NCBI GenBank assembly: GCA_038087875.1
Contig: CM075977.1
Coordinates: 47,430,001-47,494,000 of the forward strand
Length of the DNA: 64,000 nucleotides
Direction: 5' to 3'
Source of the DNA: Malacoraja senta
Taxonomy: Eukaryota
In this document: in pieces, positions 1-64,000 of the stretch
Numbering within the stretch: the first letter of the stretch is position 1
Layout of the letters: each line of letters starts with the position of its first letter
Notes under the pieces: model-generated
What the model saw: the letters and a program-made list of their open reading frames with translations, nothing else
Databases searched by the model: none
Told to the model about the DNA's origin: nothing
Position numbers and translations under genes: made by a program

Positions 1-360
1 TTATCATAGGAAAGATTTCAACACTGGGCAGAATATCTACATATTTTGATGTCCCGTGCCTGCACTTAACGTCATCATTTCAAACTGGTACGTGGTTAGC
101 TGCAGAATGAACCTTCTTATATGCTGACCATGTCTTCTCTTTGTAACCCCAACATAATGCAGTTACAATCTATTCTTAATCTTTAAGCGTTTCTTTTCCC
201 AATTGACCAAATATGTAAATTTAATGCCAATAACTGTCAAATTATGACAGTTACACTCTATGGCTTTTCTCCAAATTAATTCATTATAATAAAAGAACAT
301 ATTTACATAAATAGTATAAGTGATTATATGTCTGTCTTCATCAACAACCATTGTAGAAAG

Positions 361-658
361 TAAGTTTAGTTTAGAGATACAGCGCGGAAACAGGCCCTTC
401 AGCCCACTGTGTCCACGCCGATCAGCGATCCCTGTGCACTAGCACGATCTTACACACCAAGGACAATTTACAATTTTTACCAAAGCCAAATAACCTACAA
501 ACCTGTACATCTTTGAAGTGTGGGAGAAAACTGGAGCACCTTGAGAAAACTCATGTAGTGACAGGGAAAACATACAAACGCCATACAGACAACACCCTTG
601 GTCAGGATCGAACCCGGGTCTCTGGCGCTGTTATGCAGCAACTCTACATTGCACCACC
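361..658 (-). mobile_element. tRNA-derived V-domain SINE (HE1-like)
   Basis: Minus strand reads a tRNA-like head (..gtagagttgctgc..gacccgggttcgatcctgac), a V-domain-like core (tgctccagttttctcccacac), a CR1-like tail and (TAAAC)n. Confidence 0.85.
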
Positions 659-2597
659 AATTAAATTAATCCATAGAATTAAAAATCAATTTGAATGTTT
701 GAAAGAAAGACTTGCATTTGTGTAGAATTTGTGTAAATTCTACACAATTTACAGCCACAGAACCAAGTTCTCTCCCCTCAATATTAATATTTGATTTTAC
801 TTTTGCATAAGATTTTCCCATTTCCAGTGATGCAATTTTATTGACTCATTTGTATACAAACTATCGGACAAAGTCAACAAATTGCAAGGTGATGGAACTA
901 TGATTTCCATGTAAACTTTACCAAGTTCATCACTTTCCAACATCAGTATTATTTAAGGCCATTTGTGAAGACAAACAAGTATCTATGACATATAAATGTA
1001 ACAAGTATATTGTACTTATTAGTTCTATTCCATCTAATAGAAGCAAAGTCGACAACTGTCCATTCATACATAACACATTTATTCTTTTCATTGACAAAAT
1101 TTTATTAGTGCCCAAAGATCCCTCAGACTTTCCTCCTCATAACAATTGATAAACATTTACAAGCTTACATCGATATTCTTCATTTGGTTCCACGCCTCTT
1201 TGCTATCGTTTGCTTCCTATTATATTGATTGAAAAGCTCTGGACACCAAATTAGTAGTGACATTAGAATTCTGGATGGGAAGATGAAAGAGAGAATTCTT
1301 GGTGGAATAAAACATTTTGGGATGCACATGCCAGTTAATTTTCATTTTAGTGAAATACTGTCAAAGATTACCTTGAAAAAAAGCAAATATAGTATTTTCT
1401 TTTTTGAACATTATTACCACCACCCAGGTGCCCCTTGTTGGATATCATTAAGGACATCATAAAGGAGAAGGGGAGGAATGGAGGAACTAGAATCACTATG
1501 CGCCAGAAATTGAAATAGTAAGTACAAGCGAGTCAAAGTTATCTTGCAAAGTTACACCACCCTCTAGAAAGCACAGATGTGATGAATATTTTGGGATATT
1601 CTCTGCTCTGCTGGATTCATAATCATCACAGGAATATTAAAGTTCCACATAATCCCTCTGACTGCTGTTAGAAAACACATTTTCAATTTCCATCATTGAC
1701 AAGACATAGAACAAAGATGTTTTTATATTAAAATCTATTGATCGATCTGAGCAATGGATTTCACTGCACTATCAGGCTAATTTGCAAAATGAAGAACAAA
1801 TATAATTCATTTTATGACACAGTCTGGTCTTTCCAGACATTCTTTGGGCATTTTCAGTTTAAATCTTGTCACAGAGAGACTGACAAAAGTGTAAATCAGG
1901 AGGCAAAACCAAAAATGATTCCTTGACTTAAGAATCACTAAATATCCTCTTCCAGGATATTTTATTTGGTTTCATACTTTTATCAAGCCCTTATGACAGT
2001 GCAGAATCAAAACATTCTTCATACTGGATCTCTACTAAATTCATGTTTTCCATGAATTGGGCCATTCACAAAATGATAAAGATATCAACAATGTGTGAAA
2101 ATCTCACTGCATTTTGTGTCGTTGACGTGTTAGCAGCTTTGAAACATCTTTGTGATTACTTCTCTCATTATTTATGAGGTCTTATTTTTGTTGGAGATAC
2201 CATTAATCTTCTTGCAGCAACAGCAGTAAAACAGAAAGCTCTGAGCATACACCATTAAATTCTAATTCACAAGAAATTTGCATTTTCATATGTGATTTAC
2301 TTTTTCATTCATCTCTATCTTCCTGTCCCTTAGGACTGAAAGTAGGTCTGTGATAATGGACACAGATGTATGTAAAGTTGCAGGGGAAAATCCCCAACCA
2401 AACATCCTCTTGCTGCAAGGGCAAAATGTTGATAATCCACATCAACATAAGCCCTTTTATCCACAAGGTTTCCAAAAGCATCTTGAGCAGTGCATGCAAA
2501 CATTACTTAACTCTTTTTTTGCCCTTTTTGTTTAACCACAAATAAATCTTCTGAAATGGGAGTAGTACTGGCTAGACCATGATATATTATCCATTCC

Positions 2598-4140
2598 CGA
2601 TGTATTAAGCTGGAAAAGGTGCAGAAAAGATTTATGAGGATGTTGCCAGGACTTGAGTACCTAAGCTACAAGAAGTGTTTGACCAGGCTAGGACTTTATC
2701 CCTTTGAGCATAGGAGGTTGATGGGTGATCTTATAGAGGTGTACAAAATCATGGGAGGAATAGATAGGGTAAATGCACAGAATCATTTACTCAGAGTAGG
2801 GGAATCGATAACCAGAGGATAAGGTTTAAGGTAGGTATGTTACAATACGTACCTTCAGCAGCGCTGTAATTCTGCCACTGGCCGTGTGCGCAATTTTGGC
2901 CCCTTTAAGGGGGGGGGCGGGGTTAAAACGTGGGTTTCTCCTACCTTGTCCTGGTTAATATTTCGTTGCAGTGCAAGCGTTTGCTGAAAAATCGTTCCGA
3001 CGGGCGTTTTGTGTATTTTTTATTTTTATTCGATCGACAATGTCAGCGCTGGAGTCATTTTAAAATCAGCTTCTGAAGCCGTCAACGCCGACAACGGGGA
3101 CGGATTTCACACACGGGACAGGTAAACGAAAGTAGGTTATTTTAATGTATAAAAATGCTTTTTAAGAAGCCTTTAATTCACATTTTTTAAATGCGAAACG
3201 GTAATTCTTTTCCCCGAACTAACGGCAGAATTTTTTCATGCTGATACGGGGTTAAAATCACCCCAAATCAACGTTACAATTGATCGCGTTCCAGAAAACC
3301 CCATTCGCAAGATTATTTAAATGGCCATTCATTTACAGGTATTAAACATTAAATTCCTTCCATTTGGCCTATAAATCCATGACAATGAGATTTAAAAATT
3401 ATCTTATATTGTGAATTCTTGTGTGAATGTTATTTGGACACTTAGGCTATTTAAACATGTTAATCTATTCTTAAGAAATTGATAGATGTTTAGATCTAGT
3501 AATTGAATTTTGTAATTAGCTACAATTAGGTAACTAACTAATTATATGCTTTAATTTCATGTCATCTAAGTAAGATTGTTTCATATTTGTTTCAGAATGC
3601 TTCAATCAATAATAACTGAAAATTTATTTCAGTTCTCTTAATTTTTAAGAAAGTTATGGGCTTTTGACTGTCCTCGATCACAGCTTTTGTGTTAAGTCAA
3701 TGGAAAAGCAACAGGGAACAAGATGCTAATTTCCGAGTATGAAAATGGCCATAACTGTTTTAATACTGAAGATATGAAAGTGAATTAGGTGTCAAATTAA
3801 ACTTATTTTTATGCTTTATCTGATGGGATAAATTACAGACTTTATTTTTAAAATCTCAAAATTTTGTAACATTGCTATTTAAGGTGAGGGGGGGGGAGAT
3901 TTAATAGGAACCTGAGGGGGCAATTTTCTTTTACACAAAGGGTGGAATGAACTGCCAGAGGAGATTGTTGAGGCAGGGACTATCACAATGTTTAGAAACA
4001 TTTAGGCACGTACATGGAGAGGATAGGTTTAGAGGGATACGGGCCAAATGCAGGCGGGACTGGTGTAAATGGGGCAAGTTGGTTGGCATGGGCAAGTCAG
4101 GCTGAAGGGCCTGTTTCCACACTGTATATGACTCTATATC
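2598..4140 (+). mobile_element. CR1/HER1-type LINE 3' fragment, split by a DNA transposon at 2832-3877
   Basis: ORF2 C-terminus QKRFMRMLPGL...RRLMGDLIEVYKIM (2619-2822); the 3' end resumes at 3878 and ends ..gggcctgtttccacactgtatatgactctat. Confidence 0.85.
2832..3877. mobile_element. Non-autonomous TIR DNA transposon (about 1.05 kb), superfamily uncertain
   Basis: Imperfect TIRs TAGGTATGTTACAA / TTGTAACATTGCTA; flanking duplication TTTAAGG(T) at 2825 and 3878; interrupts a CR1; no ORF. Confidence 0.8.
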
Positions 4141-4248
4141 TCTTATCTAAGCAGCCTTTCAGAGAGCAGTTACAAATCAACCATACCAACAATGGTCAGT
4201 ATATCTCCTTCCCTAAAAGATCAATATTGCTTTTTTATATACATTTAC

Positions 4249-4338
4249 AAGAAGGGTTTCGGCCCGAAACGTTGCCTATTTCCTTTGCTCCATAGATGCT
4301 GCTGCACCCGCTGAGTTTCTCCAGCACTTTTGTCTACC
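4249..4338 (+). mobile_element. Penelope-like element terminal fragment with 5'-truncated hammerhead motif
   Basis: aagaagggtttcggcccgaaacgttgcct...ccagcacttttgtctacc, nearly identical to 46271-46370 but lacking the CTG of the core. Confidence 0.8.
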
Positions 4339-5793
4339 ATCTTTACAATCCAATAATTTGATGGTCACCTAAATTTTCAACAAACTTCTCAATGCTGGGC
4401 TTATTTGACTCCTTGAATTTAATTCTCAAGCTTCTGAGGTGGGATTAACGTTTTCTGCAGGACCATCCGGCATGTCCTTCTTGTCTCTTCCTTCCTGTAA
4501 ATGGACTACTTCCCTATAGCACAATGCAACCAAAAGATACTTTTTACAGCTGCTATCTAGTACACTATACTACTAGAAATTGCAAGCTGCTTTTGTGATG
4601 TTCCTCAAGGGATAATTATTGGCCAGGGCAGCAAAGATATCTCCTCTTCTCCTCGAAAATAATGTCACCCCGAAACAAGAACAACTCACTGACAATGAAG
4701 TTTTTTTTTACTACAAACAGATTCAGTAACTAAGGCAGGATGCTACATAAATATGTCCAAGGATTAACAGCTCACATCAATCTTTTTTTTTACACAGAGA
4801 GGAGTTTGACTGTAATACACACTGGGACAAGGAAGAGCTGAAATTATGATGAGCCATTCAACATTATAATTGCCAAAGGTGACAAGTTTGGGTCTAAAGC
4901 GTGAAGCAGCTAATAGGAACAAGAGTCTACAATTAATTAAAAATATATATCTTATGAATGTATTGACAGCATAGACATTGCTTTGCTAAATGATTACCAA
5001 TTGTTACCTCTGTTTCTCTTTCCACAGGTTGTATCTGACCAACAGTTCCTGTTTTTATTTCTGATTTCAGCAGCTGCAGATTTTTTTTTCAAAAGCACTG
5101 CAATAATCCAATAACTTGTATTTGCTGTTTGGTTTCCATATTGTTTAACAATTTTCTCCCATCTCCCCAATTCTTAATTTATTCTGGCTCATTCCAACAT
5201 ATGTCAATGAGGTATAAAAGAACATAAAGAAAGATCAGTAGATGCTGGCAACCTGAAATAAAAGCAGAAAATACTGGAAAATGTCAGGCAGCATGAGTGT
5301 AGAGAAGTAACAGTTCACATCAGACCTCAATCCTAGTCAGACCTCTGCACACCATTCTGAACACTTAAAGCTTACTTCATATTCTGTCCCTTTCTCACAA
5401 ACCCAAACACTCTGGAGCAACCAAAGCAGTGCCCATTATTTTCAGGCTGAATCTTTTCTTCATGGATAACATGGGTGTGCAAAACAGATGCCTCCCTGTG
5501 GACTATGGACTTCCATGGAGACCAAAAAACAAGAATAATACAGCATACAGAACCCAACATCTGATCTACTCGGGCTTCACAGTCCTATCTCCCATTATCA
5601 GGCTAACAATGTACATGTGGACTATATTTCCACACTTGCATCTGTGACTATATAAAATAATCAAATCCAAGTAGATACCAGTGCTTATATTGCATTCACA
5701 ACTAAACTCCTGGTAACCTCTCTCTCAGATTCCTATGAGATTTATTATGCACAGAGGCTGTTCTGATAAGCCACACAATAACATGCTGAAAGA

Positions 5794-6563
5794 CGTCTGT
5801 CTTTCCTTTTTTTGTTTTCTTTTTGTCTTGTTAGATGTATGTTTTAGTCTATTTTTAGTTGTGCATATGTGGGGGGGTGGGGGAAACTTTTTTTTAATCT
5901 CTTCCTTCAACGGGGATGCGACCTTTCCTTGTCGTATCTCAGTCTGCGCTGAGGCCTAATATCGTGGAGCTGGCGGCCTCCAACTGGAATAGACCTTGGG
6001 TGCTCTGGTGGCAGAGCCTGTGGACTCACCATCACGGAGCTGGCTGACTTCGGAGGCTGTGGTGCTTGAGCTGTGGCTGTGGCTGTGACCCGCCTTCGGA
6101 GCTTCAGAGGCTTTGGCCGCTGGCCCGGTGGACGATAACATCGGGAGCTCGCAGGTCCCTGGTCGGTGACCGATTTTCGGGAGCTCTCGCGGCCACAGCT
6201 TCGTCCGCCCCGAGTCGTGAAGTTTGAATCGGCACGTTTGCGGAGCTTAAAATCGACCCGTTTGCGGAGCTTAAAATCGACCCGTTCGCGGAGCTTAAAA
6301 TCGACCCGTTCGCGGAGCTTCAACATCGAGAGTCTCGATCGCCTTGACGCAGCTGGAGAACAAGCAAGGAAGAGATAAGACTTTTTTCCTTCCATCACAG
6401 TGAGGAGGTGCCTGGAGATTCACTGTGATGGATGTTTGTGTTAAATTGTGTTCATTGTGTGTTTTGTTGCTTTTCTTCTGTCATGACTGCATGGTACGAA
6501 ATTTCATTCAAACTTGTTTGAATGACAATAAAGGAAATTCAATTCAATTCAATTCAATTCAAT
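5794..6563 (+). mobile_element. Modular non-autonomous retroposon (copy 1) with 24-bp VNTR and (AATTC)n tail
   Basis: Shares 5' block, hairpin block and GACAATAAA-type 3' end with 8717-9374, 14220-14503 and 60215-60915; 24-bp tandem at about 6235-6320. Confidence 0.7.
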
Positions 6564-6802
6564 TAGAGGGGTCACCAGCACTCTCTACTGCACAAAGTCA
6601 AATATCACTTTCTTCACCATCAACCCACAGAAGAGCACAGAACAACCATAGACATTCACTGCCATTGCAGGCTCTCTGAAAGAACAGCCACTCACAGACT
6701 GCAATGTTATGGCAATTGTAGTTCCCATTCTCAACACTCAAATATACAGCTATAGGGAGGGAGTCAATTTACAGGAAGGAAGAGACAAGAGACATCCTGC
6801 AG

Positions 6803-7136
6803 CTTAGTTTAGTTTAGTTTTGAAATACAGTACGGAAACAGGCCCTTCGGGCCACCAGGTGCACGCCGACCAGCGATCCCCGCACATTTACTATGTTACA
6901 CCCACTTGGGACAATTTTTACATTTACCAAGCCAATTAACCAACAACCTGTAAATCTTTGTTGTGTGGGGGGGAAACCGAAGATCTTGGAGAAAACCCAC
7001 ACAAGTCACGGGAGAACGTACAAACTTCATCAGACAGCACCATAGTCGGGATCGAAGCGGGTCCTCCGGCACTACATTCACTGTAAGGTAGCAACTGTAA
7101 GATAGCAACTCTACCGCTGCGCCACCGTGACCACCC
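6803..7136 (-). mobile_element. HE1-like V-SINE
   Basis: Head gggtggtcacggtggcgcagcggtagagttgc on the minus strand, V-domain, (TAAAC)n tail at 6803-6820. Confidence 0.85.
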
Positions 7137-7353
7137 TATCAATACTCATCATTAAGTAGACTTGATAATTGCAATGTAAATATTTGCTGTGAACGTCAGC
7201 CGAGTGCATCTTTTGGCAAACATTGATGCCAGGATATGTTTGAGAATATAATTTGCTGCTTGTGTCCGAACCCCACCAAGCTCATACTGGAGGAGGAACT
7301 AGAAAGACCATTCCTGCCCAACACATTTACAAAAGGAATATTTTTTAATGAAG

Positions 7354-7937
7354 ATAGACACCAAATGGTGGAATAACTCAGCGGGTGAGGCAGCATCTCT
7401 GGACAGAAGGAATGGGTGACATATCGGGTCGAGACTCTTCTTCAGACTGATGTCAGGGGAGGGGGCGGGACAAAGATGGAATGAAGGCAGAGACAGTAAG
7501 AATAGTGGAAGAACTGGGAAGGGGAAGGAGATGGAGAAAGAAAGCAAGGGCTATCTGAAGTTAGAGAAGTCAATGTCCATACTGCTGGAGAGTAAACTAC
7601 CCAAGCGAAATATGAGGTGCTGTTCCTCCAATTTGCGATGGGCCTCACTCAGACAATGGAGGAGGCCCAGGACAGAAAGATCAGATTAGGAATGGGAGGA
7701 GGAGTTGAAGTGCTGAGCCACCGGGAGATCAGGTAGGTTAAGACGGAGTGAGCGATGTTCAACGAAACGACCGCCGAGCCTGCGCTTGGTCTCGCCGATG
7801 TAGAGAAGTTGATACCTGGAACAGCAGATACAGTAGATGAGGTTGGAGGAGGTGCAAGTGAACCTCTGCCTCACCTGGAAAGACTGTTTGGGTCCTTGGA
7901 TGGCGTCGAGGGGGGAGGTAAAGGGACAGGTGTTGCC
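7354..7937 (-). mobile_element. Penelope-like element, GIY-YIG endonuclease C-terminus plus terminal repeat
   Basis: ORF 7686-7940(-): FTCTSSNLIYCICC..LLYIGETKRRL..RFVEH..PVAQHFN is a GIY-YIG; degenerate hammerhead motif at about 7417-7447. Confidence 0.9.
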
Positions 7938-8716
7938 CAAGGTGACCCATGACTACCTAAGATTCGGAGCGCTGACCATTTGTTTCATTCACAGATCGAT
8001 GATGCTGCTATAATAAGAGTTCTCAAAGTGTAGGAGAATCTGCTCCTCATGCAAGGCATATTGCAACCATCTTTTACCACTGCCTTATATTTGTCTGGGA
8101 ATGGGTAGGCAGATATCACTGTATTTTAAAATTTGTATTGGATAGTATACATGTATATTATAAAAATATTTGTATTAGGAAGTTTTTGAGTCAGTATAAG
8201 GCTGAGGGATATGGCAATGTCACTTGATATGATCTGCTGCAATGTGAAGGATTTATTTAACAATGGATACATTCCAAACCATAAACCTTTTCGGCTTCTG
8301 GGGTATTTGAATGATGAAACATACCTCGGTCATATGTGTGCTATAGGCCATTGATATTAACAGCCTATTGTCCTGATTTAATACCCACCTGATAGGTGAA
8401 GAGTCCAGTAATTGAGAATGTTGAAAGTGTATGCCCTTGGCTATTCTTCAGGTAAAGACATCTGTACCGATGAATCGAGTTGTGCTTGGATGCGAAGAAA
8501 TTATATCTGGCAAATCTCAGACAAGCTCCATTACCCCTGGTGCCTCGGTTCATTTCTGCCAGTGCACATCAGGGCCAGCACTAGAAAGAGCCAAATTATT
8601 GTACTGAGGTGGCCCTCATCACTCTGAAATACCATCTGCCTATTCTTGCAAAATTTTGGCTGTAATAAAAACATTTGCAAAAGGTGGTTGAGTGGGAAGC
8701 CCACTCTGGCCTTTTC

Positions 8717-9374
8717 AATGGTTCAACAGTCCTTTATTGTCACGTGCACCATTTAAGGCACAGTGAAATTTGATTTACCATACAGTCATACCAGAAAAAA
8801 GCAACAAGACACACAACTACAATAAAAGTTAACTATAAACATCCACCACAGCGGGATTCCCCACATTCCTCACTGGGATAGAAGGCAATAAAGTCTAATC
8901 ATCTTCCCTCTTTATTCTGCTGCCGTCGGGGCAGTTGAACCATCTGCTGGCAGGGCAATCTAAGCTCCCGCAGCCGGCGATCAAAGCCCCCAGGTCGGGG
9001 TGGTCAAGGTCCCGTAATCGGGGCGTTCCAAGCTCCTGAGGTCTGGAGCTCCCGAAGTCGGTCCCTAACCAGGGACCGCAAGCTCCACAATGTTAAAGTC
9101 CGCAGGCTCTCGCGGTTGGAGCTCCCAAAGTCAATCCCCAGCAAGTGGTCGCCAGCTCCTCGATGTGAGGCCACAGTTCGGACGGAGATACGATATTGAA
9201 AAAAAATTGCTTCCCGTCGAGGAAAGAGATTTTAAAAACTTTTTTCCCAACCCCCCCCCACATAATAAAAAGCAAAAGAACACTAAAACATACATTTAAC
9301 ACATATCATAAAACAACAAAGGAAAAAAAAGGACGAAACAGACTCTTGGCGAGGCAGCATTATGGCGCCACCCA
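8717..9374 (-). mobile_element. Modular non-autonomous retroposon (copy 2, apparently full length)
   Basis: 5' GGGTGGCGCCATAATGCTGCCTCGCC, 3' GTGACAATAAAGG tail; 8-bp TSD GCCTTTTC at 8709-8716 and 9375-9382. Confidence 0.75.
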
Positions 9375-9879
9375 GCCTTTTCTAAATGATTTTGTGGAAT
9401 AGTTATGGGATTGAATGCAGCAGCGTGGGTGTGGCATTAATGGAATGTAGGAAAAAAGTGGGCAAAGTGTAGTGGGAGTGAATGAGTCATGGTGGATATA
9501 TGCTTTGGAACTAGAATATGATTAGTACAGGGATTGGTGGGGCAGAAAGAGCTTGTGGAAACATAATTGGAGTACGTTGGATGTTCTGGCCATCAAGCCA
9601 ACTCCACGTGATCATGGCTGAATTCATTACCCTGTTTATGATTTCTCCCCATGTCCCTTAACCTTTATTCTCCTGTATTTAGTTATCTGACCTCAACTCC
9701 CTACTTTGGTGAAGATGTCCACAGATCACAGGTCCAGCATTCTCCTCATCTCATCCCTACAAGGCCTTCCCCACTTATGATGTAACATCTTTTCCACACC
9801 GACTCTGCCTGGTCCTTTGTCATTCTTCTAAATTCCAGCAAATGAACGTGTGAGAAGAAAGGTCCTGACTCAAAACACT

Positions 9880-10285
9880 GCCTATGCCTACCAAGATGCT
9901 CCATCTACACTAGTCCCACCTGCCTGCATTTGGTCTTTTCATATCCATGTGCCTGCCCAAATGTCTTTTAAACTTTGTTATAGTACCTGCCTCAATTACC
10001 TATTATGGTAGCTCATTCCACATACCCACCACCCTCTGTGTGAAAAAGTTGCCCCTCAGTTTCCTATTGAATCTTTCCCCTCTCACCTTAAACCCCCTAC
10101 ATCTACTGGTTCTCGATTCCCCTACCATGGGTAAAAGACTGTGCATCAACCCTAACTATTCCCCTCGTGATCTATTACCACCTCTATAAGATCACCCCTC
10201 ATCCTCTTGTGCTCCAAATAATAAATTCCTAGCCTGCCCAACCTCTCCCTATAGAAAGCACCTCAATTCCTGGCAACATTCTCAT
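9880..10285 (-). mobile_element. CR1/HER1-type LINE 3' fragment
   Basis: Reverse complement of the same ORF2 end and 3' UTR as 2598-4140 (..ataagatcacccctcatcctc..). Confidence 0.75.
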
Positions 10286-10907
10286 AAATCAATACTGTAA
10301 TTTTCCCTGCCAATGCGTGGAGAGTTCCTCTGGATGCTCATATTACTTTACACATAGCACATGTTTGGTAGGTTGACTAACCATTGCATATCGCCATAGT
10401 GTAGTTGGGGGATGAATTAACAGAAATGTGGAAAGAATGCATTACCAGAAAAATTTGTGGGGGCAATGAGATTGCTCTGTAAACTGTCATAGATTTGATT
10501 GGCTCTGTCACAAGGAAATGTACTGGCAGCAAAAAGCTGTTGCAAGATATTCAACCAGCGATTCCACATAATGCCTACAGTCTCTAAAGCAGCTTGACAT
10601 TACACAAAGGAGTTCAATAATGTTGTTATTTGAAAAATACAGGGCCGTAGAATCCTTAGTTTTTAAGAGCTTATTCCCAAACAATATTAAGGGCACACAC
10701 TACACAGTTTTAACAAATAAGATGTCGGACTGATGAATTTCTAACCCTGAATCTCAGCCTATGTAAGGAAGGAAAGCCCGTGTGTCTTTGCCCCTACTTC
10801 CATCCATTCTCCCCCCACCATTCAAACTAAGATTACAATTCATGAAAAGTGGAAGTCAGAAAGCAGGAAACAACGGGCCAATTAGTTCCGAATTTATCAC
10901 TGGAAAT

Positions 10908-11202
10908 ATTTAGCTTAGATTTTTAGTTTAGAGATACAGCATGCAAACAGGTCCTTCAGCCCACCAATTCTGTGCCAACCAGCGATCCCCATACACTAAA
11001 ACTATTCTACAATTTACAATTTTTTCCAAAGCCAATTATCCTATGTGTTTGGAGTGTGGGAAGAAACTCGAGCACCCAGGGAAAACCCACGCAGTCACAG
11101 TGAGAACATACAAACTCCGTACAGAGAGCACCCATGGTCAGGATTGAACTCAGGTCTCTGGTGCTGTAAGGTAGCAATTCTATCACTGCCACCATGCCAC
11201 CC
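10908..11202 (-). mobile_element. HE1-like V-SINE
   Basis: Same head, V-domain and tail layout as 361-658. Confidence 0.8.
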
Positions 11203-12863
11203 CTTATTCTGGAATCATTGGTAGTGAATGTAGTAGTTAAAGCAAAATGCACCATTTTCCCTTGCAATATATTTCAGTGCTATACTTATCAGTTTACTCA
11301 CCCATTGAAGTGCAGAAGGATTTTAAACTCAAAGCACCATTCAAGCTTTTCAAATACAGAGAGATTAAGATTAAATGAATTTCACTCTCTCTGTCACTGA
11401 CATTCCATCTATCATTCTGCTGGAAAACCAACTCTACCTGCAACCGACAGATTTGATGCCAGGCATCCAGGGATTTACCACCATCAAGTGCCCCGATTAA
11501 TATTCCCACTCGTCCAAATGCAATTTCCTTCTCCTCAACAATTGACTGCCTGCATTAAAATCCTTTGCTGAAAGGAATTTACTGAAGACCACCCGATGTT
11601 CTTAGATTGCTGCACAGCAGTGACATTTTATCAACAGCGCTGAAAAATAAAATATGGCAAAGCAGACTTAAATATAGGTTAATGCTGACCTGCGGGCAGT
11701 TTGCTCAAATATAGTCATAGAAAGCTATTTTAAAAAATGGACCCGTCAAAGCCAACAGTGCTATTTAAAGAAGGGAGGCATGCAATCAGAATTTTCCTCA
11801 CTTTATTATGATTTCATTATTTAGCAACAACTTCTATCATACATTTTGCAGCTCAATATTAGCAAGCATAAAATTATTATTTTACCCCAGCAAACATAAT
11901 GTTATGAGGCCACCTGTCCAGCAGAACAAGTGGGACTAGACAATTACAATTAGTCTGCAGACTTACCCATGAGTAACCCTACATTCAGTCCTTCATTGTC
12001 GCCTCTTACCTCGGTCTTCATGTCTTCAGTACATGGCCTGTCTCCAAATCAATATCACTCAAGTAAGAGTGCCTCCAAATCTCTTGATTTCATACTTATT
12101 TCTAAACAGTCTACTGAGTGTTACACAACCTATTCCATCTTATCCAGGACTCTTCAGCCTTTATTCCAAATCTATCTCATCTAGCCAGTCTTTGAAAACC
12201 TGCTCTAATTCCCTTCTTGATTCAAACTGCACTAAACATTTTCTTCAACTTTTCACCTCTCTACATTCCACAACATCTTGATTCCTATAAAATCAGGCCA
12301 TTGTCCAGTCTTTCAACAGCACACATCCTTATTTAGATGCCTATGCGTGGAGACACAGGAGATGGGTGTGGTATTAAATGAACATTTCACATCTGTATCG
12401 ACCTTGGAGAAAAACATGGATGCTCGGGAACTCAATGAAGTTAATAGTGTTATCTAGAAGACAGTCACATTACCGAAGATGAGATGCTGGAGGTCTTGAA
12501 AGGCATAAAGGTAGATACATCCCTGGGACCTGGTAAAATGAATCCAAGAGCATTGTGGGGAGCTCGGGAACAAATTCTGGGGCATCTGGCAGGAATATTT
12601 GTAACTGGTGGCCATAAGTGAGGTGTCAGAACATTAGAGGACAGCTAATACTGTGTCGCTCTCTCAGAAAAGTCGCAAGGACCGACAGACTGGTGAGCCT
12701 AACATCATTGGTGGGTACGTTATTGGAGGGCATTCTGAGAGATAGGATTTACAGGCATTTGGAAAGGCAAGGGTTGATTAGGAATAGTCGCCATGCTTTG
12801 TGCATGGGAAAATGTGCTCACAAATTTGATAGAGTTTTTTGAAGAAGTGACCAAGAAGATTGA

Positions 12864-13520
12864 TGAGATTTCTGGTGAATTTGTCCCTTCCCACCCAAAC
12901 CACCCCCTCCCCTGGTACTTTCCCTTGCAACTGCAGGAAATGCTTGTCGCTTCACCTCCTCCCCCTCTCCCCCTCGACTCCATCCAAGGACCTAAGCAGT
13001 CTTTCCAGGTGAGACAGAGGTTCACCTGCACCTCCTCCAATCTCATCTATTGCATCCACTGCTCTACATCGGTGAGACCCAACACAGGCTTGCCGATCGC
13101 TTCGCCCAACACCTCCGCACAGTTCGCATTAACAAACCCGATCTCCCGATGGCTCAGCACTTCAACTCCCCCTCCCATTCCGAATCCGACCTTTCTGTCC
13201 TGGGCCTCCTCCATGGCCAGAGTGAGTCCCACCGCAAATTGGAGGATCAGCGCTTCATATTTTGCTTGGGTACTTTACACCCCAGCGGTATGAACATTGA
13301 CTTCTATAATTTCAGGTAGTCCTTGCTTTTTCCCTCCTGTCCCGCCCCTTCCCAGCTCTCCCACAGCCCACTGTCTTTGCCTCTTCCTTTCTTCTTCCCG
13401 CCCCCCTCCCCCCAACTGTACATCAGTCTGAAGAAGGGTCTCAACCCGAAAAGTCACCTATTCCATCACTCCATAGATGCTGCCTCACCCGCTGAGTTTC
13501 TCCAGCATTTTTGTTTACCT
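12864..13520 (+). mobile_element. Penelope-like element (GIY-YIG plus terminal repeat) inserted into CR1
   Basis: NLIYCIHC / YIGETQHRLADRFAQH; hammerhead-like ctgaagaagggtctcaacccgaaa at about 13428; TSD AAGAAGATTGA at 12853-12863 and 13521-13531. Confidence 0.9.
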
Positions 13521-14039
13521 AAGAAGATTGAAGATGGCAGTGCAGTAGCCATTTTGTACATAGGCTTAAACAAGTATTTGACAAGGTACAACATGGCAGG
13601 CTGGGCTGGGAAGTTGGATTAGATGGAATCCAGGGAGAGCAAGCCAATTGGAATCAAAATTGGCTTGAAGGTAGGACACAAGGATGTTGGTAGAGAGTTG
13701 TTTTTCATACTGCAGACCTGTTATGAATGGTGTGCTACAGAGATTGGTACCAAGTCCATTGTGGTTCATTATTTATATTAACAATTGGAAATTAATGTAT
13801 GTGACAATAGTTCGCAAGTTTGTGGATGACACTAAAATTGGTGGTATAGTGGATTGTGAAGGTGATCTAAGATTGCAATCGGATCCTGATCAATTGGGTC
13901 AATTGACCAAAGAATGGTACATGGCGTTAAATTCAGATAACTGCGAGGTGTTGCAGTTTGGTAAGACAAACCACAGCAGGTCTTATACAGTAAATGGTAC
14001 GGACCTGCACAGTGGTACAGAACAGATAAACCTAGGGAT

Positions 14040-14131
14040 ATACACAAAGTGCTGAGTAACTCAGCGGGTTAGGCAGCATAACTGGAGAAAAAGGATAGGT
14101 GATGTTTTGGGTTGGGACCTTTTTTCAGACT
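14040..14131 (-). mobile_element. Short Penelope terminal fragment
   Basis: Minus strand: agtctgaaaaaaggtcccaacccaaaacatcacctatcc...gctgagttactcagcactttgtgt. Confidence 0.7.
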
Positions 14132-14219
14132 TATGAGGATGTTATTGGGTCTGGAAGATTTGACATAAGGAAAGGCTGGATGGGTTGGGACTTTTTTTTC
14201 CCCCGAGAGCATTGGAGAT

Positions 14220-14620
14220 TTGTTTGCGCGATGAATTGGGCTTAAAATCGGCCACGGGATCTTCCATCACCCGATGGGGGCTTCAACCTCGAGAGCCTCG
14301 ATTGCCTCTACATGGCAGTTTGACTGCTTGACCACGGGAGAAGAAGCAGGGAAGAGATAAGACTTTTTTTGCCTTCCATCACAATGAGGAGGTGCCTGGA
14401 AGAGAGTCACTGTGATGGATGTTTGTGTTAAATTGTGTTAATTGTGTGTTTTGTTGCTTTTTTTTTACTGTCATGACTGCATGGTCACAAAATTTCATTC
14501 AAACTTACTACTTCCTAAGAAGGCCAAGGAACTTCCTTCTTCCTCAGAAGGCTAAGGAAATTTGGCATGTTTTCAATGAGTCTTACCAATGTCTACAAAT
14601 GTGTCATTGAATGGCTTTTG
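14220..14620 (+). mobile_element. 3' part of the modular retroposon (14220-14503) joined to a Rex/Babar-like ORF fragment
   Basis: The block gaagagataagact..tccatcaca..tcactgtgatgga matches copy 1; it is followed by tacttcctaagaagg..aggaaatttggcatg (YFLRR..RKFGM-like). Confidence 0.55.
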
Positions 14621-16349
14621 ACATGATACACAAGCACTCCCTTTTTCCGAGCTTTTCGATGAGAACCATTCATTTTACCGATTCTTTTGGAATTCTGCAG
14701 CTGACCGAGAACAACATCATTCCCAAATTTCCAGTGGTCATTTGGCAGCACAGCATAGAGTAGCCCAACCACCTCCACCAACTGACTGGGTGCCAGGGTC
14801 TTGTAACATGCTGGGACACCCAAAACAGGATGGAATTTATAATACACAAGCCACCAGGCCTATTGCCATTGGGATTCTCCAGAATGCATAAATCATAGAA
14901 GGGAAACTTGTTGCAGGAAACTAGGTCAGAGTGAAAAGAAATAACACCTTGCAAGTATTACAGAATTTGTTTCTTTCACTAATCGTGCATAGAACAAGTA
15001 TTTTAACAAGTATCTATTAGGACAGCAGCCAGAGATTATTTTTTCATTAAAGCAGCACTTCCTCCTCACTTATCCAAATATCACACAAACAATAAATACA
15101 ACATAATTCCCCAGTTACTAGGTTCTGCAAAACAAGTTCTAAACTGCTCAGCTTTTTTTTCTTGCTGTTTACCAATTAGTAAACCTATTTACGGTAACGC
15201 AACCCAATTCAATCTAATTCAGGAAACTGTTTCCTTAAGCATTTCCCTGCCTGCTAGAATCAGAAACAAAGGCTTATTTGAAACATATGGTAATTTTAAC
15301 CTAACTCTGCAGAATGCTGACAAAAAAAATCTATCCAAATCCTTTGCTCTTTCTCCATAGTTTGAACCATGCTTCCTTTTCATGTATTTGTCCAATTCCC
15401 ATTTGAAAGGAACTATTGAGTTTGCTTCCACCATCTTTTCAGTGAATGCATTCCAGATCACAATCAAGGATTAGGTTAAAATGACCTCCAGTCTGCACTG
15501 TGCCAGCGGCAAGCTGAACATGAGAACGCCAAGTAAGCTCCTGACATACAGTATTCAAAGATTTGAATGGAAAAATGTTTAATGGGTTGTTTTTTAAAAG
15601 TTTTGTTTAAATATATTGCATCGACGTAATTACAAACTGTAGACACAAGAGACAGCAGATGCTGCAATTTTGAGCAAAAACAAACTGCTGGGGGAACAGA
15701 TGCTACCTGACCCACTGAGTTCCTCCAGCAGTTTATTTTTTGCCAGATGCAGAGACTAGGCAGTGAATTGTCCTTGGGCATTGCTTGCAAATCATTGCAA
15801 TGGCATGGTGTAAATCAGAGCACAAATACTTCCACAAAAATATCACTGACATGTTGAGAAAAACAGTAAAGCTAAACTGTTATGGAGACGGAGGTTAAGA
15901 GTAGAATGAACTTGATTGATTTTGGAGTGATAATAAGAAGGGTTAATGTGGAAAGTGCATTTGATGTAACATACAGGTGTTTGAAAACATCTACAAAGCA
16001 ATCCAGATCAGAAAAGTGGATCCATGTTGGGTTCAAAATTGGCTCAATATAATAAAGCAAATGGCAAGGGTCGAAAGAAATGTTGGTGATTGGTTAATTG
16101 GATGTCATTTTATAGCATGCATTTGATTGCATCATTCACCCATTTTAAAATCCATACTGAACATAAAGCAACAGCCATTTGTATAGAGGTGTTTAAATTG
16201 CTACTGCAACATTCATGTACATACAATATTTGCCAAGTTATGCCAATTCAACAATCATGCACACATTTTAAAACCTTTCTAATTAAAGTTTCACTTTAAT
16301 ACTGTAAAGGTTGGACATTTTTTAAACCAAGCAATCCAAGATATTTTAA

Positions 16350-16565
16350 AGTCATACATGTGGAAACAGGCCGATCGGCCCAACCTACCCACTTCAACCA
16401 ACACGTCCCATCCACACTAGTCCCACTTGCTTTTGTTTGGCCCATATCCCTCTAATCCTGTCCTATTCATGTACCCGTCTAATTTCTTCTTAAACAATGT
16501 GATGGTCACTGCCTCGACGACCTCCTCCGGCAGCTCATTCCATACACCCGCCATCCTTTGCATGA
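16350..16565 (-). mobile_element. CR1 3' UTR fragment
   Basis: gtggaaacaggcc..ccacactagtcccac..ggcagctcattccatacaccc matches the other CR1 tails. Confidence 0.7.
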
Positions 16566-17711
16566 ACTCTTTTCTCCTAGAATAATATTTTGTTGCTTAT
16601 CTCTGTATTTGCAAGTCACCTTAGCCTAGCTCCTTGCCCTTTATATTCCCACATATTTAGTGAGACATGAATTTTGACCTCTAAATAATGCAAAATGATT
16701 TGCTTTTCTGTCCCAAACTTCAAAACATGTTATCAGATCATCGAAGCTGTTCATTAATTGGATTTCTTCAACCTGACTGTTCTTTTTTTCCCCTCTTCTG
16801 CCATGTGATTATGTACTGACTGCTTCTATCCATCCTCAAGAAAATCAGCATTACCTGCCTGACAATCTTGATTTTAAGAGTAAGCTTGAAACATTTGCTT
16901 AAATTTGGTATTTCAGATAGATTAGTTTATCTAACACATACCATATGGTTTGTAATGATGCATAACACAGATTTTAAAAAAATGCAGCCTTCAGTATTAC
17001 CTTGTGGATTCAAATCAAGCAGATGCATTAGTGACATTATTAAAATCAGGATTTTGTAATTTAGAGACAAGAGATATTTGCAAATTGACTCATAAACACC
17101 ACCCCATCAGCTCATTCCTATTACATTGGGTTTGCGTCATCTAAAGGAGATGTGTCAAATTTGGGCAAAGAAACTCAATAAACTTAGTGTAAATTAGGAT
17201 GTTGCGCACTAATGCAAAGATCCATCACATGATATTGTCTTTTTTTTTTAAAATAGACATGGTTTCCATATAATATGTACCAGAACATGTTTGCCAATGG
17301 ATCCTTGCAGGTCATTGTATCCCACATGTGCATTGCAATACAGGGGTCCAGGATAAGTGGACGTCAGGTGGCAACATCTGTCCTCCCCACTCCTCCAGTG
17401 GCCTCAGTATTAAGTCCAGATGTGCATTAAAAATATAGTGAGCTGATCGGCTGGATTCACTTCACATCTGGTACCTCTGGCTATCAAGCGTTACCCCATT
17501 CATCCTCGTGGTCAATCACAGTAAGTGGTTTATTCTCAGTATTTTAATTAATAATGTTTTTAATTCATTTCTGACAGACATGTTTGTGTTTCATGCAGCT
17601 TTAAGCATTTAACTCTATTTTAACCTTTCTTAAATGCCTCTGACCATCAGAGACAATCAGAAGCTGTTGAAAAGCCTTTAATAAGCGAGAGGTGTGAAAA
17701 GTCCAACAGTG

Positions 17712-18350
17712 TGGTCATCTCAATGGCACAGCTATTAGAACCACAGCCTTGCAGTTCAAGTGGTCTGAAGTCAATCCAGACATCCAGTGCTGAGTGTGTT
17801 TGCATGTTCTTCCTGTGACCACGTGGGTTCCCACATTTTGGATATAGGAGTAGTTTCTTCCTACATCCAAAAATGCCCAGGTTGGTAGGTTAAATGCGCA
17901 CTCTAAATTACCCCAAGTATGTAGGCGAGAGATAGAATCTGGGTAGGAGCTGATAGGGATGTGGCGTAGCGGTAGAGCTACTGCCTTGCAGCACCAGAGA
18001 CCTGGGTTCAATCCTGACTAAGGGTGCTTGTCTGTACGGAGATTGTATGTTCTCCCTTTGATGTGTGGGTTTCTCCGAGATCTTCGGTTTCCTCCAACAC
18101 TCCAAAGACGTACAGGTTTGTAGGTTGATTGACTAGGTATAAATGTAAAGTGACCCTGGTTTGTGTAGGATAGTATTAATGTGCGGGGATTGCTGGTCGG
18201 TGTGGATTCAGTGGGCCGACGGGCATGTTTTCTCGCTGTATCCCCAAACTAAACTAATGTAAATAAAATGGATTAACATAAGATTAGATAGTGGATGGCC
18301 ACCGTGGTTGCAGTGGGCCGAAGTACCTGTTTTCTTGCTGTATCTCTCTG
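17712..18350 (+). mobile_element. Older V-SINE with a younger HE1-like SINE (about 17960-18256) inserted in it
   Basis: Diverged head and V-domain at 17712-17955, a better-preserved SINE with TAAAC tail, then the older tail resumes (gtgggccgaagtacctgtttt). Confidence 0.65.
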
Positions 18351-19870
18351 AATCTAACACAGCAGTCCAAGAGTGGGGCCTCAGGATCCACTGCTTACCT
18401 GGTTGTCCACTTTGCACTTGGAGGATGGTGACGGCAATGAATTTGTGTTTGAATAGACCAACAGTGTTGCAAAAGGTCAGTGTGACCACGGGTGCTGTGT
18501 ACAGTTCCTGCGGCACACTGCGGTCATATTGTGGCCATTATTAGTGCACCTTCTGATCGCTGCCAGGCTGTCTTTGTAGTTTGAGTCAGGTGTCTGGGAT
18601 ATACACTCAGGCAAATGCATGCACTTTTGACCTCTGCAAAAACTAGGTTCTCTGTAAATACAATTAATGCCCGAGCAAGCAAATATTATTATACACTATT
18701 TCTTTTGGTTTTTCTACAATTTTAACATTGTCTCTCTACTTCTTTTTGTACACGTTGGTAACTTTGGATTGGATTATCCAAGCAGCTCCGATTTAAATGT
18801 TTGGCCAGACAGCTTTGGCAGCTTAGCAACAACACAGACCATTAAAATCTAGAATAAGATATTCTCACATTCCCCAAGGCAGAGACAGAATGGCTAGACA
18901 CGTTCTCTTCCCTCGGGGCAGCAAGATCAATTGAAACACTGGTTCATAACTGGTAAATTATTATATACAAATGTATGGTAATGGAACCTAAGTCTGTGTA
19001 ATGCAGGACAACAGCCGACAGTGAATATATCCAATGAACCAGCATAGGAACTAATAATGTATTCATATTATAAGCTTGAATGAAAATGCAGGTCTTTGTC
19101 AACTAATGGCTCCTGAATTAATTATTCTTTGTTACAGTTGCTGGAAAAAGGGGAGAGAGCCCCCTTGTTTTTTTATTTATCACTTGGCTTTGTTATGAAC
19201 AGTATGTGGGTTACCCAAAACAGACAATCTTTTGCAACATAAAACTTAAAAATGTTAAATTAACTGCACAAATTATTTCCCACTTGCTGCCATGTGAATA
19301 AGAATGCAAGCCATCTGCAGATTACAAATGCCTGACTTACTTTGGAGGGAGTTCCTATCCTCTTCTTCTATACGATTACTAAAACTCTCATCTTGACCAC
19401 TTCTGCTCTGCATTGTAATTAAATTTACACAAGAACGGTACCCTATATCGCTAGGATTTTTTGCGATCTTACTCACCATTACCTGCTCCAAGCGGACCAA
19501 GTTTTGTTCCGATCGGTGGAATATTACAAAAGTTATGAAGGTTTAAAAAATTGTGAGATGAGCAGATTGGTCTTCTCGCCTGTCAGTCACCATGAAGGTA
19601 ACGCCCCTTCCAGCACCTGCTGTCCGGCGGGGATAATAAAGCAGAAGTGGACTGCGAGCGGGACTGTGTTCTGCGAGCAAGGGTCTGTGCTCTGCCAGTG
19701 GGGGGCTGTGCTCTGCGAGCGAGGTGCTGTGCTCCCTCTCCCCCCCACATCCCCCTCGCCCCCCACACCCCTCCCCCCCACCACCTCCTCCCTCCCCCCC
19801 CAAACCACCCCTGCCCCCCACATCATCCCCTGCCCCCCCACATCATCCCCTGCCCCCCCCACATCATCCC

Positions 19871-20705
19871 CCGAGTCTGCAAGCCGTGGCTCACTGAACT
19901 GTGAGTCCGCAAGCCGTGACTGAATGAATAGTGAGTCCGTAAGCCATGGCTGAATGAACTGTGAGTCCGCAAGCCATGGCAGAATGAACTGTGCGTCTGC
20001 AAGCCATGGTTGAGAGAACTGCGAGTCCGCAAGCCGTAGCCGAGTGAACTGTGAGTCCGCAAGCCATGGCTAAGTGAACTGTGAGACCGCAAGCCGTGGC
20101 TGAGTGAACTGGGAGACCACAAACCGTGGCTGAGTGAACTGGAATTCCGCAAGCCGTGAGTGAGTGAACTGTGAGACCGCAAGCCGTGGCTGAGTGAACT
20201 GGGAGACCACAAACCATGGCTGAGTGAACTGGGAGTCCGCAAGCCATGAGTGAGTGAACTGCGAGTCCGCAAGCTGTGAGTGAGTGAACTGCGAGTCCGC
20301 AAGCCATGAGTGAGAGAACTGCGAGTCCGCAAGCTGTGAGTGAGTGAACTGCGAGTCGCAAGCCGTGAGTGAACTGCGAGTCCGCAAGCCATGAGTGAGT
20401 GAACTGCGAGACTGCAAGCCTTGGCTGAGTGAACTGTGAGGCCACAAGCCATGGCTGACTAAACTGTGAGTCCACAAGTGGTGGCTGACTGAACTGCTAG
20501 TCCACAAGCTGTGGCTGACTTGAACTTTGAGTCCACAAGCCGTGGCTGAGTGAACTGTGAGTACACAAGCCGTGGCTGAGTGAACTGTAAGTCCACAAGC
20601 CGTGGCTGACTGAACTGTGAGTACACAAGCTGTGGCTGAGTGAACTGTGAGTCCACAACCCGTAGCTGAGTGAACTGTGAGTCCACAAGCCGTGAGTGAG
20701 TGAAC
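19871..20705. repeat. 30-bp minisatellite, about 28 units (GTGAGTCCGCAAGCCGTGGCTGAGTGAACT)
   Basis: Directly visible head-to-tail tandem array with point variants and no spacers. Confidence 0.95.
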
Positions 20706-21252
20706 CAAGCTCAGAATGCTCACCACCGCCGCCCACACACCCCCAACCCCCTCCCCTCGCACACCAACCCCCCCTCCCAGCGGCAGGCCACGGCAGTGGT
20801 AGGCCAAGGCAGCGCTTCCCCCCCCCCACACCGGCCCCAGCCTGAAGCCATCCCCCCTTCCCCGGCTGCAGAACGCTCCTGCCGGCCCTCACCTGGAGCC
20901 TCCCCTCCCCCAGCTGCAGGACACTCTCCCTCCCTCACCAGCTCCCAACAGCCCGCCTGCAGCTGTGCCCCTCACCAGGCTGCAGGACGCTCCCCCCATC
21001 AGCCCCCAACAGCCCCCGCCTGAAGCCGACCCCCTCCCCAGCTGCAGAACGCAACAAGAGACGCAACAAGAAAGAATGGACTGAATAAATCTCCTCTTTA
21101 ACATTTAAATTGTTGTAATATTTTAGGAGTAATTCACATTTTAAGCTTTAATAAATCCCTTTTCCACTTGCTGTGCCCTTCAGCTGCACCTGCACAGTAA
21201 TACCTGCATGTTCTACATCACAATGGGAACCCAATGGGAGGGAATGGCTAAG

Positions 21253-21408
21253 AGGGGTTTGAGGGGGGTTTGAGGGGGGCGTTTGAGGGGGGCGTTTGAG
21301 GGGGGCGTTTGAGGGGGGCGTTTGAGGGGGGCGTTTGAGGGGGGCGTTTGAGGGGGGTGTTTGAGGGGGGCGTTTGAGGGGGGCATTTGAGGGGGGCATT
21401 TGAGGGGG
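21253..21408. repeat. 13-bp G-rich tandem repeat (GTTTGAGGGGGGC)n, about 12 units
   Basis: Directly visible; a G6 tract every 13 bp. Confidence 0.95.
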
Positions 21409-21718
21409 AGATGGAGTGAGTGCGTGGGGGGTGGAAAGGCAAGAGGTGGAGTGGGGGGGTGAGTGGAGGAGAGGGGGGATCACAGGCATCACAACGGGAA
21501 CCCGTCAGCGCGCCTGTGCAGTTGGGGACTATGCGTGAGTGGTGGAATATTGGAATTGGTGGAGGTGGAATATTGCGTTGGGGGAACTAGGCCTCCCATG
21601 TGAGAATGGGACTCAACGGGTCCCATTTAGTCTAGTAATATAATTTCATTTAAAAGTTCAACGTACATACTATGTTCATTCTGATGAACACAGAACACTC
21701 TCTTTCCACTGAAAGTAA

Positions 21719-22005
21719 TTTAGTTTAGTTTAGAGTACAGCACATAAACAAGCCCTTCAGCCCAACGAGTCCACACCAACCAGTGATCCCCGCACATTTA
21801 CACAATCCTACACACAGGGGACAATTTACTATTTTTACCAAAGCCAATTAACTGACAAACCTGTACGTTTTTGGATTGTGGGAAGAAACCAGTGCACCAG
21901 GAGAAAACCCCATGTGGTCAGGGGGAGAACATACAATCTCCGTACAGACAGTACCCATAGTCAGGATCGAACCCGAGTTTCTGGCACCAACTCCACCGCT
22001 GCACC
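21719..22005 (-). mobile_element. HE1-like V-SINE
   Basis: (TAAAC)n tail, V-domain, partly deleted head. Confidence 0.8.
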
Positions 22006-22634
22006 AACCTAGCACCTTTGTTCTTTCTTATTCTGATTCACTTTATAACAATACCGTGGAGGTATGGTGACCATACTAATTATTTTTTTGCGTATTTTCA
22101 GACAAAATTAACTTATCGACACCCATAAAAACGAAACCGCTTCATTGCCTGGGAAGGTCTTGTATTACAGTATATATTACTCTTACTAATCTGAAACTAA
22201 TTTCCTTTGAAAAAGTTACCAACCAGGGAGTACAATTCTGCTGAGTGCCACACCATACACATCATGTACCAATGTCCCCACACAACTAATTTTAAGTATT
22301 AGAAGACCCAAGGAAAATATTTTTTTAATATTACAAAACACAATATGAAGTGGAAGACATTTGCAGGATATGCAGAGGGCAATTGTAAATACTGTTCTGA
22401 AACCCCCAGTGCAAAATCCAAGTGAATAGGACGTAGTAAATGAAAGTCATCTGGCAGAGTATCTTAATATTGGCCAAAATACAGCGATTATAAAATGAAG
22501 GATCATTGCATTTACAGGGCCTGCTTGGCCTCTTTCTGTGAAAGTTGCAAGCTGAGAGTCATGGCTCCAAGGAGTCTGGACCCCAGATGGAAGTTGATGA
22601 TAAGGAGAGGTCCATTTTACTTTGTTAAAATGTA

Positions 22635-23170
22635 TGAGGGTTTGCAGAAAGAGATAAGGTCTGCAAATGCACAGTGGGATTGGTTATAGAAGGGGGTGTG
22701 TAAAGGTATTGTTAATAATGTTGCAAGGTGGTTGTACTGCTGCTTGATGATTGGCTGAAGTGTGATGCCTTGTTTGAATTGTTTATACTACCTGGGAAAA
22801 TGTTGCATTACTTAGTCCTTCCAGAAGCTTCTGTAGAAACATTGTAATGGGATGCTTTGTAATTGGGTTAGGGAACCGTCAATAACTGTATAATGTGATC
22901 GATATGTGTGATTGGTTTGTAGGAGTTGCCTCCTCCAAGTAATGTCATGCCCTTAGTTTGGAAGGGTTTAAGAGGGTGGGTAATTCTTTGGGGTGTGTCG
23001 GTTGACTGTGACTTCGGTTCTGTTCGCACGAGATATTGTTGTCTTGTGTGGGTGAATCGGCAACTGTCCCTGCAGTTTGTTCTTCAATAAAGTAAGGTTT
23101 TGGAACCAGAGTTTGACTTCGTATTTGACTAAACCAGACTAAGGGGATAAGTCTTGAACCGGAATTTACA
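22635..23170 (+). mobile_element. Probable solo LTR (ERV1- or Gypsy-type)
   Basis: TG...CA ends; 4-bp TSD TGTA at 22631-22634 and 23171-23174; reverse CCAAT (GATTGG) at about 22910; TTTAAG TATA-like motif at about 22966; AATAAA at about 23086. Confidence 0.55.
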
Positions 23171-23233
23171 TGTACATATCTGATAATGTTTAGCACTGCG
23201 TGAGACTGATAGATCAGATGTGTACAAGACTCA

Positions 23234-23945
23234 GGGCAGCACAGTGGCACAGCAGTAGAGTTGCTGCCTAACAGAACCAGAGGCCCGGGTTCCATCCTGA
23301 CCAGTGCTGTCTATGCAGAGTTTGTATGTTTTCCCTGAGAGCACGTGGGTTATCTCCAGGTGCTCCGGCTTCATTCCACATTCCAAAGACGTATAGGTTT
23401 GTAGGTTAATTGCAAATTGTTCCTAGTGTGTAGGATAGAACTAGTGTATGGGTGATTGACAATAGACAATAGACAATAGATGCAGGAGTAGGCCATTTGG
23501 CCCTTCAAGCCAGCATCGCCATTCAATGTGATCATGGCTGATCATCCCCAATCAGTACTCCATTCCTGCCTTCTCCCCATGTCCCCTGACTCCGCTATCT
23601 TTAAGAGCCCTATCTAGCACTCTCTTGAAAGTATGCAGAGAACCGGCCTCCACCGCCCTCTGAGGCAGAGAATTGCACAGACTCACAATGTGTGAAAAAG
23701 TGTTTCCTCATCTCTGTTCTAAATGGCTTACCCCTTATTCTTAAACAGTGGCCCCTGGTTCTGGACTCCCCCAACATCAGGAACATGTTTCCTGCTTCTA
23801 GTGTGTCCAAACACTTAATAATCGTACATTTCAATAAGATCCCCTCTCATCCTTCTAAACTGCAGAGTATACAAGATTGGTGGTCGGCGCGGACTCAGTG
23901 GGCCGAAGGACCTGTTTACCATGCTGAATTTCTAAAATAAACTAA
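23234..23945 (+). mobile_element. HE1-like V-SINE split by a CR1 3' fragment
   Basis: Head gggcagcacagtggcacagcagtagag; the SINE resumes at 23875 and ends with a TAAAC-like tail. Confidence 0.8.
23459..23874 (-). mobile_element. CR1 3' fragment with (ATTGTCT)n tail
   Basis: ORF2 end (GESRTRGHCLRIRGKPFRTEMRK); GACAATA repeats on the plus strand; 5-bp TSD GATTG at 23454-23458 and 23875-23879. Confidence 0.85.
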
Positions 23946-24656
23946 AGGCAAGCTTTCCTTTTCATTTTTCTTTAATTCAAGGCATGGAAGGGTGTTTTTA
24001 TATCACTGCAATCTTTGGACATTGAAATGGAAGAAGTGTTTAGCTCGAGGTAGCACAGTATCCTACGTCTTTTATCCTGATGTCTGACTACATTTTGATT
24101 ATCCCCAGTACCTGAAAGACTATTCTAAATGTTTAGTGCATTCAAAATAAAAGAGATCCCTTTTGATGTTAGTTTTCAAATATACTTTTGCAATTGTGTA
24201 TGCTTTGTTCACTACTCTCTCAATGTCTGGGCTTATCTTATAAATAACTTAAGAACCACGGGGAATTTAAAAGCTTTTGACTTGGCAGTGTTGTGGTATT
24301 TTGCTATGAAATTAAAGCTTTCTCTTCCTGTCCGCTAGTTTTTACATGTCGATGTAAAAGAAATTCAGGGCTGTCAACTCAAGCATTTTATCAATGCTGA
24401 TAGCAATAAGGTTTGTCTAAAACGTCAATAAAATTAAAATAAAATGATACGATATGTTCTTTAAAAGCATAGCAGTATAGAGCAGAAAAGGTATCCTTAA
24501 TTAGAGAGTCAATGGACTGAATTAAGATATAAAGCATTAAAGTAGATATTGGAAAAATTTGTTGAAGCAAGGGATAATTAAAACTTGGAATGTTTTACCA
24601 AAATGACAAATCAATAGAAATGCTTTAATTTTTATAGAAGCTATCAACACCTCTTA

Positions 24657-25125
24657 GAATCACACAGCACAGAAACAGGTCCTTCGGCCCAACCTACCCA
24701 TGCTGACTAGGATGCCTCATCTACACTATTCCCACCTGTGTGCATTTGGCCCATATCTCTCTAAACCTTTCCCATCCATGCATCTGTCTAAATATCTTTT
24801 AAATGTTATTATCATATCTGCCTCAACTACCTCTTCTGGTAACTCGCTTAATATACTCACCACCTTGTGTGGAAAAAGTTACCCCTCAGATTCCTATCAA
24901 ATGTTTCCCCTCTCACTTTAAACCTATGTCCTCTGGATAATGAATCTCCTGTGCTGAGCAAAGACTCTGTGCATTCACGCTATCTATTGCCCTCCTTATA
25001 CACCCCAAAATGATCACCCCTCATCCTCCTGCACTGCAGGGAATATAGTTCTAGCCTGCCCAACCTTTCCCTGCAGCTCATTCTCTGGTAACAACCTCGT
25101 AAATCTTCTCTACACTCTTTTTCAG
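24657..25125 (-). mobile_element. CR1/HER1-type 3' fragment
   Basis: Homologous to 9880-10285. Confidence 0.75.
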
Positions 25126-25699
25126 CTTAAAAACTCCTCAGAGTTCTACATTATGACCACTAGTTAATAGCATTCTCACCCTAGAGTTAGCAGTTTGTCA
25201 AAATACTGAAGACAAACAAAAAAAATCAGGAGTTGGTCATTTGGCCCGACTTCACTTATCAGTATGATCATTGTTGATCCTTTCTCTCGGTAACATATTC
25301 CCACTCTTTCCCCATATCCGTTGTTTCCTTTTGTTTCTGGAAATCAATCTATCTTCTGCTTAAATATATTTGGAGATTTGACCTCCACAGCCTTATGTAG
25401 TAGAAAATTCTATGGGTTCAACACCCTGTGTGAAGTGATTTATTCTCATCTTAGTTCTAAATGTCTTACCCCCATATCCTGAGATGGTAACTTCAACCAG
25501 ATAGCACAATCTCCCACTCTCAACCGCAACCCCCTCTCTAAGAGAAACCACCCCCTGCATTTAATCTCTCGCGCTGCAACAGAATGTTTCAATGAGATAT
25601 CATCTAATACTTCCCAAACTCTAGTGAATAAGACCTAGTCAAATCAATGCCTCCTCAACAAATGATCCTCCTTCACAGGGATCAAGCTTGTCAAAGAAG

Positions 25700-26955
25700 C
25701 AAAAAACAATCTGCTGCCAAAACTCATTGGGTCAGCATCTAGGGAGAGAAATGCTCAGATGGTGTTTCGGGTTGCAATTCTTCTTCAAGACTAGAGTAGA
25801 GAGGAGATAACTGGTAGAAAAAGTTGAGGGGAAGGGGTAGTGCAAGAGTTGGTAAGTGATTGGAGGTGAAACAAGGAACTGCAGATGCAAGTTTACAAAA
25901 ATAAAAAAAGACAAAGTGCTGGAGTAACCCCACGGTCAGGTAGCATCTCTGGAAAACATGGATAGGTGAAGTTTAAAACTTTTTTCAGATTCTGAAGAGC
26001 TAACGAGTAATAAATGGTTCCAGGGAAGAAGCGGCTGATTGGCAAATGAAACATGTGGGAGAGAGGTGATGATAGTTGTAAAGACTAGACATAATGTGGA
26101 GAAGATGAAGGGCTGCTGATGGCGGAATTAGGTAAGCAAGGATGGCGAGGAGGGAAATGTAGAACGAAAGGGAGGGATGATGGGATCTGAGAGGGGGGAA
26201 GAGGGAGGAGTGGGGGGCAAGGAGTAGAGGGGGACCCAGAGGGGATAGGGTTATAGACAATAGGCAATAGGTGCAGGAGACCATTCGGCCCTTCAAGCCA
26301 GCAATGCCATTCATTGTGATCATGGCTGATCATCCACATCAGTACCCTGTTCCTGCCTTCCCGCCATATCCATAGAGCATCTTTAAGAGCTCTATCTATC
26401 TCTCTCATGAAAGCATCCAGAGAACCGGCCTCCACCATCTTCTGAGGCAGAAAATTCCACAGACTCACAACTCTCTGTATGAAAAGGTTTTTCCTCATCT
26501 CCGTTCTAAATGGCTTACCCCTTATTCTTAAGCTGCGGTCCCTGGTTCTGGAGTCCCACAACATCGGGAACACCTATTCTGCCTCTAGCTTGTCCAAACC
26601 CTTAATAATCTTATATGTTTCAATAACATTCCCTCTCATCCTCCTAAATTCCAGAGTATACAAGCCCAGCCACTCCATTCTATCAACATATGACAGTCCC
26701 GGCATCCTGGGAATTAACCTCATGAACCTCATGAGGCTGCACTCCCTCAATAGCAAGAATTGGTTGGTAATGAGGAGGTGGAAAAGGGCTACTGGGGGGG
26801 TGGGGGGGGGGGACAAAGTGTACAAAAGGGAGCTGGTAGATCAATTGACAAGAGGATGGGGTGCAGGGGTTACCTGAAATTGGAGAATTAAATGTTCATG
26901 CCATTGGGTTACAAGATACCCCAACAGAACACGTGATGTTGTTCTTCCAGTTTGC
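25700..26955 (-). mobile_element. Cluster of degenerate Penelope fragments interrupted by a CR1 fragment (about 26253-26760)
   Basis: Penelope terminal motifs (25730-25790, 25870-26000) and GIY-YIG C-terminal remnant (26870-26955); CR1 ORF2 end (RRMRGNVIETYKII; RGKPFRTEMRKNLF). Confidence 0.7.
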
Positions 26956-27049
26956 TAGAATCTCAGTGGTCCCTGGCATTTTTTCTAAATTGCATTTGTT
27001 CTATGGGAAGCATTTGATGTTGATTTAATTCCCTCTCAGCACATAATCG

Positions 27050-27340
27050 AGTCTAATGATCCTGTGGACTAGTGAGGGAGTGCTGTACCATCAGAGATGC
27101 ATTTTCAGATGACACATTCACCAAAACACTATCTGCTTTCTCATGTGAATGTAATCACAGTGCTTCATCATGATTTCTTAGCCAATATTCACTTCTGAAA
27201 GGGATTAGCTGCTCATTATCACAATTGCTGTTTGTAAGAGTTTATATTGTGCAAATTGAATGCAGCATGATAAACTCTGATATTGCTTCTTAAATATTTT
27301 ATTGGCTGTTCTTTCACATATCTTTACAGAGATCTGAAAG
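27050..27340 (+). mobile_element. Ancient Deu-domain SINE (AmnSINE1/SacSINE1-like), degenerate
   Basis: tgagggagtgctg..ttcagatga.., gccaatatt.., cattatcacaattgctgtttgt..tgtgcaaattg, ttattggctgt; recognised from memory of the DeuSINE consensus. Confidence 0.6.
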
Positions 27341-28585
27341 GCATCATTTCATCTCCAGGTGCTTTTTTCTTTCTTTGAGGCAAAAAAAGCAAGTCAAACG
27401 TTACACTCCAGGCACAGGTGAACCAAATAGAATGAGAATAAGTGGTGTTAACCTGAAGCTAGCATCTAAAGAGAGAAAATTGTTTGTAAGATTGTAGTTA
27501 TTGGCACAGGTTAGGTTTTTCATTCAAGGCGACACTAATCATGGATTTCTGGGAATTGGAAATATCATTGTGGTGAAGGAGATACATTTCTGACAGCGAA
27601 GTTAAGGTAATTTGTTAACGCTGAACAGAAAAAGCATTCAGCTGAACATTTGAATGGTTTTCCTGAAGAGTCACCCTTGCTTCAACTGAATATTAGCAAC
27701 TGAATATCAACTGAAAACTCCAATTTATACCGTTTGTATGATTCTGACCTCACAATGCTGCAGTATTTATCAGAAAAATGCCCAGAGAAAATCCCCAGAA
27801 ATGATTCGGCATCCAACAAATCATTTTGCAAGCATTTAATACAAAATGTAAGTTACAAAATGTTTTAAAAATTGATTGCCCAGCCATTCCTTAAGGATGA
27901 ATGAGATTGTGTGCAATCTTATTCAATTCTGACACGAGTTAAATCCCACATTTAATCATTCACCAGGACCACTCATCATCTCACAACTTTGCCTCCATTG
28001 TCTGTGGAGCAGGAATAATTATGTTTGACTTTCTTACTCAGACACGTGATAGCTCAAAGGTTGTTGTTGCCAGAATGTGTCCTATTCATCCCCTACCCAC
28101 AACTTTGCTCCATAGATCAATCATGGTCATCTGTTCAGGCAACATTGCCATTCTTTATGTTTTAAAGATGGTTCTTGCCCCTTGTGTATCATATTTAATA
28201 TACTCACATCATCCAAAAATAAATCCCCAGCCTTGCCTCAGCTACTTTCTACAGTCCCATTCCATTCTTATAGCCTCAATCTCTAATTGCCTTCCATCTT
28301 TGCCTTCTATTTTTGAAACTGTCAAGACACAGTAATCTGAACAAACTTTAAATGGCCTCTCCTCGATTCTTCTTTCCAACATTTGCTTTTATTTTGCATC
28401 ACCGTCAAGAAAAACCTTTGGGGCATTTCAGATGAATGCATTGTTTTTATTGTTACTTTCGTTCCTTTCAACTGGGGGCTCAAGTGCTTGATTGTGTGTC
28501 CAACTCCATAATAATTGTTATTCATCCTGGTTTTGGATACCCAAAAAGGGAACCTCTTTTGGCTTCATGTAAAAAGATAGTTTTA

Positions 28586-29329
28586 TCATATACTTATTAA
28601 AACTCTGATTTTGTTAGTGTGTATATGTGTGTGTATATGTGGTTGTCTTTACATCTTCGCAAAAACACTACACGGTAACGATTACATTTTTACATATTCC
28701 AGTTGACATTTTTCCCGTTGAGGCCGAGATCACCTTATCTGAACATCTCATGCTTTATTTCTCGACTTATTCTCCACTCACTACTGATTAGGTCAAAAGA
28801 CTTTGAAATTAAAACCACCAGCTTGAAATGATGACATCACAATGGCTCAGTTACCAGAGACAAGCCTCAATGAAGATTTCATCCTATATTTGACATGTTA
28901 TTTGAGATTAAATGTTTAAAAATGTCAACTTTCACAAGATTTTTACATATTCTGATTCACATTTTTCCCGTCGAGGCAGAGATCATCAATGTCACTGAAC
29001 ATTTTATGCTTTATTTCTCGAATTATTACTGATTAATTCCCTTGAAATTCAAACCGACCAGTTTCAAATTATGACGTCACAAATGGCAGCTTGAACTGAT
29101 GATGTCACAATGGATAGACTAGAAGGGGAGGGCGAGTTGCTATTGCAACACGCAGGGCAAGTGCAATTGGAATTTATTTTTAAATAGCACTGCTGAGGGA
29201 GGCTAGGAGAGTGCTGGAATCTTACGTTCGGGAACGGCTAGAGTTGAAGGACAGCACCTCGCATTGGGGCTAGGGGTAGGGAACGGGTGCGTTGGGGGAG
29301 CAGACCCAATGGGTCTGCACTTGGTCCAG
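28586..29329 (+). mobile_element. Non-autonomous Helitron (second, related family)
   Basis: A|TC start; 5' TCATATACTTATTAAAACTCTGAT; 3' hairpin GCAGACCC-AAT-GGGTCTGC (29300-29318); CCAG|T end (CTAG variant); internal duplication of about 150 bp. Confidence 0.65.
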
Positions 29330-31544
29330 TTTATTTTAAAAAGACACTCTCATGCTTATCTATTGTACAGGAACATACTACAAACATCTAGTAAGATGGC
29401 ATTCAAGTGACACTAGATCACTGGGCATTAAACATCCTAGAGGGCATCACAGCAGAGGTTGATACTCTGCTTGTCCAATACTCATGTTCATTATTGCAAG
29501 TTATTATTGGATGGAGTTACATCCAGTCAAGGTGGCATGTATTATACACTGCAGGAGGAAGGGGGTTCTTGTCAATCACACCCAATTTTCAAATAAAATA
29601 TTTTGGCAGAGGGGCTAATGTATCGTGGGGTAAAACAAAGATGACTTTACGTTATATTAATGACAGAAATATTGCTATAAGATCAAAACACTGAGAAAAG
29701 TTGGCAGCAACCATAACTTTACTGTAATTTTAGATTAAACTTAGACAAATAGCATTTTCATCCATTTATAAAAGCTAGGCATGTGCTTTTTTAAAAAGTA
29801 TATGAACCTGTCCGATCTTGAAATATGGTAGATATTGGAAAATTGCATGGATTTTCAAAGCAGTGCAAGAATGCATTCACTGTATCCTTAAATAATCTGC
29901 CAATTAAAGTTGTGTGAGCACTGTGATGTGGATTTTCCCTTTCCCAACATTGGATTGGTGTCAGTTGCTATCTTCTGTCAGGAATCTTGCACCTGCAGTA
30001 GCACCAGTGATACCATTACTGTCCAAAAGCCAATAGGGTTAAAGACTCCAGACAAACAGCACACCAGGAAGAAAATGAATAGTCTCATCTTTTACAACTA
30101 TAAACAAAATGTGCAGACAGCAATGCAAAAACCTGGGGCGGGGGGGGGGGGAGACATACATGAATTGTAGGAAAATACTTTGAACAACCCCACATTTAAA
30201 AAAAACTTTCAAACCTATGTAATTTTGAAATATCTTTTCTTAAGGTGCGAGATTGAATACATTTACAATCCAACGTTCAGAAGAAGTGAGATTTTTTCCA
30301 CGGGATTAGTTGTGGCTCAGTAAGCCTTTTGAATTTCATTTACATTTCATTGAACAAGGCATAAAGTTTTCAATTAATTTTACAGTGAGACAAAAGTCAA
30401 AATATTGATGTTCATAATAAGTCTGTAATTGCGTGATGAATTTTGCAGCACGAGCAGAACACTTAAACAACACAAGCAGAAATAGGACATCACCTACAAC
30501 TACTGAATTTCCACATTCAACCATCCGTGTAGATGGCAAAAGTTGTTGTCAACTGTAAAAAATGAGAGTCCCACTATAATTATAAACCCTGAAACATATT
30601 TTGCCATTGGGAATAATAGTAAATAGGTGGGTTAACATTGAATTATCACAAACAATAACGGGGATATCAGCTACCAATGCCTTGATTCTTAGTCAGCAAA
30701 TAGTGTATTTCAGTGAGATCCTTCTAATGAATTCACAATCAATATATTTAGTTGCATGAATATCAAGTAGAACATAATGACATGACCCAAGGTATTCAAA
30801 GGTATCACAAAACAAAAAGTTTAATTCATCAAATGGGGATGATCAATAGCGTAGTCAAGAAGGTAGACTTTAAGGAGCAATGCCAAATGAGCAAAATGGA
30901 TTTTAAAAAGGAATTCCAGATTTTGTGGAGACAATTCTCAAATAAACTGGAAAAAACAATGCTAAAACAGTTTTTTAATCACTGTTGCTACATTTCTGCA
31001 GCATTAAAACATAATAATTTAAGAGGGAGCAGGAGTAGGATATTTGAACCCTTGAACCTGCTCATACATGATTTTCCATTGTAATTCTCCTTTCTTTCCC
31101 CATCTTCAAGTCCCTTGACTGTTAATGTCTAAAAGAATGATTATGACTCCCACATTTAAGAAAGATCCACAGTAATGAATGGGCAGAAAATCTCTATTCA
31201 TTAAATTTGTTTTTTATGAGATCTATAAATAAAGACAGTTGTTGCTCTTTCCTATGTAAGCCTTGCACTGCATGTAACCAACTCTGAGCCAGAATTTCAT
31301 TGCAGAATGTTTCATATAAAATGAACATTCACTGAGCATTTATTCCACAGATCAACAGCATAAATGTAATAAAGCCTATCCTCAACACCTCTCCTTTTGT
31401 ACTTTTTTTGCCACTCTTCTATAGACTTAACACATCACACAATATCTTTCTTGCTTTTCATGTGACTGGACCCTAGACGTCAACATTTGTAAAAAGCCAT
31501 GAACTTGTTCATTAGTTGGCTGACCCGTTGCAACAGATGATGGA

Positions 31545-31840
31545 CTCCAGGTGTCAAGGGTTATGGGGAGAAGGCAGGAGAATGAGGTTAGGAGAGATAG
31601 AGATAGATCAGCCTGAAGAATGGTCTCGACCATCATCCATTCCTTCTATCCAGAGATGCTGACTGTCCTGCTGAGTTACTCCAGCATTTTGTCCATCATC
31701 ATTTTGACAATCTTTGGTTTAAGCTAGCATCTGCAGTTCCTTCCTGCACGATAGATCAGCCATGATTGAATGGCGGAGTAGACTTGATCGGCTGAATGGC
31801 CTAATTCTGCTCCTGACACTTCTGACCTTATGACTATCAC
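31545..31840 (+). mobile_element. CR1 3' UTR with a short Penelope insert (31614-31749)
   Basis: 12-bp TSD GATAGATCAGCC at 31602-31613 and 31750-31761 around tgaagaatggtctcgacc..gcatctgcagttccttcctgcac. Confidence 0.75.
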
Positions 31841-31924
31841 AAAGATTGACCTAAGTATTTCAATTGACACTCTACCCCATAATATAATTAAAATCATTCA
31901 TAAAAGCACTTTACTTAAAGAAGA

Positions 31925-32222
31925 GGGTGACACAGTGGCGCAGCAGTCGAGCTGCTGCCTCGCAGCACCAGAGAATCGTGTTCGATCATGACTACAGGTG
32001 CTGTCTGTGCAGAAATTGTACATTCTCCCTGTGACCACTTGAGTTTTCTCCAGCTCCGGTTTCCTCCCATATTCCATAGACATGTGGGTTTGTAGGATAG
32101 TTGGCTCTGTAAATTTCCCCTAGTGTGCAGGATGCGATAATGGCCTAACATAGAGCAAGTGAACAGGTGATTGTTGGTCAGCATGGACTTGATGGGCTTG
32201 TTTCCATGCAGTCTCTCTAAAA
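31925..32222 (+). mobile_element. HE1-like V-SINE
   Basis: Head gggtgacacagtggcgcagcagtcgagctgctgcc, V-domain and CR1-like tail. Confidence 0.8.
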
Positions 32223-33120
32223 CAAAAGATAATCTATTCATTCAATTGTGATTACTTCTCTTAAGTCAACAGTCAATTCATAATTGATGGACATCCACAG
32301 TTATTGTTTTGATAAGGTCATAGAAGGATTCAGTTGTGTGAACCTGCAAAGGTAACTGAGTAAAAGCTCCAAGATTCAATCCTAACTGGAGCAATTTCAC
32401 AAATTGCAGTCCCTTAAACCAAAATGGACACGACCCATAATGCCCTACAACTGCTAAAGGGTAACAGAATGCAAACATCTCCCTGCACATTTTCTCTCCT
32501 GTTGGCTTCATATCAAAGATTCTTCATGCAGTAATGACAGATGAAAAAAAGACACTGCCACTCAACATTCCCTGCCCAACTGTTCTCTCATAGCACTGAC
32601 GAGATCAAACTAGAATCGTGCTCATCAATCTGAGCCTAAGTGCTATATTTGCATTATTTCCATGACAACAGGTATTTCACCTTTTAGCATTATTTTCCCA
32701 CAGCTCTCCAAATACATATGCAAAGAGTGCTATAATACAATGCATTGAATTATTACAACGTCTCATTTAATTAGCACATCCATCATCATTTCATGCCTTA
32801 TCTTCCTTATTCCCTGTCAATATTGTGCATTTATTTCAATTTCTACAAGGTGAATGGCTATTAAAAGCACAAAGGAACTTGAATATATTGTGTAGTGGTG
32901 CACTCGCTGCTGTCTCTATGTGCTGTTCCCAAATACCCAGTCATAGCTTTTTGCCACATGGCTTCCTTTCATTTTGGAAAAATGATAAAACGTATTCTTC
33001 ATAAAAGTACCTCGCAGCAACTGCAAGTACTTACTACTGTGGAACAAGGCATAGCCAGTTGATGATTCAGATGGCAATAGTTTCACACAACCACAGCCTA
33101 AGTCCAATTCCCTGAACAGA

Positions 33121-33300
33121 GGGGAGCACAGCGATTCAGTAGTTACAGATGCTCTCTCACAGTTCCAGCAGCCCTGCTTCAATTCTGACCTTGGTGCTAT
33201 CTGTGTGGTGTTTACATATTCTCTCTATGACTCCTGGGTGCTCCAGCTTCCTCCCACATTCCAAAAGTTGGGAGTGTAAGGTGATTAGCCCCAAGCCTAA
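33121..33300 (+). mobile_element. Old V-SINE remnant
   Basis: ctgtgtggtgtttacatattctc..gggtgctccagcttcctcccacattccaaa V-domain. Confidence 0.55.
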
Positions 33301-35834
33301 TGAAGTGTTTAAAAATGTATCAAAGGGGAGTTAATGGATACAAAATTAATTGCAAGGTCATAGGAAAATAATAGGAAGCATGTAACTTCTGGGATTGCTC
33401 TTTTGGGAGCTGGCACGAGACTGATGGGCCACATAAAACTCCTTTCATGTTTTAGTAGTAAATAAGTTCTATTCGTTTTGTGTGTACCTGTCCTCTCAAT
33501 TGCACATTACAACCTACCCATTGAATATGGTGCCCTCATTTACAATATTTGCATTCCTAAACCAAATGCTAGCTGGCATTAATTCTGAAATGCGTCATTC
33601 ATGGTCTCTGTTCTATTTCGATTATCCACATGCCACCTTCCCAAAGCAGTCACCTAACCATAACATGCTTTGTTTAAAGTGACATAAATTGCGAGTTAAT
33701 GCCTCCATCATCTTCAGATTGGAAGATGTTGTGGTACAGTTGAAGTGAAGGGCTGTCTTTTTTTCAGAGAAGTCATTTTCCAGTGAAGAAAGTCCCCCTT
33801 GCACTGGAAGTCTCTCAGTTGCAAGGTGACAACTCTAAACAATCATCTTGTGGGGCCATTAAATAAGTGAACCTTATCGATTCTCCAACACAAATTACTG
33901 TTTTGAAGGTGCTGAAAAATCTGATGACCATTGATGGCAAAAGCTATGGAAGCCAAATATTAAAACTTGTTGGTGCTATTGAAAAGTAGATAGCAATCTC
34001 ATTGCAACTAAAGATAATAATGTTCATATTTGTAGTTTATAGCATTATCCACACCAGTATTGAGATATTTTAAAACATTATTAACCTACTATTGTTCTGC
34101 ATGTGTTACAACTCATTGGGTCTCTCAACAAATAACAGCATCATGTAGATATGGTAGAAGGCAACATCTAAACTGAAGAGCTTGAACAAATACATATTTA
34201 TCTTTCCCATACGATCTTATTGTTTTATTGTGCCTTAATGCAAGCAGAAAGTGTAATGCTCACTTTTTAAAAATAAATCATATTGTGCATTATTTCTGTC
34301 CTGCTCTTTGTTCTATAGCTACTGTGAATATAATGGCAATCACTCCCTGGTGGCAGTCAGCAAATAAACGGGAAGGATGTTGACAACATCAACATCACAA
34401 CGTTCTTAAAATGTATATAATGCGGAATAATTATTCCAGCTAAATCATTGTGCGAAAGGCCCAATATAGTGCGTTACACCGTCTTACAGCGATCATTGTT
34501 CATTCAAGGCATTTAACAGGGTGATTCAATTTCTGTCCGAGTGTCTATGTGGATGTATGCATTCCTTCTCCGTTCTTCTGATATTTATTGTAACTTCCAA
34601 TCTGAGGCAGGGTCCATGTCTACAATATTGTTTCTATCCATTCTACTCCACAGGATAGATAACCACTGCGCTGGGTGTTTCAAGCTAGATGCTATGCATT
34701 GTCAGAATCCACGGTATTTTGCATTTCATGGTACATATTTATCACGCACAGTTGGACACATCACACACTTCCAGACACCACAGGTCAGTGGCGAAAATCA
34801 AATTAGCCTTTCAGTGACTCTGAATGAATCGTTACCAGGGAATGGGCGATATAAAGGAGCTGATAGTGGGAAAGCTCCAATGCTTGAAATAATCGTATTT
34901 TACAACTTAGGGAAATTAACTTTATTAAGGTAGAACACGCAATATTGTTTATTTCCATTGAACGCTGTTCTGCATTGTGTTTGTACGCCACCACTGGGTA
35001 GGAATTGGATGCGAACAAACGTCATGTCTAAATCCAGTTTTACATTGTTTTTAATGTACAGCTATTTACAAGACAAGTCATTATATTTCGAATCCAGTGG
35101 GCTTTAAGCGCCCACACCGGCTGAAAAGCGCGTAGAAGCTAAACCGAAATAATAACTGCATGGTTTTTTTAAAAACTCATATTTGATTTCAAATGATTAC
35201 AACGCTACCAACCAAAGAACGGATGATAATTGTTACAGTAAGAAAAATACACGGATGCGAGGGTATCAACAAGTCCATTCTAACGCTCGGAAAGTTTAAC
35301 TTAAAACTAGTTATAAGAAATACCATACTCGAGTGAGATCATCACACGGATTGCATCCAGGTGGTTTTACGCCTTTAGTGAGAATGTAAAATGGAAAGAA
35401 GGTTTAGTTTAATTGTTGGATTAATTGATTTTTTAAACTGTTGGATCATAAATGCTGGATCATAAATCAGCGACAAATCTACTGGTAACGCTCAATAGAA
35501 GCTTGTATTCCCACTTCTATCGGTTTTCCTGGCCGATCGCTGGTCAATTACACATCAATTTCTTCACTTCCAAACCAATTGACCAGGCGGGTCTCTGTAC
35601 AGTTCAGAATCAGGGTCACCCATTTAATGACATAACCACTGCATTTCAAGCCAATAGATAAAGACCCTTTTGTTAATATATGGGGGGATGGGGGTTTAAC
35701 CGGCAGCAGGTAATTTTAAGAACAGGTTGTGACATTTCGAGTTAAACATCGATCTAGGAGACCCCCCCCCCCCTTTCGTTGCCTTTGATGTTAAGAGAGG
35801 TACCGAGGAACTTGCGGCCGCTACGTTCACTTAC

Positions 35835-36567
35835 CGGGGGAATCCGCATCGATGCTGTCCTTGGTGTTCTTGATGCAATGCTCCAAGTAGACGCCGTCTT
35901 TCAAGCAACTGTCTCCTTTTTTATTCAAGCCCAACATTTCAGTGGACTGACCCATGCTCTCAGCCCTGGAGCAGTGGCAAGGGGTTTGCATGATCCCGCA
36001 GGGTCTGGTGCTGGTACTGATGGTCAGGCAGGTCTCCAACCACTTGCACAGCATCTGGCAAGCCCCTTTGCTGGGATTTCTGTTGCCTACCACCAAGTAT
36101 TCGGCCGAAAACTCTTTGTCCTTGACTCTGCCGCCTCTGCTCTTTGCCCAGCCACCGACTCCCGCAGACATCTGCTTCATCTGCAGATACTGTTTGCTGG
36201 ACTGCAAGAAGGCATAACGGACCGTGGAGTCGCAGAGCCTCAGCACTTCGTCGAAGCTCTCCATCCCCAAGTAGGTTCGGGTGCTGGTCAGAAATGAATC
36301 GTACTGGTAGGTGCGTATTTGGTGTCTCTCGCAGATATTGCTGGTCTTGGCTACCTTCATGTAGAGCGTGTATCTTCTCGGGTCGGGGTTTTGAATAATC
36401 CAAGAACAGGCTGAGTTGTTGGAAGGAAAGACCATTGTAGAGGCGAAGTAGCCGAATAGTTTCCCCTGGACCAGCGTGGTACAAGGGGCTTCTCCGGCGT
36501 CAAACCCGCTGACGGTCCACAGCGCGGCGGCTAAAATCACAATCACCGCGGAATCGGTGATCCTCAT
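35835..36567 (-). CDS. ADGRB1: Adhesion GPCR B1 (BAI1), first coding exon: signal peptide plus N-terminal CUB-like domain; an in-frame upstream ATG at 36657 could add 30 aa
   Basis: PCTTLVQGKLFGYF, NPDPRRYTLYMKVAK, STRTYLGMESFDEVLRLCD, EYLVVGNRNPS..CQMLC, PCGIMQTPC match BAI1 rather than BAI2/3 as I recall them; phase-1 donor CCCG|GTAAGT at 35835/35834. Confidence 0.95.
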
Positions 36568-36886
36568 CCTAAGTCGGTTATCCCAAGAAACGCCAAAGAA
36601 ATAGCAGCAGGAGCCCAGACTATGGACATAACAGGTCCGACTTTTACAGAAAGACATCGGCAGATGATTTCATTGCAATCTTTGTAGTTTTGTCTTAGGT
36701 CTCCCCCTTGTGGTACATTCCTTAAAGTCGTATATTTTCTTTTTAATAATAACCTCCAGTCCCGAAAGGAGTAAAACTGTTACCCCTCCCCAACGCTGTG
36801 CGGGGCCGCAGTTTATTCAGTGTGTTCTCCAATTGTTTTACAAGTAACGCATAAACATTGTGCGCTTCAGAATGACAGAATTGAAT
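36568..36886 (-). other. ADGRB1: 5' UTR portion of the ADGRB1 first coding exon
   Basis: Strong acceptor on the minus strand, ctgttttttttttatcatttcag|ATTC, with AG at 36888-36887; contains several uORFs. Confidence 0.7.
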
Positions 36887-38944
36887 CTGAAATGATAAAA
36901 AAAAAACAGGTATCACTTTCTTTTAACATTCTGGTTGAAGCGAAAACCTGCAACCTAATTTCCAGGCATTATTGGTATGGCTTGTTTACAGACTTTCAGT
37001 TCTATTTCTCGCAATGCGTTTGAACAATTCTGCTTACAGAGTTTTTACATCAGTTTAAGCCGACCCGAACGCTTAACCCCCACCCCCCGAGTTTAGTGGT
37101 GACCACTTGAAAATACGCCTCCTTCAATAAACTTATTCTTCTGTAGATTATTCTGCATATCCGGTCCTAGCCATGTTCCACCGCGTTTCAAACACGTCCT
37201 CGCATATTCTCAAACATGTTGCCAATTAACGCTAATTAAGGCGCTGTTATTTTTCTGGTAATTATCGAATAAATAACCCCAAAACTAAATACCCATTTAG
37301 TGAATTACACATTGCAGCTAAAAACGATGAAAGGGGCATTTAGTGTCCCACTCAAAGCATTATAATATACACGAGTATTTCCCCGTGTTATTCAAATATA
37401 ACAACTTAACCAATTAAGCCCACCAGTTGTTTTAATTAATGGTTACAACTAACCGATTTAGCAAATTGCATTTTTAAAGATCAGCTTACAATCATTTTCC
37501 GAATATCGAGATAAATCTCTCCCACTGTAAATTCTATAGGATAGAATTCACGATTTTAAACAAAGTGCTGTATGTTGTAATGTGCCGAGCTACAACACTA
37601 TACCATCCGCAGTCATGGACTCAGCCTTCTTCTATGGGTTACATTCTGACTGAGCACGTTAATCTGTATATACTTAAAAACTGGAAATGTCCAGTAGATT
37701 AATTGTTTTGCCATTGACGAATTTCCAACTTGCCTCAAGGATAGATACAGGTTGTCATACCAAATAGTTCATTGAGGGTTTGCCCCCATTTTAAGGAACG
37801 TTTAATAAGAGATACTCTGACAATAATAATGTCGACTAACAACACTCACTCTTACAATTACTTCCACGTTGCTTTTCTTCCACAAAAAAAATCGTCTTTT
37901 TTTTTTTAACAGGGACTGATTTTGTGTTAAATGCACTGACTTTGTTTGCTGGTCCATCGCAGTACGCTCGTTCAATACCTGCTGGGTTGTGACATTGACA
38001 GAAACCTGTGGTCTCCTTAGCTTTCCCTGCATGTGGCTGTGTCTTCCTTCCCCTAATCTAAGACGAGATATGCATTAAGGTAGCTCTTAATCCATGAACG
38101 GCAATATTACCAACCTTATCCCTCCACCTCCTTGCAATAAACGCCACCATCACAAAGAAGACACGGGCGAGAGGGGATAAAACGTTGTGACAAGTACCTA
38201 CGTGAGAGAGAGTGGTCTACCGTTTCTTCGGTTATCCATTTTAACCTATGCATCGACAGCACATTATTCTTGTCGCTGGCGGGCTCATATCAAGATTCGC
38301 TTCTCTTCCCCCCTCTGGGAACCGCACGTTACGAGTCCGCCAGGCGTTCAGCGTTCAACTGATTACATTTCATCACTCGTAATCCCGAGATATGCCTGTG
38401 CAATGTTTAAGCAGATTTCCGTTCAACTGCGCTCTGTAAACGGGCGTGGGGCGTGTGGGTGGCGGAGGTTACCAGACAACAGGCGTGCATCGCTGTATGT
38501 GGTGGGGGATTCGGAGCTTTAGGTGGATTGACGGTTGTTCAAGCTGAACAACGCAAAACGCAAGGGTGTGAAACATGGAATGTATAGAGCGAAGTGTGGA
38601 AACAGATCGCATACTGACTCATAATGCATCAACATATTGTTAAAAGTTACTGTGTTATAACAAAGCCATCTGCACGAACGGGGAGAGAGAGGAGGCAGTG
38701 TGAGTCGGCAGAGTTGACGCTGGGGTGGCATGGTGGGCTGACGAGTGGTTTCCTGAGAACGTGTTCTTCCGTTTTTGATTGTATTTTAATTGGAGTGCAG
38801 TGCGTTTATTCGCGATAGCAACCATTATATATTTTGTTGTGGCTGATTAAAGCCAATACCACGCAGATTTTGATGGCCAATGGTAATGATTAGGCCAGTT
38901 GCAGAGTCCGGATCGTCACTCTGCCTACACTTAGTGATAAATTG

Positions 38945-39048
38945 TGCAGGAAGGAACTGCAGATGTTAGTTTAAACCGAAGATCAACACAAAAAGCTGGA
39001 GTGATTCAGCGGCTCAGCGGTAAGTTACTCCAGCATTTTGTGTCTACC
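38945..39048. mobile_element. Inverted pair of Penelope terminal fragments
   Basis: acacaaaaagctggagtga...ttactccagcattttgtgt forms an imperfect palindrome of the Penelope 3' motif. Confidence 0.65.
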
Positions 39049-40638
39049 TACACTTGGTGATAGCTGTTTGCAGGAGAGTCGTGTGTTGGGTGCGGAGATC
39101 CAGCGCCGGTTGGGGGAAGACCTGATGGCCAGGCGCTCGCTCGCTCGCTCGCTTTAATTTATTCCATTGCTGGCGCGAACTCCGTCCCAATCGAGGGCGG
39201 ACCATCAACCCTGAGCAATGCACTGGTCCGATGTGCACACCCCCCCCCTCCCCCCTGCCATTCGCCCCCGGTATCTTTTGGATACCCAAGTGATACCGGT
39301 CGTTCCCATTCAAGTGGCATCTAATGCAAGGCGAAGGAGTTAACAGAAACGAGGTGACTCAAACTCGGGGAAGGATTTTTTTTCAGCGTCACGTTCCGCC
39401 TTGGTGACTGCTAATTACGGTGTAATTATCTCCAATTATTTTATTCCAGTGCAGACCAACGTTAAATAGTTGGTCCTATCTGTTACTAAGGAACGACTGC
39501 GTTGTTAGAGGTAGGTGGGGATCCCTCGCGTCTACTGCATCACAACTAATGTCTAACAGGTTTACACCCTGAGCCACAGTTTTCTCCCTGTGGTAAGAAT
39601 TACAGAATCAGCTTTTTGATCTAATGATATGCGACAGATTAATTGCCTGTCCGTGAGTTAGGGATTATTTAAACGGGTGTGTTATAAACGTGTTTAAAAA
39701 AAAAAATAGGGGATTCATTTCATCTACTAGGTCGCTGGAGCTGGAAGGAGTGAAACAGATTAGATCTTGCTACCAGCTATGTGATTAACCCCTGACTCTG
39801 CTGAATTCATCTTGGAGTAGTCTTTTAATAGGCTGTCGAGTAAATAATGCGAAGTGACACCATGACCAAATAAGACCATGACCAAATAAGATCAGGTAAG
39901 GATTATAAATGAGAGGAGCAACATAAAGAATCTTAAATTTAATGATGGGGATTAAATAAATGGCAATTCAATAAGAAAATAAGTATGTACAGCCTAGATG
40001 GAATATTAAGAGAACCCTTTCCAGTCACCCCGGTCCCGAGTTAATGCAGTCTGGCAAACGAGTTGACTTCAGTAAACGGTTAGGTGCCGATCTGCTGGAT
40101 AGCCCACGTTTCTATAGAATACAGGTCTGCATCCATCCGCTGTTTGAATCCAGCATTCCCCACTGAACGCTGCACTCCCCCCTGCGCCTCTTCGTGTTCG
40201 CTCACAGCCCGGAGGGGCACGCTGATCCAGCAAAGACTTGCAGCGTCCACCGAACCTAGGGGTCACACTGTAAGCCAAGGCGGGCATGGCACCTTCAAAC
40301 CGCTCGGGCTCGCAAGGTTGACGTGAATCGTACGTATTTATCTTTGCTCTCCAAAAGCACCATTCGACTATCCTGCAACGATTTGGAAGGAGTCTGCCTA
40401 CATCCCGCAGTAGCGGGTACTTTCAAAAGCACGCTTTAAGGTTTGCTGCACCGATTCTACCAGTATACCGTGTCATCTGCAACCAATCCCCATTAAAAGG
40501 TGTACATGTTGTCACATAGCCTCTTCGACTCCCCTCAGAATAGCCCTGCGCGCCGTATAAAGTGGGGATTACAAGCCCCTTTTGGAAGGGAGGAGAGAAA
40601 AACACACACACATACATAACTTGTGGGTATTTCCTTAC

Positions 40639-41100
40639 CTCAAAGTTTCTGAGCAAATATTTACACTCCCGGCGCAGTCACCAGTAAGCTCCGCGTACAT
40701 AACAAGATGACGACCACCATAGTTTGCGACTGGGATACCCACAGGCACACGTCGGCTGGAGCGAAAGGAAGTTTTTTTTTGTGGAGAGAAAAGAAAGAGG
40801 GTGGATATCAACGAAGCAGTGAGGGGAATTAATTTAAAAAAAACGTCCCTTCGATTAATCCGAAAGATGCAACAGATCAAGTGGCTGGGAGTTTAGATCC
40901 AAAGATGAAACGACTCCTCGCTGGTTCCCCGACTACAGAGATACTGCCTCTCGGTTCATCCTTGTGGTAAAGTGATGTTGGGAGGGGAGGCTGGAGGAGG
41001 GGGGGGGGGGAGTAGGAGGAGGAATTGGCGGTGAGGTTACAAAAGATCTGACAAAAGCGTCCTGGTCTCTTTCTGATTTCCCCACCTACTGAAGGCAGAG
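40639..41100 (-). other. ADGRB1: Probable non-coding upstream exon of ADGRB1 (5' boundary unknown)
   Basis: Strong donor TTTGAG|GTAAGG (GT at 40638-40637) within the CpG-rich block. I recall a non-coding exon 1 in vertebrate ADGRB1. Confidence 0.5.
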
Positions 41101-42424
41101 CGTTGTAGCGAGGAGCGCATTAGTTACGTCAGGCTCCCACCGCTTTCCTAGTCGCGCGTTGGAGGGGGAAAACTACCAAAGAAAAAAACCACACAGCCGA
41201 ATCGTGCATAGTGCCGATCTAGGCTCCCAGAACGAAGGACGAGCCCCTTGCCATCAGTCCGCACTGCATTATCCGCGCATCGTGACCCCGGGTTTCTTTT
41301 AAACTATCAATCCGCCTATCGTCACATCTATAAATCTTTGCTCTCTCCCCCAAATGGAAATGTATGTGCAACACATACAAGCAAATATCTGAGATCATTT
41401 ATATTCCAATTCCAGCGCAGTTCAAGACAATCATTGCCATTCACCGTCACGTTTGCGATTTGCATTTAATATTTGGTCGGTCTATCTGTTTCAGACACTT
41501 GGCTGATTGGCTTCCACCACTGGACTAAAATGAAGATGCTCTAGTTCTCCTTCTGGTTATAGGTTTTTTTTAAATTCATGTACAGTCAAAGGAGGATATG
41601 CAAAGGCAGCCTTAATGTCACTGCACAGTACAGTTCCCTTCAAAGCATCTTTATTAATAAAACAAAGATACGCCGCAGCAGGAATTTCCAAAGTGTCCGC
41701 AGTTGTCGACTCTGGGAATCCTCCATGTCATCTAACATGGCAACCAGCCGCTTATGGACACATCATCCATCCTTCAGGTAATTGTATGAAGCTAATAATT
41801 GTGTCAGGGGAAAAACAGTCTGCCCCTCACCCCTCCCATCTCCTTTTGCCACCCTCCCCCTCCCACTCCCTCACTCCCTTATTTTGCCGCCACCCCCCCC
41901 CCCCCCCCCCCCCCAAGTCAGAGCTATTTCTGCGGATATCACTATTTAAACACCCACTCAGCGGGAGCGGGGAATTTCCACTGAAACTGGCCACCAGTTT
42001 ACCTGCACCGCAGCAAAACAATCCTGGGCGCTCAACTCCATCATCCACTCGCATATGCACCGCTTCTATAAAGGGAAATTATAGTCGCCCTGCCTAATCT
42101 CAAGTGGAATACGAACACCAAGTTACTATGTTAGTCCGAATATCATTTTGGAATACTATAAGTGCACCAGCAAACTGGTTACCGTTCGCGAGCCAGCCCA
42201 GCAGACAACAAATATGACTCAAACCAACCTTATTTAATTGAGTTGGATTATTTGGAGGACTTGGTTGCTTTACACATCAGAGGTGGTTCCGAATGACGTG
42301 TAGAGATGTGGATGCGTCTCTTCCTTAAACACACAGCTGCTTCTCCGTCTTAATCTGAGGGTTCTAAATGAAAGCAAGAATACAATAGATAGTACCATTC
42401 AAATGCTTACAAAATCTCAACATG

Positions 42425-43480
42425 GTTTAGACTGATGGAGTTGTTCAGCATAGAAACGGGCCCTTTTGGCGCATCATGCCTATGCCGACCTTCATATCCA
42501 TCTATATTAATCCCACGCCTGCTCTAAGTGTGCATCCTGTGCTTTACCTACTTAAATACAGTCCCAATGTCTCTTGAATGTAGCAAATGTATCCACCATG
42601 TCCTCTGGCAGCGAATTCGAGATACCGAGTATTCTCTGTGCAAAATAGCTTCCCCCTTAACTCCTCTTTAGAATTCTTTCCTCTGTGGCTTCTTATTGTT
42701 GATACACCTCCGATGGAAAAATAGTTCTATCTCCCCTTATCTATGCCTCTTATAATTACATATACCTCTATCAGTTCACCCATTCAATTCAGGAAAAACC
42801 CCATCCTGTCCAGTCCCTACCCATAACTTAGATCCCACCGTCCGGGCAACATCCTGGTGGATCTCCTCTGCACTCTCTCCAGCCTAACTCCATCCTACAA
42901 CGTGTAAACTAGAACCGCATGCAATATTCCAAGTGAGGTCCAAACAGCGTTTTGTAAATTTCCAACATAACGTCTCAACCTGTATTCCTTTCCCGACCCG
43001 TGAAGGCAAACAAACCACGCTATTTACCCGTGTTGCCACTTTCAGGAAACTATGGACTTCAACGCCAAAGTTCCTCTGTTCATCAAACATGTCTCTTTGA
43101 CTTTCCAAAATGCATCACCTTTCACTTAATATATAGGAAAGAACTGCATGTCTCTTTGACTTTCCAAAATGCATCACCTTTCACTTAATATATAGGAAAG
43201 AACTGCATTTGCCAGGTTTATATTTAATCTGCCAATACTCCGTCCAACTTCCCATCTGATCTAAATCGTGCTTTATCCAAAGATACCTTCCACGCTATCC
43301 ACATCACCATCAATTTACGTGTAGTCGCAAACGTACTAGTGAAAACTCCCACAGTCGCATCCAAGTCCTTAATGCCCCAAACAATAGTGGTCCCAGCAAC
43401 GATCCTAGCGCTGCACCGCTGGTCACAGGCGTTCAATCACAAAACAATTGTTTTCATCGACAATTGGATAGTTCTGCACA
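42425..43480 (-). mobile_element. Old CR1 LINE 3' fragment
   Basis: Degenerate ORF2 (IKDLDATVGVFTSTFA, RNFGVEVHSFLKVATRV) and 3' UTR. Confidence 0.75.
43088..43208. repeat. Perfect 59-bp tandem duplication
   Basis: 43088-43146 is identical to 43147-43205, with CAT microhomology. Confidence 0.9.
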
Positions 43481-45569
43481 ATAAACAAAAACATCTTGGA
43501 AACTGACAAAATGTTTCCCAACCAGGAACCTTTAACTTGCTTGTTCCACCCCAGAGACTTCAGCTCTTTAGTACCTACAAAACTTGCAGATTAATTTTGA
43601 ATGTCCAGCCACCAGAGTATTTTGCGTTTGTATATTTTACAGAGAGGAGGAGCCGCTGCAACCAATGCGCATTTAACATTTTTTTAGTTTCATGACCAGA
43701 TATCTGCTTACGTTATATTCAGAAATGGATGTGAGCCAAGATGTCAGCAAGAGGGTGAATCGTGAAGTTTTCTTAAAGCGGCAACAATATGGTATAAACT
43801 ATATCAGTCAAGTAATACCCCAAAAATGTCAAGTTTATTATTTAAACCCTAACCTATCTTTCTCGGGGGTCAATTGCGCAATTCCAGTCTCCCATTTAGA
43901 TTCTGCCATTTCACTTACCTCACAGAAGGTTCTCTGTTCTGTATTCCACCAAATCGTGCCAAACCACGCCGTTTAAACACAATGCCAGTGCTTCTCATGT
44001 CCCCTCTCGCAAAATCCCATGGGTTGCCCTCGCGCTTCTTCCAATGCTTTTAAAATCCACTCTTTCTCGTCCAGACCAAGATCCAGAGTCTGGATTCCAG
44101 ACTGCTATTCAAAATTCACCCCGGCAAGCGCTTGGAGCTTCCAGTACAGACGGATACTTTTTTTTTAGAAGAATCTTTGTTATTGACATATCCATTACAG
44201 TATATTTTTTTAAAAATGTTGCGAATGCTCCCAACTTTTCCCTGAAGAGTTAGGACGTCTCTTGGATTGTTGGATCAATACATTCTGCAGAAGTTATTAC
44301 CGAAGAAGGGCCTGAAATTGAAATCCTTCTGTAGCTCGCTGCTGAAAGGTCTCGAGAAAGTTGCTTCAATATTGTGTTGTTTTCACTCTTAAAATGAAAC
44401 CGTGAGTTCGGTGGAACGACATTTCTGCCGTCTCGTGTTCTTTTACTCTTAGAAATGGATTCCTCGCCTGTTTTGTCCCGTCTCTTTGGGTGGCTAGCAT
44501 TTAACCTTGCAAGAGAACGCAATTGAATCGTTCTAGTTTGTGATTCATTTACTCCTCGCGGAACAAGGCGCAGAATTCAAAGGAAGGAATTAATTTTTTT
44601 TTTAAACGTGCCAAAATATTTATCTTCAGTTCCTCCCAGGGTTTCTGCTCGACGTGGAAACAGGCCAGTTATATCACAATTGATACAATGAGACGCTGCT
44701 CTTAGTTCTTTGAACGCTTAGACTTAAAGCATAATAACACAGCTTTAAGATATTAACCACTGGCTGTTCTAATCATTATTATACATTTCCCCAGATCATC
44801 AATCCACTAAACATGCAATCTCGGGAAAGTTCCCCAACTATCCCTTTGTAGTTAATCCTAACTTCTTCCCAGAAGGTGTAAATATGGTTTCAATTGTTTC
44901 TTTGTTGTCACGTGTACCAGGTACAATGAAATACATGTTTTGCATGCAGATCAGCAAAACTATCCCTGTTCATAACCGCAATCACCTCGGTGAGTACAGT
45001 ATGCACAGAAAAGCCCACTGAGTCCATATGCAAGAGGCTCAATTTTGATACCATTTTACAAAGGCCCATCACAGCCGATGCCTCCATTTTGGTCTGGTCC
45101 CTCTCCATGCCTGGCCCTCTTCAGCCCTCGTTCCCCCCTTTGGCTCATATTAGCATGTTCCAGTAATAACAAATGTATTTCCACATTTAGTTTATATTCT
45201 ACCCCTTGGCCCAGTTTCTGTCCATACTCTCCCTTTCCTTAATACCTTCTAATGCGATTTTGGCTTCTCATTCTCTAATTGTGTAGAATCTTTTACTACA
45301 GTCTCTGTCAGACAGTTTTCTAACCATCTCCCATCCCTCGTTGGCTGAGCCTTTTCTAATACTGGCACTGAACACTGCTGATGTTGGAAACATAAATATA
45401 AGTACGAAGTGCTGAAAGTATTCGGCTGACCAGTCACATTCTGTAGAGAGGGTAACAATCTCACTATTTTTACTCATTTAGGTAAACTTTTGTATGACTC
45501 TGCCCATTGAAATTGTCTCCATGATTGGTGTATCGACTGCTTCCTTTACTCTCTGAGTAGTTAACTTTT

Positions 45570-45872
45570 ATTGATTGAAAGATACAGCATGGAAACAGAC
45601 CCTTCAGCCCACTGGGTCCACGTCAACCGTTCACACAAGTTATGTTATTCCATTTTCGCATCCACTCCCTACACACAAGGGGCAATTTTCAGAAGCCAAT
45701 TAATCTACAGACTCGTACGTCATTGGGATATAGAAGGAAACCAGAGCACCCGGAGGAAATCCATGCAGTCACAGAGAGAAAATGCAAACTTCACATACAC
45801 TGCACCCGAGGTCAGGATCAAACCTATGTCTCGGGCAATGAGAGGCAGCAGCTCTACCAGCTGTGCCACCCT
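45570..45872 (-). mobile_element. HE1-like V-SINE with (TCAA)n tail
   Basis: Head gggtggcacagctggtagagctgctgcc on the minus strand; V-domain. Confidence 0.8.
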
Positions 45873-46270
45873 TTATGATATTTATTCATTCATTGTTAAT
45901 GATTAAAGATATCCACTTGAACTGTAACCCATCTTTACTCACTAGACCCATGCTGAATGACAAAGCTTGCTGTTAAAAACAGAATTATTTATGAATATTG
46001 GAAATACTAAAAACACAAGTTAGAAGCTCTTAACCAACGGCAAAAACAAAATTAACTAATACCTTCCTTGCAACAATTCCCATTCTTTGAAATTGATGTA
46101 GAAATGATTCCTGCATCCAATACAACCTGGTGCAGGTTCTTTGAATGAACACCTCATGGTAAATGTTGGAGAATAACGGCATCTTCAAACTCTCACAAAA
46201 CCTCTTAAGGAGTCCATGGTGAAGAAGACTTCTGTGAAAAATTCTGCAACCAGCCTAATATAACTTTGAA

Positions 46271-46370
46271 GAAGGTCTGAAGAAGGGTTTCGGCCCGAAA
46301 CGTTGCCTATTTCCTTCGCTCCATAGATGCTGCTGCACCCGCTGAGTTTCTCCAGCATTTTTGTGTACCT
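46271..46370 (+). mobile_element. 100-bp Penelope-derived insertion
   Basis: TSD (CCT)AATATAACTTTGAA at 46257-46270 and 46371-46384; consists only of the hammerhead motif plus a downstream stem-loop. Confidence 0.85.
46273..46308 (+). ncRNA. Minimal type-I hammerhead ribozyme motif (Penelope type)
   Basis: Stem I AGGU/GCCU; core CUGAAGA plus an extra A; stem II GGGU-UUCG-GCCC; GAAA; loopless palindromic stem III (AACGUU); predicted cleavage after GUU at 46304. Confidence 0.75.
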
Positions 46371-46504
46371 AATATAACTTTGAAATCTGTTTGCATAGAG
46401 ATCCAAAGTTGCTTCTAGTTATGTGGGAAATGTTGGCAGTTGCTCAAAGAATTGCTGACATTTTCTTAAAACATCCAGGCAATTAAATTCCAGAGTGATA
46501 TTTC

Positions 46505-46730
46505 ACAGGGGAGTTATCCCTGGCGTCCTGGCAATATTTATTCCTCAATCAACATCATTTAAAAATAAATTATCTGATCATTATCACATTGCTGTTTGTG
46601 AGAGCATGCTGCGTGCAAAATGACTACTGGGTTTCCGACATTGTGACAGTGATGACATCTGAACAGTACTTTTTTTGTTGTAAAAAGTTTGGGTTGTCTA
46701 GAGAGTGACATGAAAGATGCCACATGGAGG
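46505..46730 (+). mobile_element. Deu-domain SINE 3' half (AmnSINE1/SacSINE1-like)
   Basis: ggggagttatccctggcgtcctggcaatatttattcctcaatcaacatca..ttatctgatcattatcacattgctgtttgtg..gtgcaaaatg; recognised from memory of the consensus. Confidence 0.7.
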
Positions 46731-47924
46731 GAAAACAGGTTAAAAATCAAACCCCGTGACCAGCCAAGTAATTATTTATCCGTTGTCTTTCTTCATCTTC
46801 CAAAGTTTTGCATATTTGTTTTTCTCTTTATCATTTGTCTCATGTCAGGTAACTAATTAATGTAGGATCAAAGGCTTTTGCTCTTGTGAATTGCTTTTAA
46901 AAATATTGATGCATAAAGACTCCCTACTAAACTTGTTACAAAAATGTTACTAAACTTGTTATAAAATGACAACATAAGATCCTTACTTGCTAGAAAGTAG
47001 CAATGTGATATACCTCACTGGAGGTTTGTCTACACCACTGGCCTCATACTGTTTGGTGTAGCTGAAAGGAAATTAGGTCTCTCCAAAAAAACCCTAAGCT
47101 CTGCTGGATTTCATGCTTATAAATTTCCTACAATGTCTTATTAATGTTCTGAAAAAGTGGATCTTGTCACCTGCAGTCTTAAATATCAGTAATGCACCAT
47201 TGAGTTGCACTCTGCTTTGCACATCTATTATAATGCATTGCTTTCCTCTTCAGCAGAATATGATTCCTTGGTAGACCATGCAGCAGAGGACTTGCCAGTT
47301 GCAATGTTCACAGCACACATCTTGACTCCAGGCTTTCAATGTGTCATTAGAAGTGAAAACAAAAAAAACAAGCTGGAAACTCTCAGCAGTCAGGCAGAAT
47401 CAGTGGAGAGACAAACAAAGAGAGTTAATATTTCAGGACTGAACTGAGACATTAATTACATTTATCTTTCCATAAGGTACTGCCTGACTTTCTAAGTATT
47501 ACTTTATTTCTTACTATCCAGCATCTGCCATATTTTGCATTTGAATTACACCATTATTAAATCATCATTAAAATCAAGACGCCTGTTTTGCTATTGTATC
47601 TTAGATTGTTTCCTTAGTGGCAGTAATCTACGTACGACTCAACACCCTGCAGTGTGACCGACTCATTTTTCACCACGTCTGAACTGGCTCAGCAAGTTAT
47701 TTCAATTGGATAAGAAATTATCTTAAACAAATACATGTATCAACCTTGGTCCCAAACACCACAAAGTTAATTCGACTTTGTAAAATCTCCTTCATCATTC
47801 TCTGGGAACTAACTCCAAAAACCTGACTTAATCATATGGTATCGTACTTTTCTGCCTACAACTCAGTCTCCTCCATATTCTTGCCATGTCCTACTCCATC
47901 TGCAGAATAGGTCCACCCTTCACG

Positions 47925-48800
47925 TTGTCGCAGAAAAGCAGCTAACATAATCAAAGACTTGTCCCACCCTGGTCATTCCTTCTTCTCCCCGCTCCCATCC
48001 AAGAAGGTACAGAAGCTTGAAAACGCACATCACCAAACTTAGGAGCAGTTTCTCCCCCTCTGTCACCAGGCAACTCTATGGTCCTTCAATAAGCTAGTAC
48101 TGTCCGATTCACCTCTACCCCACAAAGGACATTGGACTTTATGTGCTACAATGCTGAGAATTATGTTCTGCACTCTGTAACTTCCCCAATATCTATGTAT
48201 TGTACTTGAGTTTAGCTTGATTGTATTTATGTATGGAATATCTGAACTGATTGGATACCATGCCAAACAAGGCTTTTTACTGTACCTCGGTACACATGAC
48301 AATAATGAAATGAAATGAAAATGAAATGAAAATGAAATGAAAATGAAATGAAAATGAAATGAAAATGAAATGAAAATGAAATGAAAATGAAATAAAATGA
48401 AATAAAATGAAATGAAAATGAAATGAAAATGAAATGAAATGCCTTTATTTGTTGTTGTAAGCACTGCAGACAACGAAATTGTTGTTGCCACTCCATTGGT
48501 GCATAATATACAAACATAAAAACACAGGACACAATTTAAAAACAATGTTAAAAACTAGGTATCAAGATAAGTAAGTAAGCAGTGCTGTACATGGTGATAG
48601 TAAAAGTTCAAGGTGGGTAGCAGCATGGAAGAGTGCAGCATGAATAATACTCAGTGTTTTTTCATATTGAGTGTGAAGATTGCTTTGGGGAAGAAACTGT
48701 CTCTGAGTCTGGAGGTGCGTGTTTTGGCTGACCTGTAACACCTGCCAGAGGGCAACAGTTCAAAAAGGTGGTGAACCTATCCTATAAACCTAAACCTATA
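47925..48800 (+). mobile_element. Rex/Babar-like LINE 3' end whose tail is interrupted by a minus-strand LINE 3' fragment (about 48305-48772)
   Basis: ORF end ..gagcagtttctccccctctgtc.., 3' motif ctgtacctcggtacacatgacaataa; the (AAACCT)n tail resumes at about 48773. Confidence 0.6.
48305..48441. repeat. (TGAAA TGAAAA)n microsatellite, the expanded tail of the minus-strand LINE fragment
   Basis: Follows AATAAAGGC on the minus strand. Confidence 0.9.
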
Positions 48801-49329
48801 TTCAGGAGGCATAGCTCTAAAAATCCTTGACGACCTAATATCAAATATGGATAAAAAAACTTATTGCTGATTACAACCAACTGCTTTCCCTCAGATGATA
48901 AATAAATTCTCCTCTAATTTGAATTGGAGAAAAAGTTGGAGAAAGTAATGAAAGCAGCAAATGCATGAAAAGTACTTTGGTTGTGGAATTTTAAGGTCAC
49001 AATCTGAAATAGGTCAGTGGCATCAACGTCGACCAAGCTGGATTAGCTCTGGAAACCATAGCTACCAAACTGGAACAACAATTGGTACTGAGAGATCCAA
49101 CACAAGGAAAAATCTACTTGGCTTTATCCTTACCAAAGACAAGGATAAATATCTAGTAGAGGTACAACTATACAAGTAACTATACCTACTTGTATAGTTG
49201 CACCTCTACTAGACTGCACACAAGGCATGCAGTCCTTGAGGAAATAAAATTCCACTCCAAGGAATCCAGATAAAATAGGACAAGAATCAGAACAGATCAT
49301 ACAATTTAGTTTAACTTTTATGTTTACTT

Positions 49330-49603
49330 CCATCAGTGTGGAAACATGTCCTTCGGCCCACAGAGTCCACACTGACCAGCGATCACCAGTACATTAGTTC
49401 TATCCAACACACGAGAGATAATTTACAGAAGCTAAGTGACTTACCTGTACCTCTTTGGAATTTGTGAGGAAACCAGAGCATGCTGAGAAAGCCTAAGCAG
49501 TTACAGGGAGATTGTACAAACTCTGTACAGACAGCAACCTTGGTCAGGATCAAGCACAGGTCTCTGGCGCTATAAGGCAGCAACTCTACCACTGTGCTGC
49601 CTG
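49330..49603 (-). mobile_element. HE1-like V-SINE
   Basis: Head gcaggcagcacagtggtagagttgctgcc on the minus strand; V-domain. Confidence 0.75.
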
Positions 49604-50524
49604 CAAGCAAAAAAAGTTGTACACCACTGCAATTTAACCTCATTTCCCAGCACATCCCTTTTATCATTTCCATCAAACCAAATGATTATGTTGTGGAGAA
49701 ACATGGATGAGAATGCCAGGAGGAGCATTGGTCACACGTTAAAGTGAAATGCCAACATGTTGATTTTACAACTCCATGCATGCTAATCAGAAGCAGCAGA
49801 TGGCATTAACAGAGCAAAGCAATCTCACAAGCGAAAGATCAGATCAGAGTGATAGTGTGTAATTCAACAATTAACGGGAAGAAGACTTATCCCACTTTCA
49901 GACAGAAATGTAAAAGAGATAATCCATTTTATCATTTTACGAAGAACCAATTTCCCATAAGGCGATATGCGGTTAATTCAGTGGGCTTGATATGAGAAGC
50001 CAATTCAGTTCCATTCACCCCCTTCCCTTTACCTCTTTCTGCCAGCCATCCTTTTTCTACTCCATCAGCCCAAACCCAAAATGTTATCTGTCCTTTTCCT
50101 TCCACATATGTTGCCTGCCCTGCTGAGTTCACCCAGAACTTTAGTGTTTCTAAAAAAATAATTCCGTCTTCTGATAATCAAGTCTACATAACTCACAATT
50201 CCACAGGCCGAGTTGATAAGCAAGATTGAAACTGATAGGGTCATTTTGGTCAGTGGAGACACAATGGATCGACTGACCTTGCTCTATGTCATCCATTTCT
50301 GGGATTCTATTCTCAGAAAATTAGGCCGAATGCAATCGATGCAGCCATGGTTATGGGTCGTGATGACTTACCAGTCATGGTGCTGAACTATTTCAAGGGC
50401 TGCTGAGGCCTTAAGCTAAGCTTTTCCAGGGAGTTCTAGGACCTTTATCTACCTTACATTTCAGAAAATTTCCCCTTCAAAGTAGACCAAATGCAATGCA
50501 AGCAACAATAGTCCTTTACCACCT

Positions 50525-50576
50525 GGTGGCACTTCGATGGCTGCCTCGCCCACAGTTTGTCTGTCCTTTTCGTCTT
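50525..50576 (+). mobile_element. 5' head of modular retroposon copy 4 (remainder at 60215-60915)
   Basis: ggtggcacttcgatggctgcctcgcc matches the 5' end of 8717-9374; ends in the left TSD of the L1. Confidence 0.75.
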
Positions 50577-51693
50577 AAAAAAATAAAAAATATATTTTTA
50601 TTGGAAGCGTAAACACATAATAGCAACACGGTTTGTTTATCAATTACATTCATACACAGCTTCTATTCTTTTTATAGAATTTTTTAAAAGATAGAACTGA
50701 AAAGAAAGATCTATAAACTAATAGAAAGGAAGGGATAAAGAGAGAGAGAAAAAAAGAGAGAAAGAAAAAACAAAAAACAAAAAACAAAGAAAATTACCAA
50801 TAACAGTTTTGGAGATAGGTCCATAGATTATAAGGCGTAGTTATTCATCCAATCCTGAGCTCGGGTTTCAGTCCAGCTTCTGTGTTGAACCAGTTTACCT
50901 CTTTAAAAAAATCAATAAATGGAGACCATATTCGAACAAATAGTTCTGGTTTGTCAATTAAGACAAGTCTAATTTTTTCCAAGTGTAAGGTCTCAGACAT
51001 TACTGTAATCCACATTTTAATTGTGGGGGTTGTTGGATTTTTCCAAAATCTTAGTATTAATTTTTTCCCAGTGATTATACTGTAATCAAGAACATTTCTT
51101 TGATTTGTTGTAAGTTTTATACTTTGTTCTGATATTCCCAATATTATTAATTTTGGATCGGGATCCAGTTGAATATTAACAACTTCAGAAATAATTTAAA
51201 AAATGTCCATCCATTTTTTTAAAATTTTTATGCAATTTACCAAGGTATGTGTAAATTGGGTTCTAGGTACTGACATTTATCACAGATAGGTGAGATATTT
51301 GGAAAAACTCGGTTTAATTTTGTTTTGGAGTAATTATAATCTATGTAGTACTTTAAATTCTATTACAGAGTGTCTGGCATTTAACGAACAGTAATGTATA
51401 TGTTGTAAGCTTTCATCCCATATATCCTTCGTTATGGATTGAGCCAATTCATTTTCCATGCTTGTCTGTGTGGTTCTGTCGACGGGACCTCAGTATCTAA
51501 CAGGATATTATAAATGTAGGATATTAATTTATCTGTGTTAGGATGTTTATTCAAACATTCATCGAGGATTTCTGGGTCCTTAGTTCTATGCACCTGTGTG
51601 TGTGATTTTATATAATCTCTAAGTTGCAAGTATCTAAAAAAAATATTTTGATGTAGTCCATAATTCTGTTGTAGCTCCTGGAATGAAAGAAGG

Positions 51694-51756
51694 ATTTTAC
51701 TTCGGAGTCACGTGAGTGACTACGTGAAGAAGCCCCGTCCAGCCGCACACGCGTCA
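51694..51756 (+). repeat. DIRS left terminal repeat
   Basis: 51694-51730 is the reverse complement of ICR 56483-56519; 51721-51756 is inverted with 56713-56748 (one mismatch). Confidence 0.9.
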
Positions 51757-51942
51757 TTATCGATCAGACGCATAGCGTTCATGACCGTGTGTGGAGGAGC
51801 AGGAGCTCCTCCAGCCGGTGAGTAAAACAAAAGTAAAACAAAAGTCGGAAGGTAAGTGGGTTACTTTTCACTTACAGGAGCGTTTCCTTCCCGTTTAGAC
51901 GTGTTGGTGGAGCTCCACTCAAGTTTATTATGGAGAAATGGG

Positions 51943-53300
51943 ATGGAGAGGCGGCCAGGGACGCACCGTAGTAAAACCCCAGATCCTAAGGGTAGCGGGC
52001 GTCAGTCAGGGGAGTCAGTGGCAGCGAAGCCATTAACTCCCGTTGTGGTCGAATGTGCGTTAAACCGCCGGCGGCGGGGCGCAAGGCTGAGAAAAAATAT
52101 ATATATATATATATATATATATAATAATGAATAAATAAAAATCGTCCCGACCCGTAGACTCAGATGAGTTAGACCCGGAGGTATGCCCTCCTCAGGCAGG
52201 AAAGAGTATTACACTGCAAGGACCAAAAACTTTATAACTCCTTATGGGGCAGATGATTTGTAAAGAACCCCAACAGGAGGATTTAAGTCGGTGTTGGCCA
52301 ATGAAGTATAGCACAGGAGGTGCCTTGGAACAGGCACAAGGGTGGCCTACAGGAGAGCCATCAGTGCCTGTGCAGAAACATTAAAGAGGTTGGCCTACAG
52401 GAGAGCCAGTGCCCAAAAATGCCAGAAAAAAGGCAAGTTATGTGTTGGCCTATTGGAGAGCCAGTACTAGAAATGCCTGAACAAAAGGCAGCACAAACGT
52501 GCAATGATAAATGTGCCAGCACCGACAAATATAAAGAGTAAAAATAATGAAGCGTTGGCCTAGAATTGAGCCAGCGGCAGCAACACCTGAAGCAGGGCTG
52601 CCTGTCCGTGGGCCTACAAGAGAGCCCGCGCAGGGGGAATCTGGCAGAGACTTACCTGAAACAGGGGAGCCAGAAATTACCCAACATAAAAATGAATATC
52701 TAGATTTAGATGATGATTTAAATGAGGACAAGAGCCCATTATCAGAGCCACAAATGTTCCAAGGCTGGCACAAAACTTTGCTGTTCCCAGAGTAACAGGG
52801 GAACCTTTGAGAGAGGAAATAGCTATGACTATAAATTATCTACTCTCCAATCAGCCCCAGGAATTAACCATGGATTAAACTATCAAAAAATATTAGACCT
52901 GGGAAATTGTAGCAGTTACAGCAGTGAATAACTTGATATGGGTAATTTGAGCAGTGGTTTACGCTCACAAGAATTGAAATTACACAAGTGCTGAAATTTT
53001 TGGGGTCAGCGGTTTGGATGAAGGTTATATATCGTATTCACAACAAAATGCCTTAGCACTCATGTGTAGTGCGCACTTTGAAATAAATTGTATTCATAAA
53101 AATGCAATAAGACCAAATATTCATCCTAAGTATGCAGGCTCTGCAAACCATCCAATATACAAATGCCTAAATCTGTTTTGGAGAAAATCTAGCAACGAAA
53201 CTAAAGGATCACCTATGCTGAGCAGAGCGGTGAGAAGGCAGTATCCCTACAGGCGAAATGTGGTGCTGGAGAAGGAACAATCCTATCATTCTCGTATACA
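51943..53300 (+). pseudogene. DIRS ORF1 (gag-like), disrupted
   Basis: C-terminal NALALMCSAHFEINCIHKNAIRPNIHPKY..FGENL-like block resembles DIRS gag; multiple stops/frameshifts and an (AT)n insert. Boundaries approximate. Confidence 0.55.
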
Positions 53301-53429
53301 CGTTGACGTGCTGCACCGAGGATACGTGGAGGTTACAATATGCCTACTAGAAGGACAACAACTGCCGGTGGAAAACCCCGAGGTTAGGGGGCTTGGTCTG
53401 GTAAGAAACACAACAAATGTTTCACACTC

Positions 53430-54890
53430 ACAAATAGGGGGAAGGTTACGATTCTTCCTAAAAGAATGGCAATCAATAACAAATGATTCATTTATTCTAT
53501 GTAGCATTGTAGGATTCAAAATTGAGTTCTCTCCACGTTTGGATCCTCCAATTCAGCATAATTCAAACTGGTCACAGATTTTTTCAAAGGAAGAGAATGG
53601 GTTGATCAAAGGAGAATTTAAAAATGTTATGCAGAAAAGGATGATATAAATGTCAGTAGAACAACACCATCAGTTTGTGTCAAATATTCTCCTAGGAATA
53701 TTCTCCTAGAAAAGGGATGGTGGACGTAGAATCATTTCCGATCTGACAAATCTTAACCTTTATGTACAATAGAAACATTTCAAAATGGAAACATTTACTA
53801 ATGCCATTTAGCTAGTCACAAAGAATGCTACAAGGCAAGCATAGATCTGCAAAATGCATATTATTCTGTGGCAATGCATGGTAATGATCAAAGATATTTG
53901 AAATTTAGATGGATGAGTCAGTTATGGCAATTTAAAGCATTGCCCAATGGTCTGATTTCAGCACCAAGATTATTCACTAAATTGCTCAAACCAATTTTAG
54001 CTCTGTTAAGAGCTGAGGGCCATGTATTAATGGCTTATTTAGATGATATCCTCATTGTAGGGGACACTTTGGCTGCTGCAAAATTGTCAGTATCCAGACA
54101 AACACATTTTGAGAAATTAGGTTTCATTATTCACCTACAAAAATCTAAATTGTTACCAAGCAAAAGATTGATTACCTAGGGTTCACAATTAACTCCGAAC
54201 ACATGGTAATCACTTTGCCAAAAGATAAAAAGCTGCAGTTAATTGAAGGTTGCATAAAACTCATTAACGAGGACACACCTTCAATTAGAGAAGTGGCAAG
54301 CTTGCTAGGCAAATTAATTGCAGGGTTTCCAGCGGTCACGTTTGGACCATTGCATTATCAATGTTTACAGAGAGCTAAGGTACAAGCGTTAAAAATGAAT
54401 AGAGGGCATTTTGATAGGCCCATGAAATTAACAATTCAATCCATTACAGAAATAGAATGGTGGATTAACAATGTTTCTAATGCTTCCAGAAAAGTTCTGG
54501 TAGAAACACCTTCCGTCACTCGACAGACTGATGTAAGTGCGCTGAGTTGGGGCGCTATTAACATGATTTCCAGCTGTGGAGGTAGGTGGAATGTGAATGA
54601 AGTACCTTTGCTGGGAAAAACTGGGAATCAATTACCTAGAGCTGTTAGGCGCATTTTACGGCCTTAGAGCTTATTGCACTGATATGGGAAATGTGCATGT
54701 TCAGGTACAGGTTGACAATACTACAGCTGTAGCATACATAAATCACATGGGTGGTATAAAATCAGAATCATGTGATAAATTGGCAAATGAAATTTGGACC
54801 TGGGGTATTGCCAGAAAAATGTGTCTGTCAGCAATATATTTACCAGGTAAAAATTAATACAATTGCAGACAAAAGATCACGTAAATTTAA
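53430..54890 (+). pseudogene. DIRS reverse transcriptase plus RNase H, disrupted
   Basis: IGGRLRFFLKEW, HFKME, IDLQNAYYSV, ALPNGLISAPRLFTK, AYLDDIL (54036-54047), TDVSALSWGA, INYLELLGA, VDNTTAVAYINHMGG, ADKRSR. Confidence 0.9.
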
Positions 54891-55334
54891 TGATAATACA
54901 GAATGGAAGTTAAATCGGAAAATATTCACACAAATTATCACACAATTTGGAATGCCAGAAATTGATCTGTTTGCATCAAGATTGAACCACCAGTTGCCTA
55001 AGTATGTGTCATGGGAACCTGATCCTGGAGCAGTAGTGGTGGATGTTTTCTCGCTACATTGGGGTGGTATGTTTCTGTATGTTTTTCCACCATTTTGTTT
55101 AATCCACAAATGCATACAGAAAATTAAACAAGATTCAGCCTCAGGGATTTTGGTAGAACCAGATTGGCCTACACAGGTATGGTACGCACTGGTGTTAAAA
55201 ATGGGGGGAAAAAAAAAAGAAAAAAAAAAACCCTTATGGTTATTCCAAAGCAGATTAAATTGCTTGTACACCCTGTGACTAATGAATCACATCCTTTACA
55301 TAATCGTATTGGTTTGTTGATTTGCAGATTCTAA
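54890..55334 (+). pseudogene. DIRS phage-type DNA N6-adenine methyltransferase-like domain
   Basis: EW.L....F, PEIDLFASRLNHQL, DVFSLHW, YVFPPF (55078-55095), PDWPTQVWY; frameshift at the poly-A run near 55210-55230. Confidence 0.8.
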
Positions 55335-56315
55335 GAAGGCCATATCTTGGAAAAAGATTATCAGACCGTACGGTGGATGTTATGAGAGCAACCTGGAGGA
55401 ATAGTACCCAGAAGCAGTACATTTCCTAAATAAAGAAATGGGAGGTGTTTTGTTCAGGAAAGAATATTGCATATAACACAGCAGAAATTTCAGATGTAAT
55501 AGAGTTTCTTTCAACTCTACATTATGAATTGAAATTAAATTATAGTGCAATTAATACTGCACGAAGTGCACTCTCTGCATATTTAAGCAGTAAATCAGAA
55601 CAAACTCCAATTGGAGCACATCCTTGGGTCTGTAGGTTTATGAAAGGAATTTTCAACTCTAATCCTCCCAGACCCAGGTATACAGAAATTTGTAATGTAA
55701 AAGATGTACTGATGTTCCTAAGGAATTGGAATCCAGTTGAAACTCTGTCATTATCCAAAATTACCATGAAATTGATTATGATCATGGCATTAGTTTCAGC
55801 ACTGAGTTCAAACATTACAGAAACTCAGAATTGATGGAATGAAAGTGGGGCAAAATGCCGTGACATTCTATGTCCATGATTTACTGAAGTAAAGTAGACC
55901 TGGGTTCACAGGATGCAAGTTGGAATTTTTAGCATATCCTACAGATTCACGACTGTGTGTAGTAACATATGTGAAATGTTACATAGAAACAACAAAAGTT
56001 TTAAGAGGCGCCGAATTGGCATTTTTTATTAGTCATAAAAAGCCTCATAAGAAAGTGTCAACACAAACAATTTCACGATGGTTGAAACAGGTGTTGAGAT
56101 ATTCAGGTATTGATACTGATAAATTTAAATCTCATTCCACCAGGGCGGCATCAACATCAGCGGCCAGGGATTTAGACGTGCTAATAGACCTTATTCTCAT
56201 GGTCGCAGGATGGGCAAGTGAACAGATGTTTCACAAGTATTACCACAAGGAGATTAAAGATCTAAGAGGGTTTGGTGATGCCGTGCTGGATACAGTATTA
56301 AATCCCCCATTATAA
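55331..56315 (+). pseudogene. DIRS tyrosine recombinase, disrupted
   Basis: WRNSTQKQY, YSAINTARSALS, HPWVCRFMKG, LCVV, TISRWLK, HSTRAASTS (56133-), AGW....F..YY. Confidence 0.9.
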
Positions 56316-56482
56316 TAAATGGGTCTAATTTTGTTACTTTTATTAAAATAAATAAAACCATTAACTGATTACATTCAAATGTTGTGGTTATGCATTGTTG
56401 ATTGTGCTTACTCAAATAGAGTCAATCGATGCAGTGAACACCTGGATTTGAATCCACGGTGTGAAATCACAGAGCTTTGAAA

Positions 56483-56596
56483 TCTTCACGTAGTCACTCA
56501 CGTGACTCCGAAGTAAAATAGTAAGATTAAACGAGAACTTACCAAGTTTGAAGTTTGATCTTTATTTTATGAGGAGTAACGTTGAGGGATTACGTG
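56483..56596 (+). repeat. DIRS internal complementary region (ICR)
   Basis: Reverse complement of the left end joined through AAT to the reverse complement of the right end (56743-56822). Confidence 0.92.
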
Positions 56597-56712
56597 CCCT
56601 CTGCTCCCACCCTCATAAAAGGATCAAGCTGGTAGTTCTAAGTCTTTATGCATCTTACTATCATACTTCAGTAATTATCGTCTGTGATTGTCACTCCGCT
56701 GCTTTGAAAGAT

Positions 56713-56822
56713 TGATGCGTGTGCGGCTGGACGGGGCTTCTTCACGTAATCCCTCAACGTTACTCCTCATAAAATAAAGATCAAACTTCAAACTTGGTAA
56801 GTTCTCGTTTAATCTTACTATT
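56713..56822 (+). repeat. DIRS right terminal repeat with 3' extension
   Basis: First 36 nt are inverted with the left repeat; last about 80 nt are complementary to the ICR. Confidence 0.9.
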
Positions 56823-57715
56823 CCCTTTCGATATAGGTGTCCCACTTTTGTAATTCCATAGTTTTTCCATTTTGCAAATCCTTTATCTAATACGGACAGT
56901 TTAAATGAAGGGTTATTTAAGATAGGAAGAAGAAGTGATAAATTATCCAATTTTAAAGTCTTTTTTAATTGTTTCCAGGTTCGCATACCACTATGTATTA
57001 TCGGGTTTCCACTATAAGTTTTTTAAATCAATTTTGTAGGTGTTAACAAAATCGTGCCAATTTCAAAAGGTAGGCAGTCCTCTTTTTCCATATTTAACCA
57101 ATCTGGTTGTTGATCCAGATCCTCCAACCAGAAGTTCATATTTTTGATATTAACTGCCCCAAAATAAAATAGAAAATTTGGTAAAACTAATCCACCATTC
57201 ATCTTAGATTTACACAGGTGTTTTTTACTTATTCGATGGTTCTTGTAGTCCCAAATAAAACTTGTAACAATAGAGTCAAGTTAAAAAAAAAAAAATGTTG
57301 GAAGATAGATCGGGATTGATTGAAATAAGTACAGTATTAGTGGGAGGAAAGTCATTTTTATGGCATTAATTCTACCAAACATTGAAATGGGGAGTGTTTT
57401 CCAATATTGAATATTCTTATGTAATTTATTGAGTGGGGGAGGAAAGTTTGATTTAAATAAAGACGCATATTTCTTAGTCACGTAAATACCAAGGTATTTA
57501 AACTTTTCGTAGACTATTTTAAAAGGAGATTTTTGCAATATATATGGGTTTGGTTCCGTTACTGGCATAATTTCACTTTTATTCCAATTAATTCTATATC
57601 CCGAGAATGAGCCTAATTGCGTTTAATAAATTCGGAATACTAGTTTCTGAATTTGTGATGAATAATAATACATCATCTGCATATAAATACATTTTATTAA
57701 CTGTATCTTTAGTAT

Positions 57716-59991
57716 GTTTTGGGGAGCACTTCGGGTCCAGTGATCACAATACCATTAGTTTCAATATAATTATGGAGAAGGTCAGAACTGGACCAAGGGT
57801 TGAGATTTTTGATTGGAGAAAGGCTAACTTTGAGGAGATGCGAAAGGATTTAAAAGGAGTTAATTGGGACATTTTGTTTTATGGGAAGGATGTAGTAGAG
57901 AAATGGAGGACATTTAAAGGTGAAATTTTAAGTGTACAGAATCTTTATGTCCCTGTTCGGTTGAATGGAAAGAGTAATAATTGGAAAGTGCCATGGTTTT
58001 CAAGGGAAATTGGACATGGTTCGGAAAAAGAGAGAGATCTACAATAATTATAGGCAGCATGGAGTAAATGAGGTGCTTGAGTATAAAGAATGTAAAAAGA
58101 ATCTTAAGAAAGAAATTAGAAAAGCTAAAAGAAGATATGAGGTTGCTTTGGCAAGTAAGGTGAAAGTAAATCCAAAGGGTTTCTACAGCTATATTAATAG
58201 CAAAAGGATAACGAGGGATAAAATTGGTCCATTAGAGAGTCAGAGTGGACAGCTATCTGCAGAGCCAAAAGAGATGGGGGAGATATTGAACAATTTCTTT
58301 TCTTCGGTATTCACCAAGGAGAATGATATTGAATTATGTGAGGTAAGGGAAACAAGTAGAGTAGCCATGGAAACTATGAGGATCAAAGAAGAGGAAGTAC
58401 TGACACTTTTGAAAAATATAAAAGTGGATAAGTCTCCAGGTCCTGACAGGATATTCCCTAGGACATTGAGGAAAGTTAGTGTAGAAATAGCAGGGGCTAT
58501 GAAAGAAATATTTCAAATGTCATTAGAAACGGGAATGGTGCCGGACGATTGCCGCATGTTGTTCCATTGTTTAAAAAGGGTTCTAAGAGTAAACCTAGCA
58601 ATTATAGACCTGTTAGTTTGACGTCAGTGGTGGGCAAATTAATGGAAAGGATACTTAGAGATAATATATATAATCATCTGGATAAACAGGGTCTGATTAG
58701 GAACAGTCAACATGGATTTGTGCCTGGAAGGTCATGTTTGACCTCTTGAATTTTTTGAAGAGGTTACTAGGGAAATTGATACGGGTAAAACAGTGGATGT
58801 TGTCTATATGGACGTCAGTAAGGCCTTTGACAAGGTTCCACATGGAAGTTTGGTTAAGAAGGTTCAATTGTTGGGTATTAATAGTGGAGTAGCAAGATGG
58901 ATTCAACAGTGGCTGAATGGGAGATACCAGAGAATAATGGTGGATAACTGTTTGTCAGGTTGGAGGCCGGTGACTAGTGGGGTGCCTCAGGGATCTGTGT
59001 TGTGTCCACTGTTGTTTGTCATATACATCAATGATCTGGATGATGGTGTGGTAAATTGGATTAGTAAGTATGCAGATGATACTAAGATAGGTGGTGTTGT
59101 GGGTAATGAAGTAGATTTTCAAAGTACAGAGAGATTTAGGCCATTTGGAAGAGTGGGCTGAAAGATGGTAGATGGAGTTTAATGCTGATAAGTGTGAGGT
59201 GCTACATCTTGGCAGGACAAATCAAAATAGGACGTACATGGTAAATGGTAGCAAATTGAGGTATGCAGTTGAACAGAGGGATCTAGGAATAACTGTGCAT
59301 AGGTCCCTGAAGGTAGAATCTCATGCAGATAGGGTGGTAAAGAAAGCTTTTGGTGTGCTGGCCTTTATAAATCAGAGCAAGAGTATCGAAGTTGGGATGT
59401 AATGTTAAAATTGTACAAGGCATTGGTGAGGCCAATTCTGGAGTATAGTGTACAATTTTGGTCGCCAAATTATAGGAAAGATGTCAACAAAATAGAGAGA
59501 GTACAGAGGAGATTTACTAGAATGTTGCCTGGGTTTCAGCACCTAAGTTACAGAGAAAGGTTGAACAAGTTAGGTCTTTATTCTTTGGAGCACAGAAGGT
59601 TAAGGGGGGACTTGATAGAGGACTTTAAAATTATGAGAGGGATAGACAGAGTTGATGTGGATAAGCTTTTTCCATTGAGAGTAGGGAAGATTCAAACAAG
59701 AGGACATGATTTGAGAATTAAGGGACAAAAGTTTAGGGGTAACATGAGGGGGAACTTCTTTACTCAGAGAGTGGTAACTGTGTGGAATGAGCTTCCAGTG
59801 GAAGTGGTGGAGGCAGGTTCGATTTTATCATTTTATAAATAAATTGGATAGGTATATGGACGGGAAAGGAATGGAGGGTTATGGTCTGAGTGCAGGTAGA
59901 TGGGACTAGGTGAGAGTAAGTGTTCGGCACAGACTAGAAGGGCCGAGATGGCCTGTTTCCGTGCTGTAATTATTATATGGTTATATGGTTA
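57716..59991 (+). mobile_element. 5'-truncated CR1 LINE (end of endonuclease, RT, 3' UTR)
   Basis: GSSDHN, KSPGPD, NYRPVSLTS, SKAFDKVPH, GVPQGSVL, YADDTK; (TTATATGG)n tail; TSD TAGTAT at 57710-57715 and 59992-59997; few frameshifts. Confidence 0.95.
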
Positions 59992-60214
59992 TAGTATTGT
60001 ACCCATAAATTTCTGGATGAGCTCTGATACTTTCTGCAAGTGGTTCAATAGCTAAGGCAAATAGTAACGGAGATAGTGGGCATCCTTGTCTACAACCTCT
60101 AGATAGATTGAATTTGGGTGATAACATTTGATTTGTCAATATTCTAGCTGACGGATTAGTATATAGGAGTTTAACCCATGTACAAAACTTCTCATCAAAT
60201 TGAAAAATGTCCAT

Positions 60215-60915
60215 CACAGTTTGTCTGTCCTTTTCGTCTTTTTTGTTATTTATAGTGAGTTTAAAAAGTTTGTGTTAATGTTCTCCGGTTTGTTTTGTGT
60301 AGGGGGTGGGCGGGGGAAACTTTTTTTCAATCTCTTACCTTGCCGGATATGCGATTGTTTTCCGGGTTGTATCTCTGGTCACTCTGCAGCCTAACATCGT
60401 GGAGCTGGAGGCCTTGCTTGGGATGAACTTTGAGTCCCACTGCGGAGTGTGGACTTACCATCGGAGCCGATTCCTTGCCTGGGATCGACGCTCCAATCGT
60501 GGCCAGCAGACTTTAACATCATGGAGCTCTCAGTCTCGGGTTGAGACCTAACGGGAGGCTCTAACGACGCAAAAGTTTCGATTAGCCCCGACCCGGGGTC
60601 AGATCGCCCGGCGCAGGGGAGCTGAGATCCCCCCCGGTGCAGGAGCTTAATCGCCCTGACGAGGAGGCTTGCCACTGGCTTCGGGAGTAAGATCATCCCA
60701 TCAATGGAAGGTTAGAGGCCCCCAACTGCTGGAGGACAAGGAGGGGAAGAGATTGAACTTTTTTTCGCCTTCCATCACAGTGAGGAATGTGGAGGAGACA
60801 ATGTGGTGGATGTTTATGTTAAAATGTATTTTGTGTGCTCTGATGCTTTTTATTAGTATGACTGTATGGCAAATCAAATTCCCTGTATGTTGTAAAACAT
60901 ACTTGGCTAATAAAG
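60215..60915 (+). mobile_element. Remainder of modular retroposon copy 4
   Basis: Shared 5' block, degenerate GGAGCT..ATCGCCC repeats, hairpin block at 60771, 3' end ..catacttggctaataaag. Confidence 0.75.
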
Positions 60916-62119
60916 TTAGTATGAGGAATCTACACTCAATCACCAGCAAAGAGAAAGCACGTGGCATCAACTGTGTTAATAATTATCACTTGCTAATTCT
61001 TTATCAAGCTTTCTCCTGTACTCCTCAGCAGCTGATCATTTCACAGCCTTGATCCAAACATGGCAAAAGAACTGCATTCCAGAGGGAATTCTGCTGAGAG
61101 TGAATGGCCTTGGAATTAAAGGGGAATTTGACAGACTGCAGTTTGAAGGAACCCTCGTCAGCCTAAAGTAATTGAAAAATAGAAGGAAAACATTTTGCTG
61201 GGTGGAGCCTACACAGTACAGAAAAGAATGCAAATGGGATTAGACTGCACAATTGTGAGACATCATTTGAGCAACATTGATTATATTCTGTAGATCTGAG
61301 GTCCACATTCTTTCTTCTAATGTACTTGTTCAACAACAAATCTCTGTCCAAGAACATTGCAGTAGAAATTCCTCAACAGCAAATATCTTTAGTTGCTTCA
61401 TCAGTGACCTTTCTCCCAATTTAAACTCAGAAATGGAGAGGGGTATAGGGGTTGAGTGTGTAGGGGTCTTAGATTAGTCATACAATACAGAAACAGGCCA
61501 TGTACCGCAACTTGACCATGGTAACAAAGATGCCTCATCTAGTAGCAGGGAGTGGTGGATCGTATTATTTCCATTTTGAAATCTTCAGAAAATGGAACAG
61601 TAACACACAAATACCTTCGTTAAGGCATAGGCTAGCGAGTTCCAAGTAATATTTAATCTGCAGAACTGCCAGACCAATAGTTTTCTTCCCTAACAATTCA
61701 ACCATGTCCAGTTAGCTTTCAAGGGCATTGCAGTCACCATCTCCCACCGTCAGCATTCCAGATTCTCCACATGACTAAAAAGCTCAGGTGGTCAAGATGC
61801 ATAAACACCATGACTACAGGGGCAAATTAGAGGCTGCTTACCTGCATCTGCAGTCCCTTCCTACATGTTTTGTCTGCATAGACCGTGCTCATTGATTCAT
61901 CCGATTCCTAAAGCCACCTTACTATCCAAAAATAACATCTTAAAAGTGGAATGGAGTACTCCACACTTGCTTAGATGACACAGCACTAACAATTATTTAA
62001 AAAGCTCAACAAAATTAAAGCAACTGTATGATAGATTTGCCTCAAACAGTTTCTTACTCTGGCATTGGCATTCTCTAGGTGCACTCTACCTTCTGCAAAA
62101 TACATTGTAATTCAGTATC

Positions 62120-62467
62120 ATCCCTATCACTCCCTTTTCCCTCTCCCATCAGACAAGAGGTACAGCGGTATGAAAATGCACAAATCCAGATTCAAGGATC
62201 GTTTTTTCCCCAGCTGTTTATCAACCATTATATTAATAACTGGAGGGTGGTTCTGAGTTACTATCTACCTCATTGGAAATCCTCGGATTGTCTCTAATCG
62301 GACCTTACTGGATTTTATCTTGCCCTTAAATGTTATTCCCGTTATTGTGTATCTGTACACTGTAGATGGTATGATTGTAACCATGTATTGCCTGTTTGCT
62401 GACTGATTAGCACGCAACAAAAGCTTTTCACAGTACCTCGGTACATGCAACAATAAATAAACTAAAT
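62120..62467 (+). mobile_element. Rex/Babar-like LINE 3' fragment
   Basis: HSLFPLPSDKRY..SRFKDRFFP ORF end; cagtacctcggtacatgcaacaataaa tail. Confidence 0.65.
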
Positions 62468-62982
62468 AAAAAAATCACCAAAGCTTGATTATGAATATCT
62501 CCCAAACTGCATCAGCTACCATCTGGAAGGGTAACAAGTGCAGGTGAACATCACACCAGCAAGTTAATTCTAAAAGACACATCATCCTGGCTTAGATAGG
62601 TATCACCAAATCCTCATCCTCATTGGTCAAAATTTTGAAATTCCTTATTCAAAGGCACTCTGGGAGGACCCCTTACTCAAAGATTGCAACTGCATAAATA
62701 AATGTTTTAGAACTTTCAAAGGCTATTGGGATAATAAATGCCTACATTGCCTGCCAATATCCATGTACCAAAATACATCATATGTATAACTTAAAGTCAT
62801 GTTAACTGAAAGTGGAGGAAAAAAGCAATTGCAAACTTATTCAGAGAATCTTTATGATATGCTGTTTCAAATCCATTTACTAATGGCATTGTGAAAGTAC
62901 CCACACTTCAAGGATTACAACGGATCTCAAGAAGGCAGTTCACCACACCTTCTCAAGGGAAATTAAGAATGGGAAATCAGTT

Positions 62983-63290
62983 GTTTAGTTTAGTTTAGAG
63001 ATAGAGCGTGGAAACGGGCCATTCAGCCCACCGAGTCCATGCCGACCAGCAATCCCTGTACATTAGCACTATCCTACATACTCTAGAGACAATTTACAAA
63101 TTTAACAAGCCAATTAGCCTACAAACCTGTACGTCTTTGGAATGTGGGAGGAAACCGGAGCTCCCGAAGAAAAACCCACGCAGGTCTCGGAGAAGGTACA
63201 AATGGCATACAGACTGCACCTGTAGTCAGGATCGAACCCGGGTCTCTGGCTCTGTAATGCAGCAACTCTACCACTGCACCACCACGCTGC
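62983..63290 (-). mobile_element. HE1-like V-SINE
   Basis: (TAAAC)n tail, V-domain and head with B-box-like ggttcgatcc. Confidence 0.85.
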
Positions 63291-64000
63291 TCTAAATGGT
63301 GGATCAGCCTGGGAACCCCACGCCCCTTGAATGAATAACCAGAAAACACATTTGTTGGTCTGAAGACACATGTAGGATAGACTACCATGTTCGGCACAAA
63401 CATTGTGGGCTGCAGGGCCTGTTCTTGTGCTGTACTCTTCTTCGTTCTATAACTCGAGCTGATGGCTGAACAACGTAAGCATTCAGCCACAAGAGGGATC
63501 TAAAATAGTTATACCTATTTTGAAATTAATATTTAATCAGAATTTGGCAGTTGTTGATTATAGCTCTGTAACTCCATTATGCCTAACTAGTTTAATATAG
63601 AGCTGGAAGTTGTCAATGTCAAACCAACAACTGCATTGTCATGGCATAGATAACATGGATTTTGATGGAGAAAACAATTTTGTACATTGTTACATTAAAG
63701 GTTATCAAAAAAATTTAAAGACCTTAAAATTGCATTATGCATTATCAATCTGCAGATATTTAACATTTGTATATGAAATTATGTTATCTGCCAGTATTAA
63801 TAAAGTAGGTTTGTTCTTACTTTAAAATAGCAAAGGAAACCCAAATATTCATGTAAAGCATTCAAGCACAATATTATGCTAATTTCAAGACCTACAAGAT
63901 CATAAACATTTATTTTGCCCAATTTTGGGAGTTCACAATAGCAGTCAAAAGGAACCACCTCTGACATATTTTATCTTTAGGATGTATGCAATGACATACC

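Follow-up and report, generated by a model that had tools for sequence, protein, structure and literature searches.

The locus and its features

The stretch at 51694-56822 carries the full cis-architecture of a DIRS1-type element, together with remnants of its protein domains, and it can be compared, as a filled site, with an empty site that holds a single ATT. The element measures 5,126 bp, or 5,129 bp when both flanking ATTs are counted, and it interrupts an L1-like ORF2 that runs on the minus strand. The window, which here means the whole stretch of DNA that was analysed, is 64 kb long. The features are as follows.

51432..51693, minus strand: host DNA, downstream portion of the L1-like ORF2 tail that the element interrupts, from the reading frame
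51694..51696, plus strand: left ATT, the shared trinucleotide, target- or element-derived, from the empty site with a single ATT
51697..51756, plus strand: left terminus and left ITR (with the ATT counted, as in published descriptions, divergent part 51694-51721 and conserved part 51722-51756)
51757..53339, plus strand: 5' region, the expected location of gag, with no recognisable ORF
53340..55331, plus strand: pol remnant, from Pfam and from tblastn with DIRS-type pol proteins of 700-1180 aa; candidate ATG at 53340
about 53650-54200, plus strand: RT part of pol
about 54450-54854, plus strand: RNase H-like part of pol
54856-55331, plus strand: methyltransferase-like part of pol
55328..56315, plus strand: tyrosine recombinase remnant, with a SAM-like N-terminal part and a catalytic part (Pfam Phage_integrase)
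56483..56596, plus strand: ICR (left ICR 56483-56519, right ICR 56517-56596)
56597..56712, plus strand: spacer between the ICR and the right ITR, holding a degenerate sense-oriented junction copy
56713..56819, plus strand: right terminus (conserved ITR 56713-56747, divergent ITR 56748-56775, right extension from 56776)
56820..56822, plus strand: right ATT, read at the right junction
56823..57743, minus strand: host DNA, upstream portion of the L1-like ORF2 that the element interrupts, including the YADD box and thumb region, from similarity to L1 ORF2p

Termini and ICR

The ICR is 114 nt long, and its reverse complement is identical, over 114 of 114 letters, to 56743-56819 followed by ATT and by 51697-51730, so that the order right end-ATT-left end given by the first-pass annotation is read exactly. 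The ICR is therefore a perfect antisense copy of the right end (77 nt), the ATT and the left end (34 nt). Its two halves overlap on the AAT at 56517-56519, which is the 'circular junction', and the complementarity to the termini ends abruptly beyond the 114-nt limits. An inverted-repeat search found both pairings at 100% identity, over 80 nt (I1) and 37 nt (I3). In particular, the right ICR pairs with the right terminus without mismatch over 80 bp, as an inverted repeat with arms 146 nt apart whose predicted single-strand fold reaches -110 kcal/mol (z = -18), and the left pair, of 37 nt, is equally perfect over a distance of 4.75 kb. The annotation had also remarked that the ICR still matches both termini despite the broken ORFs, and this holds without a single mismatch in 228 nt.

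The ITRs are imperfect: their conserved part (35 nt) contains 1 mismatch, while the divergent parts (28 nt) each match their own ICR half. There is a right extension, of 47 nt up to 56822 in the ATT-counting published convention, and no left extension. The degenerate sense junction copy of the spacer lies at 56623-56669 (I14) and includes an exact 10-mer, ATCTTACTAT, at 56652-56661. Within the 64-kb window the terminal 31-34-mers occur only in their own terminus and in the ICR (chance expectation 0), and no other copy was found in the rest of the window, either with these words at 3 mismatches or by blastn with the whole element. CpG dinucleotides are about as frequent as expected (o/e about 1.0) in the termini, the ICR and the 5' end, against a ratio of 0.35 in the coding part, a depletion that might be native to the family.

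Coding remnants

The 5' region has a CpG-rich start; an (AT)n run occupies 52097-52125, and a motif of about 22 nt occurs five times within 52339-52627. No gag-like first ORF was found in 51757-53339, where there is no ORF, no Pfam match and no similarity to ORF1 of L002, a related element from another assembly; this absence is probably due to decay, gag being poorly conserved in the DIRS1-like group.

The RT is recognised by Pfam RVT_1 (E=9e-10, 39 bits for a cut-off of 29.6). The RNase H gives a weak Pfam RVT_3 match (E=0.06) and aligns to the RH part of the DIRS-type pol proteins of 700-1180 aa. Though broken, the two agree with the Ty3/gypsy-related kind of RT and RNase H that characterises DIRS1-like elements. 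The methyltransferase-like piece scores 21 bits with PCIF1_WW (E=3e-4) and 18 bits with Dam (E=2.5e-3), both under the Pfam cut-offs, and it shares 46-52% identity with the same region of long pol homologues and 63% with the L002 ORF. The tyrosine recombinase matches Phage_integrase (E=1.3e-6, 28.7 bits for a cut-off of 27.1), its HSTR and KYY motifs are readable, and its piece had no match among PDB sequences. No rve/DDE integrase was matched in any ORF piece by Pfam. Of the four domains announced by the annotation, broken pieces of the RT, the RNase H-like domain and the recombinase are present, along with a putative methyltransferase-like piece. In an exhaustive protein search the identity of the RT/RH piece was at most 59%; the best protein match of the recombinase piece, at 67%, came from other assemblies, in collections that do not hold the source genome's own proteins.

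All the ORFs are broken, as had been claimed. The pol remnant has four in-frame stops (53647, 53707, 53770 and 53809) and at least five frame changes, with frame breaks at about 53352, 53825, 54161, 54613, 54855 and 55200-55235. The recombinase has two stops, at about 55428 and at 55890, and one frame break at about 55798, and gag is unrecognisable. The description of the element as complete is therefore right for its cis-structure and wrong for its coding part.

Insertion site

Both junctions read as the annotation had them, host-ATT-left end (...gaaagaagg-ATT-TTACTTCGG) and right end-ATT-host (...AATCTTACT-ATT-ccctttcg). The host is an older L1 copy that was hit in its ORF2 tail at an ATT. 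Indeed, when 51696 is joined to 56823, an unbroken minus-strand L1 ORF2 tail is obtained (..GHLYRKGI/LLSFQELQQNYGL..FFRYLQLRDYI), and this frame is restored on excising the element and one ATT, though 5126 is no multiple of 3. The host ORF aligns to residues 727-837 of human L1 ORF2p with E=2e-20 among PDB sequences; Pfam gave no match for the L1 flank pieces. The joined form, from 51693 to 56820 with 3 letters in common, is present among the Logan contigs of organism A and reads GAAGG-ATT-CCC, as predicted; a commoner L1-family variant in these contigs differs by one letter at the third position. The reconstructed empty site, gaaagaagg ATT ccctttcg, is thus borne out by the restored ORF2 frame and by the contigs of organism A. 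For this one insertion, the paralogous empty-site contigs and the restored frame indicate integration without any TSD beyond the shared trinucleotide.

The ICR and the empty site each have a single ATT and the filled site has two, counts that fit the DIRS model put forward in the annotation, in which ICR-templated circularisation is followed by a crossover at a trinucleotide and leaves no true TSD. The same ATT junction is found in the ICR of L002 and in that of L001, another relative from other assemblies, and in L001 an ATT directly follows the right end. L002 has no ATT at its left flank and is truncated by 14 nt at its right end. ATT targeting in the family is read from the present copy, from L001 and from the literature.

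Lesions shared among copies

The annotation had proposed to ask whether the disabling mutations are shared between copies, and we find that, at five places in pol and the recombinase, a frame-breaking length difference coincides with a site where the copies vary in length. The state seen in the window accounts for 86% of the depth in X1 and 71% in X2 at 53352, for 77 and 71% at 53825, 60 and 55% at 54161, 81 and 86% at 54613, and 99.9 and 84% at 55798. Overall, the broken states hold 55-99.9% of the family word depth in the best-matching organism and the unbroken ones 0.1-45%. These depths add up the k-mer depths of short Logan contigs that align at 85% identity or more; they do not count copies and leave the lesions unlinked. 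The comparison is built on the best-supported rows of the variant table, and the direction of each lesion was set by protein homology. As these five lesions are carried by most of the family depth, they would be inherited rather than acquired in place, so that the lesions appear mostly to predate the insertion of the element. The stop at 55890, on the other hand, is private to this copy.

Contigs of organisms B and C were considered as an intact reference and dropped, since a length difference near 54098 breaks the frame of the B contig itself. Assembly error was rejected as the source of the frame breaks, the same states being found in short-read contigs. No RNA run was seen to contain the stretch.

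The copy looks young. Its private letters, seen in no other contig, number at least 29 positions (0.57%), it differs from organism B contigs at 72 of 3834 positions (1.9%), and 37% of the aligned X1 contigs are at least 99% alike; its private divergence would thus lie between 0.6% and about 2%. At such values, the probability of finding zero ICR/terminus mismatches by chance is 0.27-0.013, and the perfect match is unremarkable given this low private divergence. Copying from ICR to terminus is visible at 56544 and 56794, two complementary positions where a length difference of 1 nt at one is compensated at the other, among subfamilies and relative to L001 and L002.

Comparison with known systems

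The 3-bp 'circular junction' of DIRS1-like elements, with ATT as its commonest form, and their TSD-free integration are already published (PMC3266345), and an ICR splint followed by a tyrosine-recombinase crossover at a shared trinucleotide is the published DIRS1-like model (PMC3266345; PMC7192593). The readable circle junction and the ATT crossover are therefore textbook: they confirm this model and add nothing to it. What is new here is the evidence that frame-breaking lesions are shared among copies.

The closest architecture is that of the mollusc-type DIRS1-like elements of Piednoel et al. 2011 (LgDIRS3, LgDIRS1, AcaDIRS1/2; PMC3266345 Table 3), which have the same ATT/ATT/AAT start, end and junction and likewise no left extension. 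The element is 5129 bp long with a divergent ITR of 28, a conserved ITR of 35, a right extension of 47 and ICR parts of 37-80, where LgDIRS3 has, in the same order, 5133 bp, 30, 36, 49 and 42-86 (PMC3266345). Divergent and conserved ITR parts of similar size, described as a mollusc peculiarity (PMC3266345), are present here. This likeness is one of architecture only, since the nearest proteins found are 48-67% identical, and the present copy, unlike those elements, is dead in its coding part and lacks a recognisable gag.

DIRS-1 of Dictyostelium discoideum (Cappello model; Malicki et al. 2020, PMC7192593) shares the inverted non-identical terminal repeats, the RT, the RNase H and the tyrosine recombinase. 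In both, the ICR is exactly complementary to the two extremities, over 33+55 nt in DIRS-1 and 37+80 nt here, but the ITRs are much shorter here (63/110 nt versus about 300 nt), and the junction trinucleotide is ATT where the DIRS1-2 entry has TTA/TAA (PMC3266345 Table 3). The vertebrate DIRS1-like elements (DrDIRS1 group, XtDIRS, AcDIRS; PMC3266345, PMC9210276) belong to the same superfamily, with the same domain order and 3-bp junction logic; the published ones, however, have conserved ITRs of 100-150 nt and mostly GTT/TTT/CTT junctions, against 35 nt and ATT here. PAT/Ngaro elements, with split direct repeats, are also tyrosine-recombinase retrotransposons in which an internal repeat copies the joined ends, but their junction is in sense orientation (A1-...-B1A2B2) and they have no ITRs, whereas the functional junction copy is antisense here and the only sense copy is the degenerate relic in the spacer.

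Origin of the copy

The reading that we favour, and consider probable, is that of a DIRS1-like tyrosine-recombinase retrotransposon that was already coding-dead when it inserted into an older L1, and that was mobilised in trans. The source would be a defective lineage with frame breaks at about 53352, 53825, 54161, 54613 and 55798; RT and recombinase would then have to come in trans from other copies. Following the published model, the minus-strand cDNA would fold back and pair its two ends, one next to the other, with the ICR. The ICR would act as a splint, templating the missing ends and joining them into a double-stranded circle. This circle would recombine with a genomic ATT through the recombinase of the element family, leaving no true TSD. 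After insertion, only about 0.6-2% of private changes would have accumulated, the stop at 55890 included, and the ICR and termini would still match because so few changes have occurred since. The annotation's suggestion of a defective copy mobilised in trans thus gains support from the five frame-breaking lesions common to most of the family depth, a depth-based and not copy-resolved measure. In Dictyostelium, where the ICR is essential, the RT can act in trans (PMC7192593): trans reverse transcription to cDNA has been seen, a complete cycle of trans-mobilisation has not been shown (PMC7192593).

An autonomous copy that inserted intact and acquired all its lesions later at the locus is unlikely. 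The stop at 55890 and at least 29 substitutions are private, which speaks for it, and four pol stops and two frame breaks fall outside the cross-copy comparison; yet five of the frame-breaking lesions are the majority state in the family, 0.6-2% of private divergence predicts fewer disabling lesions than the roughly 12 present in 3 kb, and the ICR and termini are intact over 228 of 228 letters. The annotation's other proposal, that hairpin or cruciform gene conversion maintains the ICR/terminus identity in an old copy, seems quite improbable. The closely spaced 80-bp inverted repeat and its stable predicted fold would suit such a process, but the left pair, a poor conversion substrate at 4.75 kb, is equally perfect, and low divergence already explains the absence of mismatches, so that conversion is not needed. 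Moreover, the ICR/terminus pair of the older L001 has drifted to 92.5%, albeit with arms separated by 4 kb through an insertion.

It is very improbable that the flanking ATTs are a 3-bp TSD from a staggered cut and not the core of a recombinase crossover. A lone filled site with identical flanking trinucleotides looks alike under both models, but exactly one ATT stands between the ends in the ICR, which means that the trinucleotide belongs to the element junction. The ATTs in the L001 and L002 ICRs and after the L001 right end agree with this, a tyrosine recombinase was found and a DDE integrase was not, and 23 of 28 published DIRS1-like elements start and end with NTT, mostly ATT (PMC3266345).

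Meaning for the family

It is, in our estimate, about as likely as not that a DIRS1-like lineage which has inherited five or more frame breaks, affecting RT, RNase H and recombinase, forms the majority of a very high-copy family and nevertheless inserts exactly at ATT with newly restored ends. If so, this would be natural evidence of the whole DIRS cycle in trans, from reverse transcription through ICR-templated end repair to integration by the recombinase, and the cis sequences sufficient for mobilisation would be the termini and the ICR, perhaps together with the 5' region. Selection would then act on the cis-elements alone; the CpG contrast would be expected if selection in the lineage had kept only these, and a coding part poor in CpG, next to termini and an ICR that are intact and rich in it, fits this. 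In some giant animal genomes DIRS elements can reach a large fraction of the DNA, for instance 26-30% in a caecilian (PMC8498967). If most of the DIRS bulk consists of coding-dead lineages mobilised in trans, copy number would say little about active elements, and the dynamics of the family would be akin to those of LINE/SINE pairs or of autonomous and non-autonomous LTR pairs.

Ends, junctions and empty site

The element occupies 51694-56822, flanking ATTs included, and its repeat structure is as the first-pass annotation had described it, with two perfect inverted pairs and one imperfect pair of inverted terminal repeats (ITRs).

Inverted repeats of the element, from the repeat search
56517-56596 with 56743-56822: perfect inverted pair, 80 nt
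51694-51730 with 56483-56519: perfect inverted pair, 37 nt
51713-51756 with 56713-56756: imperfect ITR pair

By direct comparison, 56743-56819 followed by ATT and 51697-51730 is the reverse complement of the internal complementary region (ICR, 56483-56596) at 114 of 114 positions, which bears out the earlier reading of the ICR as right end-ATT-left end. This complementarity ends abruptly beyond these limits on all 4 of 4 sides, and the terminal 31- and 34-mers have no further occurrence in the window (0 expected by chance). Both termini are directly flanked by ATT on their outer side, so that the two ATT junctions claimed previously can be read directly. The two conserved ITR parts (70 nt in all) differ by one mismatch; to judge from related sequences in loose contig ends, it is a CpG-type change of the right ITR.

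Architecture in the published terms (PMC3266345)
left extension: none
divergent ITR: 28 nt
conserved ITR: 35 nt
right extension: 47 nt
ICR halves: 37 and 80 nt
total size: 5129 bp

This architecture (5129 bp; 28, 35, 47; 37, 80) is nearly that of LgDIRS3 (5133 bp; 30, 36, 49; 42-86) (PMC3266345) and close to those listed for LgDIRS1 and AcaDIRS1/2, whereas the listed vertebrate elements differ, with conserved ITRs of 100-150 nt against 35 nt here. According to Piednoel et al. 2011 (PMC3266345), the ICR halves overlap on a 3-bp "circular junction", and integration is a recombination of this trinucleotide with an identical genomic one, without target-site duplication; NTT was found at the start and end of 23 of the 28 annotated DIRS1-like elements, ATT being the most frequent. 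The junction reading, which was the main earlier observation, thus illustrates textbook features cleanly.

Removing the element with one ATT (5126 nt, which is not a multiple of three) leaves an open minus-strand frame across the joint (...GHLYRKGI before it and LLSFQELQQNYGLHQNIFFRYLQLRDYI... after it). The upstream part of this host frame matches residues 727-837 of human LINE-1 ORF2p (E=2e-20), and a YADD box is legible further upstream, which identifies the host as an older, 5'-truncated L1-like copy. We also aligned to the stretch the Logan contigs of the two best-matching runs (X1 and X2, from what we call organism A). One contig joins 51693 to 56820 with three letters common to both sides, reading exactly GAAGG-ATT-CCC; further contigs have the same joint with the third position differing by a single letter, and are other L1-family copies, that is, paralogous empty sites. 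A single ATT in the empty site thus becomes two in the filled one, and the empty site proposed earlier, gaaagaagg-ATT-ccctttcg, stands on two independent lines, the restored L1 frame and the joined contigs.

Folding and copying of the ICR and right terminus

In a single-strand DNA fold of 56470-56822 (minus strand), the right terminus is predicted to pair with the right ICR half in a perfect 80-bp stem (predicted energy -110 kcal/mol, z = -18), beside which the left ICR half stays free as an adjacent template. The predicted fold has the splint geometry described by the Cappello/Poulter-Goodwin model. In the experiments of Malicki et al. 2020, the ICR proved essential, and most of the cDNA intermediate was linear and single-stranded (PMC7192593).

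ICR position 56544 and its complementary partner 56794 in the right terminus share a compensated 1-nt length difference. In the window, both places show the longer state; the shorter one makes up 16-26% of organism A depth at both, and is found in contigs of organism B (run X3) at both and of organism C (run X4) at the ICR. It is also the state of L001 and L002, two related elements retrieved from other assemblies through 51-67% identical recombinase pieces. This compensated difference is evidence that ICR and terminus are copied from one another. Both L001 and L002 have ATT at the ICR centre, and the right end of L001 is followed by ATT; L002, with damage at either end, has no ATT at its left flank. 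In L001, ICR and right terminus are separated by an insertion of about 4 kb of other sequence (L001:990-4990), at a point that corresponds to window 56619-56652.

In the spacer between ICR and right ITR, at 56623-56669, the joined ends recur in degenerate form and in sense orientation: roughly the final 33 nt of the right end, then a trinucleotide, then the initial 6-7 nt of the left end (local alignment score 29, against 15.3 +/- 2.3 and a maximum of 25 for shuffles). Its exact 10-mer ATCTTACTAT at 56652-56661 occurs elsewhere only in the right end and ICR (0.22 expected in the window). The junction motif is retained in L001 and L002, and can pair with the ICR centre (18 nt, 89%). This sense copy could have been left over from a split-direct-repeat (PAT/Ngaro-like) arrangement, or could serve as an additional site for the recombinase or for priming.

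Coding remnants

Domain remnants, from Pfam
53868-54176: RVT_1, 39 bits, above cut-off
54597-54854: RNase H-like (RVT_3), weak, E=0.06
54772-55275: methyltransferase-like (PCIF1_WW / Dam), sub-threshold
55920-56312: Phage_integrase, 28.7 bits, above cut-off; HSTR and KYY motifs legible

An exhaustive HMMER search with a 154-aa RT/RH piece returned 3359 relatives, all at 59% identity or less, including pol proteins of 700-1180 aa. The element is a new DIRS1-like member, and possibly a new family. All ORFs are broken, as had been reported. Aligned by tblastn with these pol proteins, the homology passes through frames 1, 3, 2, 3, 1, 3, changing near 53825, 54161, 54613, 54855 and 55200-55235, and meets four in-frame stops (53647, 53707, 53770, 53809). 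Close behind the candidate pol ATG at 53340, a 2-nt length difference at about 53352 takes this ATG out of frame. In the recombinase, stops lie near 55428 and at 55890, with a frame change near 55798 between them. Gag is not recognisable anywhere in 51757-53339.

Where gag would be expected, a motif of about 22 nt, GGTTGGCCTACAGGAGAGCCA, occurs in 5 copies at 52339-52627 (68-100% alike, 48-110 nt apart), every one of them holding a small TGGC...GCCA dyad. An (AT)n microsatellite (52097-52125) and an A-rich run, GGGGGGA10GA11 (55205-55231), interrupt the element, and each is a place where contigs break off; the A-rich run coincides with the frame change at 55200-55235, in the methyltransferase-like region. 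Behind the candidate ATG, and in phase with it, lie two donor-like sites (GAG/GTTAGG at 53382/53383 and CTG/GTAAGA at 53400/53401). Position 55327 is the last of a strong acceptor-like site, TTGTTGATTTGCAG, and the recombinase frame, which lacks an ATG, starts exactly in phase with it (ILRRPYLGK...); the listed contig joints, from what are apparently DNA contigs, include no donor-acceptor joint.

Age, conservation and mobilisation of the copy

CpG observed/expected is 0.98 in the ICR/terminus block and 1.06 in the first 400 nt, against 0.35 in the coding part. This contrast fits a lineage in which selection was kept on the cis-elements only; the coding sequence may also be natively CpG-poor. 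ICR and termini are far better conserved across families than the coding sequence, with 86-94% nucleotide identity to L001 and L002 against 69-75%.

At 29 or more element positions no other contig has the window letter, a private divergence of at least 0.57%. The longer organism B contigs differ from the copy at 72 of 3834 positions (1.9%), an upper-side estimate that includes the changes of organism B itself. With 228 nt at risk, the probability of zero mismatches is 0.27 at 0.57%, 0.10 at 1% and 0.013 at 1.9%. The perfect match of ICR and termini is thus the look of a young insertion, and no special homogenising mechanism is needed; in contrast, the ICR of L001 is only 92.5% like its own right terminus. 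Hairpin-mediated conversion, which would keep ICR and termini identical and which the first-pass annotation had offered as its alternative, is therefore superfluous at 0.57-1.9% private divergence. It is less favoured than mobilisation in trans of a defective copy, for which the lesions are informative.

About 22,000-28,000 contigs were aligned per organism A run, with word depths of 10^4-10^5 across the element (k-mer depths summed per position over contigs of about 130 nt at 85% identity or more, and not copy counts); its family is extremely abundant in this organism. Length polymorphisms among the contigs fall exactly where the protein homology of the window copy changes frame. Whether lesions are shared, a check that the first-pass annotation had proposed, was read from the best-supported polymorphisms; these cover five frame breaks, and neither the one near 54855 nor any of the four pol stops.

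Share of depth with the frame-breaking state of the window (X1; X2)
53352: 86%; 71%
53825: 77%; 71%
54161: 60%; 55%
54613: 81%; 86%
55798: 99.9%; 84%

The state of the window holds the majority of the depth at all five positions, each taken singly, in both runs, while stop 55890 is private, being a sense codon in every other contig. As lesions arising in place would be invisible in such contig data, the five shared ones were probably inherited from a defective source lineage. A copy so broken, and yet inserted precisely at ATT with rebuilt ends, would have used an RT and a recombinase made elsewhere, by a putative helper. RT can act in trans, although a complete cycle of trans-mobilisation was not shown in that work (Malicki et al. 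2020, PMC7192593). Trans-mobilisation is supported, and favoured over conversion.

In organism A, the depth over ICR and right terminus (56474-56871) is 8-17 times that of the interior (52000-56400), more than the two-fold expected from double placement of complementary parts. Either other DIRS families have near-identical cis-ends, or there are many 5'-truncated or internally deleted derivatives. Several deletion-type joints occur among the contigs, e.g. 52169 to 55730 and 53486 to 56555. Contigs 95-99% identical to the element also occur in organisms B and C, at a word depth of about 3x only, compared with 10^4-10^5 for organism A. Possible reasons are that B and C are close relatives in which copies are few, that their runs have low coverage, or that material was carried over between samples.

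Earlier literature covers the class, the junction logic and ATT; lesion sharing is the sole part with some novelty. It is an indication, modestly interesting, that a lineage with dead coding regions is the dominant form of a very large family.
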